Positions 1-64,000 of a stretch of 64,000 nt of DNA are shown here, one piece after another. The stretch covers positions 82,678-146,677 of the forward strand of contig JAKMXF010000357.1 in NCBI GenBank assembly GCA_024704765.1. The letters run 5' to 3'. Within the stretch, counting starts at the first letter, position 1. The number at the start of each line of letters is the position of its first letter. The position numbers and the translations under genes are program-made. The notes under the pieces were generated by a model. That model did not search any database and had not been told where the DNA came from. It was given only the letters and a program-made list of their open reading frames with translations. Source of the stretch: Oopsacas minuta. Its lineage: Eukaryota; Animalia; Porifera.

Positions 1-1173
1 TGTAAACAAGTAGGTTAATTCGTGAATATACTAATTTATAGCTTATGTTTTGTATCCTAAGTCAAGAACATCAAACATATTTCGATTAGTCAGGCTGACC
101 GATACGAAATATACATATAGAGTCACCAAAATTAGCCCGATCGACAAATACTATTCCTATTAGCACTCCGAATATTTTCCAGGTTGAAACCTAACCGACT
201 TGAGTGTTTCCTACAGCCATGCAAGTCTAAACAGTAGTTATTTCTATTTACAGAGGAAGGGAGATTTTCAATAGCTAATTAGACAGGTCAACAGTGTATA
301 TTCATCAAAATATTTTCTAATGTTTTGTATCAAGTTTGATATGCTGATTCCGAATATGTAGTCCAATATAGTACAGCACGTCACAATTTTATTATATTCA
401 TCATGAAAAATGGGGAAATTGCTAAAATTTCGAAATTATTCGAATTGTCGACCTTAAGTGTAATTATGTCTCACTTAATCTAAACGAGCTCTGTACAACT
501 GGAACAGGTAAAAACACTCCATAAATCATATTTTGTATTTTATTTATTTCACTATTGTGCCTATTATTTGATTTCCTTCCCAAAATTAACAGTTTTGGCT
601 ATACAGAGATCTCTCCGATTATTTAGGTGTTACAAAGACCCTATTGTTCTCAAATATCTGTAATTTCTTGGTCATCACTGTTGGCCTGTGTTATCAGTTT
701 TTTTAACCCCTCATGAGTATAGGCGCAGCGCCGGGGAGGGATGGGGGGCTGGCCCCCAAAAATTATTGAATATATTAATCATACCAAGGAATAGTGGAAA
801 AACTGGATATACTTTGACAGGCTGTGCCCCTAAAAATCCTGTTGCTGCTACGCCAATGCTAAGGATGTCAAGGAGGTTACTATTCAAGGAATATGGTAAT
901 TCACATACCATAGTACCTCGAATAATAGCCGGGCGATGATTAATTTCAAGCTCCTTGAGAGGGATTTTTCGATTTTGTAAACACGATAATTACGATATAA
1001 TCATATCAATGTGCTTGCATAATGCGTATTTATCCTTACAAACAGTAGGATAATCATTTTTAGAAGAAGTAAGATTCACTTTAAGCATTATTATACCATC
1101 GGAGCCTCGGGCGATTATTCTAGGGTGCCTCTCATTCAAGGTAATACGCTACCAAAATCCCGTTCTTCTAGAT

Positions 1174-2470
1174 CAGGGGTTTCCAACCTTTTCGAACAAG
1201 GGGCCACATTCCAACTTTATTGCACATAAAGTTCCGATTAATACTTGTGAACTGATAATTTTTGCAATTCATTAAATCAAATTTAAATTATAGCTATATT
1301 TTACTTTACTGTGGAAATTTAATTAGATGTTTGGAATTGTTTTTGCTTGTCAATGTCTGCCGGTACGCTTGATGTAGCGATACGGAGTATTCGGTGAGAT
1401 GTTCGTCTGTCAATTTAGATCTCGTATTTGTTTTAACGTTTTTCATTCTCGAAAAAACTGTTCGCAGCAATATGTACTGCCTAACAGTACAATGAAACGA
1501 AGTGCAAATTGTGAAATATTTGGATAGGACGCTGAGGTAACACATTTACGATAAAATGCTCGGAGATCATGTTCAGCGAAGCCCTCTTAAAATCACTGTC
1601 ATATTGAATGTCAATTAGTTCCAATTGGAACATGGCATGAACAGCATTGACATGAATCCTAAATGGATCTGAAAACAGTTTGAGTTCATCACAGTGTTCA
1701 CTGAAATCCGCAAACCCTAGTTCAAATTCGTTTCTTAAAATTTCAATGAGAGCAGAATATTTTTCATACTCCACTATCGTTCCATCCCTAGTAGATAGAG
1801 TTGTGAAATGTACAATTTTCTTGTTAATCAACTGTGTATGAATCAATTCTAATTTTGAATGAACACTTTTACATGTTCATACAGTTTGTTGACACATTGC
1901 TCCTTTCCTTGTAGCTTCATATTAAGTTCCGCGAGATACTCGGTAATATCAACTAGAAATGCCAAGTCTTTCAACAATTAATCATCTTCCATAAAGCTTA
2001 CATACTTTTCCTTGCTCTACATAAAGAATTTAATTCTTTAAGTAGGGAATAGAATCTGGCAAGAGTGGCCGCTCTGCTGAGCCTGCGAACATAGTTGAAA
2101 TAAATGACATCGTCGTGGTCAGATCTACTTCTGCAAGAAAGGCCTGAAATTTTCTGTGATTGATTCCCTTAGATGTAATGAAATTGACTTTTTCCATCAC
2201 ATGTTTTATCTTTAGGGCTTTTGCACACGGTTGCTGTTGGTGAATGATGCAGTGATGTGTAATGACTTCATGAGATACATATTTAAGCATTAGACTAGAG
2301 AATTATGCTTTTCTATCAGCGCAGGGCTCCATCAGTTGTTATGTCACAAACTTCGTCCGAACTTAGATTGAATTTCATCATTACATTTTTACTTCTTTGA
2401 AAATGTCTTGTCCTGTTGTTTAAGTGCTAGTGCCCTCCTGTTTATTAAGGAAATTGAATTTTAAGTTACG
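1174..2470 (-). mobile_element. Truncated, degenerate hAT (Buster/SPIN/GTF2IRD2-like) transposon
   Basis: End CAGGGGTTTCCAACCTTTT at 1174, preceded by TTCTAGAT (nnnTAnnn). Broken reading frames (HCIIHQQ..., LFSDPF, FQLELIDIQ, SKLTDEHL) are homologous to the ORF at 15557-16555. The other end was not found; the right boundary is approximate. Confidence 0.85.
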
Positions 2471-3125
2471 AAAGAAGGTATCTATAAATTTTGAAGGGGT
2501 TATGATTGAGAAATAACTTCAAGAATCGAACTCAAAGATAGAATTCTTAATACCCAAAAACCGGAGAAATAATCGATTTTTGCAGTCAGTTGCTGGTGAT
2601 AATTTTACTGTTTCACGGAAATATCGATATTGTTATAAAAGGATATATCTTAACTTTTGATAGCATAACAATAATTGAAAATCAGGCAGATTTAGGGCAA
2701 GAAATTTGAATTTGAACTGTCTCTACTTTATGATTCATCCATCCCCTACCACTGTCACTCCCGACTTAAAAATTGAATTCCTCTAGCTCCGCGAGTTGTT
2801 AATATGTCTTAATGAAATTTAATTTTCATAAACGTCCATATCACCAAAGTATGCATATAGAATTTCAGAATCTAATTCTGACTTTTAGGTATGTAAGTTC
2901 AAGGGGGTCGTGACTCTAAAAATTTTAACCAAAAAAGTAACTAAAAATAAAAACATATTGCGTAAAACGTTCAACTCTCCTTTTTCCAATGATACTAATT
3001 TCGTTTAGATCTGATGATGATAAGCGAATCAAATTAATGACTGTATTCACCCTTGTTGAATAGTCTGCTAACTTGTTCGTATAATTTTTCAAAATAAAAT
3101 ATTCCCAAAAGTAAGAAATTTTAAA

Positions 3126-3420
3126 CTCATAATGCATCAAAGAAAATTGAACACAGGACATTCTGATCTCCGAAGTCCACCTTAGGAATGAGAGGAGGCG
3201 CCTCACCTTTTACGATCCATACATTATTTGTTTCTTTGCATAGTGGCTCCTCGTATCTTATCCAAGTCTCGTCACCAGTAATGATTTCTGCTCGCCTTCT
3301 TGGTTCCGAGTCTTTATACTCGGAGAGCATTTTCTTGCACAAGTTACTCGACGGTCCTTTTTGGTTCTTTGTAAGGGAAAATGCGGGATCACATGGGAAC
3401 GAGACAAACACAAAAATTGG
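3126..3420 (-). pseudogene. Mariner (SETMAR-like) transposase fragment
   Basis: ORF 3127-3411 contains IITGDETWIRYEEP and VLCSIFFD, the first catalytic Asp region of mariner transposases. No TIRs were seen. Confidence 0.75.
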
Positions 3421-5164
3421 AAATCCAAAAAAAATTTTACTTGATAATAAAATGTTAACTATAATATTGAACTCTAATTTTTAAACTGAAAAATATAGTT
3501 AGAAAATCGAAAAATTTCTTGAATGAAGCGCCTTCGCCCTGTACACCCCTGATACAAGGGTATTTTAGGCCTGGCTTGGACAAGTTTGAGTCTTGGACGA
3601 AAATTCACACCTTTAACGAAATTATGACATCATTGTCACCTTTTTGGAATTTCGAAAAATCACAATATTAACCAATCCTCAGTTAAAATACATGATTCAA
3701 TCACAGCTATCCCTCAATGTGACAAATGTCCTGATGTCCTGATTCTGATCTAAAGCTTACTCATAATGGGATTATGACGTCATCATGACTGTACAAAAAA
3801 TCCAAATTTCTAAAAATTTCAGAATTTCAAAGTACCCGACGCAAGAAGTGCCGCGATTACTAACAAAAAGCGACATAGCATCACCAGTGTCACAATAGAA
3901 GACCGTTGAATGTAATTTGGATTTAACTATTCTGTGAATTCCAGGCACGTAGTGTCGAGTATACTAATAACACTATAAAATTAGCCGTTTAAATTAGAAT
4001 ACTTAAGCCACGTAACCTGGAGCACTAAGCTGTCATACAGCGACCTAGCGAAGCGCGCTAGTACAGATTAATTCGTTTTAATAGTATAGATTTCCATTTA
4101 TGGGAAAATTTGATTAACAACTTTCTTTACAATGTTTGAATGTGGACTTACTACATAATCATATATTTACCTTATCAAACTCGTTTATACTCAAAATTGA
4201 CTATGTTCTAGCACTCAAACAGCCCTGTCAGTAATTGGACCTGGGTTACGCAACAGGATGGAACAAATTCCATGTGATTTCGGTATTACAGAAACGGTAC
4301 ATTTAGGCCGGACTAAATTTACAGCATATTTTTGGTACAAGTTAACAAACGTTATACGCTAAAATATTCAGAAATGTGTCTAAAAATGTATCAAGTAAGC
4401 ATATATTTGTTAAACTATGTCATCCTTTGATGCCTTGTAGAAAGTTAATTGTCTTACTTTTACTTTGTCCAGTCTAACTCAAATATGATACTTCCCCGCG
4501 ATGTCAAGGCAATTAGTTCCTTCAGTCTAGAGTTTTCTTCACTAAGGTTGGCAAGTACAGTGCAACCTCTGTAAGTGGGGCCCCTATAAATTGAGAACCT
4601 CTATAAGTGGGGAATGGGAATACTAAAATGGAAATTAAGCCTCACACCATTGAATTTACCCCTAAAAGTGAGGACTTTTACGAAACATTTCTTGAATAAT
4701 GAATTTTTGAGCTAAATTTAGAAAAAATATGATGAATTGAAATTTTGGTGAGAAGCAAATTTCTTAACAATTTTGCATATTCAACGAACAATCTTAGGTC
4801 TCATTATATTAATTCTTTTGATAATTTGATAGTAAATGTATTAATCATAAATGTTGAATGAAAGTCATGATATCTCTGACGAATAATGCAAGCCATCAAT
4901 AAGAATATATAGTAGAACCTCGTTAATTCGAGCACACGCGCTTCGCCTGCTAGGTCGCGAGAGCTTATTTCCGTAGGTTAGCTAAGTATTAAAGGTAAAA
5001 TTATTAGCGCATTTAGTGGCTACGCGAAGGGGAATACTCGACATTTCGTGCCTCGAGTGTATAAAATAGCAGAAAGTGTAATAACCATGGTTCATCCAAA
5101 TTACATCTAAATGGTAATTCCATGATGAGTTAGCATTTGGCCAGTGATAACTTTAGGACATTTA

Positions 5165-5400
5165 GCATATTGAGGCGTACCTGTGATTAAAATTTAAACC
5201 TCCTAACATTATTTTGGCCGAGGATGGCTAATAATGTGATTTTTCGAAAGTACAAAATGGTGACAGTTACGTTAAATTTCTTCATAGGTGTGAATTTTAT
5301 CCAGGACTCGTACCAATCTGTGCCAAGCCCAAATACCCTCGTATGCCAAAAATCATCGCTGGTGGGTCATTCCATAATAATTAAATCAAAGCTACCTGGG
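5165..5400 (+). repeat. Dispersed non-autonomous repeat family; other copies at about 3540-3640 (minus), 11140-11345 and 48085-48250
   Basis: Shared blocks GCATATT..GG(G/C)GTACCTGTGATT, AATGTGATTTTT and CATAGGT(G/A)T(G/A)AA in the three plus-strand copies; AAATACCC.(C/G)TATGCCAAAAAT in the 5.2k and 11.2k copies. The 11.2k and 48k copies are followed by simple repeats, as in DINE-1/Helentron-type elements (family guess). Confidence 0.6.
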
Positions 5401-7178
5401 TGGAGATATCAAATTTACCCTTTATTCTACCAAAGTTCTGGCTTATCTAGTTTCAACGAATTTGTATGATTGGACGCTTATTATTTTGAGTCTCCCTTGT
5501 TACTTTGATTATACTTCCTGATATCTGTGCCTAAATTAGTATTATATTTATATATATATATATTAAGTAGGATACTTTGTTTAAAATGTATCAAACGCGG
5601 TCCGCCGATCACAGTCCTCGCCCTGAATTTTAAATTTAAAAATCTTAATCCATAGACCATACCAATCGTATCATATTGAATCAAATATACGTATTTACTA
5701 TAATCATACAGTAGAACCCCATTGTGGGGGAATCTCCTGATATCCGCCCACTACCCTTACATAATTTCAAAGGTAACTGTTCTTTAACCAGAGATTTTTG
5801 AGTGAATATGTTAGGCCTTCCTTCAACGACATATTCAACGTTATTTGATCAATGGCTTTCTAGATACTGTCAGGGTCGTTTAAAGTGAACCCCCACAAGA
5901 CGAAAAATCTTTTTAAGTGTAGACGGGTTGATAGTAAGCGAATCTGACAGTATAAATTATAACTGACTGGTGTAACTTGGTATAGGGAAATATGAGCGGC
6001 CAGGTAGTTAGGGAAGTATTTAGATATGTCATCCAGACAGACAATTGTAACTGGAAATGTGCGAAAGGAAAGAATGTCTAAGCGTGCGAAAATTGAACAA
6101 ATACCATATCGCAAGTAAAATTATGGTAAAAGATTCTAGTCTATAAGGTAGTATATTTTATACGGGCCATTTGGGTCACCTAGTCACAAGATATTATGGC
6201 TGTGAATTGATATGGAAAAACTGACCTCAGGGTTATTTGTAGTTACATTTTTATAGGGAAGTGGTTCTCAACGGTGTATCGGAGCACATATATATGCCTC
6301 AGAATATTGTTAATCGGATACCCAAAATACCACTGTCAAAAAATTTGTTTAATATGCTTTCAGGAGCTTAGATTCTGGCCTTAGGATATGACAGTACAAG
6401 AAGTCAAGAAAAAGATCTCCTAAACACCATCAATTACATGTACATGGTATAATTCTAGGAAATGCTAACATCATGTTTATATGATATTAGGACTGTTGCA
6501 TGAGATAGTTTTCGTCCAAACACTATATCTATTATCTACTTACTGAATGATATTGACACTGGTAATAGAATCAAATCAAATACTCGTCAATCATCAAATC
6601 AACAACGAAATATACGCTGAACATTCGGTGCTTGTTGTGGTTTAATGACAATATATTTTGTAGATGTCATATGATGATGTCATCCAGTGATGACAATAAC
6701 TTAATGTGATAAGGGGGGTCAATATCTCACTGAGATTAGAGTAGATTAATGACCCCTTAGGCATCCATGGTTCCTTTAATAGATGCGGTCATTATTATAG
6801 CGGGTCAATAATATCTCATACAACAGAACTCACCCTTAAAGGTGTCCTTTGAAACTTATAGATGAAATAAGTGTGACTTTGTTCGAATAAGGTTGAAAAA
6901 CACAGGCATAGAGTATATAAGTATATGGCTTAAATTGGAAAACTTAATCAGCCTTCTTGATGATATATATGCCCTTCTATCATGTAGCTAATGGATTACT
7001 GTATACAATAATATTTGAACATGTCGATAAAGTTTCACTCACTCACAAAGTTGCCTACAGCAATTTCACAGAATGAAATCCAAACTAGTATAGTACAAGG
7101 ATGCTTTACGATATATACATAAATATATAGAAGAACCTAAGTCAATGTTAGTAAAGTTACACTATTAGAAGAGTATTC

Positions 7179-8246
7179 CTAATTATAAAAATTTCCAAAC
7201 TCAGGATTAATACAGTCTTCTACCTTAGGACGGACACCTTGGCTATGCTTGCTTCTGTGAGGAGGTTTAGGTTTTGAGAAATTGTTAGCAGGTGCCATTT
7301 TGGGAGGATGGATTTCATTGAGTAAAGATTTTTCAGAAAATTCATCATCAGTACTCAACTCAATTCTCTTAAGAACATCTAAACCTTTATCCTGAATTTG
7401 TGAAAGAAAACCAGATATTGAGGAAGAATATAACATGCGTTCCTTTATACTACAGGTATATCCAGGAGAGTAGTATACAAATATTATCGGATCATCAGAA
7501 GCGCCTTCATAAGAGTGATTAAACCTGTAGATATAATATCGAGGAGATTTAGGAGGGAAAGTGTCTTTCAATTCTGTTGGTGACCTATTTCCGCTTAGTG
7601 TGCATAATATTTTCTCCCTAGATATATCAATAGAAACTTCGATAAAGTTGATATTCCCAGACTTGAATGCTTTAAATTCACTCCAAAATTCCTCTTGTAT
7701 AGGGAAACTAAGTCCTCCTATATGAGAGCTCCGATCTTGAGTACCGGCACCTCGTGTTTCGTTCACCTCCATGTCAACTAAGATTTGTTCTTCCACCGTT
7801 AGCGGGTTAGGAGCTTCCTTTGATTCGAGGAAAGAGCGATAGCCATCTAGAGTAAGATCTTTCTTCTCGGTACCAAAAATTTCTACCTTAATATTGTCGC
7901 TTCCAAATTCTTTCTTCACAATCGAGCGAGAAGCTGAATACAACATTTTTTGTCTAGAAGTGGCAGTATCTGGTGAAAAGACTAAAAACAACCACTGATA
8001 TTGACCAAAAGAGTTTTTTACATCAAGCCTATAGAAAATATAACGAGGTTCTTCATCACTCACATATGGGATCACAAGTTCGTCATACTCTATGTCCCAT
8101 TCTAATTGAGGAAGTTGCGAAAAGGATAAGACCAACTTCTCTCCTTCTATTCTTACAACAACGATGCGCAAGAGACCCTTGCGAGCATCTGCGAAGGAAT
8201 TCTGAAGCCCATCATCCAATGTTAGTCCTGAATGTAGACTACTCAT
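7179..8246 (-). CDS. TWF: Twinfilin (two ADF-H domains plus capping-protein-binding tail), 355 aa, intronless
   Basis: Motifs RQKMLYSASRSIVKKEFG, PLTVEEQ, GLSFPI, YYSPGYTCSIKERMLYSS, EIHP and FSKPKPP match twinfilin. The first ATG is at 8246 (the track start at 8276 is TTG). Confidence 0.96.
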   Translation of the reverse strand: MSSLHSGLTLDDGLQNSFADARKGLLRIVVVRIEGEKLVLSFSQLPQLEWDIEYDELVIPYVSDEEPRYIFYRLDVKNSFGQYQWLFLVFSPDTATSRQKMLYSASRSIVKKEFGSDNIKVEIFGTEKKDLTLDGYRSFLESKEAPNPLTVEEQILVDMEVNETRGAGTQDRSSHIGGLSFPIQEEFWSEFKAFKSGNINFIEVSIDISREKILCTLSGNRSPTELKDTFPPKSPRYYIYRFNHSYEGASDDPIIFVYYSPGYTCSIKERMLYSSSISGFLSQIQDKGLDVLKRIELSTDDEFSEKSLLNEIHPPKMAPANNFSKPKPPHRSKHSQGVRPKVEDCINPEFGNFYN

Positions 8247-8410
8247 TATTTCTAATAGTAAAAAGCAATTAGTCAAATGAGGAATTTAAGGGTCGTAACA
8301 GGGTTGATTTAACCCAAAACAGGCCAAACTGCCCGGTATATTTCGGTTCTGACCAAAACCGGAAACGATTTAATTAACGGTATTCATAATAGGAATCGGT
8401 TACTCTATGG

Positions 8411-9029
8411 CAGCGTTTCTTAACCTTTTCATACCTCAGCACCCCCTGTAGTCAGTCTTAGCACTTCAGCAGCCCTTACATGGAACTACAAGTATTACAG
8501 TGCCCCTCTGTAACAAGGATGAAATCAGACAAGAAATGCACTGTTTCATAATTGATTGTATTTACTTAGATTACTCCATTAAAAATCCAACTCAATCAGA
8601 AAGAAAATGTAACTTTAGATATCACGAACACCTAACTCACAAAAATACTTATATGGAATCCAGTTCCTTAGAACTGAACTGGTTTTACTTTACGCACAGT
8701 TTTATATTTCAGCTTATGGGTTCGTTTTAAATACCGATTTCCTTATATTGAAGTTCAGTTCCATGGAACTGGATTCCATACCAGTATAATTATTCCCTAT
8801 CACAAATCTGTGACAGAAAAGAACTCAAGTAAGTAACATAGAAAGAAAAATATAAGTTAAATACAACTAATTTATAGCCAGACAATACTATATGTAGTAA
8901 AGACAGCTGAATGTTTCGATATTTATCCTGAAGCATCTGCCAGCCTGAAATGTTATCTAGAACCTAAACAAAAACATCGTACAGCACATAGTAGAATCCT
9001 TATCCAGCACCCCAGGTTAAGAAACGCTA
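8411..9029. mobile_element. hAT (Buster/Charlie-type) MITE, 619 bp, just upstream of twinfilin
   Basis: TIRs CAGCGTTTCTTAACCT / AGGTTAAGAAACGCTA (15/16). Perfect 8-bp TSD CTCTATGG at 8403-8410 and 9030-9037. Confidence 0.92.
8652..8780. repeat. Small inverted-repeat unit nested in the hAT MITE
   Basis: 29-bp arms TATGGAATCCAGTTCC(T/A)T(A/G)GAACTGAACT at 8652-8680 and 8752-8780. Confidence 0.7.
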
Positions 9030-9593
9030 CTCTATGGTATACCCTATGACCAGTTATTTGAACGTTCAAAAAGACTGCATATATAGAGTCAAAGCTCATT
9101 TTATCGCATAAATTCCATTCAAAGTACATACAATCCTACTTAAAACTAGTTATAAATTCAAGAATATGAAAATGGCCAGGATGGTTCGTTAAAGAATTAG
9201 TTGAGAGAAGCTGATAGAGTGATAGAAAAAAATTCCTACATAATAGGTCGGGTAGTATATGTATTCCAGCTTCTAGCATTCCATCACTCCACTTGTTGAA
9301 GGGAGGAAGGGTGGGACTGCATAAATCATTGTCTAATTAGTCCACTTCGTAGAAATCCAAATCGACATCGCCTTTCGAGACTTCGAATTATAAAATATAC
9401 TGCGTGGGTCCACCAGACAATGATATATAATTGGATAGCTCATTTAACCGTTAGTTAGGGCAGTTCTATGAAAAGCTGCTGAATCTCGAGAGGTATTGAG
9501 GTTCAAAAAGAGAGAACACATATTATAGATGAGTTTAATGAATTATGTAACTTATACTATAAAACGCAATTAATCTATATGTGTATATATTTA

Positions 9594-10958
9594 CAGTGCG
9601 TTCAGAAAATATTGGCATTGAATTTGATTTTGTTCCATTCAATATCTATGATAAGAATGATCAAAATTATATGTTTTCTAATAATTCGGTACTCCCTCAA
9701 ATAGAATATACATGAGTAACTAACATATAGCTAATAATTTATCTTTTTACCTCGACCTTTGAGGCATAACCGAATTCTATTGTCCATTGATAGACAAAAT
9801 GGCTTTAAAAATACAGGGTCAATTATGTTCCATATCTCCAAAATACCTTTCTTCAACTCATTTGAGTTTGTATATCTCTTTTTTAGGAGTCTCTTCTTTA
9901 GTACAGCCCAAAGATTCTCGATTGGGTAAGATCGGGGCTATTGGAGGGGCAGTCGATCTGATGTGCGACAAATTCCTGTTTCCAAGCCTTTGCTGCGTTT
10001 CCTGTATGTATAGGACTGTTACCCTCCTGTAATACCCATTGATTTCCGGAAAGCATTAGCTTATTGTATAAGTCACTCACTTAGAACTATTTTGTATCCT
10101 TCCTGGTTGAAGTTTTCGGTGAAAATTTTAAGATTTGTTTCGTCCATTACCGAAATACCATCCCAAATATGGAGCTTCGATGGATGTTTGAAAGTTGGCA
10201 GGTTAATGGGCTGTCCTTTCTTTGTCCATACATATATCTTGCCTGAATTCATCGATATTGAGCATTCATCAGAAAAGATCACGTTAGACCAGTTCTGACC
10301 CCTCATTAATTTACACCATTCTAGTCGTTTAGTAAATATGGAGTTGTGACAAGGTGAAATACTTACTGCCTGGCGATATTATAAGCCTCTCCCCTTCATT
10401 TCTTCCGATAGTGTGCTTTGGGAACCGGAGTACTCAATTTTGCTAGACATTAATTCAGAGTGATCCTTGAATTGTGTTCAACGAGTGCCATAATCCTATT
10501 CCTATCAGACTTGTGCAATATTTGAGGTCGGACCTGTTCCTTTCTTATGAGTCAAGCTCTTTTTGTTAGAAATAGACTTCAAAACACGATATACTGTCCG
10601 CTCGGGTATAGCTAGTCGTCTCGATATTCCAGTCGCTTTTGTTATCCCAGCATCAAAGAGTTCCTTTATTCTGATTCTATTATTTTCCTGAGCCTTCATA
10701 CCAAAATTGTGGAAAAATATTGTCAGTGAAAGTCGGAAAATATGGGTCTAAAATGTGTGAACAAAAATAATAAGCACATATTTAATGTCAAAGATCATTT
10801 GGGATAGATAATGCAGAAATTTAGAATGTCAGTCGATCCATACATTTTAGGTGGGGTATATTATATGTTGTTATAACTTAGAAGACTAAAAAGGTTGTTT
10901 TAGAATATTTGTAAGGATATGAAATAGTATTTATTGCCAATAACTTCCGAACGCACTG
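9594..10958 (-). mobile_element. Degenerate Tc1-like element
   Basis: TIRs CAGTGCGTTC(A/G)GAA(AA/GT)TATTGGCA with TA on both flanks. Transposase fragments: HTH (10505-10699), WSNVIFSDE, KLHIWDGIS, SNSPDL. Confidence 0.9.
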
Positions 10959-13672
10959 TATACTCGCTGCGCGACAGCTTAGGGCCTCAGGTTAGCAAAG
11001 TATTGAACAGCTACATTTCTTGATGCTTTTTGTCACTACGCGACGGGATTAAATTTTGTAGAAATTTAAATTGTTTATTTCAAAAATATCGAAATTTGGA
11101 GAATAGATATTTTTATACAGTCATGATGACGTCAGAACGTGTGGCATATTAAGGGGTACCTGTGATTCAATTCCAAACTTCTATCATGCATATTGGCTGA
11201 GCAGTGGTAAAGAATGTGATTTTTCTAGAATCAAAAAAGCTGATTTCGTCATAGGTGTGAAATTTCGACCAATACTCGAACTTGTCCGATCAAGGCCCAA
11301 AATACCCCTGTATGCCAAAAATTAGCCCTGGGGTCTTCCAGTTTCTTCAATCAATCAGGGACATACAAACATATAAATATATATGCAAATATACATAAAT
11401 ACACCTATACAGTTGAAGCCGCTTAATCGGGACACCTCGGGAGTCAATATTTTGTCCGATTAACCGATTACGATTATTTAAGTATTCAAAACTAGTTTTT
11501 CATGGTCACATGACCAGATATATCTTATTTCTATACTACTAATCCTGATTTATCTAGGGTCTAGTAGAGAATGGTTGTAGTAAGGGTATAGTTCCGCTTC
11601 AAGAGGTCATAAAATGCGTTACGATATATACTTAGAAATTAACTAAATATAGTTTAAATAATATGCACGTGCTTATTACTGCAACCCATGCAAAACGTTT
11701 GGATATCCAACAGTCTGGTCATTATTGAGGGAATTAGACACGGTGGAATAGCCAATAGAACCTGAGGCGAGTGAGCAACTTTAATAATCTTGGTTAGTAA
11801 ATGGTAATCGCATTGGTGTTGTATTGTTATGGTTCTAGATAATATTCAAATTCTTAGTTTTAAAATAAACCATTTTACAATGATTCTGATTAAATATACA
11901 ATCGTTTAAATGGGATAGAAATCCCAATTAAGCGAATATAATTCATACTCGGTTAATCGGGATAAGAAATCCTGAATAACCGATTATGAACTTTCAAATA
12001 TTCAGTTAATCGGATATACAATCCCGATTAACCGATTCAATGTCCTAATTATCCGACGATTTATCTATGTAAAAATCTTTTCCCAAACCATTGTCCGGTT
12101 TAAGCGGATATCCCGATTATCCGAGTCCTGAGCACTTTTACATGGGCTTGTACTTAACTATAGGGTACATTCCAATCTGCCTGACAACTTTTAATTTGCT
12201 TCCATCAGTCCTGATGCAACATATTCATGTAAACAACGACTCAATTTACGTACATACTAGTAATCAATCGAAATTTTCCAAGCCAATAAGCATTACTCAT
12301 TTATGAGGAATACTTTTGCCGAGTATATATATGAGCCCGTCTTATAGTATTACTAAATTAACTTCGCAATAAATTTATATGTTACACAATATTGTCCAGA
12401 ATTTTTACCTCCGATAGCACTGACTTAGGAGTAAGAGGGAATAAAGATGTACAATCAAATTCGCTTTATCCTCTCCATATTGTTTCCTCCTTACATGTCT
12501 ATGTTTCTACATACTATTTACAGGCCATACTTTATTGTCTCTCATTTATTTGCCACATTTAACATTTAAATATTGTAATTTAATGAGTCTTCCTTTTGAC
12601 CAACATATTAGTGTCTTATTCACCCGTACCCTCTCATTAACCAAGCAAGCGAATATATTATTTACCATTAATTAGCGTGTATATAACTAAAGTGCACCAT
12701 GCACAAGTCAGCATTTAGCATCATATGGTTGCTATATATGGAAGGTTAACAATCTAGATATTTATGCCAATAGGGGCAAACCGACACAGGGTTGGTTAGG
12801 GATCATCCTAGCGTGAATACACTGATGGTTAAGTGGAAATGTTGTCAACACAATAATTCATTCGTTTTGTCGATATGTTCCCTAATTTTCTCTTGATTAA
12901 CATTCATATTTACTAGTACTTGGAGCGATAAATATTGTCCTAATATCAATTAATTAACAAATAGATAGAAAAATACACAAACCAATTACAAAAATATTTC
13001 AAGACCCTAGTCCTAATAGTCTAGGCAGTAAAGGTGACACGGCTGGACATCAACAATCATTTTAGTATCGGCCACTTATATAATACTAGTTGTGTTGTAA
13101 TAGGAAGAACACTAAAATTCTTAGATCACCGTCTGTGCAGACTTAAATTTATCAAATGAATTTTGTGGATTATACTTATATTTACTAAATAACAATTCTA
13201 GCAAAGAAAGATAAAATTGAATTTTACACATCTTGTTAGACATTAATTATGTTAAATTCGAATTCTAAGTCCCTGTTTACCCCAATTTAACAAGTGGAAG
13301 CAAATCTCTAGGATAATTTTGAAAAGGTTCACCAAAAGGTGTGAAAATTGATTATTCATATGATAAATCAGTCTATACATATATTTAATAGAATGTATTG
13401 ACAATTAGAATTGCAGTCTACTTCAATACGAATACATTAAAGTGCTAACATATTACATACACTCCATCAAAACGAATTTTATGCATCAATGCCTAGTTGT
13501 ATATCTCTATAATATGATTGAGCTAAAATACAGAGATGTCAAAAGGTGTAAAAATATATACACATTGGAAATTTTCAAATGTGAGGTGCGCAACTAGATG
13601 TCACTACGAGTACACATGCCAAATTTGGCTTCAAAATCTCTAAAGGTGTGAGCAGCAGAGCGAAAACATGAT

Positions 13673-13696
13673 TAGATAGATAGATAGATAGATAGA
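13673..13696 (+). repeat. (TAGA)6 microsatellite at the end of a DINE/Helentron-like fragment
   Basis: Read directly; preceded by CATGCCAAATTTGGC...CTAAAGGTGTG. Confidence 0.9.
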
Positions 13697-13869
13697 CTTA
13701 TATACTAAGTCCCCATTTAGAACTGAGTCACTATACTATGGAATAGAATTCATCAACACAGTGAAACCACAAGACTACTAAGCGATGCGAATTGGAAATG
13801 AAGAACTGCATGGGTTCAGCTGCCACATCTTGACCATCGCCCACTCCAATTGGTAGCTGCACCCTCAGG

Positions 13870-13980
13870 ATTGAAGAGGAGATTTGACACATTAGCAGGG
13901 AGAGAGAGAGGAAAGAGAAAGTGAAGATTCATACCAAAGGAATGGAGATAGTGAAGCGTATGCATGAGCACCATCATACG
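13870..13980 (+). pseudogene. MULE copy 1, 5' piece (FLYWCH-like end, HEHHHTPD across the insertion site)
   Basis: Joins to 19469 when the RAG1-like insertion is removed. The joined sequence aligns with the reverse complement of 23400-23520. Confidence 0.75.
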
Positions 13981-15360
13981 CACAGTGGGCTATTATTGCG
14001 AATTACTAGTATTAGGGTTTTACGCGTTCAATTTTAGAGATAGGCTTATAAAATACATTATTACTGTATAGTAAGTCGACTATTGCAGTTCTTTTGTTGA
14101 TTTCAATTTTGTTGTATCACATCAGGTTTTCAATATATGACGTAATCTTAATTACCATATACAGTAATACAGAAATCTAGATATACACTAAACTGAGATG
14201 TATTAAAAGAAATAGAATATGAATATATTATGGCTATGGTAACTGAAGAATAACTAAAATAAGAATATCTTACTGACGAATTAATGTTAAATGCAAGAAG
14301 AGTTCATCTATGGAATTTTGAAGGAAAGAATCTTAATTATCAATATTATTTGTAACGTTTTCACCTTGCCTGTTTTTTACACAATTCTTTTGATGGCCTA
14401 CTTGACCACAGGTGGAACAAATGATGATCCTTCTGAATTTTTCATTCAGAATTGGACAACCATAGATGTAGAGTCTCATTGCAACTTCACTTAACCCACT
14501 TAGAAAATCTGATCTCCTGCTTAAATGTGTTGAGAACTCTCGGATCAACTTATGTCCTTGTTCTAACCCTTCTTCAGAAAGACTACACAATCCTACCCTG
14601 TCATTTCTCTCAATTAACTCATGAGCATGAGCCAAGAATTTGTGGAGTGTATTGCTATTAGATACCCAGGGAAAGGTTTGTAAGATTAGTATGTAGGTTT
14701 CTTGACTTACACACGAAATCTGTCTACATCGACAACTTCATTACTATCAGCAACTCTGAGCAATGCAGATAGATTTCTGTGAATCTCTGTCAGAGCATCT
14801 CCATAAACATTGGTACAAACGATAAAGAGATCCTAAAACACTGTTTTTTATATGAAAAAAATGTTCTTGCCATGTTACCAGTGCTTGTGTTCCCACTTCC
14901 TCCTGGTTGGTGGAATAATAAGTTCGTAAGCACATGGATACGCTTGCATACTAAACCTCGATAATCTCACACCATTTGATCTTCAGTCCACTTGGACTTT
15001 CCTGCTGCAATTCGGTAGATGAGGTTCAAAAACCAATCTAAAATCCTTAGGTAAGAATGTAAAGGTGCTGCAGGAAATACATCAATTCTACTTGCAGGTT
15101 CGTGTGTAATTCCACACCGTTGCTTTGTATTGTAGCTCATCAGCTCTTTTCTATCAGAGGTTAACTGACCGATTGTCTCTTTGATATCCTCTATCGAACC
15201 ATCTAAAGGAAACCCGCAAACAACTTCGTAATGCTCTTGATATCACTTCGGGTTGCTTTGCAGGCAATACATGGCGCTCCTCCTTTACCTGTTATTGTTG
15301 CTAAGGTTTTTCCGTCAAACATTGAAGCTTTAACTTCCACTGGAACCTGACCATTTAGGT

Positions 15361-17685
15361 CAGGCTTGTCCAACCTTTTTTGTTCGCGGGCCAAATGAGG
15401 GCTTCTTTATCTACTTGTTGGCCGCACGACATTGGATATATCAAGGTAGCATGATGTTATTTATTTGGGGATGGCGTTAATACGGATTATTTCAGAATTG
15501 AAAAATCACTATATGTATTATTTAATTATAGTAAACTTTAATGATAAAGAACATATCTAATGGGATATCTGACTTTGTTTTTGTTTACACAAAGAGTCAA
15601 TATCTGCTCGTACACTTGATATCGCAATCCGTAATATTCCTGATAGATGAGTGTCTGTCAGGAGTGATCTAGACTTGCTTTTAACATTTTTCATCATTGA
15701 GAAAAGCTGTTCACAGCAATACGTGCTGCCAAATAAGGAAAGGAACCTAAGGGCGTGTTGCGATAAATTAGGAAATAGATCCGATGTAACATATTGACCA
15801 TAAAATGTCAGAAGGTCATGCTCTGCAAAAGCTCTCTTTCTCTCCGAGTTATTTTGTATTTCAATTAGTTCCAGTTGGAACATTTCAGGAGCATTAGTGG
15901 CATCAGTTCCAAACGGATCTGCAAACAACTCCATTTCATCGAATTTGTCACTAAAATCAGAAAATCTTAGTTTAAATTCATCGATTAAGCTGTTGATCAG
16001 TGCAGAATACTTATCATGATTCACTGTCTCACTTTTTCTTGAAGATAATGTTGAGAAATGTACCACCTTTTTCAAAATAAATTGTTGGTGGAATAATTGT
16101 AATTTGTTGATGAACGCTTTGACATGCTCATACAGGTTGTTAACGAATTGTTTTCTTCCTTGTAGTTTCAGATTTAAATCTGCGAGATACTTAGTTATGT
16201 CAACTAGAAATGCGAGATCATTCAACCACTGATCATCATCCAGAAAGCTCACATCCTTTCCCTTAATGGTCATGAATGTTTTTATTTCTTCAAGTAGTGA
16301 CCAGTATCTGGCTAGAGTGGACGCTCTGCTGAGCCAGCGAACTTGGCTAAAGTAAATAACATCGTTATAGTCTGATCCTATCTCTGCAAGAAACACTTGG
16401 AATTGTCTGTGATTGAGTCCCTTCGACCTTATGAAATTGACTGTATTGACGACATTTTCCATCACATGTTTCATATCTAAGGTTTTTGTACAAAGTTGTT
16501 CTTGATGAATAATGCAGTGGTATGCCATAACAGGAGAGGTCATTGATTTGAGCATAAGGCTAACAAAGCTTTATGCTTTCCTGTCATCGCAGGGGCTCCA
16601 TCGGTTGTTAAACCACTTAGTTTTTCATCTGCAAGTTTGAATTTCATAAACACATGTTTTACTACATTGAAAATATCTTGCCCAGTAGTTGTGCCTTTCA
16701 TTGGACATAAGTCGAGCAGTTCTTCGATTATTTCGAAATTTTCTGTGACACCACGTACAAAGATTGCCAGTTGAGCTGTGTCGCTAACATCGGTACTTTC
16801 ATCAAGGGCCAAGCTGTAAAATTTGCAAGCATTGAGTCGTTTAATTAGTGAAATTTCAATGTTGGATGATAAATCATCTACTCTTCTAGCAACAGTTTGA
16901 TGTGACAGACTGATGCTCTCTACTATCGACTTCTTATTTGGGCATGCCACAGATGTAAATATGTCTAAGCAGTCTTTTACAAATTCCCCTTCAGACAATG
17001 GTTTTCCACTCTTGGCTATCGCTTCTGTTATCAGAAAGCTGATCTTTGTTGCTGTCTCAGAACTTAATTTAACGGCTTTGAAGAAAGATTGTTGACTGTT
17101 GATGCTATCCTTCAACAGGTTCACCCGATCGATTCTCACCTGACCTGTAAGCGTGTCAAATGTATCTGCATGTTTAGTAGAGTAATGTCGTTTGATATTA
17201 TACTCTTTGAATACAGCTATCTTCTCCTGACATATCAAGCACAATAAGTATTCGTTGTGTTCTACGACGAAAAAATCTAATGTCCATGAGGATTTGAAAA
17301 CTCGACATTCACTATCAATTTTCCTTTTCTTTGCTTTAATCACGGGAGTTGACATATTTGTTTTGTAGTTATTTTAATATTGTTTAAGATGGTTTATTAT
17401 TTGGAATTTATATGAGCTGTTCGAGTTGAGAGAAACCCAGTTATGTGACAGATGATTACTCAATCAAAACTAAATTACAAAGTTATTTAAGGATTTTTAA
17501 GTTATTGAAATCACACTTTTCTGAAATTGGTTTCATTCAATTTGGTTTTGCAATATTGGGTTTCTCTTAATTGAGTTCGCTCAAATAGGTTTCACTCAAT
17601 TAAATATCGCCACCAACTGATAACAGTTCCCGAGCATGTTGGCGGGCCGGATTGTGGCCCGCTGGCCGTAGGTTGGACAAGCCTG
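15361..17685 (-). mobile_element. Full-length hAT (Buster/SPIN family) transposon, 2325 bp, nested in RAG1-like copy A
   Basis: Perfect 16-bp TIR CAGGCTTGTCCAACCT. Perfect 8-bp TSD ATTTAGGT at 15353-15360 and 17686-17693. Confidence 0.97.
15557..17355 (-). pseudogene. hAT transposase of about 600 aa, split by one frameshift near 16569
   Basis: ORFs 16540-17355 and 15557-16555 join as KHKGFVSLMLKS if one G is restored. Motifs: Zn finger CLIC..RHY..KH, LALDESTD, TTDGAPAM, HCIIH, RWLS, CCEQLFS. Confidence 0.93.
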
Positions 17686-19468
17686 ATTTAGGTGATCAAA
17701 ACGATTCTCATTTAGTGAAACAATTTCAGGGTTTAGTAACTTGCTCAATTCTATCACAGTGTCAATAGTCTCCTTTTGGCAAATTGGTGCTACTGGTTGG
17801 TTTGAAAAACAGGAGTTAGGATGCCGATTTTCCCACAGAACAATCCCGAATCGATCTATTACCTAACCATGAAGACAATATAATTTCGTCGGTCTATATT
17901 CAAGTCTGGCAATAACCCAGGAGATGAATGAGATCCAGAACCATCCAGTCCATGCTTGATTTTGAGTGTTAATAGATAGAAGTGTGGTGCAGGAAAATTT
18001 AGCACACACTCTTTTAACAACCGGTCAAAGAGAGAAATTACATGTGATGAGTAAGATTTATAGACCCCTATAGCATTGGAAACATTTGGATACCAGTCGA
18101 ATGTTGAACAATTGATTTTCTAATTTCACTAATTTTTTCCCAAGTTGCCAAAACGAGGCCTTCTGATTGGAGATAATATTTAAGATATCTCCATTTTCCT
18201 TTCCTAAGCATAAGTTGATATGCTAAGAATGTTGATTTTTCTGGTGAAACTATGTTACTGAGGGCTGGTATCAATTCTTCGTTATAGATTTCCAAGCGAT
18301 ATTTGCGATGCCTTTAAAACCAATTTGTTCTACAGCTACAATATACAAGAGGAGAGCAACGTAGCGAATAACAGAAATATTTTCAAGTTGTGCTAACTGA
18401 CGGATGGAAGTAAGTATCCCAGTCTGATCAAGCCTTATATTCTTTGAACGAACTTGAATGTCATCAATTGATTTTCTCCTCTCTACATTTGGAACCAATA
18501 TAACACCGCTTTCTACATTACAGCCTGAAACAGAAAGGGATGATTGGGTGATCTTAGGTTTAACAGTCCATGGAATACTTGCATTCCACACTCACCATCT
18601 AAGCTCTCAATAGATTTCTTACTCTTTCTGAAATTAAATGATACTTTAGACATTAGAGAGTATACAGAATGTCTCTTGTCTTCCTCGAGATTTAGTATAC
18701 GCACCACTTCATCTGCTGTTTGATTGATATCATAGTCGTGAACCTTCAATATGATAGCCAAGTCAAGACGTGTTTTGGGCTTTCAGATACTATTGTTGAT
18801 TAGAGGTTTAATAGGTTATCAAATTAATGAACTTGTATGCTATCTCGTGATGTGCAGTATATATAAATAATTATTACGTTATATTGGTGTAAAATTACCA
18901 TGTAATTACATTACATTATACCATAGCAACGTAGATGTGAGAATGGAATTTGACAATATTTAATATATTGCGCAATGAAGCGGTATTTGTACTTTTAATA
19001 TAATGGTTATATTACTTGACAAGAATACATACAAAAATTCAGGGTGGAAACTAGTGGAAACAAATTTTGCTGCCAACAGGATGGCTTATGGCTGAGAGAA
19101 ATTTCTACAAAATCTTCACAGTATTGTATACGTAATATCTGATTACTCTTTCGCTCCTGAAGAAATTCAACGATAGATTCAAATTCAACGCACTCACTTT
19201 GCTTGGAAAGCATGTAAATGAACAATAGTATGTATCATAAATTCAACAGATTACTGAAATAGCTTCAGTCATTTATATAATGTATGCATAAACATAGAAG
19301 ACAGCAATGAAGTCCTACATTTGATTGACCACAAAAATAGAAATACTTACTGTTTCATCTGATACTTTACATATCGCTTGTTGAATATCTAGAATCTAAT
19401 TCATAATTCAAAATGGTATAAATTGAAGGTAAGAATTTGGGCCTAATGTACCTTAGTAGCCCACTGTG

Positions 19469-22270
19469 CATACGCCTGACTTCAAGGCTCCGGCATGCTG
19501 ACTTGGGACACAGGATAGCTCTCGCCATGTTATCAATGAAGGTATGCTGACATCATCAGAGGATACTGCTGCTAAACTACCTAAGTTGGACAGCCTATAG
19601 CGGAAATACAGGATCAGCGTGTATGTATACTATCAGCCTCAGTTGAGACAACACTCTGGGAGAGTTGGTTCTACCTGCAAAATACCAGCGGACAGCCAAG
19701 GAAGAGCAGTGACTCTGATGCAGATGATGTACACGAATGCCTCATCTTTGAGACTAACGCAACCTCGGAATGCTGCAGCGAAGCAAGATGTGGCTAGCTG
19801 ATGACACCTTCAAGACGGTACCTCCCCTCTTGGCCCAGGTTTATGTCGTACATGGACTTGGTGGCGGTGATAATCCTATGAAGACTGTCATTCGCTGCCA
19901 GGACTATTCATCAACTGTCCAACAAGGCGAAGTATGCCTACTTGAGGATGTGAATGCAGGTCCGCATACTCTGTCCCCCTTGCTCAGCCTCAGAAGATAC
20001 ACAGAGACTTTGAGAAGGGCGCGATTTCCAGCTTTAGGGATGTCTGGCCTAATACAGTGATGAAATGCTGCTACTTCCACCTCACACAGAATATCTGGAG
20101 CCATATGCAGGCCTGCACCCTGCCTACACACATGATGAAGAGCTAGCCATGCGCATCCGGAAGATACCAGCCATAGCATTGGCCAGACAAATCTAGTATC
20201 CGATCTATTTGACCAAGTGGTAATGGACATTCCCTTACGATCGAGATAGGCGATCTAGTCCGCTACTTTGAGAGGACGTATATAGGGCACACAGTAGCGA
20301 GTAGATAGCAAATAGCGGCGATGTACCTCATTCACCTGTGGAAATACCATACCGGCATGCCCTTAGGTCTCGCTCATACAACCAACGCCGTCATAGGCTA
20401 TTCTAAGGAAATTTATGTGACCCTGTGCAGATCTATCTTTTGTGTACTGCAATTATTTTACAATAGATTGCCAAGAAATAGGATCCTACTGAACAAACTA
20501 TAGGAAAATTCGTCCCATCGAACTTCAAAATTTATAATGCGTTTTAGTCTTAAGAGGTTAATATACCACGAATTTCCAAGTTTCCCCCCTTTACCCCACC
20601 CCCAAATGTATTTTATTGCATTTTTGATAGTTCTCTATGTTACGAAGATGTGGTAAATTTTTAGAGCTCTATCTTAAATATTCTCTGAAATATTTAGATT
20701 TTGGCTGACACCCCCTAACTTGGGCCTCAAACCACCCGAACATAAGGGTGAAGTATACCCAAAAAGACACACCAGTGGTAAAAATTGATGAAATATGAAG
20801 TATTGCAGGAATAGTATCTACTATATGTGTATAACATGATGTGAAGATTTCATAGCACCTGCTTCCATAGTTTTTATGATATTTGCTCCCAAAGGTCATC
20901 TTTTCCCGTACCGTTGTATACCAGATTTTGGGTTCCTGAGGGGGGTACCATGAGATTACCTCATGAATTGCTACTGTATGAATGGGTATCAAACATACTA
21001 TATTGTACTATGAGTATAAGGGCTATTTATGCTTATTTGTAATGTAATTTGCAAACTATTTACAACAAATGGGCATTATTTTCCATAGGAAGGTGGTGTT
21101 TTTCCTTCCTCAATTTCCTAGTAACTTTTCAACTGCCATTTTCACGTCTCAAAATTCATAACTTGGCATGTATACAAGCTAGATTCAAAACTAATGGTGT
21201 GGGAGAGATCTCGTACCCTTGATAAAGGTAAGTTGAAAGGATATACAATATAAGTTGAATTTTCAAAATGTTTAGCCGGAGATAAACTGATAGACCAAGT
21301 AGAGTGAGGTATGTTTGCTCGTTGCTACATATCGAAATTCTAATCAACTTACTATTCGTTCTAGGCGATTACGATTACATATCTATGTAGATTACAGAGA
21401 TATCCTTGCTCAACGTTTCACAATATACTTTGAAAGTGTACCAGTTAAAACTATTAGATCATTCTTATATATAGTTGTTAAAATATTGTTGCATTTTTGG
21501 ATACTAGTCAATGTTCCAAAATCCTCCTAAAATCTCAAAGAGATCGAACAACTAGAACTTATCGCAGGTGTGTACATTGTTTTTCTAGCTCTTTAGTTCC
21601 AATAGCAAATGTATAGAAGAATGTTGACAACCCGCAGGCATCATCAATTAGTAAATTTACTTCATTTTGCCACTTTTCCAAATGCAATGTCTGACCTATG
21701 GACAACGTACTAAATTTTCATAAATGGAAGAATTGGATTTGAGAAATGAATGTTCGTCTTGTAATGTTTACCACAAGCAGTTGTGTTCTACAAAATTAAT
21801 ACTTTCACCAACAGTTACAATACATGTAATGCTGTCAAACAGCTCTTTCCAAGTTATGGTAAAAGATACTGCTTCCTTGATATACATTCCGGTTTTTGTA
21901 ATTGTCCTCTTTCAACATTAGACACTGTCGAAATATTTTCAGCATTGCATGATTTTGTATAAATTCTTGTAAGTTAAAAAGAATATCTACTACTTAAATA
22001 ATACACACGAAAATTAAATAATTCACACTTGAAGTTTAAACGCACTTAAATGTCTATTAATCACGCAAAAATAGTCTATGAACTCCGTAGAGACATGATA
22101 CTACAGCTTCAATGCCACAGTCGGCAACCATCACCCCACATGAAGTTCATCCTCGCCCTCAACTGTGAGGAGGGTCTAGTGGAAGTTTGGCATGCTAACT
22201 ACCTTGCTGAGGAGCCACCAACCAAGCAAAGGAGGCCTCAGCAGAGCGAGGAACGCTGAATACTAAATTC
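19469..22270 (+). pseudogene. MULE (Mutator) transposase remnant, copy 1, interrupted by the 20392-22080 insertion
   Basis: WLADDTFKTVPP..QVYVVH (DGTF motif); DFEKGAISSFRDVWPNTVMKCCYFHLTQNIW; a TNNAVE-like motif split by the insertion; resumes at 22081. Confidence 0.88.
20392..22080. mobile_element. Non-autonomous element with CATAG termini and 8-bp TSD (P-superfamily-like)
   Basis: TIRs CATAGGCTATT / AATAGTCTATG (10/11). TSD AACGCCGT (20384-20391) / AACTCCGT (22081-22088). The MULE sequence is collinear across the insertion. Confidence 0.75.
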
Positions 22271-22499
22271 GGAGAATTTATCCATCAGACCATCTAATGC
22301 GAAGTTCCATTTAAATGCACGAAATCATTTCAGCCTAAGAACGGATGTTACTCTTCCATAGTATCTAGCCCTCAAATAAATTTGATTCGATATAATACTT
22401 TAGAGATTAATATGTTAATCCGCTCCCAGACTGAAATATGTGCTACACCCTGCAACAACTCCATTTTAGTAGGACCTGGAAATAGGATTCACGAACTAG

Positions 22500-23520
22500 A
22501 GCATCCAACGCTCATCACTCGGCTGAGACCTACTCCGCTTGGTTGATGGCTTCCCTGCAAGGTAGTTAATATGCCAGACCTCCACTAGGCCCTCCTCACC
22601 CTTGAGGGCGAGGATGAACTTCCATATGGCGGGGTGATGGCATCCGACTGTGGTATTGAAGCTGTGGTGCTATGCCACTACTGCAATGGTTATACCAGGG
22701 AGACCAAAGGGCGTGCCGATGTAGTAGTTCCACAGGTGAATGAGGTACGTCGCCGATATATGGTATCTACTCGCTAATGTGTACCCTATATACGTCATCT
22801 CAAAGTAGTCGACTAGAATTCACTACAGTGTTAGGGCAGACATTCTCAAAGCTGGAAATCGCGCCCTTCTCAAAGTCTCTGTGTATCTTCTGAGGCTGAG
22901 CAAGGGGGACAGAGTATGCGGACCTGCATTCACATCCTCAAGTAGGCATACTTCGCCTTGTTGGACAGTTGATGAATAGTCCTGGCAGCGAATGACAGTC
23001 TTCATAGGATTATCACTTCCACCAAGTCCATGTACCACATAAACCTGGGCCAAGAGGGGAGGTACCGTCTTGAAGGTGTCATCAGCTAGCCACATCTTGC
23101 TTCGCTGCAGCATTCCGAGGTTGCGTTAGTCTCAAAGATGAGGCATTCGTGTACATCATCTGCATCAGAGTCACTGCTCTTCCTTGGCTGTCCGCTGGTA
23201 TTTTGCAGGTAGAACCAACTCTCCCAGAGTGTTGTCTCAACTGAGGCTGATAGTATACATACACGCTGATCCTGTATTTTCCGCTATAGGCTGTCCAACT
23301 TAGGTAGTTTAGCAGCAGTATCCTCTGATGATGTCAGCATACCTTCACTGATTACATGGTGAGAGCTATCCTGTGTCCCAAGTCAGCATCCCGGAGCCTT
23401 GACGTCAGGCATATGATGGTGCTCATTCGTACACTTCACTATCTCCATACCCTTGGTACTAATCCTTGCTTTTCACTCCACTCTCTGCTCATACTGCCAA
23501 TGTTTCATCTCTAAAACTCC
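22500..23520 (-). pseudogene. MULE transposase remnant, copy 2 (inverted relative to copy 1, with an internal deletion of about 200 bp)
   Basis: ORFs 22823-23113 and 23082-23264 are near-identical to 19770-20060 and 19619-19801. Carries the uninterrupted site GAGCACCATCATATGCCTGAC. Confidence 0.9.
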
Positions 23521-23949
23521 CCTAGATCTATATTCGCTGAAATTCATGCGCCTGTAGGCGCGTTGCATACGCCTGGATGAAATCCTGGACATACCTCATT
23601 TACGGAACTTTCCGTTCCGTTCCGTAAATTCGGTATGTCCAGAATTATGATCATATTGCTAATAATGAATCCCTGCTAATAACATCCTATTCCTGTAGGA
23701 TTTCAAATTTTTAAAGAATGACAAATAGTATGATATTACTAAAATGACAAATAATATCAATCTAGATCCAATAGCATAAATGTAGATTTTTGGATCTAGA
23801 TTGTTATTATTTGTCACTAGTATTATTTATCATATACACATTAATCGAATGTAATAGGATGTTTCTTCAAAATTTGAAATCAAAATAGGATGATATTAGC
23901 AATATGATCATAATTCTGGGGTTCCATTGTACATATTACTCATTCTCAT

Positions 23950-24005
23950 CTCGAGGCTCTGCGGGCCACACTAAGGTATTGCGGGCAGCAAGTTGGCCAC
24001 CCCTG
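23950..24005. mobile_element. Isolated hAT/Buster-type end
   Basis: GCGGGCCACA...GCGGGCAGCAAGTTGGCCACCCCTG; no partner end was found. Confidence 0.55.
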
Positions 24006-24049
24006 TGTTAGAGCTTATTGTGAGGGAGAACCTTGTTTCCTTTCGCTAA

Positions 24050-24880
24050 CCTCAATAAGCGATATTCGACAAATAGAACTATATTTGGTGAAACATCTAA
24101 ATCAACACATCCCAGTGAATCTGATATTTCTGAGACTAATGCTACCCATATATCTTCAAATATTTGAAGTTGTACGTTGTCTGAAGGTTTCAAATATTCT
24201 AAATCTATTTTCCTATCAGTCCGAATCATGTAATAATTCATTACAAGAATTTATACAGTCATTTCACCTGAAGAGAAGCTATTTTCAGATACTGATATTC
24301 ATCTTGACCCTTTCCTTAGTGCAATTTCTGATCTATCCAGCATTGAGTGTGTTCCCAAACAATTCAATCATTAGCTTTCATTGCCGGATGTGCTGCACAC
24401 CAATACCTGAAACGAAGTCTACCATGTACTTATGTCAAGATGTATTAATAATTGATAAGGATTTCCTAATTCATGAATCAACCAGATTTCAGGATAGACG
24501 GCTTGAGATTACTGATCGTGGAGGTCTAAAATATCCTTCTCAACTTGTCTCGGATTCTATAATCACTGTTTGGAATATTTTCACTGTTATCGAAGGAAAT
24601 GCAGAATTGATGAGGATATTTGTTGAAGGATCATCTAGGCAGATTCTATTGGATCTTGTGTGCTGTTGATGATGGATGTTGGAAAGAACAATGCCCCTCT
24701 TGCAAGTTAAATAGGTCATCTATTCTTCGCAAACTTGTATTCACTGAAGCGAATTGTTTAATAGGTAAGAAAGTGAAAAATTATAATTCTAAGGTAGTTT
24801 CGAAAGGATTAGAGAAACGAAAGTTGAAAAATTTAATTCTTAGTACTTTCATTGGCAGAACAGCTAACAGATCCTATATT
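24050..24880 (+). pseudogene. P-element/THAP9-like transposase C-terminal remnant
   Basis: CRMC ... ITDRGGLKYPS motif; the same motif occurs in the 30.5-31.8 kb remnant. Confidence 0.65.
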
Positions 24881-25269
24881 TAGTAATTTTCTTTTTCATC
24901 TATTTGTACTTGTAATTTGACTCAATTGCAATTTTCTTATAGTTCTATTGTTATATTGACAATTAAAATACTAATTGTTGCATTTCTGACGAAATATATT
25001 TGGACAAATATAATGATGGAAAATCCATCCCTATTTCATCCACAATTGCATCCATGGTCCCAAATTCTCTTATTTTTGGTAGACTAGGTTTGACCATATT
25101 GGCAATAAAAGAAGATATAACCATTTTCACAGTAGATCGGGGACCCCATCCCTGGTACATATTTCAATTGTTACTGTGATGCCTTATATATAGTAGGCTA
25201 TGACCTAACCAACCTGACTGAGTGATCAGGTTAACTTGGCCAACCTGACCGAGTGGTGCCATATTGGGG

Positions 25270-25416
25270 AAATTCAATGACCAAAAGTGGTCAAGTTGAA
25301 ACCTGACCAGTGGCTACGGCCCTGATTAACTATTCCAAATGTCATCCGACCTGGTCTAATAGGGCCGTAGCCACTGGGGTCGGGTTTCAACCTGACCACT
25401 TTTGGTTACTGAATTT
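25270..25416. repeat. Hairpin MITE of about 147 bp
   Basis: Arms of about 55 bp, AAATTCA.T.ACCAAAAGTGGTCA.GTTGAAACC.GAC(CC)CAGTGGCTACGGCCCT, around a 36-bp loop. Confidence 0.8.
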
Positions 25417-25638
25417 TTTAATAAGTGGTGTTATCATTGAGAAATAATTACAGCAGAAACCTACTGAATTAATAGTACAGTGGAAGCCGCTTAATCAGGT
25501 ATTTGGTAACTGGTTCCACCGGCGTTGTGTATACATTTGCACAGGGTAATGAAATAAGCTACAGTATACGACTGTACTTGCAACCTATAAGATTCGAACC
25601 CGCTGAGACTGTCTTTCGGATAATTGAGGTCATTTATA

Positions 25639-26540
25639 CAGTTAAGGGACAAAAGTATTCGACCACACAAATATATTGTCATAAATTGTATACTCTTTCC
25701 CGTTCCTATACACTGTATAGTCTATATTCGTAGCTGCAATCTAGTAATTTGTATAGAATAACATGTTTTTCAAGAATTTCAAAAAAATATTTTCGATTTA
25801 CACTTTTTGAAGGTGTTAATTATTAATAATTATTAGATAATTATTGATAATCAAAATATGTGGTAATTCAAAGCCTATTAAGAATCTATAATTTCTGACT
25901 TGATATTTGAATTCTACTTAGGCGAGTTACCCCAGATTAAAATTTCAATGGGATTGAACAATTTTTGCCAGAGTTATAGATGAATTTCAATTTGTGCCAT
26001 TTGTGCCACCTTTTGCCCAAGGGGCACAAGTGGCCGTTACCAAGAGGTTATTTTGTAATTCAAGGGTTAGCATAGTAATATAATTCGAAAATATTACTAT
26101 GACTTATTCCTCCTAACCCTAGTTGATTTCCTTGTAGTGGCGCTTTTTCCAGCCACCAGTGTCACTTTTTGCAACAAGTGGCACAAATTGAAATTCTTCT
26201 ATAACTTTGGTAAAAATTGTTCAATCCCATTGGAAATTTTAATCTGGGGTAACTCGCCTAAGTAGAATTCAAATATCAAGTCAGAAATTATAGATTCTTA
26301 ATAGGCTTTGAATTACCACATATTTTGATTATCAATAATTATCTAATAATTATTAATAATTAACACCTTCAAAAAGTGTAAATCGAAAATATTTTTTTGA
26401 AATTCTTGAAAAACATGTTATTCTATACAAATTACTAGATTGCAGCTACGAATATAGACTATACAGTATATAGGAGCGGGAAAGAGTATACAATTTATGA
26501 CAATATATTTGTGTGGTCGAATACTTTTGTCCCTTAACTG
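25639..26540. mobile_element. Tc1-type foldback element, 902 bp, with near-perfect arms of about 365 bp
   Basis: Ends CAGTTAAGGGACAAAAGTATTCG, with TA on both flanks. Arms at about 25639-26004 and 26174-26540; non-coding spacer of about 170 bp. Confidence 0.93.
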
Positions 26541-27651
26541 TACATAGTGGAATAGGAACTGGGATCAGAGGGCATGCTCGGATAATGGAGGTTTCACTGT
26601 AAGTAATATCATAACTAATAAGGTTACTTATAATACCAACCATAACAGGTCACGTAAATTCTGTTCGTAGGTCAATACAAGGTATATTCCTGAGATTAGG
26701 GTAGTATAGCATGATATAGAGGTCAAGAGGTGAGCAGAAGGACCCAAAACTGTTTGCAAAATGAGCTAATATTTAAGTGATAAATAGTAGATTCCCCCAG
26801 GGTGTAAATAGTATTCAAAGAAATTGGCGCCAAATGGATGAATACAATATATGTGTCAGAGCTGGCTCTCCTATAAGGGTTCTTGGCAATGATAGTGGCC
26901 TCCGTGATGTAACAAAATGAAAATATTGGGGAGCAATTGGATCTTACAAATTATCATTTTTTATTTGATGTTCAAGTTTATTACAAAAAGTATGAGAGTG
27001 TAGCGAGAGAGCCGAAATGTAGAGGTTTAAGAGGTCGAGAAATGTAGGAAATAAAATGGAAGCATTACCAAGCCCCCCTCCCCTCCCCACAGTTACGCCA
27101 CTGAGTGGGATACGGTTGTACCCCAGCACTTTTGGCAGGCCAATGAAGTAAATAGTCGAGACCACTCGCGCTGGGTGCCAATCTACAACCTACAATGTAA
27201 CCAGGGTGGTCGGGGTAGTGCGAGTACATTGATAAATAGGATAAATATATATAGCCAACAAAGAAATTTTATGCGGTTTGGTACAGAACCAATATGTTTA
27301 CTGTAGTGCCTGATAATTACAACACAGAGTAGCAATCGAAAATGTCGCACCATATGCGCACCACCATGACTCAACAACATGTCGCTACTCCACTGAATGC
27401 AAAAATAAAAGCGATTTATGTAACATGTCGACAAGATTTCTCAGCACCAGGAGAATGAATGTATTCATGTAGGAAAGTCGGAATCAACAATGCAATAGGC
27501 TGTGGATGGGGCACCCTACCTATAGCAAAATAAAGTAAAATAATACAGAATAATATATCAATATATAACTACAACTTAGCAGAATAATAAAAGCAAGAAT
27601 AGGAAATCAGACGATTAATAAATGACTAAATAAATCAAATACATATATTTA

Positions 27652-28740
27652 TCATGTTGCATTAATTTTGTTAACATTCAAATTGGCTTGAAGTAGAGGT
27701 TCCTTCTCGATATTTTTATTTGTAAATGAACATGTCTTCCCAGGAATTCTATACAAAACATAATGCTGAACTACAAAAAGTATATCGAACAAAACTGAGA
27801 ATAGACCCAGACCAAATTTGGTCGGGTCTCCAAAAATAGACCCCCAGTCATTATTGTTATAAGAAACAATAAACATTTGAAGAATGCTCAAAGAGCCTCC
27901 AGTGAAGTCCAACAACACATTTCCAATGCTCCAACCTATTGTAGATTTTCGTTTAAAATTCATATAAGCTTGGGGCACGTACTTAATAAGCGTGATGAAG
28001 AGCTTGATGTAGGAAAGTACATAAAGAAATACCAACCAAGTGGTCTTGCCAGCAATAGCAATTATACCAGCTATTGTTACAATCAGAAAAAATGCGGATA
28101 GGAATGTAACAGCAATATATGAAATCCTCTGTCCATTTCTCTCAAAACAAAAACACTGAAGAATCGTGAACAGAGTTATCAAGACTGCGTGTACTGCAAA
28201 TATAACGTCATTTAACTTTACTGGGTTAACACCACCTCGGTGCTGAGAGAAATAAATATCTTGAATTTCAGAAGACCAATATAAACAAGAATTGAATAAA
28301 GCGTAAAATGTAAATCCAAGGATATTGTAGGCTAAGAAGTCAAAATTAAGTCCAACAACGCTCCTGCGATAGAAATTGAGGATAACCTGAGGGTAGAATG
28401 AAATTGACCATGCTAAGAAATAACACCATCCAATTACCATAGAGAGTATTTCTAAAGCTGGAATGTGAACAACAGAAAAATGTATAAATTGTGTAGCCAA
28501 TGTGGATGAATTAATAGAATAAGTAGTAGATCCCACGTTTTCAGCAATATATCCTACTGTACTAGAGTTTAAGGATGGGAAGAGGGTTAAGTGAGATTGA
28601 TAGAGGAAGGTAACATTATTGAATGGAGGAACTTCGGTGATATCAACCTCGGTTGGAATTGAAACGTTGTAATACAAAGTAAAATTACCATGATCCCCTA
28701 TTGAAAGTAGTGGAACTTGAGAAGTATATAAATGCGACAT
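27652..28740 (-). CDS. CTNS: Cystinosin (lysosomal cystine/H+ symporter, two PQ loops); a 5' exon may be missing
   Basis: IGWCYFLAWSISFYPQV, RRSVVGLNFDF, IKYVPQAYMNFKRKSTIGWSIGNVLLDFTGG, GDPTKFGLG, FDILFVVQHYVLY; N-glycosylation-rich N-terminal region. Confidence 0.96.
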   Translation of the reverse strand: MSHLYTSQVPLLSIGDHGNFTLYYNVSIPTEVDITEVPPFNNVTFLYQSHLTLFPSLNSSTVGYIAENVGSTTYSINSSTLATQFIHFSVVHIPALEILSMVIGWCYFLAWSISFYPQVILNFYRRSVVGLNFDFLAYNILGFTFYALFNSCLYWSSEIQDIYFSQHRGGVNPVKLNDVIFAVHAVLITLFTILQCFCFERNGQRISYIAVTFLSAFFLIVTIAGIIAIAGKTTWLVFLYVLSYIKLFITLIKYVPQAYMNFKRKSTIGWSIGNVLLDFTGGSLSILQMFIVSYNNNDWGSIFGDPTKFGLGLFSVLFDILFVVQHYVLYRIPGKTCSFTNKNIEKEPLLQANLNVNKINAT

Positions 28741-30449
28741 CTACAATAAAATAATTGAGAAAATAAAATTTTACAGCTAAGCATTAAAGATAAGGCCTGA
28801 TCACTACTTTGACCAGGGATAAAAGGAAGTGGATATATTATGATGGGAAAATTCTATAATCGCCAATAGTATGAAATAGCTTTTCACCCAAATAAATGTA
28901 TTATTATTATTATGTAAGAATTCACAAAAGCCATAATTGTGAAAAATTTTAAGCGAAAAGACGTCATCTGTTAGCGTAAGTGGAAAGTACGTTTAAAAAA
29001 TGTGTAAATGAATAATTAACGTATCACAGGTCAAAATAGCTTTGTTGAGTGTAGTCCACTGTTAGTTTTGTGGTTAGTTGTGACACAACATGGTCATAAT
29101 TTGTTTACCAAATGTTTGGTGAAGAATACCTCTGTTTAAATGGAGAGATTTTGAGCTTTTTCATAGTGGGTATTGAAACAAAAAAATGAGTTTGATACTA
29201 ATGGTATTACCAGCTTACATAATGCATATTCTGAAGAACTTTTAATGTTGAATGTTTAGTTAATGAACCAATTCCCCTCTTCTATGTAAGAATTTCCCTG
29301 CCCAATTCTTACATAAAAGATGTAGCAGCTACTACTTTGCAGTACTTCCATCATCTACTACCTGAGTCCACCATTCCAGGTAATGATCAGTACTTTGTGC
29401 AAGATCGATTTGTTATACATATGTATACTTCTAATCAAATAGAACTCTTAAAATTATTTAAGGGAAATGATGTAGTTTATAAAATTAGATGCTATTGATC
29501 CCTGATCAGTAAACATCCTTCATGCTCTAACGAAATATTGTATTATGCTCCAACTAATCAGCATCCTGACTATTCCACCAGTCTAATAACTTGAGCATAA
29601 ACGATCAGTAGTGAATTAGCTTGTAGTCCTTATGCAAACAAATATTTAAAGAGTAAAGAAAATGCAAGTAGAAAATGAAGAAAATTGAAGTAGGAATCGT
29701 CTAAAAGGAAAAAAAACAAATTTAGCTATATCAAACCTTCCTATTTGTATACTTCAAAATAATTTGAAAGTTATAAATCGAATAATATACCATTAGATAG
29801 TCAACAAATCCGTTAGCAAATAGAGAAATACAAGTATCATTTAAGACTGTGTATGAGCAGGTTAAATACCCAAAGGAAGTTCAAAACATTAGTTTACCAG
29901 GCAAGGAAGTAGAAATAATACCGATTTAGACCTTATAGAAGTTGGTTGAACTAGATTATACATTTCCTAGGTTCCAACCCGTTACTTCTAAGGAACAAAA
30001 GGTTATTTGTGAAAGGTTAAACTTAAAATTGTATAATTCACTAGTTTTTCCAGAAATGAAATCTCAGAAATTAAAAAAATGACTCATAGCCTACTAAATA
30101 TATGGTCTAACAGTAAAAGTACCAGGGATGCGTTATTAACTGATATTGGAGAATTTTGTTATTGTCTTAAATATCTAATGAAAATGTTATCTCAAGTATT
30201 ATTAATAATCCCTCGCAGGAATTAAACTAAGATATTGAAATTATATTTGAAGTTAACTGAAACTAATGTATATTGGACAATAACCCAATCAACATACATA
30301 ATAAATGTAAATACATACAATTACAATAATAATACATACACTTCACAAAATCATGAGGACTTTTTCAGTTTACGTTTTCTATACCCCTAGAAGTGACAAG
30401 TGAATTACAGTTCTTAATCTTGTTGGCCAGAAAGCAATTAGCAGTAGTA

Positions 30450-31770
30450 AAAATAAGTTTGGGAAAGATATCTCATCTGGTAACATAAGAGATAGAACAA
30501 TTTGATTTCCAGATATCAATACTTGCATCATCTTCCATGTATATCAATGTGAGCTCAACTAATATTTTTCTAGCTGGATCGTGTACAAGTAGATTCGCCA
30601 ACTGATCATTATCTTCAATAGCAAACAGAATCTTCCAAAGAGTTATGACAGAGCTAAGAACAGGCTCAGATGGATATTTGAGCCCCCTCGATCTGTTAAT
30701 TGCAAGAGCTTGAATTGAGAAATTGAATCACTGTCAGGATTAAATTCTTTATCATAAGTTAGCGTATCAGTGCACAATCTACACTCTTGAAACCCTTTCA
30801 AGAATTTATAGACCGAATATCCTCCGATAAAAGCTAACGACTGGAGTATCTGCTGAGTGCATTCATTGATAATACATCGCTAATTCCATCAAGATATGGC
30901 TCAAGATCTATTTGGTCATCACTAGAAATAGTAGAGGGTGAATTCAAAGATTTGACAAAAGTATGTATGGATTGAGAAGAGTCCTGTTGGTCAGAAACAT
31001 TTTTAAAATGTTAGAGAGCTTAAGATTACGCTAGGATTCAAGAATTTGAATGTAGGAAATATGATAATTCGAACCACCTATCATACGATAGATTCCAAGT
31101 GATGTTCCAATGGGTCTGTTTGCAGAAATGCAGACAAAACATAAGAGAATGCACATGACTCAGTTAGTTAGTTTGTTATCTGTCCTAAAGCAACACAAGG
31201 GTATCTCAAACTAGTATACGTTTGCTTACTCAATCTACCCGATTTGCCAAATCTAGTAGGATCAAATGAGTGAGGCACCCTAGTCCCCAATTTGCCACTC
31301 AGAGAAAATAGTTTGATAAGATTTACATTCAAAGGATAATTGTCAGTAAAATTACCTGTACACGTAAACCACAATTCTCAATATCAATGATACACTCATT
31401 GATGATGGGTAATAGCTTTTCAGCGGAAATAGATCCACATGGTAATAAACGTGAAACACAAGACCATTTCTTATGTAAGCTAGACACCATTACCGCAAAC
31501 ACAGTTCTGTTTAGGTCCTCTGGGTCCAAATTAGGAGCAAAGATTTTCCCTCCTTTATAAGTAATATCAGATTTAACATGTATTTCATCCATTTGAACTA
31601 AAATATTTCTCTCCAATGAACTGAGGAAGAAGTAGCTTGGGAGAGATAGGTAGAGAAATCGTTTTCAATGCCAAACGAAGAATACAATGTATTTAATGTC
31701 TGAACATGCAATAGAGAAAGATACTCTAAACCCTGGAGATATGCATAACATGTTGACATTTAAGGACTTT
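30450..31770 (-). pseudogene. P-element/THAP9-like transposase remnant
   Basis: LVQMDEIHVK..Y.GG, FAVMVSSLHKKWS (31329-31616), and LTDRGGLKYP near 30670. Boundaries are approximate. Confidence 0.8.
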
Positions 31771-34350
31771 TTTTTAAACTTTATATTTGCTCGCTCCAAT
31801 CTCTAAACAGTCCAACAGAAAGGCAGATTTATCGATTGGCGCTTTGTGCAAGATTCCACTAAAAGAACCCTTGTTGATGATCGCCTTACACACTTGTGAA
31901 GTAACTCGATCGTAAGAATTGTTAGATATTAATTCTAAAGCCAGAGCAACTAGTTATTTAGGCTAGACATTTTCTCTTTCAGCTAAGAAATGAATATGGT
32001 CTAAAAGAATGATCAGTCTAGATCTGGAAGTTTGAAGATTGCAATCAAGTAAATGCTTTCTGGAATCATGGACAATTTCTTCAGAGAAATTTCGACTTTC
32101 AGAAATAGAAACTTTACGAAAAGGTTCTAATCCAGGATCGAGTGAAATTCTCTTCTTTCTCGGAATGAAAGTTGATAGAGGTGTAGTATATGAATGGAAG
32201 GTCAAATTCTCCCAGGTCTCAAGATCACTCTTCTTCCGTAATACTCTCTGGATGATATAAGCGACTTGAACTTATATAGAATAGTATCATGTTCTTCCTG
32301 TGAAATATTCTTATCATCAATAAGATACTGCGTAGTGGCTTTAGGGCTTTTGCCCATTGAAATATAGCTAACATATGCTTCTTTGTTGGTCACAACAGAG
32401 GCCATTACTTCACTAAGAGCTATTATTAGACAGAAAAAGATTAAAATTATTTTCGTGCATCATCTACATTTGCATGAGGGCAAGAATATATAGAATTTAC
32501 TTGAATTTCAAAATAATCCTAAAAATACATTTTTCCGATTATTTGTCCGGTCCAAGCATTGATGTACTCAAAAATATATTTGGTACAATTGCAGAATCTT
32601 ACACCCCCCAACTTTTTTAATGTGGTCAAAAATCCCTATATGCACCGTTCAAGAACTCGTTGAGAGAAGTTGATAGAGCTAAAGAAACCCAAAATTGGAT
32701 TAAAATTGACAAAGTTACGAAAAATTTACTCTCTAAGCCAAATCCTATGGGGAAAATTGTATTACTCACTATAGTCATAGGAATGCTCATACTGTTGATA
32801 TTGCGGTTATACACGCTTGTTACTCTACTCTTTCATGCTCATCTGTTTGCTATTCAGTGTATTTCACTGCAGGTAATTCTTGTTACTTTAAAGGAAAGTT
32901 GGTTATTACATAATTCTGTCTGCAACACTAAATATACAATGCAACATTTCATTTCATATTATGCATGCAACTAAATTGCATCCTGTATGTGAAGTCGTTC
33001 AAACGTACCATACTTGCCAACTGTTCCGTTGGTTGGCGGGACACCACGATTACTCGCCCCGAATATGTGTTGACTGCCAATGAGGCTAATGTCCAGCCAA
33101 AACTTGACAAAACCCTTAATTGTCCCTCTATTTTGTAGTCCAGTCTAATACAAATATACTGCATTCGACGATGTCCCGCTCAATTAGCCCCTTCTGTCCC
33201 GCATTTTATCTTCACTCATGTTGGCAAGTATGGGGGTTGACACTTGTCCTGTAATACTCCGATAATGTTTAGCCAGTGCAGAGCAAAAGTATCAAGTTTT
33301 GGATAGCTAATATAATACGGGTGGTATTTCTTGCCTGAACCAAATGTACGGGGTCAAATGTCTATTATAGATAAACTTGAGCAAGTGTAATCAGTTTGTA
33401 ACTGCAACACATTCTCATTATAACGAAGTGTTCTGGACTGGTACGGAACCCGGTTACATTTCGTGATCTGCAGCATTAAGATATATGCGGAGTAAGATCA
33501 ATACTTTCAAGCTGGAGGAGGTTTGTAAATCACTTTGTTATAGCGTGAGTTTAGTCATATAATTGATGTTAGCTTATAACGGAAGTTTACAGTACTGGGC
33601 CTTATGAGGTCGTGTAACAGGTTCGGCGGTCGCTCCGAACCAATAATTAGCAATGTATATTAATGGTGAGATGTGATGAATGCTGCAACAGTAAGTTTGT
33701 GATTCCTGCGTCCCTACAATGCCAGTATTATTAGACAGTCAACTCCGCTTAATTAGGACAAATTTAGGTAATCGAGTGAAATTAGTAACTCACTCAAGAC
33801 GATTTTCTCTTGATTTAGGAAGTTGTAATAAGCTACGTACTAGGTACATCGCCTAATTTGGGATTAATGTGGCCAAATCAAATTCTATTTACTAGTTATT
33901 GTTATCGGAAGACAATATAACGATCCGAATGAGAAAGTTATTTGATTATGGGATTATTTACATAAATTTTCTTTACAACCAACAATCACCTAAAATATGG
34001 TAAATATGCTTGAGATTAAACATGAGAAGTGTGGTAAAAATATGTGGTTTCAGATGTAATTTCTATTGTATAGATTTGTTGATGTGTTCATAGTTATACC
34101 AGTATCTATTACATACAAAATTTAGTATAATTGGAATGCTGTTTGCTGGTTACTGAATTGAACAACAAATGGTTTAGGAAAGTGGCATGCAAACCACATG
34201 TAATTATTACCTATACTTAAAGAATACATTCTAAACGATCATACAATGTATTTCAATCAATCTTAAGTCAAGTATAAAAGGAATATCAGGGAAATATAAC
34301 TAATAAATCCTAATTATTCGAGTTGTGATATTTCTATTATAAAACCCTTA

Positions 34351-35277
34351 ATGGCAGTTGCTCCATCGTTTCAAACTCTGCTGGTTCCTATAATATTTCC
34401 AGTTATTGAAGAAATGACCTTAAAACAACTTTTTCGTAATATCACTATTGATGAAGATACTTGTATAGCATGGCTCAAAAGTAACGGACTTTTAGCTACC
34501 GGGATGATGTGCAAATGCGGTAGAATTATGAGACCCGGAACATTTTCAGATATTGCAGATGGATAGGGGTGGAGGTGCCCGGAAAAGTCATGCAAGAAAT
34601 TCGCTTCGATGAGGATTGGCTCATTCTTTGAAGGTGCTCATATACCGTTAACTGAGTTGGTAGAATTTCTCTATTTCTGGGCCGATAATCTTCAAACTAC
34701 TGCCTTTTTACACAAGAATCTGGGGTGGGGAGAGCATACTATAACAGACTGGAAGAACTTCCTCAGAGACCTATGTGTTGAAGAATTTTTAGCCAATCCT
34801 CAACCAATTGGGGAAATAGATGAATCAAAGTTTAGATATCGAAAGTATTCAAGAGGTCGTATGCTATCAGGTCAATGGGTATTTGGAGGAATAGATAGAG
34901 AGACAAAAGATATCTTTATGATACCTGTTCAAGACAGGTCGGCTGCAACATTAGTCCCTCTCATCCAGAGATATATTCTTCCGGGCACTACCATACTTTC
35001 TGACGAATGGGCATCGTATAATTCTATCCCCGCTGCAAGTTTTCAGCATCTCACCGTCAACCATAGTCTCAATTTTGTTGACCCTACTACAGGTGTATAT
35101 ACGCAAACAGTTGAGAGTACATGGGGTGGTGCGAAGAAACGGCTGAGGAATTGCATGACTACTAACCCCATACTTTTAGATACCCACTTATCTGAAGTTT
35201 GTTGGCAGAAGAAATATGGAGAAGCTAGTTTCTCCAACCTTATCATGGAAATAAGGAAACAATATCCAGTTGTCTAA
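34351..35277 (+). pseudogene. Merlin/ISXO2-like DDE transposase with an in-frame TAG at 34564-34566
   Basis: Zn ribbon CKC...WRC..C; EIDESKF; WVFGGIDR; SDEWASY; VNHSLNFVDPTTGVYTQTVESTW. Confidence 0.92.
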
Positions 35278-35645
35278 CTGTACCATACTTCTGCTTTGGT
35301 GTTTCTTTTGTAGCAGTACTTGTTATATTGTAGATTTGTAGTTAAAGTAGTGTATAGAAAGCTCAATACTAATTAGTTACTTCAAATATAACGACCACCC
35401 ATAGTATTATATCCAGCTATGGGGGTGTCATATATTTAATATTCTGTCCACTATCATAAGTAGAAACCCATGAAAACTTTGTTCCAACATTACTAACGCA
35501 CCTGGAGAGAAGCTGGATCATAACTATGCGATTAAATAGTACATGAATTGTTTCTAACATTGATATGAACACAAACGAACGATCAAAATTGGTTTGCCTT
35601 GGCCGGAGTAATACAAATTAAACTACCATTTTAGGAAACAGAATA

Positions 35646-36340
35646 CAGTAGAACCTCCGAGATCCGGACAGTCCCGTCCGAATAGTGTCCGGATCTCGGA
35701 TTTTCATTTAGTATCAAATACAAAACGGTCAAGCCTACAAAATTTCTACTCTCTGAGATCCGGACATTATCCATTTATTTTTCACCCATAATCAGATTGA
35801 AATAAATTACTTCCAATTTCCAATTGCTCTTTAGAGGTAGTAGATAGCACATCCTCATCAAATAATGAATAGGGAGAGTTTACAGATTTATTTTTGGAAA
35901 TGGCTCTTTAGAGATTAATGAAAATTGGCAGCAACCACATAAGTGGCTTGATGAAGATGACGATGCAGGATACTAACTTTTAGACGATGAAGAAATTATC
36001 TCAGAAGTTTTAGCTACGAATCCTGACTTTAAAGAAGACACTACTGATCCTAGACCTTGTGTAACCGCAGCACAAGCATGTGAATACCTGGAAACCGTGT
36101 TAGAATGACTAGAGTCCCAAGGGGATACCCGGATAGAACATTTGCTTCTAGTAAAGAATGGAGAAACAGGGCTGCTGAAAAACGAGTAAAAACTACTAAA
36201 CAGACATCATTATTGCCTTTTTATAGTTATTTCTTTTGTTTTATTTGTACGATTCGTGCTGAATATTTTCACTGATAATATTATTTCGTAGAAAATCATG
36301 TCCGGTCTAGGGAGGTGTCCGGATCTCGGAGGTTTTACTG
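35646..36340 (+). mobile_element. Tigger/pogo-type internally deleted element nested in Merlin
   Basis: 25-bp TIR CAGTA(G/A)AACCTCCGAGATCCGGACA with TA flanks; residual C-terminal coding WLDEDDDAGY*LLDDEEIISEV. Confidence 0.9.
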
Positions 36341-38494
36341 TATATGCAAATATATGTGTCATATCGGGAATTCCATTAACTAGGTCGAATTATCGAGGTG
36401 CCATAGTATAAAATATGAAATGAAATGTTGCATTGTATATTTAGTGTTGCAGACAGAATTATGTAATAACCAACTTTCCTTTAAAGTAACAAGAATTACC
36501 TGCAGTGAAATACACTGAATAGCAAACAGATGAGCATGAAAGAGTAGAGTAACAAGCGTGTATAACCGCAATATCAACAGTATGAGCATTCCTATGACTA
36601 TAGTGAGTAATACAATTTTCCCCATAGGATTTGGCTTAGAGAGTAAATTTTTCGTAACTTTGTCAATTTTAATCCAATTTTGGGTTTCTTTAGCTCTATC
36701 AACTTCTCTCAACGAGTTCTTGAACGGTGCACATAGGGATTTTTGACCACATTAAAAAAGTTGGGGGTGTAAGATTCTGCAATTGTACCATATATTTGTG
36801 CACCCCGGTGCATGTCTCAAAATTGGTGTATAATTTCAAAAAAGTAAGCACTATAAGTGATTAACAATAAATTATCGTCCTCTTTTGTCACCTGATAGAT
36901 GCAGCACTCCAAACACTATATTAAAACTAAAATATTTCACTCCAGGCCTTTAAAACTAGACAGCCAACAAAATATTTTGGAAACAATGATACTTGTAATA
37001 ATTGCATAAACTGATCTAATATAAGAAATACGTCAAATTGATGATTAATTACAAACGTTATACAGTATATATTTGGAAGAAAATCGTTGCTAAGGTAGTT
37101 AGGTATTTACTCTTGCGATTAGCTATTCAAAATAATCTAAAATATGCTTACTTTAGCTCGCTGTAATCGAAATTCCTATGGGTCATACATACAATCGTCA
37201 ATATTTTCCTACTAATTCGACGATGGAGATTCATAAAAACGTAGTTAAATTCGTAATTGAAATTTTGCCTAATACGCCATATCGGCACACTGTGAAACAG
37301 TTTGCTTGTGATCATAGGGTAAATAGATAAGAAATATGAAATAACTATCGAATACGAGAAAAGCCCCACACCTGACTGAGGTACTCAACAACTTTCAGGT
37401 GAATCGATGAGAAATTGACTGATAAATTAGGTGTTAAGTTGTGTACAAATTCCCTATAGAGATTTTGTATTACAAAATTTGCAACCTCATTGTGAGGAGA
37501 GTAGGTGTGATCAAGATTAATTATTGAATATGAGCAAAGCTCTACACGATACTATGGTTACATCCGAGATTTCATCTCGATTAACTGAGAGGTGACTGAG
37601 ATATAATGCGTTTAGTCGTCCTCAAACTTGCTGCTACAGCGCGCTGCTAACTTCACTCTCGTACCAAACAGTACACTTATATTCAGAAAGGCAATTCAAA
37701 TTGGGAAAACAAAAATATACAATAAAAGTAGAAAACTACTAGTGACCCTGGTTTTTAATCTTAGGGACGCCCTGAATATAATTATGATATATTCACAACT
37801 TGATTGTATCAAGTAATGATATAATGTATTTGGATACTCGAGTCATGTTAATTGGTTCACCGGATCAAGAATTTATTGATCTGGATCCGGGATCCGGTGT
37901 ATGCCTACTTATAAATTCCAGAACTTTGCCTGCTAACCAGGTAGATTCAAAAACTCATTTGGATAGATCTCACTTGGTTCCAGCTAAACAATTGAGGGGA
38001 GGTTCAAGTTTACTATGTTTCTGAAATATATTTTATGCAACAACGCCAGTGAGATGTATTATGCTTACCCAACATGGATTGGGTGGAATAACATTTCAGA
38101 AATATAGCCCCACAAATCTACAAAATCATCAGCTTCCGAAAATTTTGCTTTCTTATTTTATTGTTTATAATACTATTGCATTTTAAAATCTACACGATGT
38201 TCCAGAAACCCAAGGAAAATTCAAAAGATCCCACCACTTTAACATTTTTCAGCTGTTTACAGTATATGTATCCCTTGGGGTTTGAGAAATACTCTCGGTT
38301 GTTTATTCAGATTCATTTTCAGGTAGGGCTAACCCCCCTCTGAGGGTGGATAGATGGAACACTGTGTTCCACACGACGAGATCGTGAGAGTTGAGAGCTG
38401 CTATGGAAATCCAAAAATACATTCAAACTAATTTTCAAGACATTTTATTTTTTCTTTCTCTACTTTAGCAAATTACATGCTATTGAAAGAACTC

Positions 38495-40500
38495 CACAGT
38501 GGCTTAGTAGTGAAGAATTAAGAAAATTTTATCTTAATGCTTTCATTCCCTTATGGTTTCATTTTGTTTCTAAACATTCAAGTAGCATCCATTCCAATTT
38601 TCGAATCATTTGGGAGCCTATTAGTTATGTAAATTTGAATCGAAACTTTGTGGTTTTTGATGCTGAAATGATCTTTTCGGAGAATTCAAAATATAAAAGA
38701 TTTTCCCAGAGATTCTGATTCTTTATAGAATACATTAGCGATCTATTGTTTCATCTATTCTAGACAATTTTGCTTGCTGATATCAAATTTTGTATCAGAT
38801 ATATCTAAACTGTGTACTTTTCATGTGAAGGGTTGTTGTACTCAGGGTAAAAAATGAATCTCATTTTTCCAAGCACAAAATTTTAAGAGTCTGAAAAGAC
38901 AAAGTCAAGGAACGTCAAAGCGAAAATAATACCAGTTGTTGTTTACAATTTTTACTATGTTATATGAAGATGACAGGCACCGAAACGGTGCGCAACTTTG
39001 ATTTTTTTGTCGCATTCCATTGTCTGTAATCGTTGCTATGGAAATTCCTGAAGTGATATCTGTAACTAAGTAATTGAATACCCATCTAATCTTAATTATT
39101 CTTGGGAATTACTGTACAAAATTAAACATATAAATGTGTGTATATACGTGTACTTATGTTTTCAATCATACACCTTTATTTCTCATAGATAATTTATCCG
39201 TGATCAATGGCTGAACCAATTGCTCCGATGACTTCCCTCGAATCCCGTCTCGATTTAGCGAGAATCCTGAAAGCAAATAGCGATTGCGTCCAAACAACTC
39301 TCTGTTATCTTAGCAATCTCCATTGATTAGACCATGCCAGACAGGCTAAACTTGAATTGATTCTACCTAGAATACGAGATATGATTAGAACTTCAAAAAA
39401 ATCACTTGAATCTTTGTATGGAGATTGGTGGCATTCTGAAATTTGCTCAGAATTAATTATAGCTTCACAAGCCCCCCAAAAGCTAAGTCGGTGCGCCAAA
39501 AGAAAGAACTTATCAATCTTTCACTGCCACATTAGCGTTCCCGGATCTCTAGTGTCCTTGAGTCTATCAGGTCCATCTCGGTAATCAAAAAAACTTTTGA
39601 AATTACAATTGCAGCTCCTGCTTTGCAATTGTTGTGCAATGAGGAAGACAATCGAGAAGTTGCAAGGGTATCTAAATCAATTGTTCAAGGAAAATTCTCT
39701 GGTCAACTCGGGCGTGCATCCAAAAGTAAAGAATTGGATGTGGACAAGGCATTATTTCTTTTGGATCTATTAGACATTGGGAAGAGTAAGTATACTCTAC
39801 TACGACAACTTTTGTTATCTAATGAAATTCACTTCCCTACATATCAGAGGGTGGCCGATCATAGAAATAATTATGTACTACGAAGTATGATTCAACTATA
39901 CCCGAATCCTACAGCCCCAGTTGGGGTATGTGTGCCACACGCTCAATTTGTCTACCATACATTTTGGTGAATTATGTCCACTCTACCGTCCCCTTCAAAT
40001 GAGAATTTTCCTCTCCGATTTCAGATTGCTGATGGTTTAGACGGATCTGGAAAGCATACCGTATATAATCAACCGAATACGAATAGGTCTACCAAATCAC
40101 AACTGCCCGAATTCTCCATTCCCCCAACTTCCGATTTTCCTTCTTGCTGCCATAGAAATCATGACAATATTCGCCAATTTATGAAAGATATCATCAATCC
40201 TGAAACAGATCAAATGAAGGACCAAGGTTTCTATTTTGCCGATGATAAACATATATTTGTCGATGCTGTCCGATCAATGCTTGATGGTAAAATGGCAAGT
40301 ATTCTCTCAGGAACAGGAGGTGTAAGGTGCCAACTATGTACTGCACGCAGAGAGAACTAAAAGATCGTGATTAAATTTTGCAAGGTTATCCCATCAATAG
40401 AAACATTTTGCCCGAAGAGCTAAGTGCTGTAGACATACTGCAGCAGATTTATTGGATTCATCTATTGATAATATGGTTAAGGGCCTTATTGTTGATATGA
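38495..40500 (+). mobile_element. RAG1-like transposon copy B (5' two-thirds, degenerate)
   Basis: Putative 5' end CACAGTG-N15-ATTAAGAAAATT at 38495 (tentative). Coding remnants SKKSLESL, KELINLS..RSRI, EEDNREVARVSKSIVQGK, IADGLDGSGKH, SMLDGKMASILSGTGGVRCQLC. Confidence 0.85.
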
Positions 40501-41055
40501 TATTGCAACAAAGTAGTTTGTAGAATGTTAGTGAATGAATAATACAAATAAAACATCCCTTAATACTATTGCTTATTGTTTTTATCCAGAAATTGTTGGA
40601 ATTGATACATATATATATTAGCAAAAGAGATATTAATAAATTCTATAAACGCTTTTAGAAGTATGAAGTACTAAAGCAAAAATTATGAAAAACATGTGTA
40701 TGACGTCATTTTATAAAAATTATGAGTAATTTTGTATTTCTAACAGTTGTAATTGCTTCCATGGATATGATATACTATACCCAAATAATACAATTTATAG
40801 GCTAAAATTGTTATACAATCAGATATTAAAGAAAACAAAATTCAGCATAAAGCTATGACGTCAGAACATGAGATATAGAAACCTTATAAAAATTTTGAAT
40901 GCATCAAATGATTCCTAGCATATGATAACCTATATGCTGATAATACATTATATATGTCTATTTCAAATGAAAATACCCATTCTTTACTAACTCCTATTTT
41001 AAGCCATTGTGAATTCTGCTTTAGGAATTTCCTAGATGACAACAAGGGACCCTAC

Positions 41056-41492
41056 TAAGGCATTAGTCAATTGTGTTAAACAAGATCACTATTCCGATCC
41101 AGATCTTAGCTGAAATTATGATCAGCAATCCCGATAAAGATCCTTATTTCTAAAACGATCGCGATTCCGATCGTTTGAGTACATTCATGATTTATATTTT
41201 TGATAGTTACGTCATTTCTTATGCCACAAGAATATAGGTGGAGAATCAACGCATTCTACGAACGTATATTACTGATTGTTGAACACAAATTTGGGACAAT
41301 TACTTAAGTATGCTAACGTAATGATAGTAGCATTCAAAGTATACAAAAATGACCGAAAATTTTCGTGCAAAAAGGATCGCAATCTTACATCTGATCCTTA
41401 ATGAAACAATGATCGCCGATCGTCGCTAGATCGTCAAAATAGTATCGCGATCGTGATCGAGCGATCAATGATGGTACGATCCTAATGCCCTA
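41056..41492. mobile_element. hAT-type MITE with GATC-rich subterminal repeats
   Basis: TIR TA(A/G)GGCATTAG (10/11). Perfect 8-bp TSD GACCCTAC at 41048-41055 and 41493-41500. Confidence 0.85.
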
Positions 41493-41635
41493 GACCCTAC
41501 CTAGGCATGACGGGATCCTAGTCAGGATCTGATGCACCAATTATGAACTTGAGTATCCAAACGTTTTTCAAATCACCGAAATTCTGAATGTATCATAAAT
41601 ATATTATCTTAATACCATATATTTAAAAATGAGTA

Positions 41636-41645
41636 GCGCATGCGC
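41636..41645. promoter_or_regulatory. NRF1-type palindrome GCGCATGCGC in the left inverted repeat
   Basis: Sequence GTAGCGCATGCGCTGC; 223 bp upstream of the ATG at 41869. Function is inferred. Confidence 0.6.
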
Positions 41646-41868
41646 TGCATTAATATATAATTGGAATTTTGGAAAAAAGTAGCCTCTCAAATTACATCCT
41701 ATTATAGTGTAATTAAATCCGCAGGTACTGATATTTAGTTTTGAGTTTTGTTACTTATTTCTACTTCCTTTATTAGCAAAATCCCTAAATATGTTTCCCA
41801 ATTAACTTTATACTTTACTCAATTAGTGTTTCCTCTTGATTTCCATTCTGTACCCTTGATTAGCCAAA

Positions 41869-43586
41869 ATGCCAACGATACCCAAATTGACAAAGTCTAA
41901 TGCTATAATGGTACTGACAGACATATTGTCTGAGTTTCGTTCAGTAACAGGTGAATATGCCGGAGCTGTATTTTCATGGCATGGAAAGCTTGGCTCTTTG
42001 GGTCCAGAGAAATTTCAAACCTATATCACTGGGAATAGCGATGAAATATCAAGAACTCTATTGACTAACCAAATATCTACAAGTACGTCAGCGTCATCAA
42101 AGCCTGTGCGTGATCACGAAATCCTCAAGCTATTAGATGGAGATATATCTGGCTATAATGTACAGGGACTGCGAAGACTTGTTTCTGCGATTATAGAAGT
42201 GTCAACTGGTAAGTCAACGGTGTGAATTTATATAATTATATGGGTCACTGATTTTATATCTCTGTATTTTAGGGAAAGGTATGTTTTTTTTGGAATGATC
42301 CTTCCCTCAAACCACCTTTTTGGCCCGAAAGAGTCCCTTTCGAAAACATAAAAAGCGCATGTAAGATTCATCTGCGTATGATAATAGAATCATATAAGAA
42401 TTAATCTATGAAAGCGCGAGTTTCAGCTCGCCCTCAATCTCAGAAGTCTCCAAGCTCTTCTCAAGCATCGCGACATGATATCTACCGTGACCGATCTAGA
42501 TCTCCTCTTGATTTCGCTAGAGATGTACTATACCAAGAGTCTGATGTAGATACTAGTGATGATTCCTTCGATGAGGTTTTTCAGCAACCCGTTATCACTT
42601 CGAACAAACCTATTTCAGATCCTCAAACACCCACCCCAACATCCAGTCTGGTGACATTACTCGGAGTTAAGCCATTGGATCCTATTCAAATAATCACTCC
42701 TCCCATTAGTTTAAATGAGAAAAACTTGTCAATTTCCGAATTGTCAAGTCGTAATACTTTTCTAACAGGCATCACCATTAATGCATTCTGTGTAAGTTTA
42801 TCATACATTGAAATTCAATCCGTTTTCTTAGCAAATATTCTCATACCATATATGTATTTGTAGACATTACTGAAGAAGAATTTCCCCCATTTACACGGAC
42901 TTCAGGACACTATTCTTTCCGAAGTGAGTTTCTCGGTTTAAATTTTTGAATTATAAATCAATATTTGATATTCAATTAATTATTAGAATAGTCAATTCGT
43001 GAAAGCTCCTCGTCCTAGTATACAGCTGCATCACGATGGCGCACTTCACTGGGTTTGCTCCAGTATTGATGTTAAAGGGCATGTAACTTTATATGATTCA
43101 CTATCTACTGGGAGAATATCTGGTGAATTAGCTGTGCAATTGGCATTTCTACATGGGAATGATGCTGATCATGAGCTGAAAGTCGCCCTTGCTCCTATTC
43201 AGCAGCAAAGAGGTGGGGCGGATTGTGGTTTATTTGCAGCTGCAGTCTGTTTGACAATAGCAACGGGAGGCAACCCAACCCAAGTATACTGGAAACAGTC
43301 AAGAATGAGATCTCACCTAACTGATTGTTTCAACAGCGAAATTTTAACACCCTTTCCTAAGATAGAAAGCATAGTATTACGATCTCGCCTGACTACAAAT
43401 CTAGGGACAGATTTAAAGATAAAGTTATGGTGTTTGTGTCATCTACCCAGTTGCGCGTCAAAAAATATGATTGAATGTCCCAAATGCCTTAAATGGTTCC
43501 ACAAACCATGTGTAGGACTTGAAGATATTGACAAAGATATCGATAACTTTTATTGTCACAATTGTCGTGAGTCTCCTAACATATAA
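41869..43586 (+). pseudogene. Four-exon gene of about 505 aa: NRF1/Ewg-like DNA-binding domain, S/P-rich linker, Ulp1-like cysteine protease, PHD finger
   Basis: Exons 41869-42208, 42273-42791, 42864-42923 and 42987-43586, all GT-AG and phase-consistent once one extra T in the T8 run (42284-42291) is removed. In-frame TAA at 42402-42404. Motifs: LRRLVSAIIEVSTGKGMFFWNDPSLKPPFWPERVPFENIKS; LLKKNFPHLHGLQDT; HWV, YDS, QQQRGGADCGLF; WCLC..MIECPKC..WFHKPC..FYCHNC. Confidence 0.85.
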
Positions 43587-43593
43587 ACTATTT

Positions 43594-46500
43594 TCATATA
43601 TTATTATTTTGTGATAGAATATGTGGATTCAAACATGCTAGAAAATATCTTGTAGTGAAGAATACATTATCAATACGCATGTATGCGATTTGTGTTGCTA
43701 TCCTTGTTAGTGATGAAAACAACTGCTCGCAAATTTGTGAGTTTAGCTTTTTCATCTCGTCAGTCTGAATTGATCTCAAAGAATAAGAGGGATTGCACTT
43801 GTGGTTTGTAGAATGGAATCGATTAATCAGAAATGTTGTCCTACGAAATACTTTGGGGTCCCTATATAAAAAATCACAAATAAATTTCTATTTGAAACCT
43901 CGGCTAATTATCATTTATACCCAATTTGTTATGTGCACTTACCTTTTCATACATGTTTTGTGTAAGTTGCAAGCATTATCGTAGATGATCACTTTTGGCT
44001 GTTCTCTGAATATGGTCATTAACAGATTATAAATTACAACTGTAGATTCGTGTTGTCTGAGGATTTGGAAACCATAACAAATCCTGTGTTTACAAGCGAT
44101 TGCTACTATTCCGGGGGGAAACCTTTTGTGAGTTGGAAACTTTTTGTGACACGGTTCAGCTGACTCAACTTCTAGATTTTCGTATACTGGCAACCTGTAC
44201 AATTATAGTAGAATGGTAAAATATAAAAAAAGTTGAATAGCAATTAGTATTTTCAGTATAAACACAATTACAAGTTTGAACTTATATGTAGTTTGTTGTG
44301 AATGCTGGGAAATAATTGTAATAGTTTTCGCTTTGTGGAGAATATTCCACTAATTTTCTTGACGCTCTACTAAATAAACTCTCTATTTGTGTCAGGATTC
44401 TTTTCAACAGCGGGAAAACTTTGAGATATAAAGTGACAAACCCTGTGCATGTGATGTCTTCATTAGGTTTGATAGAATTGAATAAGATATCTAATGTATA
44501 CATCTTCTGATATATTGAATTTAAGGAATCTTCACTTGCTGATTTTCCATTGACAAGAAGAGCTATTGCTTTTCGTTCATTCGATTCCAGCAGAGAGAAT
44601 TGGAATACTCCTGATATTGGATCTGTATGGCAAAGGAGTTTTATGACTTTCTTAACGTGTATATATTCTTCACTTATAGCCACTAAATTTCTGTCCTAAT
44701 GGAACTAAATAAAATATAATCAGCCATTTCTTTATGAGTAGACTTCAATAGGTCTTTTAGCGTATTTTCTGTCAAACCTTCAGAACAGTATTTAAGGAGT
44801 TGTTTTCTAATTGCTGTGTCGGGGATAAAAACACGATCTGAAAATGGGATCATAGGGTATTGCTGATCCTGATCGAATTTTGCATCCACTTCTAGCACCG
44901 ATTTCATTGTTCCCATCGCTATGCCATCTAAAATTATCACATCGGGATGATCTTTACACTTTGACATATGTAGTTCGAGTCATAATCTATGTCTACTGTT
45001 CTTAGATAGGCGTTCCATGCCTGATAAACAATGTGATAATGGAATGTATTCGTTCTACCCATTCTGATAAGCTTCCTGTTCTTGGCACTAAAAAGTAAAA
45101 CGAAGAATTAGATTGTATATATAGGAATTTTAATTTATCAAGAATATGATTTTAAACAATACATACCTCAAGTAACCGTACAAAGTATTTCTAGACATGG
45201 TCATTAACTCGCTATAATCATATAACAAACTGTAATGAACAAAGTACTTGTTGTTGATGTTTAACAGTAAACTGTTCTGACCTTCGAAGACTGCCAAGCA
45301 ATTGCAAGGTCCACTGCATCTTGAACTGTAAACTATATACTTACAATATAATTACTGAGTTACTAAGCACAGGCAAATTTAAGGAGGGAGTAAATTGGGA
45401 CGAGTTCATTGCAATCGAATGAACAATCTTATATGCAAACCAAATATTTATTGAAATTCCTTTATAATTGCAAAGACTTGTTTTCAACGGCTAAATACGT
45501 AGGATAACCCACCATACTAAATTAAAATTGCGACCGAGCAAATGGTTCATTGATGATAAATATATAACTTTGTAATCTTTGAATTCATTAATATCATTTT
45601 CTAAATAGATAACTATTCCAACCTTCTCTAGTTTAAGCTTCTCCTCTTCACTGAATTTGAAACCATAGTCACATAATTCCTTTTCAGGATACATATTTAA
45701 AGGTAAATTGATGCCATGGCAGAGCTAGTGGTTGTAAATTGCTATTTGGCTTTCATCTAAATTGAATGGTATTACTCTTGTTGATATCGTGTTATATTCA
45801 AACTGTTTCTGTGTATTTGATCCAGTATTTTCGAGAATATTATGGAGTCTAGAATGTTGTTTGCACTTTGAAGAACAAGAACAACATAACCACCTATCAT
45901 TATTCAATTGGAAGTTGTGAAAAGTATCATCTGTCAACGGAAAGATATCTTTAGGACTTGGGGAATAATATATTATATCTTCTAGAATGTTTGCTTCACA
46001 AACTTGCAAACAATCATTTTGCGAACAGAGTTCAAATGCTTGATAATGAGAACAAGTATCACTATAACAATTGGCGCATAGATTGCTGTTTGTTTCAATT
46101 ATGATTTCCCTTTTGTTTAGTACAACGGTTCCTTGAAATACATAATGTTTAGTTTTGGTAGTGAGAATAGTAAATGTACAGTAGACTCCGATTAATAGGG
46201 TCACTTAGGACCAAGCCATTTGACCCGATTAACCGAAATAAATGTGTTGGGCCCTACGAACCGGAGCAGAGAGACAAACATGCTAACAGACAACAATAAT
46301 AGTGATAATAACGTATATTTACCTCGTGAGTGATCATAATCTGCAATTATAACATATTCACTATCGTCTAACTTATGTATGTGAGACTTCAATTATCAAT
46401 AGTTTTACATACTGGTCAATTATAGGCATTTCTACTTGTTTCATTTCTGGTTCTGAGAAGCAATCAGGTTGACACTGACTATGCGAAAATTATATTGAAT

Positions 46501-46731
46501 CAACAAGCAACTAAAGTTTGCTTGAAAGCATAAGGAATTAAGAATATAAGTATCACCTGGTTTTGACCATGTTGGCACATCTGATTCTATCAATTTAAAT
46601 GATTCACCTTCTGATAGGCATACTTTGTCGATGTCTAATGTGATGAAGCTGATATCTTCTTTCTCCGAGATTTTTCGTTTTTTTGGGTATATATTATCAG
46701 ATCCAGTTTGTGAAGTTACTTTTTCAGCCAT
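43594..46731 (-). pseudogene. Multi-exon CxC/KDZ (HMGXB3-like) transposase with several lesions
   Basis: ATG at 46731, NLS PKKRK, SWIM-like CANC..CSH and CSC..C..H, CNC..FEGQNSLLLN, C.KC..HPDVIILDG, CKHRICYGF..ES, IYDNACNLH, RDP..F..INRFH..NHKC, NSQICEQ. The last two exons, 43943-44194 and 43594-43861, join across a GT-AG intron; 5' exon structure is only partly resolved. Confidence 0.85.
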
Positions 46732-46932
46732 TTCCAAAATGAAATTATCTAACGAATGATACAAATTTATATATCTACTTCTATCATTATAAATGCACCA
46801 GCATTCCAATTACCGCTTGTCGTAATGTGGTTTCGAAACTTATCTAATCACATTCAATTCAGCAGTTTGGGTAACTATGGTTGAAATGATAACGCGTATC
46901 TATAAATATGACTTACCAATAATCCTAATGTA

Positions 46933-46942
46933 GCGCATGCGC
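46933..46942. promoter_or_regulatory. NRF1-type palindrome GCGCATGCGC in the right inverted repeat (within the 16-bp perfect palindrome GTAGCGCATGCGCTAC, 46930-46945)
   Basis: Lies between the divergent starts of the transposase (46731, minus) and COPS2 (47264, plus). Function is inferred. Confidence 0.6.
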
Positions 46943-47263
46943 TACTCACTTTTAAATACCTCCTTAATACATATATACCTACGTTCAATTAGCAATTCTC
47001 AGTAATACCTTTAGGCAATAAATAATTAATTTTCAAAGCTAGAATCTTATTCAATTGTTAGGTGAACCAGAAATTGTTTTTACCCAAGAATATTTATGTA
47101 GGCAATTAAGCATGTACCGGATTCTGGATCCGGATCCGATCTGCTTGATCCGTCCAACCCGTATCCTACCGGATCCAAAAATGATCTGGTGCATGCCTAA
47201 CCCTGCCAGTGCATGTATTATCCTCTTTGATTTATATTGTGTGTGGTTTTATAGTAGATAATT

Positions 47264-47548
47264 ATGTCTGATGATGAGCTAATGGACAATGATGATTACG
47301 ATTTAGAATATGATGATTCTGAACCCGATGTTGAAGCAGACTTGGAAAATCAGTATTACAATAGCAAGACTTTAAAATGTGATGACCCAGACGCTGCTTT
47401 GACTGCTTTTCGACGTGTGTTACAGCTTGAAGAAGAGAAGGGCGATTGGGGCTTCAAGGCTCTGAAACAGATGATGAAATTAGAGTTTCATCTTGGAAGG
47501 TTCTCTCAAATGATGGAACATTATCAGCAATTGCTGACTTACATCAAG
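47264..47548 (+). CDS. COPS2: COP9 signalosome subunit 2, coding exon 1 (95 codons)
   Basis: [49 protein letters not shown], then donor GTAATA at 47549. Confidence 0.96.
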
Positions 47549-48256
47549 GTAATATTTGGATTGTTGGGCCTTCTAGTTGTATTGTTAATTAAGAGATCTA
47601 CTATTTGAACTTGACAAACTTGTGGCCACAAATGTATTTGTGCAGCCCTTGAACTGGTAATCAAATGGCACAGTAAGATACGATTATGAATTTGTCGCAT
47701 ATTCAAACATCATACTTCAACTATTAATTGAAGCCACTTCTAATTATTGGATCTGGACAAAATTGTATCGTTCGTTAGAGGAGACAAGAAAGTTGATGTT
47801 TTCGATCGAATATTTTTGAATTTCAGGTTGTTTGCCATTTGTCTTCACAAAAGTGAATTTTATTGGCCTAATTGTACTGAAAATTTTAAAATATTATCCA
47901 TGGTCCATCTAAATGAATTATTATGACCTGTCTTCGCTTAAACAGCTAAGCTGTTTCTCGATGAATCTCAGCACTATTGATAAATACCCAATTATGATGT
48001 ACAATCGAAAATTGTGTGAACTTTCTATTTTGTATATTAATGTAATATATAATGAGTTTACATTTTGCACAATCGAATCATTTGGCATATTTGAGGGGTA
48101 CCTGTGATTCGCATTTCGAGCCTCTAACACGTATAATGTCTGAACAATTGCCAAGAATGTGATTTTTAAAATCCATAACGTGACAATTACGTCATATTTT
48201 AGTCATAGGTATAAATTTTCCTCGAACTTATCCGACCTAGACACAACACGGATAAT

Positions 48257-48276
48257 CCGCCGCCGCCGCCGCCGCC
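48257..48276 (+). repeat. (CCG)n microsatellite, about 6.7 units, in COPS2 intron 1
   Basis: Read directly; follows a copy of the dispersed GGGGTACCTGTGATT family. Confidence 0.9.
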
Positions 48277-49014
48277 TTATCCACCAAACTGTTTATTACA
48301 CCACCATTACGTTCAACAATTCATTTGTACTATCGTACTATCATACTAGGGTAGTTCGAACCTCGTTAACCGAATCTTCGCTAATCCGAACAGGTCCGAA
48401 GGGTTATAACAACTGTTGGAAATGTTCTAAAATATTCAAGAACAACTAATTGTATCCAATTCTACTGTAGCAATACATATTAATAGATTGCATATTTTTG
48501 GTAGCCTTCTCATCGTTTGTACAACTTTCGAAAAAATTTCCAACTAGATCCTATAGTATTGTTTCTTTAGTATGCATATTTCATCACACACCTTTGTTTT
48601 TGTTCAGCAATTACCTTAATTAATTGTATTTCATTCCACATATTCCACCATAATTTATTTGATTACTATTTATAGCATCAAATAATTAATAGAAGTAATC
48701 TAAATTCTTCAAACTCAATTATTGTGGGTGGGTGTATATATTTGTGTTTGTCCACTTTGTATTATTATGGTAGGGTATGATGACCCGCGCTCTATATAGG
48801 GAATAACATATCCTTCTGTTGGCTATATAGGAAAAGTACACAATTACATTGGGTATCGAGTATGCTGATTCCGATTTCACACATTCGACTTAATCATATG
48901 TATATTTATTTTTTCTTTTATATTATGAACTAAACAAATAGTTGAAATCTCGAAATATACTTAGAGACTTGCTCTCAACCTGACCTACTATATACGCATA
49001 TACGGCTCACTATT

Positions 49015-49750
49015 CAAAGAATTGCCAAAATAATATCCAGGCCATTGACTACATTCTCTTTTATCATGAAGAATTGCAGTTATCATTACAAATCTACTAT
49101 AAATGGGGTTTGTACATACGGCGGAGACATCTAGAATGCTTTTACAACCTGCTTTTTCAGATTATTTTATGCACAATGACTTAATCAAAGTTCATGTTCA
49201 TTTAAGATAATTATTTACTTTTTGTCAAATCTTTCCGAAATTCTCAAAACTTTATATCAAAATACCTTCTACTTGCTAATGTTAGTTTAAGTAACCAAAG
49301 ATGATCTTCATTTTCATAAACACCAGTAATATAATGATATTTGGTGATATTCGCAGTAAAACAACGTTAAAAAGTCAATCTTTGAAAATACAAGAATTTC
49401 GATCGAAAAATGTATACCATCACAAATTAAGTCATAAGTATTAACCATTTTAATCAATTTATTTAATACAGTATTTCTCTTGTGTTTTTGTTCTAAATTA
49501 ATATGAATCGTGAATCATTTCATAAGATTTGTGGTTCGGCAATAGTAGTATTTATTTGTAAAATGATTGTAAGTGAATTTTATTGCATCATTGTGGGTAA
49601 AATAACCTTAAATGCAGGTTTAACAGTATTCTAGATGTCTCCGCCGTATGTATATACCTATATATAATAGAATTTGTTAAGATAGCGACAATTCTTCATG
49701 ATCAAAGAGAATATAATCAATTGCCTTGATATTATATTAGCAATTCTTTG
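49015..49750. repeat. Old inverted-repeat element with diverged arms of about 130 bp
   Basis: Arms at about 49015-49145 and 49625-49750 share CAAAGAATTGC, ATCATGAAGAATTG and CATACGGCGGAGACATCTAGAAT. Confidence 0.7.
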
Positions 49751-50949
49751 TTTACTTGCCACGTGTAACTAGGCTATGCCTCAACTGACAGGGGTAATCA
49801 AGTACGCTGAATCAAAATTTCGAATTTTCAAGTTTCTCATATGGTAATTTGTTGTTGTTTTAATGAATATTATGACAAATTGTTGAAATATTAATTTATT
49901 TTATTCAATTTTGCTGTTTATACTTTGGTAAATTCGAGGCACGAAGTGCCGAGTTCTATACGGACACAGATTGTTCGCAAGCTGCGCAACGCGAGAAAGC
50001 AAACCTGCACGTGTATCTTTAACAATAAAGAGCAAAATTTTTATACACAACTAGAAGTTTGGAAACCCCACTCAAGTAGATTACTGTCGATTTTGGCCGA
50101 AATTGGACAACATGGATTCCAGATGGAATTTACATTGATTTTAGAAGGTATGTATGCATATACAGAGTTGTTTTGGATAAAACCCACCACATTCTTCGCT
50201 GCATCAATTGAAGCGAATTATCCTGATGGCACTGTGTATAATTATTCTATTTGGTAAACATGTGGTTTGCTGCATAATTTCGATAGTCATCAACATTCAC
50301 ATGATGACTTAGAAGTATGTGACACAATAATTCTGTAAAATACATTTGTTTCAACTACCCTTCAACAAGCTTACATATAGAATATACTAGCCAACAGTCC
50401 AGTAATTTAACTTATAGCATACCAATTGTGTTTCAAGATCGTAAAACTATAATTTAACATTGTTGAATCAGTTCTTGTTCTAGTTCGAAATTCCCCTAAT
50501 ATTTGCATCCATCGATTCCCTGAACAAGTAATTTCCTACTATTATATTTCACCCAACATAAGTGGAAATTTAGGCTCTGTCCAGTGATTGATTTCACAAA
50601 GGTTGGTAGGTATGTGGCATTATAGGAGATCAAAATTGTTTCCCTAGGGCATAGACTCTCGTTATGGTGCTTCGCTATACTCGCTAGTCGCTAAGACTCC
50701 CCGGCCTTTCTAGTACGATACATACTGTAAGTGCATAATTCTATCGAGTGACCCCCAATAAACACAATTGTCACCGCGAGCTTGGTAATCACCAGATTAG
50801 ATATGCGATCGTTAATACGAATAATGTATGTAAATTTTATAGATATTGCCGAGATAGTTGAGACATAGCAATATATACTTGTCTACGGATTTCATCAATT
50901 GAGTATGAAATATAATTTCAGTCGTTTTTACTTTTATTTGCTAAAATAT

Positions 50950-52190
50950 GAATGGTGATTATTTATCAGTATAACAGCTTACATTGTCACCTTTATACTG
51001 TAATTTCAACATAACCTTATGAGATCTTGTTGAATTGCATCATCTTGTTATGCTGGAAACTAAGGCCTTCACAACAATGAAATTTTGACAAAATCGAACC
51101 ACAGCCTCATCTAATATATATAAGACCAAAAAGGCCCGAGAACATGCCCTACATCTGTCAATTGAAGTTTGAATAATTCATACTACCTGGATATAAGAAC
51201 TTTGCAAAGTTTCGTTCTGATATTTCACTCGTTAACTGAAATAAAGATTATTCGTGATGAGCTTGTATTTTGCATAGCAGCTGGCATATCGTACTATCAA
51301 CTAGTCCAGAGACAACTGAGCGTATCCTAGAAACAATTCAACATGTATATCCAGTCATTTTCCTCTAACTCTCGAACTTGCAGATGGTTTAGATGGATCT
51401 GGCAGCCACAGAATTTATAACCAGACACAAAGTAATCCGAATATAAGTACAAAATCTTTCATTCTCTTTGTTTTTAAAGCTATATCGATTTCAAACAAAC
51501 ATGGTGATCGCCTTTGGTCAATTCCTTCTGCAAATTCACCTTTCCCAGCAAGGTCAGTAACTCTGATATTTCAGAAAGAAAACTATGACAACGTGAATAC
51601 ATTATGGAAGAAATGCTCAATGCAAAATCTAGCATGCTAGATAGTTTAAGAATAGAATAGCCCCAGGAAAAGTTAATGTTAATATTATAAGTTCAATCTT
51701 TGATGGAAAGATGTCTGGAATCTTAAGTAGAGCTGGAGGGGCATATTGCCAACTCTGCACTGCAACGAAAGTTCAGTTGAAAGCTATAGATCTAGTTAAA
51801 TCTGGTTTCTGCATAAACCAAACAATTTATGATGCCAAACAAATCTTTCTAGATATTAATCAGGAAGAGTATCTTAAATTAAATTCTGATTTGAGGTTTG
51901 GCCTGACACATACACCAGCTTCTGACAAGAATATCTTATCTGCCTCCTCTTCATAGTTATTTGTGTGTCTTTCGCTGGCTTATGTTATTGATATATCATT
52001 TGTATGGCGGAATGAAGAAATGGTTGCCTTCACATCATCAAGTTAAAACTTCAATGCATCGAATGCGTAATCTTTTGTTTGAGACTGGGTTTCAAATAGA
52101 TTATCCATCCAGTGATGGCGGTACCACTACCACTGATAATATAGCAAAAATGTTTTCTTAATGAAATAATTTTATTGCTTTTCACTTGCT
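50950..52190 (+). pseudogene. RAG1-like transposase remnant, copy C (central region), in COPS2 intron 1
   Basis: LADGLDGSGSHRIYNQ, LWS..SANSPFPARSVTLIFQKEN, SIFDGKMSGILSRAGGAYCQLC, RFGLTHTPA, DGGTTTTDNIAKMF. No ends were found. Confidence 0.85.
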
Positions 52191-52779
52191 TGAATAATCA
52201 GACACATTGGGATTCAATATATGATATGATAGAATCTCTACTTGATACTGAAAAAGAAGGACATTTAAAATTGCTTAACTTTGTGTCATCAAACAGCCCA
52301 AGAAATCAGAAATTTTACAATTACAGCATTTATTGGAGATTCTAGACCCAATTTCTTTATTTACTAATGATTTCAACAGACTTTGGGGACTTGTGGTATG
52401 GTATTTCAAACCTTAGATTAGTATACAAACAGTTACGTGATAATGATGAAGATCTGAACTCTGCTCAGTGCCTTTCTCTCATAGTAAGAGAAAGATGTTC
52501 TATCCTCAAAGATGATAACTTCATGAAAACTTGCTAATTACTTGGCTCCATCCTTTTCTATTAAAGCATTAGATAACTTTGACTTTTATGAAAACTTAAG
52601 GGTTGTATGACAATCGTCATTGACCTCGATCAAGGATTCCATCGATTTAAGATGTTCCCCAAGAATCTCCGCAATCCACAAAGAATAGCATGTATCACCA
52701 AGAAAAACAAAACTCTAGGTTACTCTTAGTCCAGTATTATCGGAGAAGTAATATTTACATTCAAATATCTCTCAATATA

Positions 52780-54700
52780 CAGGGTGACAATTAAGTTCTG
52801 TTACAGCTTAAATTTGTTCTAGCCCAATCTATATCCATTCTTTCCGTCCAAGTTTTATATATGATGTACCTCAAATATCGATAATATTTTACATAAAGTA
52901 TCATTCAATATACCCTCCTCTGCTATTTACTACAGCCCCAAGTCTTTCGCGGAATGGAATACCCATTTACGCAAGGTTTCCTGTGAGTAATTTTTCCATT
53001 CTCTAACGAGGTCTCTCTATTGATTCTAAACTTTTATGAGGTTTAGAGCACACCTTATTCTCAAAATTGGCCCAAACAGAATAATCTAGTGGATTGAAAC
53101 CCGGGCTAGACGGGAGCCATTCGTCCTTCGATATATATTCAATATTTTCCCTTCGTACCCAGGATTGGGTGGATTTTGAAGCATGTGCAGGTGCAGAATC
53201 CTTCTGGAATATCCATGGTCAGTTATTGAAGAGGTTTGACCCAGCAGACCTCACTTCATCCTGCATAATCAACTTTTGATAACTTATAGAGTTAATTTTG
53301 GCTCCTTGGGGTCAGGGGCGTAGCCGACCTCACAGTCCCGGGTGGGCAAGATTTTCAAAATTTCCTCAGAATCAGTTTTTCGAGCCAAAAGCAAGCAAAA
53401 CAGCTTGGGTCCTAACCAAAGCATTGGTGCATCACATTACATACTACTCTCCCTAGATCTTAATTAGGCCTATTTTAATTACAATAATAACTGCGACAAC
53501 TACAACAAAAACAGTAATATATAATTTAAAAGCTACATGATGTACTTTTACTATACTATAGAATAGATGAATATAACTTTTTGAATGGATTGATCTTTCA
53601 AAAATTACAGTGGCATGCGTCGAATTTTGATTCTGCTAAATGTGTCTATCACAGAATCAAAATCAATAGAATTAGCAGGGTCTCTTTTCATACTAATTAA
53701 ACCTAGGGAGCTGAGTCTTTCTTCACACATTGTCGACCTCAGATACCATCAGGTTACCGAAAACACTTTATGGTATTTAGGTAAATCAAAAATACTATTG
53801 GCCTAAATGTGAAACAAGCGATGTGCAAAAATTCCCGACTGCTCAGCTATAAGTATTGAAAAATTATCTCAAGGACAATAATTCTTCCAGCGATAAAGGT
53901 AAAAAAAAAGAAGCATGACTAATACTCCGTATACAATACTGCAGTTGCACGAAGTACCTCTGATATCCCAATTTCGAGTAGTGTCTTTTCATCTTTCGAT
54001 ATCCTCAATTTCCTCAATTTCCTCACTATTTTTGCTCGGGTGGGCAAGTGCCCACCCGAGGAGGTGCTGGCTACGCCACTGCTTGGGGGACAAAAGCAAG
54101 GTTGTTCCGCGAGTATGCTGAAAGTGTTTTTGTATCTGATCAATATACCTTATGCTTTCTGGGATCGCCTTGGTAGAGGAAGCGAGGATCCCTTCGTTTT
54201 GGCGGTTAACAGACACTTGAACGGTGAATACTCTCTCGTCAGAGAAGAGCACTCTGTCACAGTCCTCAGGAGCGAGGCGCTGTAACAGCCCATTGTATCT
54301 GTCAAGTCTCTTCTTACAAAGGGCTGGAGTCAGGTGATCTACCTTTCGCCGTATAAGGGACTTTAGTGCAAGGTCGTATGTACCACATTCCTTACTGTTT
54401 CTCTGCTAACTTGGTACTTTTGTGCTAACTTACCCATGGAACGCATTGCATTCCCAGTGATCTGGCTACGAACCATCTCTTTTAGACGTCTCGTTCGTAC
54501 TGAGACCGGCCTACTAGATCTAGGTCTGTCCTTCACATCTCCAGTTCCAGTATATATTTGTATAGTACGATGAATGAATATACGGTTGTTATTCTGACTT
54601 TTGAGGCTCTTCCAAATTTCAATATAACTCTGTCCTTTCAAAAAGTGAGAAAGGCTTTTGGACCTCCTCCTTCCATGTGGTGAACTTTTGTATAGGCTTT
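52780..54700 (-). mobile_element. maT (DD37D) element, degenerate, split by a hAT MITE; 5' end not found
   Basis: 3' TIR CAGGGTGACAATTAAGTTCTG at 52780 after TA. HTH region 54363-54641; LFSDERVFT; FQKDSAPAH-37 aa-PLDYSVW. Confidence 0.88.
53313..54081. mobile_element. hAT-type MITE, 769 bp
   Basis: TIRs CAG(G/T)GGCGTAGCC. TSD CTTGGGGT / CTTGGGGG. Removing it restores FVPQGAKINS in the maT transposase. Confidence 0.9.
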
Positions 54701-55789
54701 CAGGTATCGTATCCTAATAAGTAATAAATATAGAATTTATACACTAACACCGGCGAAGTTGATTGCTATGGTAGCTCAATAAATACTATCGACCTCGTTA
54801 ATTGGAACTAATGCTGGGTACAAGGGATAATTAGAAAAACTTTAGAAATCTTCGAAATTTTCAAAATGATATATTTGTGTCAAATTATAAGCGGGCTTGT
54901 ACCATAAGTGTGAAGCAGACTATTCGACTAGGTTCCCTTCAGCCACAATTTATCTCACTTTCTATCCATCAGATTTAAATGAAATTAGTATCATTGGATA
55001 TAGGGAGTTGAACGTTTTAGGCAATGTTATTTTTGTGCATTTTTACATTTATCGTCATTTGTTTCAATCAGTTAGGTTTTCTACTTCAATAAAATATACC
55101 TCCTATTAGTTAGAATTCAATTCTGAAAATTAGTATATACATTTGTGCCATATGAAGGTTTATGGTAATAAAATTTCTTTAAAATATATTGACAACTCGA
55201 GGAGTTTAGGTAATTCGAATTCTTTTTTAGGTTTGGGACTATAGGGGAATGAATCTGATACTACATAAGTAGGATCAGTTAAACTCATATTCTTACAATA
55301 AATCTAACTGAATCTCAGTTATTTTGATACTAATCGGTAGTTGAGATTGATAACATTACGTATATGTAGCCATAAAATTTCATAAATGTATTTTCGAGGG
55401 AAGCCTAAACAACCAGTACTAGTACACATACAACTCTAAAACTCGTCTATTAAATTTTGAAACCGTTGTTTTAGTATTTAGTTACCATAAATAAATTACT
55501 ATTTTCTTATCCGAATACAGCCGGGAAAATGTGTGATTTTATGACGTCAATACGGTACTGAATCTCGATTTGAGTGTGGGAATTGGTTCAAATGAAGTGG
55601 TAAAATTTATCGTTCCTTTTTGTTACGAATGTAACAATGGCCGTAATCGGTTAAATATAGTACTAAAAATATAGAATAAGATTACTCACAAAGTGCAAAG
55701 GGGTTTGCTATTCGAGAATCTATGTTTTTGATTATTCAAATTATAGAAGTTTGGGTTGCTGTAGTTAGGATTCCTGTTACAGCTAGATA

Positions 55790-55931
55790 CAGTCAAACCT
55801 GCCTAATGGCCACCTAAACCAGTTCCCTCCGATTTCCCATCATAATAACCTCTGTAAAGCGGCCACCTGTACATACTTAACAGCCACCTTTGGCTAGTCA
55901 TTTCAGTGACCATTATAAACAGGTTTTACTG
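55790..55931. mobile_element. Small Tigger-like MITE; a related end lies at about 56230-56458
   Basis: CAGTCAAACCTG...GGCCAC and, read inward from the right end, CAGTAAAACCTG...GGTCAC; TA flanks. Confidence 0.65.
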
Positions 55932-57544
55932 TACTTGCAATGTTATTTCCCCCTATTTCATCTATGGAGAATCCAAAAATGCCCTCAAATTAGATTTGAA
56001 GATATACCTATTTCCGCATATTGCAACATTGTGGCTTATTGACATGATATTCGCGACCCTTACATATATCTCACTCTAAGTATGTTGGTTTTTGCCCCCG
56101 GACTTTCTTGTCTCCTTGCAATTGCTTTTTTATTCATATTACTAATTGATTACTACTAAACTTATTGGTGATTTGTTATTGGGTGTTATTGGTCATGTTT
56201 TTTGCTTTTAGTGATTATTCAAAAGTAGACTTTATGGGAGGCGACCAATCTATATATTGGCCTTTAGATAATGAATTGGCCATTATATAGAGGTTTTGGC
56301 CGTTTCAAACAGGTTTAGAGCCAGTAAGGGACCAAAATGGTGGCTGCTAGCCGCGTTGAGCAGGTGGCGGCTATAAAGAGGTCATTATACTGGAAAATCA
56401 GAGGTCCCTGTTTTTAGGTAGCCGTTATACAGTGGTTACCTTTTAGCAGGTTTCACTCTATTTGTGGTATTTGTGATTATACGTTAAACAATTAATTGAA
56501 ATCCTGATTATCCGTATAGACTTGCAACGTCTAAGCTACATGAGTAATCAACTTGTACCGAATCCGATTTTCGCGTTTTCAAGTTTCTTATGAGTAAATT
56601 TCTTGTTTTTATGAATATATAGTAATTTTGTTTCTAATTAGTATAAACGTAGAAATAATGTTTTTCCTGTTATACTAGGGTAAATTTGTGCTCTGATTCC
56701 GTTTATAATATTGTCAGTAACTATTTGTGAATAGTTGTTCTTTTCAAGCGTATATTTATACACTTTCTAACAGAGCTACCATTAAGTTTATTCCAACCTT
56801 TTACCCTTTATGGCATACTACAAACAATTTTCTCAAAGTATTACTGTATAACTGCGAATAAGGTATCAGGCAATTTTAAATAACTACTAGGTAATGATAG
56901 GTGGGGCTAGAATAATACAATTGATGAAGTCTAGTAGGTGCTAGGAGGGATACATTGGCCCCCATAATGATGAAGTTACATAATTGAAGTCATGATGGGG
57001 TAGCTAAATTAATATTATATGAGTTCAAAGAATTAGATGTACAGGGGGTGATAAAAATACATATTATTAAATAAGCAGAAATTTAGCTGAGTTTCCATGA
57101 CTTTACGAAATTCTAAGATGGTCATGACTCCATGTTTCTTATAGATCGGATAATACTTACTTAATTACAATTATAATGACGTCATGCAAATTTAAGTGAT
57201 AAATTATTTTACGCTTTACTACTAGTTTTCAAACTTTTCAACCAAATAATTTTCCTATTTAGTATTGAGAATCGCAAATTATTGAAAAGGGCTTTGTAAA
57301 GTGATATTTGCAGAGGTCAACAACTAAATATTTGTAATTTTTCAGCCACTTAATCGTTCTTTAGTATTGATAATAGCAAAATATCGTGAGTTTTGGTTTT
57401 TTTGTCGAGTCTTTGAAAGGCTATCTCTAAGTACCTGCTGTAATTAAAGTCTTTGGCTCACATTTTATTTCCTTATCCTCAAACTACACAACATACTAAT
57501 GAACCGACTAATTAATGCATGTTTGTTTGTATTTCTCCTTATAG

Positions 57545-57710
57545 GTTGCTGTCACCAGAAATTATTCTGAGAAGTCAATTAACTCAATATTAGATTATAT
57601 TTCAACTGCAAGTCAACAAGATCTACTTGCTAATTTTTATCAAACTACATTAGATGCTCTTAAGAATGCTAAAAACGATAGATTGTGGTTCAAGACTAAT
57701 CTGAAACTCG
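57545..57710 (+). CDS. COPS2: COP9 signalosome subunit 2, coding exon 2; the gene continues beyond the window
   Basis: Acceptor TTTCTCCTTATAG, then [55 protein letters not shown](G); donor GTTTGT at 57711. Phase 0 matches exon 1. Confidence 0.96.
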
Positions 57711-58582
57711 GTTTGTTTTTTTATGGATCCTTTTTGATATCCTACTTTCTGCCTGCTTAATTCTGCATTTCTCAGCATGGTTCTATAGCGGCACACTTAT
57801 TTCATCTATAATATTCAGCCCGCAGTTCTCAACGCTTTAAGCGTAGATGTCATTTCACATTTGGACCATAACTTAAAATGCTAGAAGTTTATATACAATC
57901 TTTTTAAATTTGCAACACTTCAAGAACTTAACCTCTTGTAAACTTTCTCTAAATTTGAATATACCAAATCACTACCGTTGCGAAATCTACATAATTTTCC
58001 GATCCTTCCTGACATAAAGATACAATTCATTCAATTCTGCAAATCTAGCGATTATTTGTGGATTGGTTATCAATGGTCCCATATTATTATCCTTATGAAT
58101 ATGTCCATGGCCCGAATTTTAAGAGGAACAATTATGTTTGACAAATCAAACATCTAGTACGTACATAGAAAAATTCAGAAGTTCAAATGTCATTTGCATG
58201 GATATTTGCACAATATCATTTTGCTAACTCATCATTTGAAAAATATTTAAATTTGTTTTTATAATTGTAAAAGATAAGTGAGGTTATTTCAGCATGCCAT
58301 ACCAAATTTGGCATTGTTTCAAAGATTGGAAATAAGATTTTACTCTAGAGACACTGTGTCCACTTGTCCCGTCCACAGTTTATCTATTTTATTAAAATCG
58401 CGATCAGTGACGGAACAAGGTATCTGGGCTTAATTGGGCAGAGCGTTTAATTGAAAGTTATCGAAGCAAAGTATATTAATTACATTTGTCACATTATAAT
58501 AATTTTGGATCAGTCGTTGATTGAAAACACCCTTAGCCTGATCACTCTCATAAATATTTAATAGCTATAATTTAGGAGTATA

Positions 58583-59895
58583 CAGGGTGCGTTTTAAGTT
58601 CTGTCCCATCTTTATGTTTTATTGTATTATCTATATTCTAAGCATATCCTTAATACTACTATGTTGATTCTTTTACTATATTGTTTAGCTAGCACCTATA
58701 CCTATTATACAATACACCATTCTCACGTATTAGTATTTTCATTTGATGGAACACGAAAGGTCAGCTATTATTGAGTTAGCTAAAAATGGCAAGACTCAGA
58801 AAGAAATTTTGAAGTTGCTCAATATTCCCGCTAATAGACGTAAGTTTGTCTATCGTACGATTCGGAGGTACAACGAGACTGGGGAAGTTTGTGACAAAGC
58901 AAGAAGTGGTCGTCCCCCTTCAGTAACGACTCCAGCACTCCAAAAGTTGGTGCGGGAACGTATCCGTAGGAACCCACGGCGTTCTATGAGGAAAATGGCT
59001 CAGGAACTCAAAGTATCAGAGTCTTCAGTACGGAAAATTGTGAAAGTGAACTTAGGCATCGTTCATTCAGAAGAAAGAGAGTTCACTTCCTAAGTGAGCA
59101 AGTAAAGGTCAAGAGGCTTCAAAGATGTAAAGGACAATTACGTAGGCACGTAAATCATGATATTAAAAAAATTGTATTCTCCGACGAAAAGATTTTCACC
59201 ATTGAGGAAGCTTTGAACCCTCAAAACGACAGGATTATATCACACAAGTCATCTACTATTGATCCAGATCTGAAGTACGTTCCTCGAGTCCAAAAACCAC
59301 TTTCAGTAATGGTTTGGGCTGGAATATCGGCTGTTGGTCGGACGCCACTAATTTTTGTGCCAGCAGGCGTAAAAATAAACTCGACAACTTATTGTGACTT
59401 AATTTTAGAGCCCATAGTGAAGAACCTTAGCCAAACCATGTTTAATGGTGGGTCATTTGTATTTCAACAAGACGGAGCACCAGCTCACACATCAAATGTT
59501 ACCCAAACCTGGCTTCAGAGCAATATTCCATGTTTTATTGAGAAAGAGCAATGGCCTCCATATAGCCCAGACCTGAACCCAATGGACTATTCGGTATGGT
59601 CCATTCTCGAAAGCAGAGTCTGTGCTAAATCTCACAAGAGTATAGACTCTTTGAAGCGAAAATTGCGAGAAGAGTGGGAGAAAATACCCTAAGATGTACT
59701 CCGTGCTGCAGTTGAGGCCCTACCTGGCAGGATATGAAGTGTCATTCATGACAAGGGAGGTTATATTGAGTAATCAGTGCGATTATGTAATTGTATTGAT
59801 CATAATAAACTGGTATAAAAGTTTAAATAGTAAAAGATCTATTGTAGTAAAGTTATGAGGATTTGACTATGGGACAGAACTTAAAACGCACCCTG
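58583..59895 (+). mobile_element. maT (DD37D) element, 1313 bp, full length
   Basis: Perfect 27-bp TIR CAGGGTGCGTTTTAAGTTCTGTCCCAT with TA TSD. Transposase 58743-59773 has a frameshift near 59056 and stops near the C terminus; FSDEK, QQD-37-D. Confidence 0.96.
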
Positions 59896-60601
59896 TACAT
59901 AGCCTACTATACATAAGGCCTTTTGTGTGAGATTTAACTCATTAGCATTATTGGACCAGGGATAGTCTTTCATCGTGAGATTTTTATTAATCCGTATTAA
60001 ACGACTGAGGTTAGCAGGATATTCCACCAGGGTCAGTTCAATCACCAATTTGTCCTACTTGTACTCCTCAGATTTACCCGAAATTTCTATCATTCGGTAG
60101 AAGAGTGTTGGGTGTTTTATTAATTATAATTTTCTTCAATATTTTTTAACTTTTACCTATCTTTTTTTGTCTGACGAGTAGCATCGCTTCTCTATTAAAA
60201 CGAGAAGCTAAAAGTGAGAATTTGAATCTGAAATTTTGTATCTATATTTCTGGCCAATGGACGTTTATTTAAATTAAATTTCCTCCAAAAATTCTTAAAA
60301 CTCGAGGAAGTAGAAGTCAGAGTTAAATTTGAGGGGGTGAGTATCATTTTACAAAGAGTAGGGTCCGTTCAAATTGATATTTGATATCCCAAATCGAACT
60401 CAAACTATTATATTTTGATAACAATCGATAGCTACGACATGGACGTTTCCAATTATGTCGCTATAATCAGGAAATTCTGAAAGATACAGTCACAATGGGG
60501 TTCTAAAATGGCAAAATTCTCGTGTTTTTATGTATTTTCTAAATTTCAATTTGGACTCAAATTTCAAAGATAATTCATTCCCAGAATCGCCTGAATCTTT
60601 A

Positions 60602-61845
60602 TAGGTAGCTCCAAAGTTCTCATACAAACCATTTTGTTTCTAATATTTTTTTAGTATGACCTACATCATTGATTTTCTATATATAATTATTAATACATTC
60701 TATTGGGAAGAGACTGCCTAGTCATTTATTCAATATAACCACCCTTTTTGGAAATGACAGCCCTGAGTCTGTTCGCGGATCCTTCTACTGCGGCACGCAG
60801 AGTTTCTTGGGTTATCTTATCCCATTCTCGACACAAAGAAATCTTTAGAGAGCTAACTGTGTTGTGTGACACAGAACAAGCCTTGTTTTCCAAGAAAGAC
60901 CATACAGAATGGTCTATTAGATCTAAATCGGGACTGTATGGTGACTATTCATCTTTGTGTATAAAATTGGGAGTATTGTGCTTCATCCAATCTTGAGTCG
61001 TATTGGCCGTATGAACAGGAGCACCAGACAAATGGCTGTACAGAATACATGGTCCGGTTCAGACCTGGGGGTTGAAAATCAGTGGTGTCCGACCAACAGC
61101 AGAGACCCCGGCCCAAACCATCACCGACAGCGGTTTCTTCATCCGACTGATATATCTGAACTTATCAGGGATCGCTGAAACTTAGGTCGAGATGATTTCT
61201 GTGGTTTGAGCTATTTGTAGCCTCTTCTATGGTGAAAATTTTCTCATCTGAGAAAAGGATATTTTCGAGAACCCCAATAGCGTGTAGAGCAAGTAGGCTC
61301 TTGCTCTGGGACACTCTCTTTTCATTCATCTACCCAGATAGGAATTGTAACTTTTTGCGTGTAAAAGAGCGCATTCCTAGGTCCCCTTTCACAACCTTTT
61401 GCATTGCTCGGCGAGATATATGAGCTCCCAAGGGCATTTTCCTCATCGAATGGTGTGGATTCCGCCGAATCCGTTCTGGCACCACTTTCTTGAGAGCTGG
61501 GGTCGTTACAGAGCATGGACGACCAGATCTCGGCTTGTCTACAGTGTCCCCAGTTTCCTTTTATCGATTTATCGTCCTGTAAATTAATGCCCTACGCCCT
61601 TTTGCAATATTCAGCAGTTTCAAAATTTCTGATGGACTTTTCCCCGCCATATGCAACTCAATAATTGCTGAATTCTCAGATTCCATGGTTAATCACAATT
61701 TTTCGAAATTGTATACACTAAATTGAAATAATATTCGTTAGGAAGCATGTAAGGTATGTTGCGGAAGAGCAAACCATCGAGAATACTTCCTGATAAAGGT
61801 TGTATATTTATTGTGATTTTGTATCAGAACTCTGGAGTCACCCTG
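60602..61845 (-). mobile_element. maT element, older and degenerate
   Basis: 5' TIR CAGGGTGACTCCAGAGTTCTGATACAAA at 61845; degenerate partner at 60602. Coding remnants DKPRSGRPCSVTTP, LFSDEKIFTIEE, KPLSVMVWAG, KKGGYIE*. Confidence 0.88.
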
Positions 61846-63789
61846 TACAGGCTCCTTCTTTCTATTATATCATTCAATTTCCTTTAATCAAAAACAGGCG
61901 TCGCTAGTACATTTTTAATGAATATTCAAAAAGTGTTAATTGGTCAAAAATATTTTTTTACTACCTATGTCATACATTACTTAGATTGCCTAGTATGTTA
62001 CTACGCTATCTCATAAGATTAATGAGCATGACTGTTATTTACCCATAAATCAACACATGTTATGACTCTTCTCTTGGTTCCCATTCTATTGTTGCTACAA
62101 CAAACGAATAATGGAACCGCAAAATGTCCTCCTATTTTTGATATGTCTAATATTCTCAAGTCCAATCTTCATACTACGTAGGTATTATAATAAAATTATG
62201 ACGAGACAATGCGAGTGTGATGTTAGCGCTGTATTCAAAACCGGTAACTTCAGCCACTCTAAATCTATATTTGGATAAAATGCCAACTTATTCTAACTCT
62301 TTCCTCTTTCGTCTCAGTTTAGTCATAACAGTTATCACAATTGTTGTGAATAATACTTCTTTCAATAAATCCCTTGTTAAATATTGATTTAATTAATAAC
62401 ACACACATTTGAAGAAATTTACATAATCAATCAATATACGTAATAGTTGAGAATACATTTGAATGTTTTAAGTTAGGTAATCTGAATTATATGAACCGAT
62501 GTATATGAAGCAATTGAATGTAAGAAGTATAAAAACTATGGTTTTTCATCGAGGTCCTTATAAAGTACAGCCTTGGTTCATGTATTTAGCAACAATTTTG
62601 CTTCTCTCAAAACGATAGTAATCTTGAGCTGATTAGGCCAGTTAATAAGTTGATAGATCCGATCATACTCAATTTAGCCTAGGCCAATATGAGTATTCAC
62701 TTAGCTGAAACTTATCGCGTACTCATTTTGACCGTGACATATATACTCTCGATTAGTACTACTGATAATATTTCCTAGAAAACTAAAGCCAAATGGGAAC
62801 ATTGTTACAGATTAGGATCTAAATATGAAAATTTACAGTATTTGGAATATAATTGTAACCATTACTTGAAATACAAAATTTGGATCACTTTAATCTTATC
62901 TATCCTTAAATTCGGTTCATAATGGACCCCCTTATGATTCAAATTTATTGACCCAGCAATAATTACAGGAGGTGATTGGATTGCGTCCATTAAACTCGCA
63001 CCTATACCAGAGAATATCTCCCTTTATGTCCCATTTCATTACTACAAGGGTACAGTTTCGTGGGTAGATTTGTAGTTGCTTTTGCACCCAGGAGCGAAGC
63101 AGCAATTAGGCTTAATTGATAGCAGCTATCAACACTCAACAGTGGGAAAATGCTAAACTAAGCTGAGAAAGTTGGTAAATTCATTTAATACGGATAATAC
63201 AAGCATAAATACAAGAAAAAAGATCAAGAGTGATAGAATTCGAACACCAACTGAGTATATGAATATCTATAGGACACCGGAATATTTTTCTTTAATTTAT
63301 TTGTATATTCAAATGAATTTTCAATTGTTTTGGTTACATAATTAACGAAATATTAACCTTGTCATTAACAAATTCAGCCTGGAATTGCATCCATGGTCCC
63401 AATTTCTCTTAATAATTTGTAGTATTATGTTTGGTAGACTAGGTTTGACCATATTTGGCAATGAACGAAGAAATCACCATTTTCACAATAGATCGGGGAA
63501 TCTATCCCTGGTCCATATTTCAATGGTTCCTGTGAGGCCTTCTGTATCGTAAGCTATGAAATATAGTAATTTGTTTAGGACAGAATAAATATTTATTTTT
63601 GTTTTTCAGAGACAACATAACTAACACTTCATGTATATTTATCTGTTGTTTTTATGAATATGAGGTATACGAGTAGTTTTGCAATTTTATACTTTGCTGA
63701 ATTCTCGACATGTAGTGCCGAGTCCCATGCGAGCACAAAGTGTGCGAGCAAGCAAAGCGGCTCGTAATTTTATATTACTTCAATACTTA

Positions 63790-64000
63790 CAGGGTGGCCA
63801 ATAAGTTCTGACCCAAAATTAAAAACTTACCATAATGTAAGATATGTAAGTATTCACTATTTCTAATGAATTATATCTTGAGTAGACCATTTATCTACCA
63901 TCATCTAACACCTTGATTGCATATTAGCCCACACAAGATTTTTTTCACAATGAATCAGGAAAGAGCAGCAATAATTGAAGTATTTTCTAATGGAAAATGT
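63790..64000 (+). mobile_element. Start of another maT element, running off the window
   Basis: TA + CAGGGTGGCCAATAAGTTCTG. ATG at 63950 gives MNQERAAIIEVFSNGKC, matching MMEHERSAIIELAKNGK at 58743. Confidence 0.85.

Follow-up and report, generated by a model that had tools for sequence, protein, structure and literature searches.

Introduction

The hallmark of Zisupton transposons is the presence of a SWIM finger and an Ulp1 protease inside the transposase protein, and an Ulp1-type protease was reportedly associated with Zisupton by Bohne et al. in 2012; to our knowledge, the mechanism by which KDZ transposons move has not been studied. In Harbinger elements, a second protein, which is sequence-specific, recognises the element ends. 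NRF1, on the other hand, is a major transcription factor of animals, for which a DNA-binding fold with a novel binding mode was reportedly described in 2023, and we know of no evolutionary source from which it arose.

Both Zisupton (PMC12730594) and KDZ1 (PMC11343200) combine target-site duplications (TSDs) of 8 bp with terminal inverted repeats (TIRs). KDZ1, which is 10.9 kb long, contains two extra genes of unknown function, and a composition of KDZ, CxC4 and SWIM domains has been described (PMC11343200); Dileera elements carry TET/JBP genes, and two-protein Harbinger lineages have been described as well (PMC12730594). In NRF1, the base-contacting residues are R206, N242 and R244, and the likeness of its dimerisation domain to MADS proteins has already been published (PMC10810270). 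We found no published description of an element like the one reported here, in which a KDZ transposase gene and a gene for an NRF1-like partner lie between ends that carry the NRF1 site.

Boundaries of the Element and Related Families

The window, a 64-kb stretch of Oopsacas minuta DNA, contains at positions 41616–46962 a DNA transposon of 5,347 bp with a TSD and a TIR at both borders. Two identical copies of the 8-mer CTTAATAC (41608–41615 and 46963–46970) abut the element from outside, at 41616 and 46962, respectively, and the inverted repeat (41620–41652 and 46926–46958) is 33 nt long with 2 mismatches, so that the 8-bp TSD and 33-bp repeats proposed in an earlier note on this DNA were both recovered, the former perfect. 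The outermost 4 nt are non-complementary: the left end (41616–41652, plus strand) reads CATA before its TIR arm, and the right end (46926–46962, minus strand) consists of its arm followed by a terminal CCTC. Since these outermost 4 nt are kept in other families, they are part of the element, and the terminal motif of 14 nt, CATA-TATTTAAAAG, is kept in the families L003, L004, L005 and L011. At the left end, contigs of other copies cease to match the window directly before CATATATTT, with loose ends at 41626; the element is of a multi-copy type.

Five further families, found in five other ENA assemblies and with 27–70% protein identity, have both genes and the termini in common with it, and the closest named proteins come from O. 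minuta. The palindrome GCGCATGCGC is present in 4 of the 5, and CCGCATGCGG in the fifth. The TSD matched at 8/8 positions in the window, L004 and L011 and at 7/8 in L003, with the same geometry in these three relatives, and was ambiguous in L005; clear 8-bp duplications were observed in three of the five further families. The claim that the two genes are co-mobilised within one set of ends was therefore borne out by five further families, and the co-occurrence of the NRF1-like domain, the KDZ gene and motif-bearing ends, which had been suggested as a check, was found in other families. The conservation of the element ends extends to the NRF1 motif. All points of the earlier note that were open to computation were confirmed, and none of the outcomes that it had named as refuting was encountered.

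Two Convergent Genes in a Decayed Copy

The transposase gene (43594–46731, minus strand) is multi-exon and encodes a Cys-rich N-terminal region and the motifs ILDG, YDNAC and NSQICEQ, all three found in the minus-strand pieces, as the KDZ assignment in the earlier note had indicated. Adjacent exons match the Pfam KDZ profile (PF18758) colinearly, at profile positions 76–135 (19.8 bits) and 145–202 (22.1 bits); neither piece reaches the cut-off of 26.6 bits by itself, whereas the sum of the two colinear pieces exceeds it, and the corresponding pair of matches was obtained in L002–L005. The Cys-rich stretch lies at 45728–46204 (minus strand), where Pfam gave zero CxC matches at E up to 1. On the minus-strand pieces Pfam gave no SWIM or C48 match either, and the C48 domain is encoded in the convergent plus-strand gene; for these reasons an assignment to Zisupton proper was rejected.

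The convergent partner gene, also anticipated in that note, was mapped on the plus strand at 41869–43586 and encodes a protein of ~500 aa, in which an NRF1-like dimerisation and DNA-binding module (the first 155 residues, homologous to the NRF1 module) is followed by an Ulp1/C48 protease and then by a PHD finger. Exon 1 (41869–42208), an ORF with a GT donor at 42209, encodes the NRF1-like dimerisation domain and the first helix of the DNA-binding domain (DBD), including the LR that aligns to L205-R206 of NRF1; its homologues form 49 clusters at 50% identity. Exon 2 (42273–42791) encodes the NRF1 linker2 region and the last helices (WNDPSLKPPFWPERVPFENIKS...), and then a low-complexity linker; exon 3 (42864–42923) has 20 codons; exon 4 (42987–43586) encodes the Ulp1/C48 core (HW, YDS, QQQ, DCG) and the C-terminal PHD finger. 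The Pfam matches of exon 4 were PHD (E 6e-5) and Peptidase_C48 (E 1e-3), and YDS, DCG and the Cys/Trp/His residues of the PHD finger are invariant or near-invariant in 20 homologues.

Spliced forms of both genes were observed in the contigs of run X4, with GT..AG joints on the correct strand (42791>42864 in the partner gene, the reading of which agrees with P0020 and P0040; 45087>45167 and 46130>46322 on the minus strand); judging from these joints only, run X4 is presumably RNA. Within its family the window copy itself is dead, decayed in both genes, because the partner gene carries a frameshift and a stop and the transposase gene several indels. Partner exon 2 shows a +1 frameshift in a run of eight T (42284–42291), where most family contigs are one T shorter at 42284, and its spliced reading STGKGMFFWNDPSLKPPFWPERVPFENIKS requires the deletion of one T; the same exon has an in-frame TAA at 42402–42404, where the sister copies P0040 and P0020 have Tyr. 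Compared with the family majority, the transposase gene has 1–2-bp indels at 44687, 44962, 45117, 46393, 46478 and 46488. Thus, the single partner frameshift noted earlier stands, but the decay is wider, extending to the stop codon and to the transposase gene.

Homology of the Partner to NRF1

A 37-aa piece of the window copy (42291–42401) had Nrf1_DNA-bind as its sole Pfam match (E 0.004, 17.4 bits), and its top PDB matches were the NRF1 entries 8k3d and 8k4l. As this score is below the gathering score of PF10491 (23.5 bits), the threshold is passed through the family only: P0054, a relative from O. minuta that is 42% identical in exon 1, scored 25.4 bits (27.7 bits for residues 1–160) with a match covering profile positions 87–178, and the relatives P0094 and P0095 scored 23.0 and 22.5 bits. 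Reciprocally, a profile of 29 transposon proteins (A3) searched against PDB sequences gave 8k3d (E 6e-8) and 8k4l (E 2.5e-7), and the next match, unrelated, had an E of 0.13. The profile match to PF10491, proposed beforehand as a check, was therefore found in P0054 and in the reciprocal search, and the human NRF1 string quoted in the earlier note agreed with the 8k4l sequence returned from PDB.

The exon-1 (dimerisation) part gave zero sequence-level matches to NRF1, alone or as a profile, and its tie to NRF1 is one of predicted fold only. When an AF2 model (pLDDT 84.7) was compared with known structures, the top three Foldseek matches were NRF1 chains; VIA-align of model residues 4–154 with NRF1 106–275 gave Z 8.7 for the whole predicted module, and Z 8.0 with an rmsd of 2.7 Å over 78 residues for the predicted DBD alone. 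MADS proteins ranked after NRF1 and matched the N-terminal part of the model only (SRF and MCM1, Z ~6 on residues 1–65). Taken together, the above-threshold Pfam score of a relative, the reciprocal profile and the predicted fold allowed us to conclude that the N-terminus of the partner is a true homologue of NRF1. An orthologue of host NRF1, expected to be a single, non-mobile gene with a transactivation region at its C-terminus, was instead rejected, since the gene exists in many copies, is enclosed by TIRs and TSDs in six families, and has a C-terminal half made of C48 and PHD.

The NRF1-Type Palindrome and Its Proposed Reader

In the window, GCGCATGCGC occurs twice, at 41636–41645 and 46933–46942, starting 20 nt inside the left and the right terminus, respectively, against ~0.006 occurrences expected from base composition; the motif is present in both inverted repeats, as had been claimed. 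Both here and in L002–L005 it is confined to the ends of the element, and in related families it often forms tandem arrays with a period of 21–23 bp. The offset of 20 nt from terminus to site is identical in the window, L003, L004, L005 and L011, with flanking spacers that vary by family; for GCGCATGCGC at both ends it was scored where both termini were mapped, namely in the window and in L003–L005.

The repeats of L011 read CCGCATGCGG instead of GCGCATGCGC, with layout, termini, offset and TSD retained, and the L011 protein has Cys at the position of N242, the residue that in 8k4l contacts the changed outermost base. In the column of N242, seven families have Asn, and L011 alone has Cys; of 32 homologues, at least 90% have Arg in the R206 column. 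The R244 column is not conserved: five families have Lys there, and the other three have Thr, Cys or Ser with a Lys after it. The change of the outer base together with its contacting residue, observed in a single family, is what is predicted if the partner binds the ends.

NRF1 sites are characteristic of promoters rich in CpG, and GCGCATGCGC could be a promoter element read by host NRF1, the domain encoded by the element doing something else, such as acting as a competitor or a mimic of the host protein; we regard this as rather improbable. The sites lie one at each end of the two convergent genes, the left one ~230 bp before the start codon of the partner and the right one ~190 bp before that of the transposase, and in such likely promoter regions the use of the sites by host NRF1, or a purely transcriptional role, would conserve them likewise. 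Moreover, the motif agrees at every base with the consensus for a factor of the host type (PMC10810270), and NRF1-driven activation of unmethylated retrotransposons has been reported (PMC12420836). However, an offset from the cleaved terminus fixed in five families despite differing spacers is unexpected for a promoter element, and host NRF1 would not explain why the L011 site changed together with the contacting residue of the element's own protein.

Transposases commonly bind their own TIRs, so the palindrome might be the site of the KDZ transposase itself, resembling the NRF1 consensus by coincidence. This is very improbable: it needs a 10-bp sequence that, in four families, coincides at every base with the consensus site of just the domain family encoded by the neighbouring gene, and the co-variation in L011 is left over as well.

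It has also to be considered whether the partner binds its sites solely as an autoregulator, the TATTTAAAAG terminus being recognised for cleavage by the Cys-rich domains of the KDZ protein. NRF1 itself is a transcription factor, and the terminal 14 nt, conserved apart from the NRF1 site, could be the site of the transposase, the CxC domains of which have been proposed as recognisers of DNA or chromatin (PMC12062965, citing Iyer et al. 2014). Nevertheless, we hold this to be unlikely, as Pfam searches of the partner and its homologues gave no recognisable activation domain, the protease and the PHD finger being in its place. The fixed distance from the terminus and the arrays at about two helical turns on either end are, instead, like the subterminal sites of transposition co-factors, a resemblance drawn from En/Spm, Ac and Harbinger.

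Proposed Working of the Element

The reading that we favour, and consider fairly likely to be right, is that of an autonomous two-gene family of cut-and-paste KDZ transposons (Zisupton-like, with 8-bp TSDs) of hexactinellids, in which the partner would bind the ends and there recruit the transposase or fix its position. As the partner is a relative of NRF1 and the ends carry the NRF1 motif, the element seems, from its sequence, to encode its own end-binding protein. The partner would dimerise via its MADS-like domain, and the dimer would bind the palindromic sites inside both termini, often repeated every 21–23 bp; the bound partner would mark the ends, where the transposase would be recruited or positioned. 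Because the sites lie ~190–230 bp upstream of each start codon, the partner probably also drives or tunes the transcription of both genes. We infer from sequence that the partner binds the ends, and infer likewise the role of this binding in transposition and the roles of the protease and the PHD finger.

The family offers a concrete, testable system for end recognition by KDZ transposons. CpG methylation blocks the binding of NRF1 and, if this block holds here, the activity of the transposon would be directly coupled to the methylation of its ends by the host.

Comparison with Known Systems

PIF/Harbinger elements with a separate Myb/SANT protein divide the labour between transposase and DNA-binding protein in a similar way. 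This is a likeness of working and not of membership: the transposase superfamily and the DNA-binding fold of the sponge element are unrelated, and the TSD of Harbinger is 3 bp. With the Zisupton/KDZ elements (fish Zisupton; fungal Kyakuja, Dileera and Zisupton; Cryptococcus KDZ1) the sponge element shares, instead, the KDZ domain, the 8-bp TSDs and the TIRs. It differs from them in that its Ulp1 protease is encoded by a separate convergent gene and fused to an NRF1-like module and a PHD finger, and in that its short TIRs (33 nt) contain a transcription-factor palindrome at a fixed offset; moreover, a SWIM domain was not detected, and the host is a sponge.

The likeness to NRF1, Erect wing and P3A2 (PF10491; 8k4l, 8k3d) concerns the predicted MADS-like dimerisation domain, the linker and the DBD, which has three helices and a long loop for insertion into the groove; the positions L-R (R206), W224, KP, WP and N242 are largely kept, and the palindrome GCGCATGCGC, the target of NRF1, recurs in the element (PMC10810270). 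Unlike NRF1, the partner exists in multiple copies between TIRs, and where NRF1 has a transactivation region, the C-terminal half of the partner consists of a protease and a PHD finger. Lys usually takes the place of R244, and the dimerisation part has diverged too far to be detected from sequence. Tentatively, and with some doubt, we suggest that the NRF1/Ewg module and GCGCATGCGC arose as the end-binding subunit and the end sequence of a KDZ transposon, metazoan NRF1 having been domesticated and the sponge elements being survivors of the ancestral system; if NRF1 did arise in this way, some of its sites across the genome possibly have the same origin. In the reverse direction, a transposon may have captured host NRF1 and then evolved matching ends. 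The sponge element is thus a candidate answer to the origin of NRF1, or a case of host-factor capture with ends rebuilt to match. For the dissection of NRF1-type DNA recognition, the families offer a putative variant of specificity that occurs in nature, with Asn and GCGCATGCGC on one side and Cys and CCGCATGCGG on the other.

Element Ends and Surroundings

The window is eukaryotic, intron-bearing DNA of 35% G+C, in which the KDZ transposon under study is bounded by an inverted repeat of 33 nt with two mismatches (41620-41652 / 46926-46958). The outermost 4 bases are not complementary, being CATA on the left and CCTC on the right; since both recur in other families, the element is taken to span 41616 to 46962, and a perfect 8-bp target duplication, CTTAATAC, flanks it on both sides. 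Repeats and duplication had been reported in the earlier note, as had a shared motif in both repeats, and these are indeed present: the palindromic NRF1 consensus site GCGCATGCGC is found at 41636 and 46933 and nowhere else in the 64 kb (2 occurrences vs about 0.006 expected), and each copy begins exactly 20 nt from its own terminus. Within the window, neither a paralogous empty site nor a second copy of the joined flanks was found. The flanks themselves (41400-41540 and 47090-47200) contain many short GATC-containing motifs (gatcgtcg.., ggatccggatccgatc..), and pieces such as ggcatg and gatcc are common to both; the element may have inserted within another repeat.

Gene Structure and State of the Copy

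The gene accompanying the transposase, hereafter the partner, lies on the plus strand in four exons (41869-42208, 42273-42791, 42864-42923 and 42987-43586), the last of which encodes a Ulp1/C48 core and a PHD finger. Contigs of the sequencing run X4 bear out its intron 2 with a GT..AG joint, and the remaining junctions are consistent with the annotated Oopsacas minuta paralogues P0020, P0023 and P0040. Comparison of 20 homologues shows exon 4 to be invariant or nearly so in its zinc ligands and in its YDS and DCG motifs, and the PHD signature W-C-x-C ... W-F-H is one that we take to be ING-like. Conservation of the Ulp1 catalytic residues, together with such a finger, would suggest SUMO-related and chromatin-reading roles.

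The convergent KDZ transposase gene (43594-46731, minus strand) is multi-exon, carries the motifs ILDG, YDNAC and NSQICEQ, and gives Pfam KDZ matches on two neighbouring exons (profile positions 76-135 and 145-202), an identical pair of matches being found in four other families. In the X4 contigs, minus-strand GT..AG joints were observed at 45087>45167 and 46130>46322. The element family is multi-copy, and spliced forms exist for both genes. A low-depth X4 contig joins 46738 to 46913 and continues for 34 nt or more into the right terminal repeat, so that the NRF1 site is included in at least some transposase-strand molecules; possible explanations of this joint are a deletion copy, read-through, or transcription from a start further upstream with an intron in the 5'-UTR.

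The copy in the window is a dead element, as is evident from three kinds of lesion: an extra T in the partner's T run at 42284-42291, absent from nearly all contig depth of the same sample; an in-frame TAA at 42402, where the paralogues have Tyr; and 1-2-bp indels, relative to the majority of contigs, at six places in the transposase gene. Assembly error was considered as the source of the frameshift and set aside, since the indels separating this copy from the contig majority fall mostly outside homopolymers; they are therefore read as real decay, the contigs not being decisive for one copy.

Likeness of the Partner to NRF1

The partner is truly NRF1-like, as the earlier note had proposed. 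Its NRF1-like module is interrupted by an intron, which falls between S-x-G and the linker2 Trp. In the window copy's own 37-aa piece, Nrf1_DNA-bind is the sole Pfam match but scores below threshold (E 0.004), and the best PDB matches of this piece are NRF1. The Pfam comparison is positive for P0054, which is annotated in O. minuta and belongs to a second family; it scores 25.4 bits against a cut-off of 23.5 (27.7 bits for residues 1-160; profile positions 87-178), and its NRF1 domain was already flagged by UniProt automatic naming. P0094 (493 aa), its full-length sister, carries both the NRF1-like module and a PHD finger. Moreover, a profile of the DNA-binding region built from 29 transposon sequences, the exon-2 half of which is shallow because the exon-2 ORF search yielded only 6 proteins, recovered chains of human NRF1 (E 6e-8 and 2.5e-7) ahead of a next-best match at 0.13.

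The predicted fold agrees with these results. For the AlphaFold model of P0054 1-160 (pLDDT 84.7), the three best Foldseek matches are all NRF1; VIA-align gave Z 8.7 for model residues 4-154 vs NRF1 106-275, and Z 8.0 (rmsd 2.7 A, 78 residues) for the DNA-binding domain alone, and in a search of the AlphaFold DB NRF1 and Erect wing proteins came first. Next after NRF1 were the MADS proteins SRF and MCM1 (Z ~6, model residues 1-65), a ranking that mirrors the published finding that the NRF1 dimerisation domain is closest in fold to SRF (PMC10810270). Exon 1 alone could not be linked to NRF1 in Pfam or the PDB, whether searched as a single sequence or as a profile of 32 rows, and an ESM-Atlas feature search with it returned only noise; it is the modelled fold that ties the exon-1 half to NRF1. 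Below NRF1, fold and feature searches with the same model gave three kinds of weak match (E ~0.1), with structural leads to fungal KDZ-associated proteins among them, and 210-aa 'hypothetical proteins' of molluscs, grouped in one Atlas cluster, reached a feature score of 0.90; all these are leads to a wider superfamily, possibly transposon-linked.

Conservation in Other Families

Homologue searches returned 45 proteins for exon 4 and 49 clusters at 50% identity for exon 1, and related contigs were fetched from five other ENA assemblies. The earlier note's two-gene arrangement within shared ends recurs in five further families: L002, L003, L004, L005 and L011 all have partner exons 1, 2 and 4 in that order, followed by the convergent KDZ gene, at protein identities to the window of 27 to 86% by exon. 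L001, cut by a contig end, and L006-L008, degraded or without recognisable ends, were left out. In L003, L004, L005 and L011 the left termini read CATA/CATG and the right termini GAG(G/C), each with the motif T-ATT(T/A)AAAAG. Target duplications are 8/8 in L004 (CTTTTCCA) and L011 (GGAAAAAG), 7/8 in L003 and ambiguous in L005. In the related families GCGCATGCGC is confined to the element ends, 20 nt from the terminus, often in three or four copies at one end with a 21-23-bp period, while the 6-nt spacer ahead of it varies between families.

L011, the most divergent family among those with mapped ends, has CCGCATGCGG in its repeats instead; these recur every 21 bp, the left end carrying two and the right end four, and likewise begin 20 nt inside the terminus. 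In the crystal structure of NRF1 with DNA, Asn242 contacts the outermost G of the site (PMC10810270). At the aligned position, Asn is found in 7/7 families with GCGCATGCGC or unmapped ends, and Cys in L011. Of the other base-contacting positions, that of R206 is occupied by Arg in 90% or more of 32 sequences, and that of R244 either by Lys or by one of Thr, Cys and Ser with a Lys directly after it. The co-variation in L011 is a single case, seen in sequence, and its position is precisely the one that an NRF1-like mode of binding would predict.

As for the surroundings of these loci, long nested hairpins with 73-94-nt arms adjoin the L011 element on its right (L011:14877-15409), and a 34-nt, 97% inverted repeat (8715-8748 / 15401-15434) brackets the whole element from outside, which suggests that the element is nested within, or lies next to, a second TIR element. 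Genes of other transposons (MULE, hAT dimerisation domain, FAM200/ZBED5-like, THAP, RVT_1) crowd the neighbourhoods at L002:1-683, L004:40-1095, L005:1970-3634 and L011:4781-6495, which are repeat-rich host regions. The most divergent exon-1-like ORFs, of the P0078 family (27% identity; L009:3182-5568 and L010:8905-10940), are inverted duplicates adjoining Tc1/mariner-type HTH_32 and DDE_3 ORFs; since no KDZ gene, exon-2-like piece or GCGCATGCGC was found at these two loci, another transposon superfamily may use the NRF1-like dimerisation module, or the loci may be nested insertions.

Proposed Role of the Partner

The best reading of the sequence evidence is that the partner would be an end-marking protein: its dimer would bind the terminal palindromes and thereby mark the ends for the KDZ transposase. 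The partner would probably double as a regulator, since each site lies ~190-230 bp upstream of the gene starting at its end. The same palindromes could be promoter elements driven by host NRF1, or the partner could be an autoregulator only; a place in the transposition complex, and not promoter function alone, is favoured by the constant spacing from the cleaved terminus and by the arrays at about two helical turns. In a further alternative to end marking by the partner, the KDZ transposase itself would bind the palindrome.

Comparison with Known Systems

Its transposase domain, target duplication and terminal repeats place the element in the KDZ superfamily. It departs from the architecture of Zisupton, whose protease and SWIM finger lie inside the transposase. 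Other multi-gene KDZ elements are Cryptococcus KDZ1 (PMC11343200) and Dileera carrying TET (PMC12730594). In line with the earlier note, an NRF1-type accessory protein with cognate end sites had no description in the literature searched (NRF1 with KDZ, Zisupton or transposase; PF10491), and the element is of high interest for what it may reveal about how NRF1 arose. Harbinger offers a known case of a separate end-binding protein, and it is this kind of protein that we propose the partner of the sponge element to be.

Follow-up and report, generated by a model that had tools for sequence, protein, structure and literature searches.

Does the locus around position 42987 of this sequence encode a transposon partner protein that reads an active-chromatin mark and removes SUMO, in the way that RAG2 serves RAG1, but next to an unrelated transposase? 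We examined the locus within the whole stretch of DNA presented here, 64,000 nucleotides from the sponge Oopsacas minuta, which we call the window. The predicted domains were confirmed, and the functional reading of them is supported in part.

A two-gene KDZ transposon

The segment for which the original prediction was made, 42987-43586, is exactly exon 4 of an accessory gene. This gene and a transposase gene make up a 5,347-bp DNA transposon of the KDZ group (Kyakuja-Dileera-Zisupton; Zisupton-like) located at 41616-46962 (Table 1). All three features looked for in a KDZ element were found, namely, the transposase domain, terminal inverted repeats (TIRs), and an 8-bp target-site duplication (TSD), the last of which has been reported for Zisupton/KDZ (Kojima 2025, PMC12730594). 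The Pfam KDZ profile (PF18758) matched the transposase exon at 43939-44199 with an E value of 7e-4, which is under the cut-off for this 86-aa piece, and the domain is present in the gene products of O. minuta copies that are 95-97% identical. We regard the identity of the domains and of the transposon as practically certain.

The accessory and transposase genes are convergent (tail-to-tail), and their stop codons are 7 nt apart. As had been predicted, the partner is thus a separate gene that accompanies a transposase of an unrelated class, and one set of TIRs and 8-bp TSDs encloses both. Copies of the element at 92-97% identity occur in the O. minuta assembly GCA_024704765.1. The same convergent two-gene layout is repeated in a nested second subfamily (L003:983-6303) and in L001, a divergent copy found in a different assembly, where amino acid identity is 47-86%. 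Accessory genes are known in KDZ elements, for example TET/JBP in fungi (PMC12730594).

The element terminus CATATATTTAAAA is kept in copies L008, L009, and L010. At the right end, two or three GCGCATGCGC units are found in copies L009 and L003 versus one in the window copy. The TSD of the full-length copy L009 is ambiguous.

Table 1. Positions in the window of the features of the KDZ element and its accessory gene
Feature	Position	Strand	Basis
Left TSD, CTTAATAC	41608..41615	.	Same 8-mer at 46963-46970
Left TIR, holds palindrome GCGCATGCGC	41616..41652	+	33-nt inverted repeat, 94% complementary, vs 46926-46958
Exon 1, N-terminal part of putative NRF1-like DNA-binding region	41869..42208	+	ORF, GT donor at 42209
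Exon 2, NRF1-like motif, Ser/Pro/Asp-rich linker, and protease start; broken here	42273..42791	+	Nrf1_DNA-bind match
T8 homopolymer, shifts the frame of exon 2 relative to exon 1	42284..42291	+	Copy comparison
In-frame TAA stop within exon 2, window copy only	42402..42404	+	AAT TAA vs GAT TAC
Exon 3, 20 codons, TLLKKNFPHLHGLQDTILSE, N-terminal lobe of protease	42864..42923	+	AG/GT boundaries
Exon 4, catalytic half of Ulp1/SENP-like protease, linker, PHD finger, and stop codon	42987..43586	+	ORF, domain searches, model
Catalytic codons His17 (43047-49), Asp33 (43095-97), oxyanion Gln70 (43206-08), Cys76 (43224-26)	43047..43226	+	Alignment, residue counts
PHD finger C4HC3, aa 144-189, cage-type W144, S151, M157, W166	43428..43565	+	phmmer to PHF2
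KDZ transposase gene, several exons, damaged in window copy	43594..46809	-	Pfam KDZ and homologous O. minuta genes
Right TIR, one GCGCATGCGC unit	46926..46962	-	Inverted-repeat comparison
Right TSD, CTTAATAC	46963..46970	.	Perfect 8-bp match to left one

The accessory protein of this family begins with a DNA-binding region that resembles NRF1. An acidic Ser/Pro linker follows, then a cysteine isopeptidase of the Ulp1/SENP type, which is compact, and finally, at the C terminus, a PHD finger. Domain searches were run exon by exon, with two annotated proteins of O. minuta (P0020 and P0040) and an intact relative, P0028, serving as proxies for the spliced protein. Exon 1 is 48% identical to its counterpart in the L001 copy and gave no match in a Pfam search. 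Exon 2 matched Nrf1_DNA-bind with an E value of 0.0036, and its WNDPSLKPPFWPERVPFENIKS stretch matched human NRF1 (8k3d; E value of 0.022); the W-L-N-D...IN motif seen in relatives aligns with the last residues of this exon, ...TFLTGITINAFC. The junctions of exon 3 are those of P0020 and P0040, and the exon matches L001 and L002. The ORF at 42999-43586 on the positive strand is open over 195 aa, and an AG acceptor at 42985-42986 sets the start of exon 4. We also observed a palindrome of the NRF1 type at the ends of the element and the NRF1-like motif in the N-terminal region of the accessory protein.

The window element is a decayed copy. A frameshift and a stop codon lie between the DNA-binding and protease-PHD parts of its accessory gene, and its transposase gene is frameshifted, with window-specific deletions of 1-2 nt at 44687, 44962, 45117, 46478, and 46784. 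After the shared GGTATG, the homopolymer that shifts exon 2 has 8 T in the window, 7 in L008 (in frame), and 6 in L003 (out of frame), and L009, with GGTA followed by 6 T, is in frame. Where the window copy is interrupted by a stop, L003, L008, L009, and L010 all encode Asp-Tyr. Exon 4, on the other hand, is uninterrupted in the window copy only, one of the five copies compared; each other copy carries a 1-nt indel. Several of these exon-4 indels fall within homopolymer runs and might be errors of assembly. A full-length helper protein is most likely not produced from the window locus. The original prediction of one protein that binds the transposon ends, reads chromatin, and removes marks therefore describes the design of the family and not the window locus, because the frameshift and the stop split its parts.

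The protease domain

Exon 4 had been predicted to encode a Ulp1-like protease with an intact His-Asp-Cys triad and oxyanion Gln. All four residues are present, and both profile and fold searches matched Ulp1/SENP. The residues lie in the motifs LHWV (His17), YDS (Asp33), and QQQRGGADCG (Gln70 and Cys76), the Gln being 6 residues before the Cys. Across 26 aligned relatives, the His was kept in 19 of 20, the Asp in 24 of 24, and the Gln and the Cys in 25 of 25 each. In C48 peptidases, two Trp residues clamp the Gly-Gly tail. The one that follows the His (W18) is present here and in relatives (20/20). In the Ulp1 "WLND" motif, the window subfamily has Phe in place of the N-terminal Trp, which is present in four of six aligned distant relatives.

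The Pfam Peptidase_C48 profile (PF02902) matched the single exon-4 ORF with an E value of 1e-3 and 19.3 bits versus a cut-off of 20.7. This score is weak because exon 4 covers only positions 92-190 of the 217 in the profile, which make up the C-terminal half of the domain. A family profile search retrieved the Ulp1-like SUMO protease 6dg4 (E value of 3.8e-7), SENP8 (3e-5), and SENP1 (2e-3), and the active-site motifs were aligned to 6dg4 by profile. An AlphaFold model of the window exon (pLDDT of 89) was matched by Foldseek to yeast Ulp1 (2hkp and 1euv) and SENP1 with a probability of 1.0 over ~120 residues. When the intact relative P0028 (residues 70-311; 37% identical) was used in the fold search, the top 24 matches were all eukaryotic SUMO proteases. 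The fold of this relative matched SENP5 (E value of 3.6e-8), SENP1, SENP2, and Ulp1, with target TM values of 0.5-0.64, and SUMO proteases ranked ahead of NEDP1 (1.6e-4) and bacterial clan CE enzymes.

Two marks of C48/clan CE, the His-Asp-Cys order with its Gln and the clan CE fold, were thus found. The domain resembles SENP/Ulp1 (MEROPS C48) in the order of the triad, in the spacing of Gln and Cys, in the Trp after the His, and in fold. It differs in being compact (~165 aa versus ~220), with a short N-terminal lobe and Phe in place of the first Trp. By profile, the scores of the NEDD8-specific SENP8 and of bacterial clan CE enzymes are much like that of SENP1. We infer deSUMOylation from homology, and we give SUMO specificity a little less than an even chance.

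A protease of clan CE might also process the element's own proteins, as the adenovirus or Polinton/Maverick proteases do, with the PHD finger serving only to stabilize the fold. Processing proteases of viruses and Polintons do belong to this clan, as is generally known and as is mentioned for related elements in PMC2836005. We consider such a maturation role highly improbable. There is no polyprotein, the two genes being separate and convergent; SENP and Ulp1, not adenain-type enzymes, led the fold matches; and the cage residues of the PHD finger are conserved, although a purely structural zinc module would have no need of them.

The PHD finger and its ligand class

The zinc ligands of the PHD finger are complete and have the spacing of a PHD finger (C145, C147, C160, C163, H168, C171, C186, and C189). 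The Pfam PHD match was marginal (E value of 6e-5; 23.4 bits versus a cut-off of 24). In a phmmer search of the PDB, the best match was PHF2 (3kqi; E value of 8.9e-12, 42% identity), followed by PHF8, BPTF, and ING, in agreement with the H3K4me3-reader sequence class assigned originally. H3K4me3 readers (PHF2, PHF8, BPTF, CFP1, EBS/SHL, and KDM7A) fill at least the first 14 places among the PDB matches, and the Foldseek matches of the PHD finger were largely complexes with H3K4me3 peptides. The three cage-type residues recognized in the original prediction, W144, M157, and W166, align with Y7, M20, and W29 of PHF2, respectively, and S151 aligns with Y14. Both its sequence and its predicted fold place the PHD finger in the PHF2/PHF8/BPTF/ING class, the solved members of which bind H3K4me3. 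It has the same C4HC3 spacing as these proteins and an aromatic residue, Met, and Trp in three of the cage positions, but it has Ser at the position of PHF2 Y14 and is joined to a protease, not to a demethylase or remodeller.

Among 26 relatives, the first cage position was aromatic in 22, the Met was found in 24, and the Trp was found in 25, so that conservation extends to three of the four positions of the cage. The residue beside Ser151 is aromatic in 18 of the 26 and is Cys in the window subfamily. ING-type readers, including ING2, likewise carry Ser at position two of the cage, and in RAG2 and ING2, cages that consist of three residues or include a Ser are functional. Inferred from homology, binding of H3K4me3 by the PHD finger of intact copies is an even prospect.

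The module could benefit the element without guidance by H3K4me3. The PHD finger might bind another ligand, such as H3 that is unmodified or carries a different modification, or the N terminus of a non-histone protein, and the protease might act on NEDD8, ubiquitin, or SUMOylated repair factors after excision, in which case neither promoter preference nor RAG2-like logic would be expected. The Ser at the second cage position and the loss of the neighboring aromatic residue in the window subfamily fit this reading, but that Ser is shared with ING-type readers, and the remaining three cage positions are conserved in relatives that are just 28-37% identical. PHF2 binds the non-histone N terminus of VRK1, and its PHD finger has also been solved with a non-histone peptide (7m10), whereas the best sequence and fold matches here were H3K4me3 complexes. 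SENP8 and bacterial deubiquitinases lie near SENP1 by profile, yet the fold of the intact relative P0028 puts SUMO proteases first. Most inspected insertions are away from gene starts, and a DNA-repair role of transposon Ulp1 and OTU domains was proposed by Bao et al. (PMC2836005). We consider this alternative rather unlikely.

The explanation that we favor overall, and consider reasonably probable, is that of a two-gene KDZ accessory module in which the PHD finger and the protease have their respective roles in intact members. The PHD finger would tether the accessory protein, and thereby the element or the transposase complex, to open chromatin marked with H3K4me3. The protease would strip SUMO (NEDD8 or ubiquitin being less likely) from factors of chromatin, repair, or silencing, or from the transposase, and this removal would favor transposition or counter SUMO-dependent silencing. 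A more far-reaching scheme, which we think rather doubtful, has the PHD finger of intact KDZ elements dock on H3K4me3 nucleosomes while the NRF1-like domain holds the transposon ends and the protease strips SUMO from silencing or repair factors nearby. The active-chromatin mark would then both license and direct transposition. Gating of a DDE transposase by a histone mark would thus have been invented independently of RAG, and Ginger1 and Mutator elements would have reused it.

The family is a tidy case for such ideas, with a protease, a PHD finger of an easily assayed ligand class, and a DNA-binding region in a gene apart from the transposase. The NRF1-like DNA-binding region probably has its site within the terminal sequences of the element itself. 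Should H3K4me3 prove to be the ligand of the PHD finger and SUMO the substrate of the protease, the family would suggest how some DNA transposons pick open chromatin or escape SUMO-dependent silencing, and it would be a second, independent example of RAG2 logic. If not, it is simply a further example of an accessory module already known from transposons, seen in a decayed copy.

The module in its lineage and in other systems

Comparison of exon 4 between the window and the divergent L001 copy gave a dN/dS of ~0.13 (0.10 within the protease and 0.17-0.22 within the PHD finger), which indicates that the module is under selection within the transposon lineage. Both domains are subject to purifying selection in this lineage, and the module is quite probably needed by the element. 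Chance or a frame artefact was considered separately and was ruled out by the E value of 9e-12, the dN/dS of 0.13, and conserved synteny.

The selection bears on another alternative, that the protease-PHD gene is a captured host fragment that contributes nothing to transposition, a passenger of the kind found in Pack-MULEs or among the ULP genes of plant KI-MULEs. Capture of ULP-like genes by transposons is known (Hoen et al. 2006 and van Leeuwen et al. 2007, as they are cited in PMC2836005), and distant C48-PHD relatives occur in unrelated contexts, one after a pogo-like DDE_1 ORF (L006) and one near reverse-transcriptase ORFs (L005). Against a passenger stand the low dN/dS over saturated synonymous divergence, the constant position and orientation of the gene in three diverged subfamilies, the invariant catalytic residues and zinc ligands, and the presence of an NRF1-like motif in a protein whose element has NRF1-type palindromes in its ends. 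We therefore judge a passenger improbable. No KDZ was detected near the distant C48-PHD relatives P0028, P0033, and P0036 (28-37% identity); thus, the KDZ link of the module is shown for the sponge lineage and L001 only.

The window module is a variant of an already known transposon pairing of Ulp1 and PHD. To our knowledge, Ulp1-type proteases have been recognized in several transposon superfamilies for about twenty years, with their function untested. A Ulp1-PHD module is found in the transposases of Ginger1 (Ginger1-9_HM of Hydra) and Mutator, and a role in transposition has been proposed for it (Bao, Kapitonov and Jurka 2010, PMC2836005). Likened by description, the two modules have the same domains in the same order (Ulp1, then PHD) in a cut-and-paste transposon of an early-branching animal. 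In Ginger1 and Mutator, however, the module forms part of the transposase itself, which is a DDE enzyme of integrase-like or MuDR type, whereas in the window family, whose transposase is KDZ, it is encoded by a convergent gene of its own, in which an NRF1-like region is joined to it. A literature search found nothing on a transposon Ulp1-PHD module reading H3K4me3.

With Zisupton/KDZ, the window family shares the KDZ-type transposase, the TIRs, and the 8-bp TSD. It differs from Zisupton in having two genes versus one long multi-exon gene, in its extra PHD finger and NRF1-like region, and in its hexactinellid sponge host. Zisupton was reportedly named "zinc finger / SUMO protease / transposon" by Bohne et al. 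(2012) as one of its splice isoforms is said to carry a Ulp1 domain. In a literature search whose reach ended short of the original Zisupton descriptions, no text stating that Zisupton carries a Ulp1 domain was found.

RAG1/RAG2 and the RAG1L/RAG2L pair of ProtoRAG are alike to the window family as two-gene transposon systems with a non-catalytic partner that has a PHD finger with an aromatic-Met-Trp pocket, which in RAG2 is formed by Y415, M443, and W453. The window family differs from them in its transposase, which is KDZ and not Transib/RAG1, in gene orientation, and in its extra protease and DNA-binding domains. RAG2 was absent among the 60 best PDB matches to the PHD finger in phmmer, and no Pfam match to a Kelch domain was found in the accessory exons. 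The element thus falls outside the RAG-type two-component recombinases, and the resemblance would be functional at most. The RAG2-like division of labor put forward originally amounts to an analogy, in the two-gene layout with a PHD-bearing partner, and not to kinship. Such a division is not a fixed trait of the Ulp1-PHD pair either, because the pair is fused to the transposase in Ginger1-9_HM and Mutator (PMC2836005).

A preference of the insertions for promoters had also been anticipated, and none was clear among the few (four or five) sites inspected. One of four inspected insertions adjoins a clear host gene start, namely, the window copy, which lies 301 nt upstream of the ATG of COP9 signalosome subunit 2. 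The remaining ones sit among other transposons. This count is not decisive because it comprises four or five loci in a gene-dense genome and has no null model; we consider promoter-directed insertion unlikely. PHD and Peptidase_C48 domains occur together in nine Atlas clusters and, among those listed, are commonest in cnidarians and chordates.

A protease and a PHD finger in exon 4

In the AT-rich eukaryotic DNA of the window (35% G+C), the fourth exon of the accessory gene encodes two domains, a protease and a PHD finger, both of which are real and far beyond chance. In its open reading frame, the N-terminal 125 residues correspond to a clan CE cysteine protease, of which they form the catalytic half. 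The catalytic triad and oxyanion glutamine recognized in the original prediction are intact (His17 in LHWV, Asp33 in YDS, and Gln70 and Cys76 in QQQRGGADCG), and profile and fold comparisons both pointed to Ulp1 and SENP1. By itself, the exon-4 piece matched positions 92 to 190 of the 217 in the Pfam Peptidase_C48 profile (E = 1e-3), scoring 19.3 bits, slightly under the threshold of 20.7 bits, because the first half of the domain is encoded by earlier exons. A profile built from 16 relatives matched 6dg4, a Ulp1-like SUMO protease (E = 3.8e-7), SENP8 (3e-5), bacterial clan CE enzymes (5e-4), and SENP1 (2e-3).

The AlphaFold model of the exon-4 protein, computed from an alignment of 26 relatives, had a pLDDT of 89 and a pTM of 0.81, and Foldseek found its first part to resemble yeast Ulp1 and SENP1. 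Residues 70 to 311 of P0028, an intact natural relative (37% identical), were folded with a pLDDT of 86.5. The 24 best matches of that fold were all eukaryotic SUMO proteases (SENP5, E = 3.6e-8; SENP3, SENP1, SENP2, and Ulp1), with NEDP1 (1.6e-4) and bacterial enzymes ranking below them. This ranking tilts the predicted substrate toward SUMO, without settling it.

Residues 144 to 189 form a C4HC3 PHD finger (Pfam E = 6e-5). Its best phmmer match in the PDB was PHF2 (E = 8.9e-12), followed by PHF8, BPTF, CFP1, EBS/SHL, KDM7A, PHF23, DIDO1, and ING proteins. By Foldseek, the last part of the model resembled the fingers of PHF2, DIDO, ING2, PHF13, BPTF, ING4, and TAF3, and the majority of its matches had been crystallised with H3K4me3 peptides. 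In the phmmer alignment to PHF2, three cage-type residues, as originally proposed, occupy cage positions (W144 = Y7, M157 = M20, and W166 = W29), and Ser151 (= Y14) stands at the remaining one. Of the 26 relatives, some of which are only 28 to 37% identical, 22 have W, F, or Y at cage position 1, 24 have Met at position 3, and 25 have Trp at position 4. Just after position 2, 18 of the 26 carry an aromatic residue, but the window and its nearest relative carry Cys. The H3K4me3 pocket is Y-S-M-W in ING2 and consists of Y415, M443, and W453 in RAG2; therefore, a pocket that contains serine or has three walls is compatible with H3K4me3 binding. From this homology, we infer that the exon-4 finger may bind H3K4me3.

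A two-gene element with a module kept by selection

The named proteins closest to the accessory gene come from the glass sponge Oopsacas minuta and are hypothetical (85 to 94% identity). Their loci in GCA_024704765.1 carry copies that share 92 to 97% identity with the window along as much as 5.3 kb, which places the window in O. minuta or a very near relative. Annotated O. minuta protein models guided the exon model. Exon 2 opens with a weak but specific match to the NRF1 DNA-binding domain (Pfam E = 0.0036; human NRF1 8k3d, E = 0.022). This stretch is followed by a Ser/Pro/Asp-rich linker and then by the start of the protease, where ...TFLTGITINAFC / TLLKKNFPHLHGLQDT aligns to the W-L-N-D...IN / GLQDT motifs of relatives.

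Features of the KDZ element and its two genes (window coordinates)
Feature	Position	Strand	Remarks
KDZ element	41616-46962		5,347 bp; TIRs and 8-bp direct repeats
Accessory exon 1	41869-42208	+	Sponge gene models, GT/AG borders
Accessory exon 2	42273-42791	+	Sponge gene models, GT/AG borders
Accessory exon 3	42864-42923	+	Sponge gene models, GT/AG borders
Accessory exon 4	42987-43586	+	AG acceptor 42985-42986; same span as originally predicted
Exon-4 ORF	42999-43586	+	Open, 195 aa
KDZ transposase gene, multi-exon	43594-46809	-	Convergent with accessory gene

Inverted repeats of 33 nt, which are 94% complementary and include GCGCATGCGC, flank the two genes. Four bases outside each of them lies CTTAATAC, forming a perfect 8-bp direct repeat; target site duplications of this length are a reported hallmark of Zisupton/KDZ (PMC12730594). 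The left terminus, CATATATTTAAAA, was found again in three other copies. The number of GCGCATGCGC-containing units per end varies, from one in the window to two or three in the O. minuta copies L003 and L009 (L003:268-366, L003:12070-12138, and L009:13970-14040). The terminal tetranucleotides also differ, being CATA at the left and GAGG at the right (read inward) of the window element and GAGT at the left of L003.

The two stop codons are 7 nt apart (43584-43596), so if both genes are expressed, their transcripts must overlap in antisense at the 3' ends and are then a possible source of dsRNA. This gap is about 60 nt in a second KDZ subfamily, approximately 70% identical, that is inserted in the left end of a window-family copy (L003:366-6817), and about 130 nt in a divergent copy, L001, which comes from another assembly.

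The protease-PHD module could be a mere passenger of the transposon. Against this, the convergent layout recurs in L001 (amino acid identity of 47 to 66% for the accessory gene and 50 to 86% for the transposase) and in the nested subfamily (L003:983-6303), where the PHD finger is in frame and preceded by a stop codon. Relative to L001, exon 4 has a dN of 0.23 and a dS of about 1.7, giving a dN/dS of 0.13 (0.10 for the protease and 0.17 to 0.22 for the PHD finger). The module was therefore kept by selection through the history of the family. Among close copies, dN/dS is higher (0.34 to 0.62), as expected for decay after insertion.

Decay of the window copy and its insertion site

After a common GGTATG, exon 2 contains a run of 8 T in the window, 7 in L008 (in frame), and 6 in L003; L009 has GGTA and then 6 T, in frame. 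Exon 2 is out of frame with exon 1 in the window and in L003. In addition, the window reads AAT TAA, with a stop at 42402-42404, in place of the GAT TAC of all four other copies, and its transposase gene carries window-specific 1- to 2-nt deletions at 44687, 44962, 45117, 46478, and 46784. Exon 4 is uninterrupted in the window alone among the compared copies; a single 1-nt indel is present in each of L003, L004, L008, and L009, and several of these, being in homopolymers, may be assembly errors. Thus, the idea of a single protein for binding the ends, reading chromatin, and removing SUMO applies to the proposed design of the family and not to any product of this locus. An ATG at 42408, just past the stop, could in principle yield a protease-PHD-only product, for which no support was found.

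In the interval 46963-47608, a gene for COP9 signalosome subunit 2 (E = 7e-33 to human CSN2) has its start codon at 47264; the right end of the element lies 301 nt upstream of this codon. A transposon with NRF1-type palindromes therefore sits in the promoter region of a housekeeping gene. This fits the idea of promoter targeting, but the case stands alone and the genome is compact. Other inspected copies lie among RAG1-like, Tc1/mariner, hAT, and MULE genes or downstream of genes.

Known Ulp1-PHD modules and neighboring elements

The name Zisupton is said to derive from zinc finger and SUMO protease. Transposons were already known to pair Ulp1 with PHD. For Ginger1-9_HM of Hydra, Bao, Kapitonov, and Jurka (2010) gave "Ulp1, PHD"; they also noted that hydra, lancelet, and plants have Mutator elements with Ulp1, and proposed a part for it in transposition, perhaps via DNA repair (PMC2836005). 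In the protein Atlas, PHD and Peptidase_C48 occur together in nine clusters of 175 to 254 aa, cnidarians and chordates being commonest among those listed, and distant relatives of the module adjoin other mobile-element genes. Beyond these precedents, the module here has a gene to itself within a KDZ element, it is joined to an NRF1-like region for which the type of site is present in the element ends, and its host is a hexactinellid sponge. Our literature search found no paper reading the PHD finger of a transposon Ulp1-PHD module as an H3K4me3-class reader, and this reading appears to be new.

The division of labor likened to that of RAG2 is an analogy only: the transposase class differs, the KDZ accessory protein has no Kelch domain, RAG2 is absent among the PHD-finger matches listed by phmmer against the PDB, and the module and transposase of Ginger1 and Mutator are fused, not split. 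The original observation is thus confirmed and its interpretation holds in part. The window locus is a decayed copy whose accessory module is a variant of one already known from transposons; chromatin reading and SUMO removal are the roles predicted for that module from sequence.

Several other sequences were observed. Perfect (100%) 356-nt inverted repeats (32605-32960 and 36412-36767) enclose an ORF (34609-35277) whose DDE transposase domain is of the ISXO2/IS1595 type (Pfam E = 4e-16), and the span 32605-36767 looks like a very young Merlin/IS1595-like element. ORF fragments at 39623-40360 and ~51378-51423, 76% identical across 46 nt, encode ADGLDGSGKH.../...GTGGVRCQLCTARR, which by eye resemble RAG1/Transib catalytic motifs; the KDZ copies L008 and L009 adjoin genes with weak RAG1_RNase_H matches. 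On the negative strand, 31329-31616 is a fragment whose TNP-like RNase H N-terminal domain (E = 1e-6) belongs to the P-element/THAP9 type, and an intronless ORF of 362 aa at 27652-28740 is of the PQ-loop (cystinosin-like) kind (Pfam E = 2e-32).
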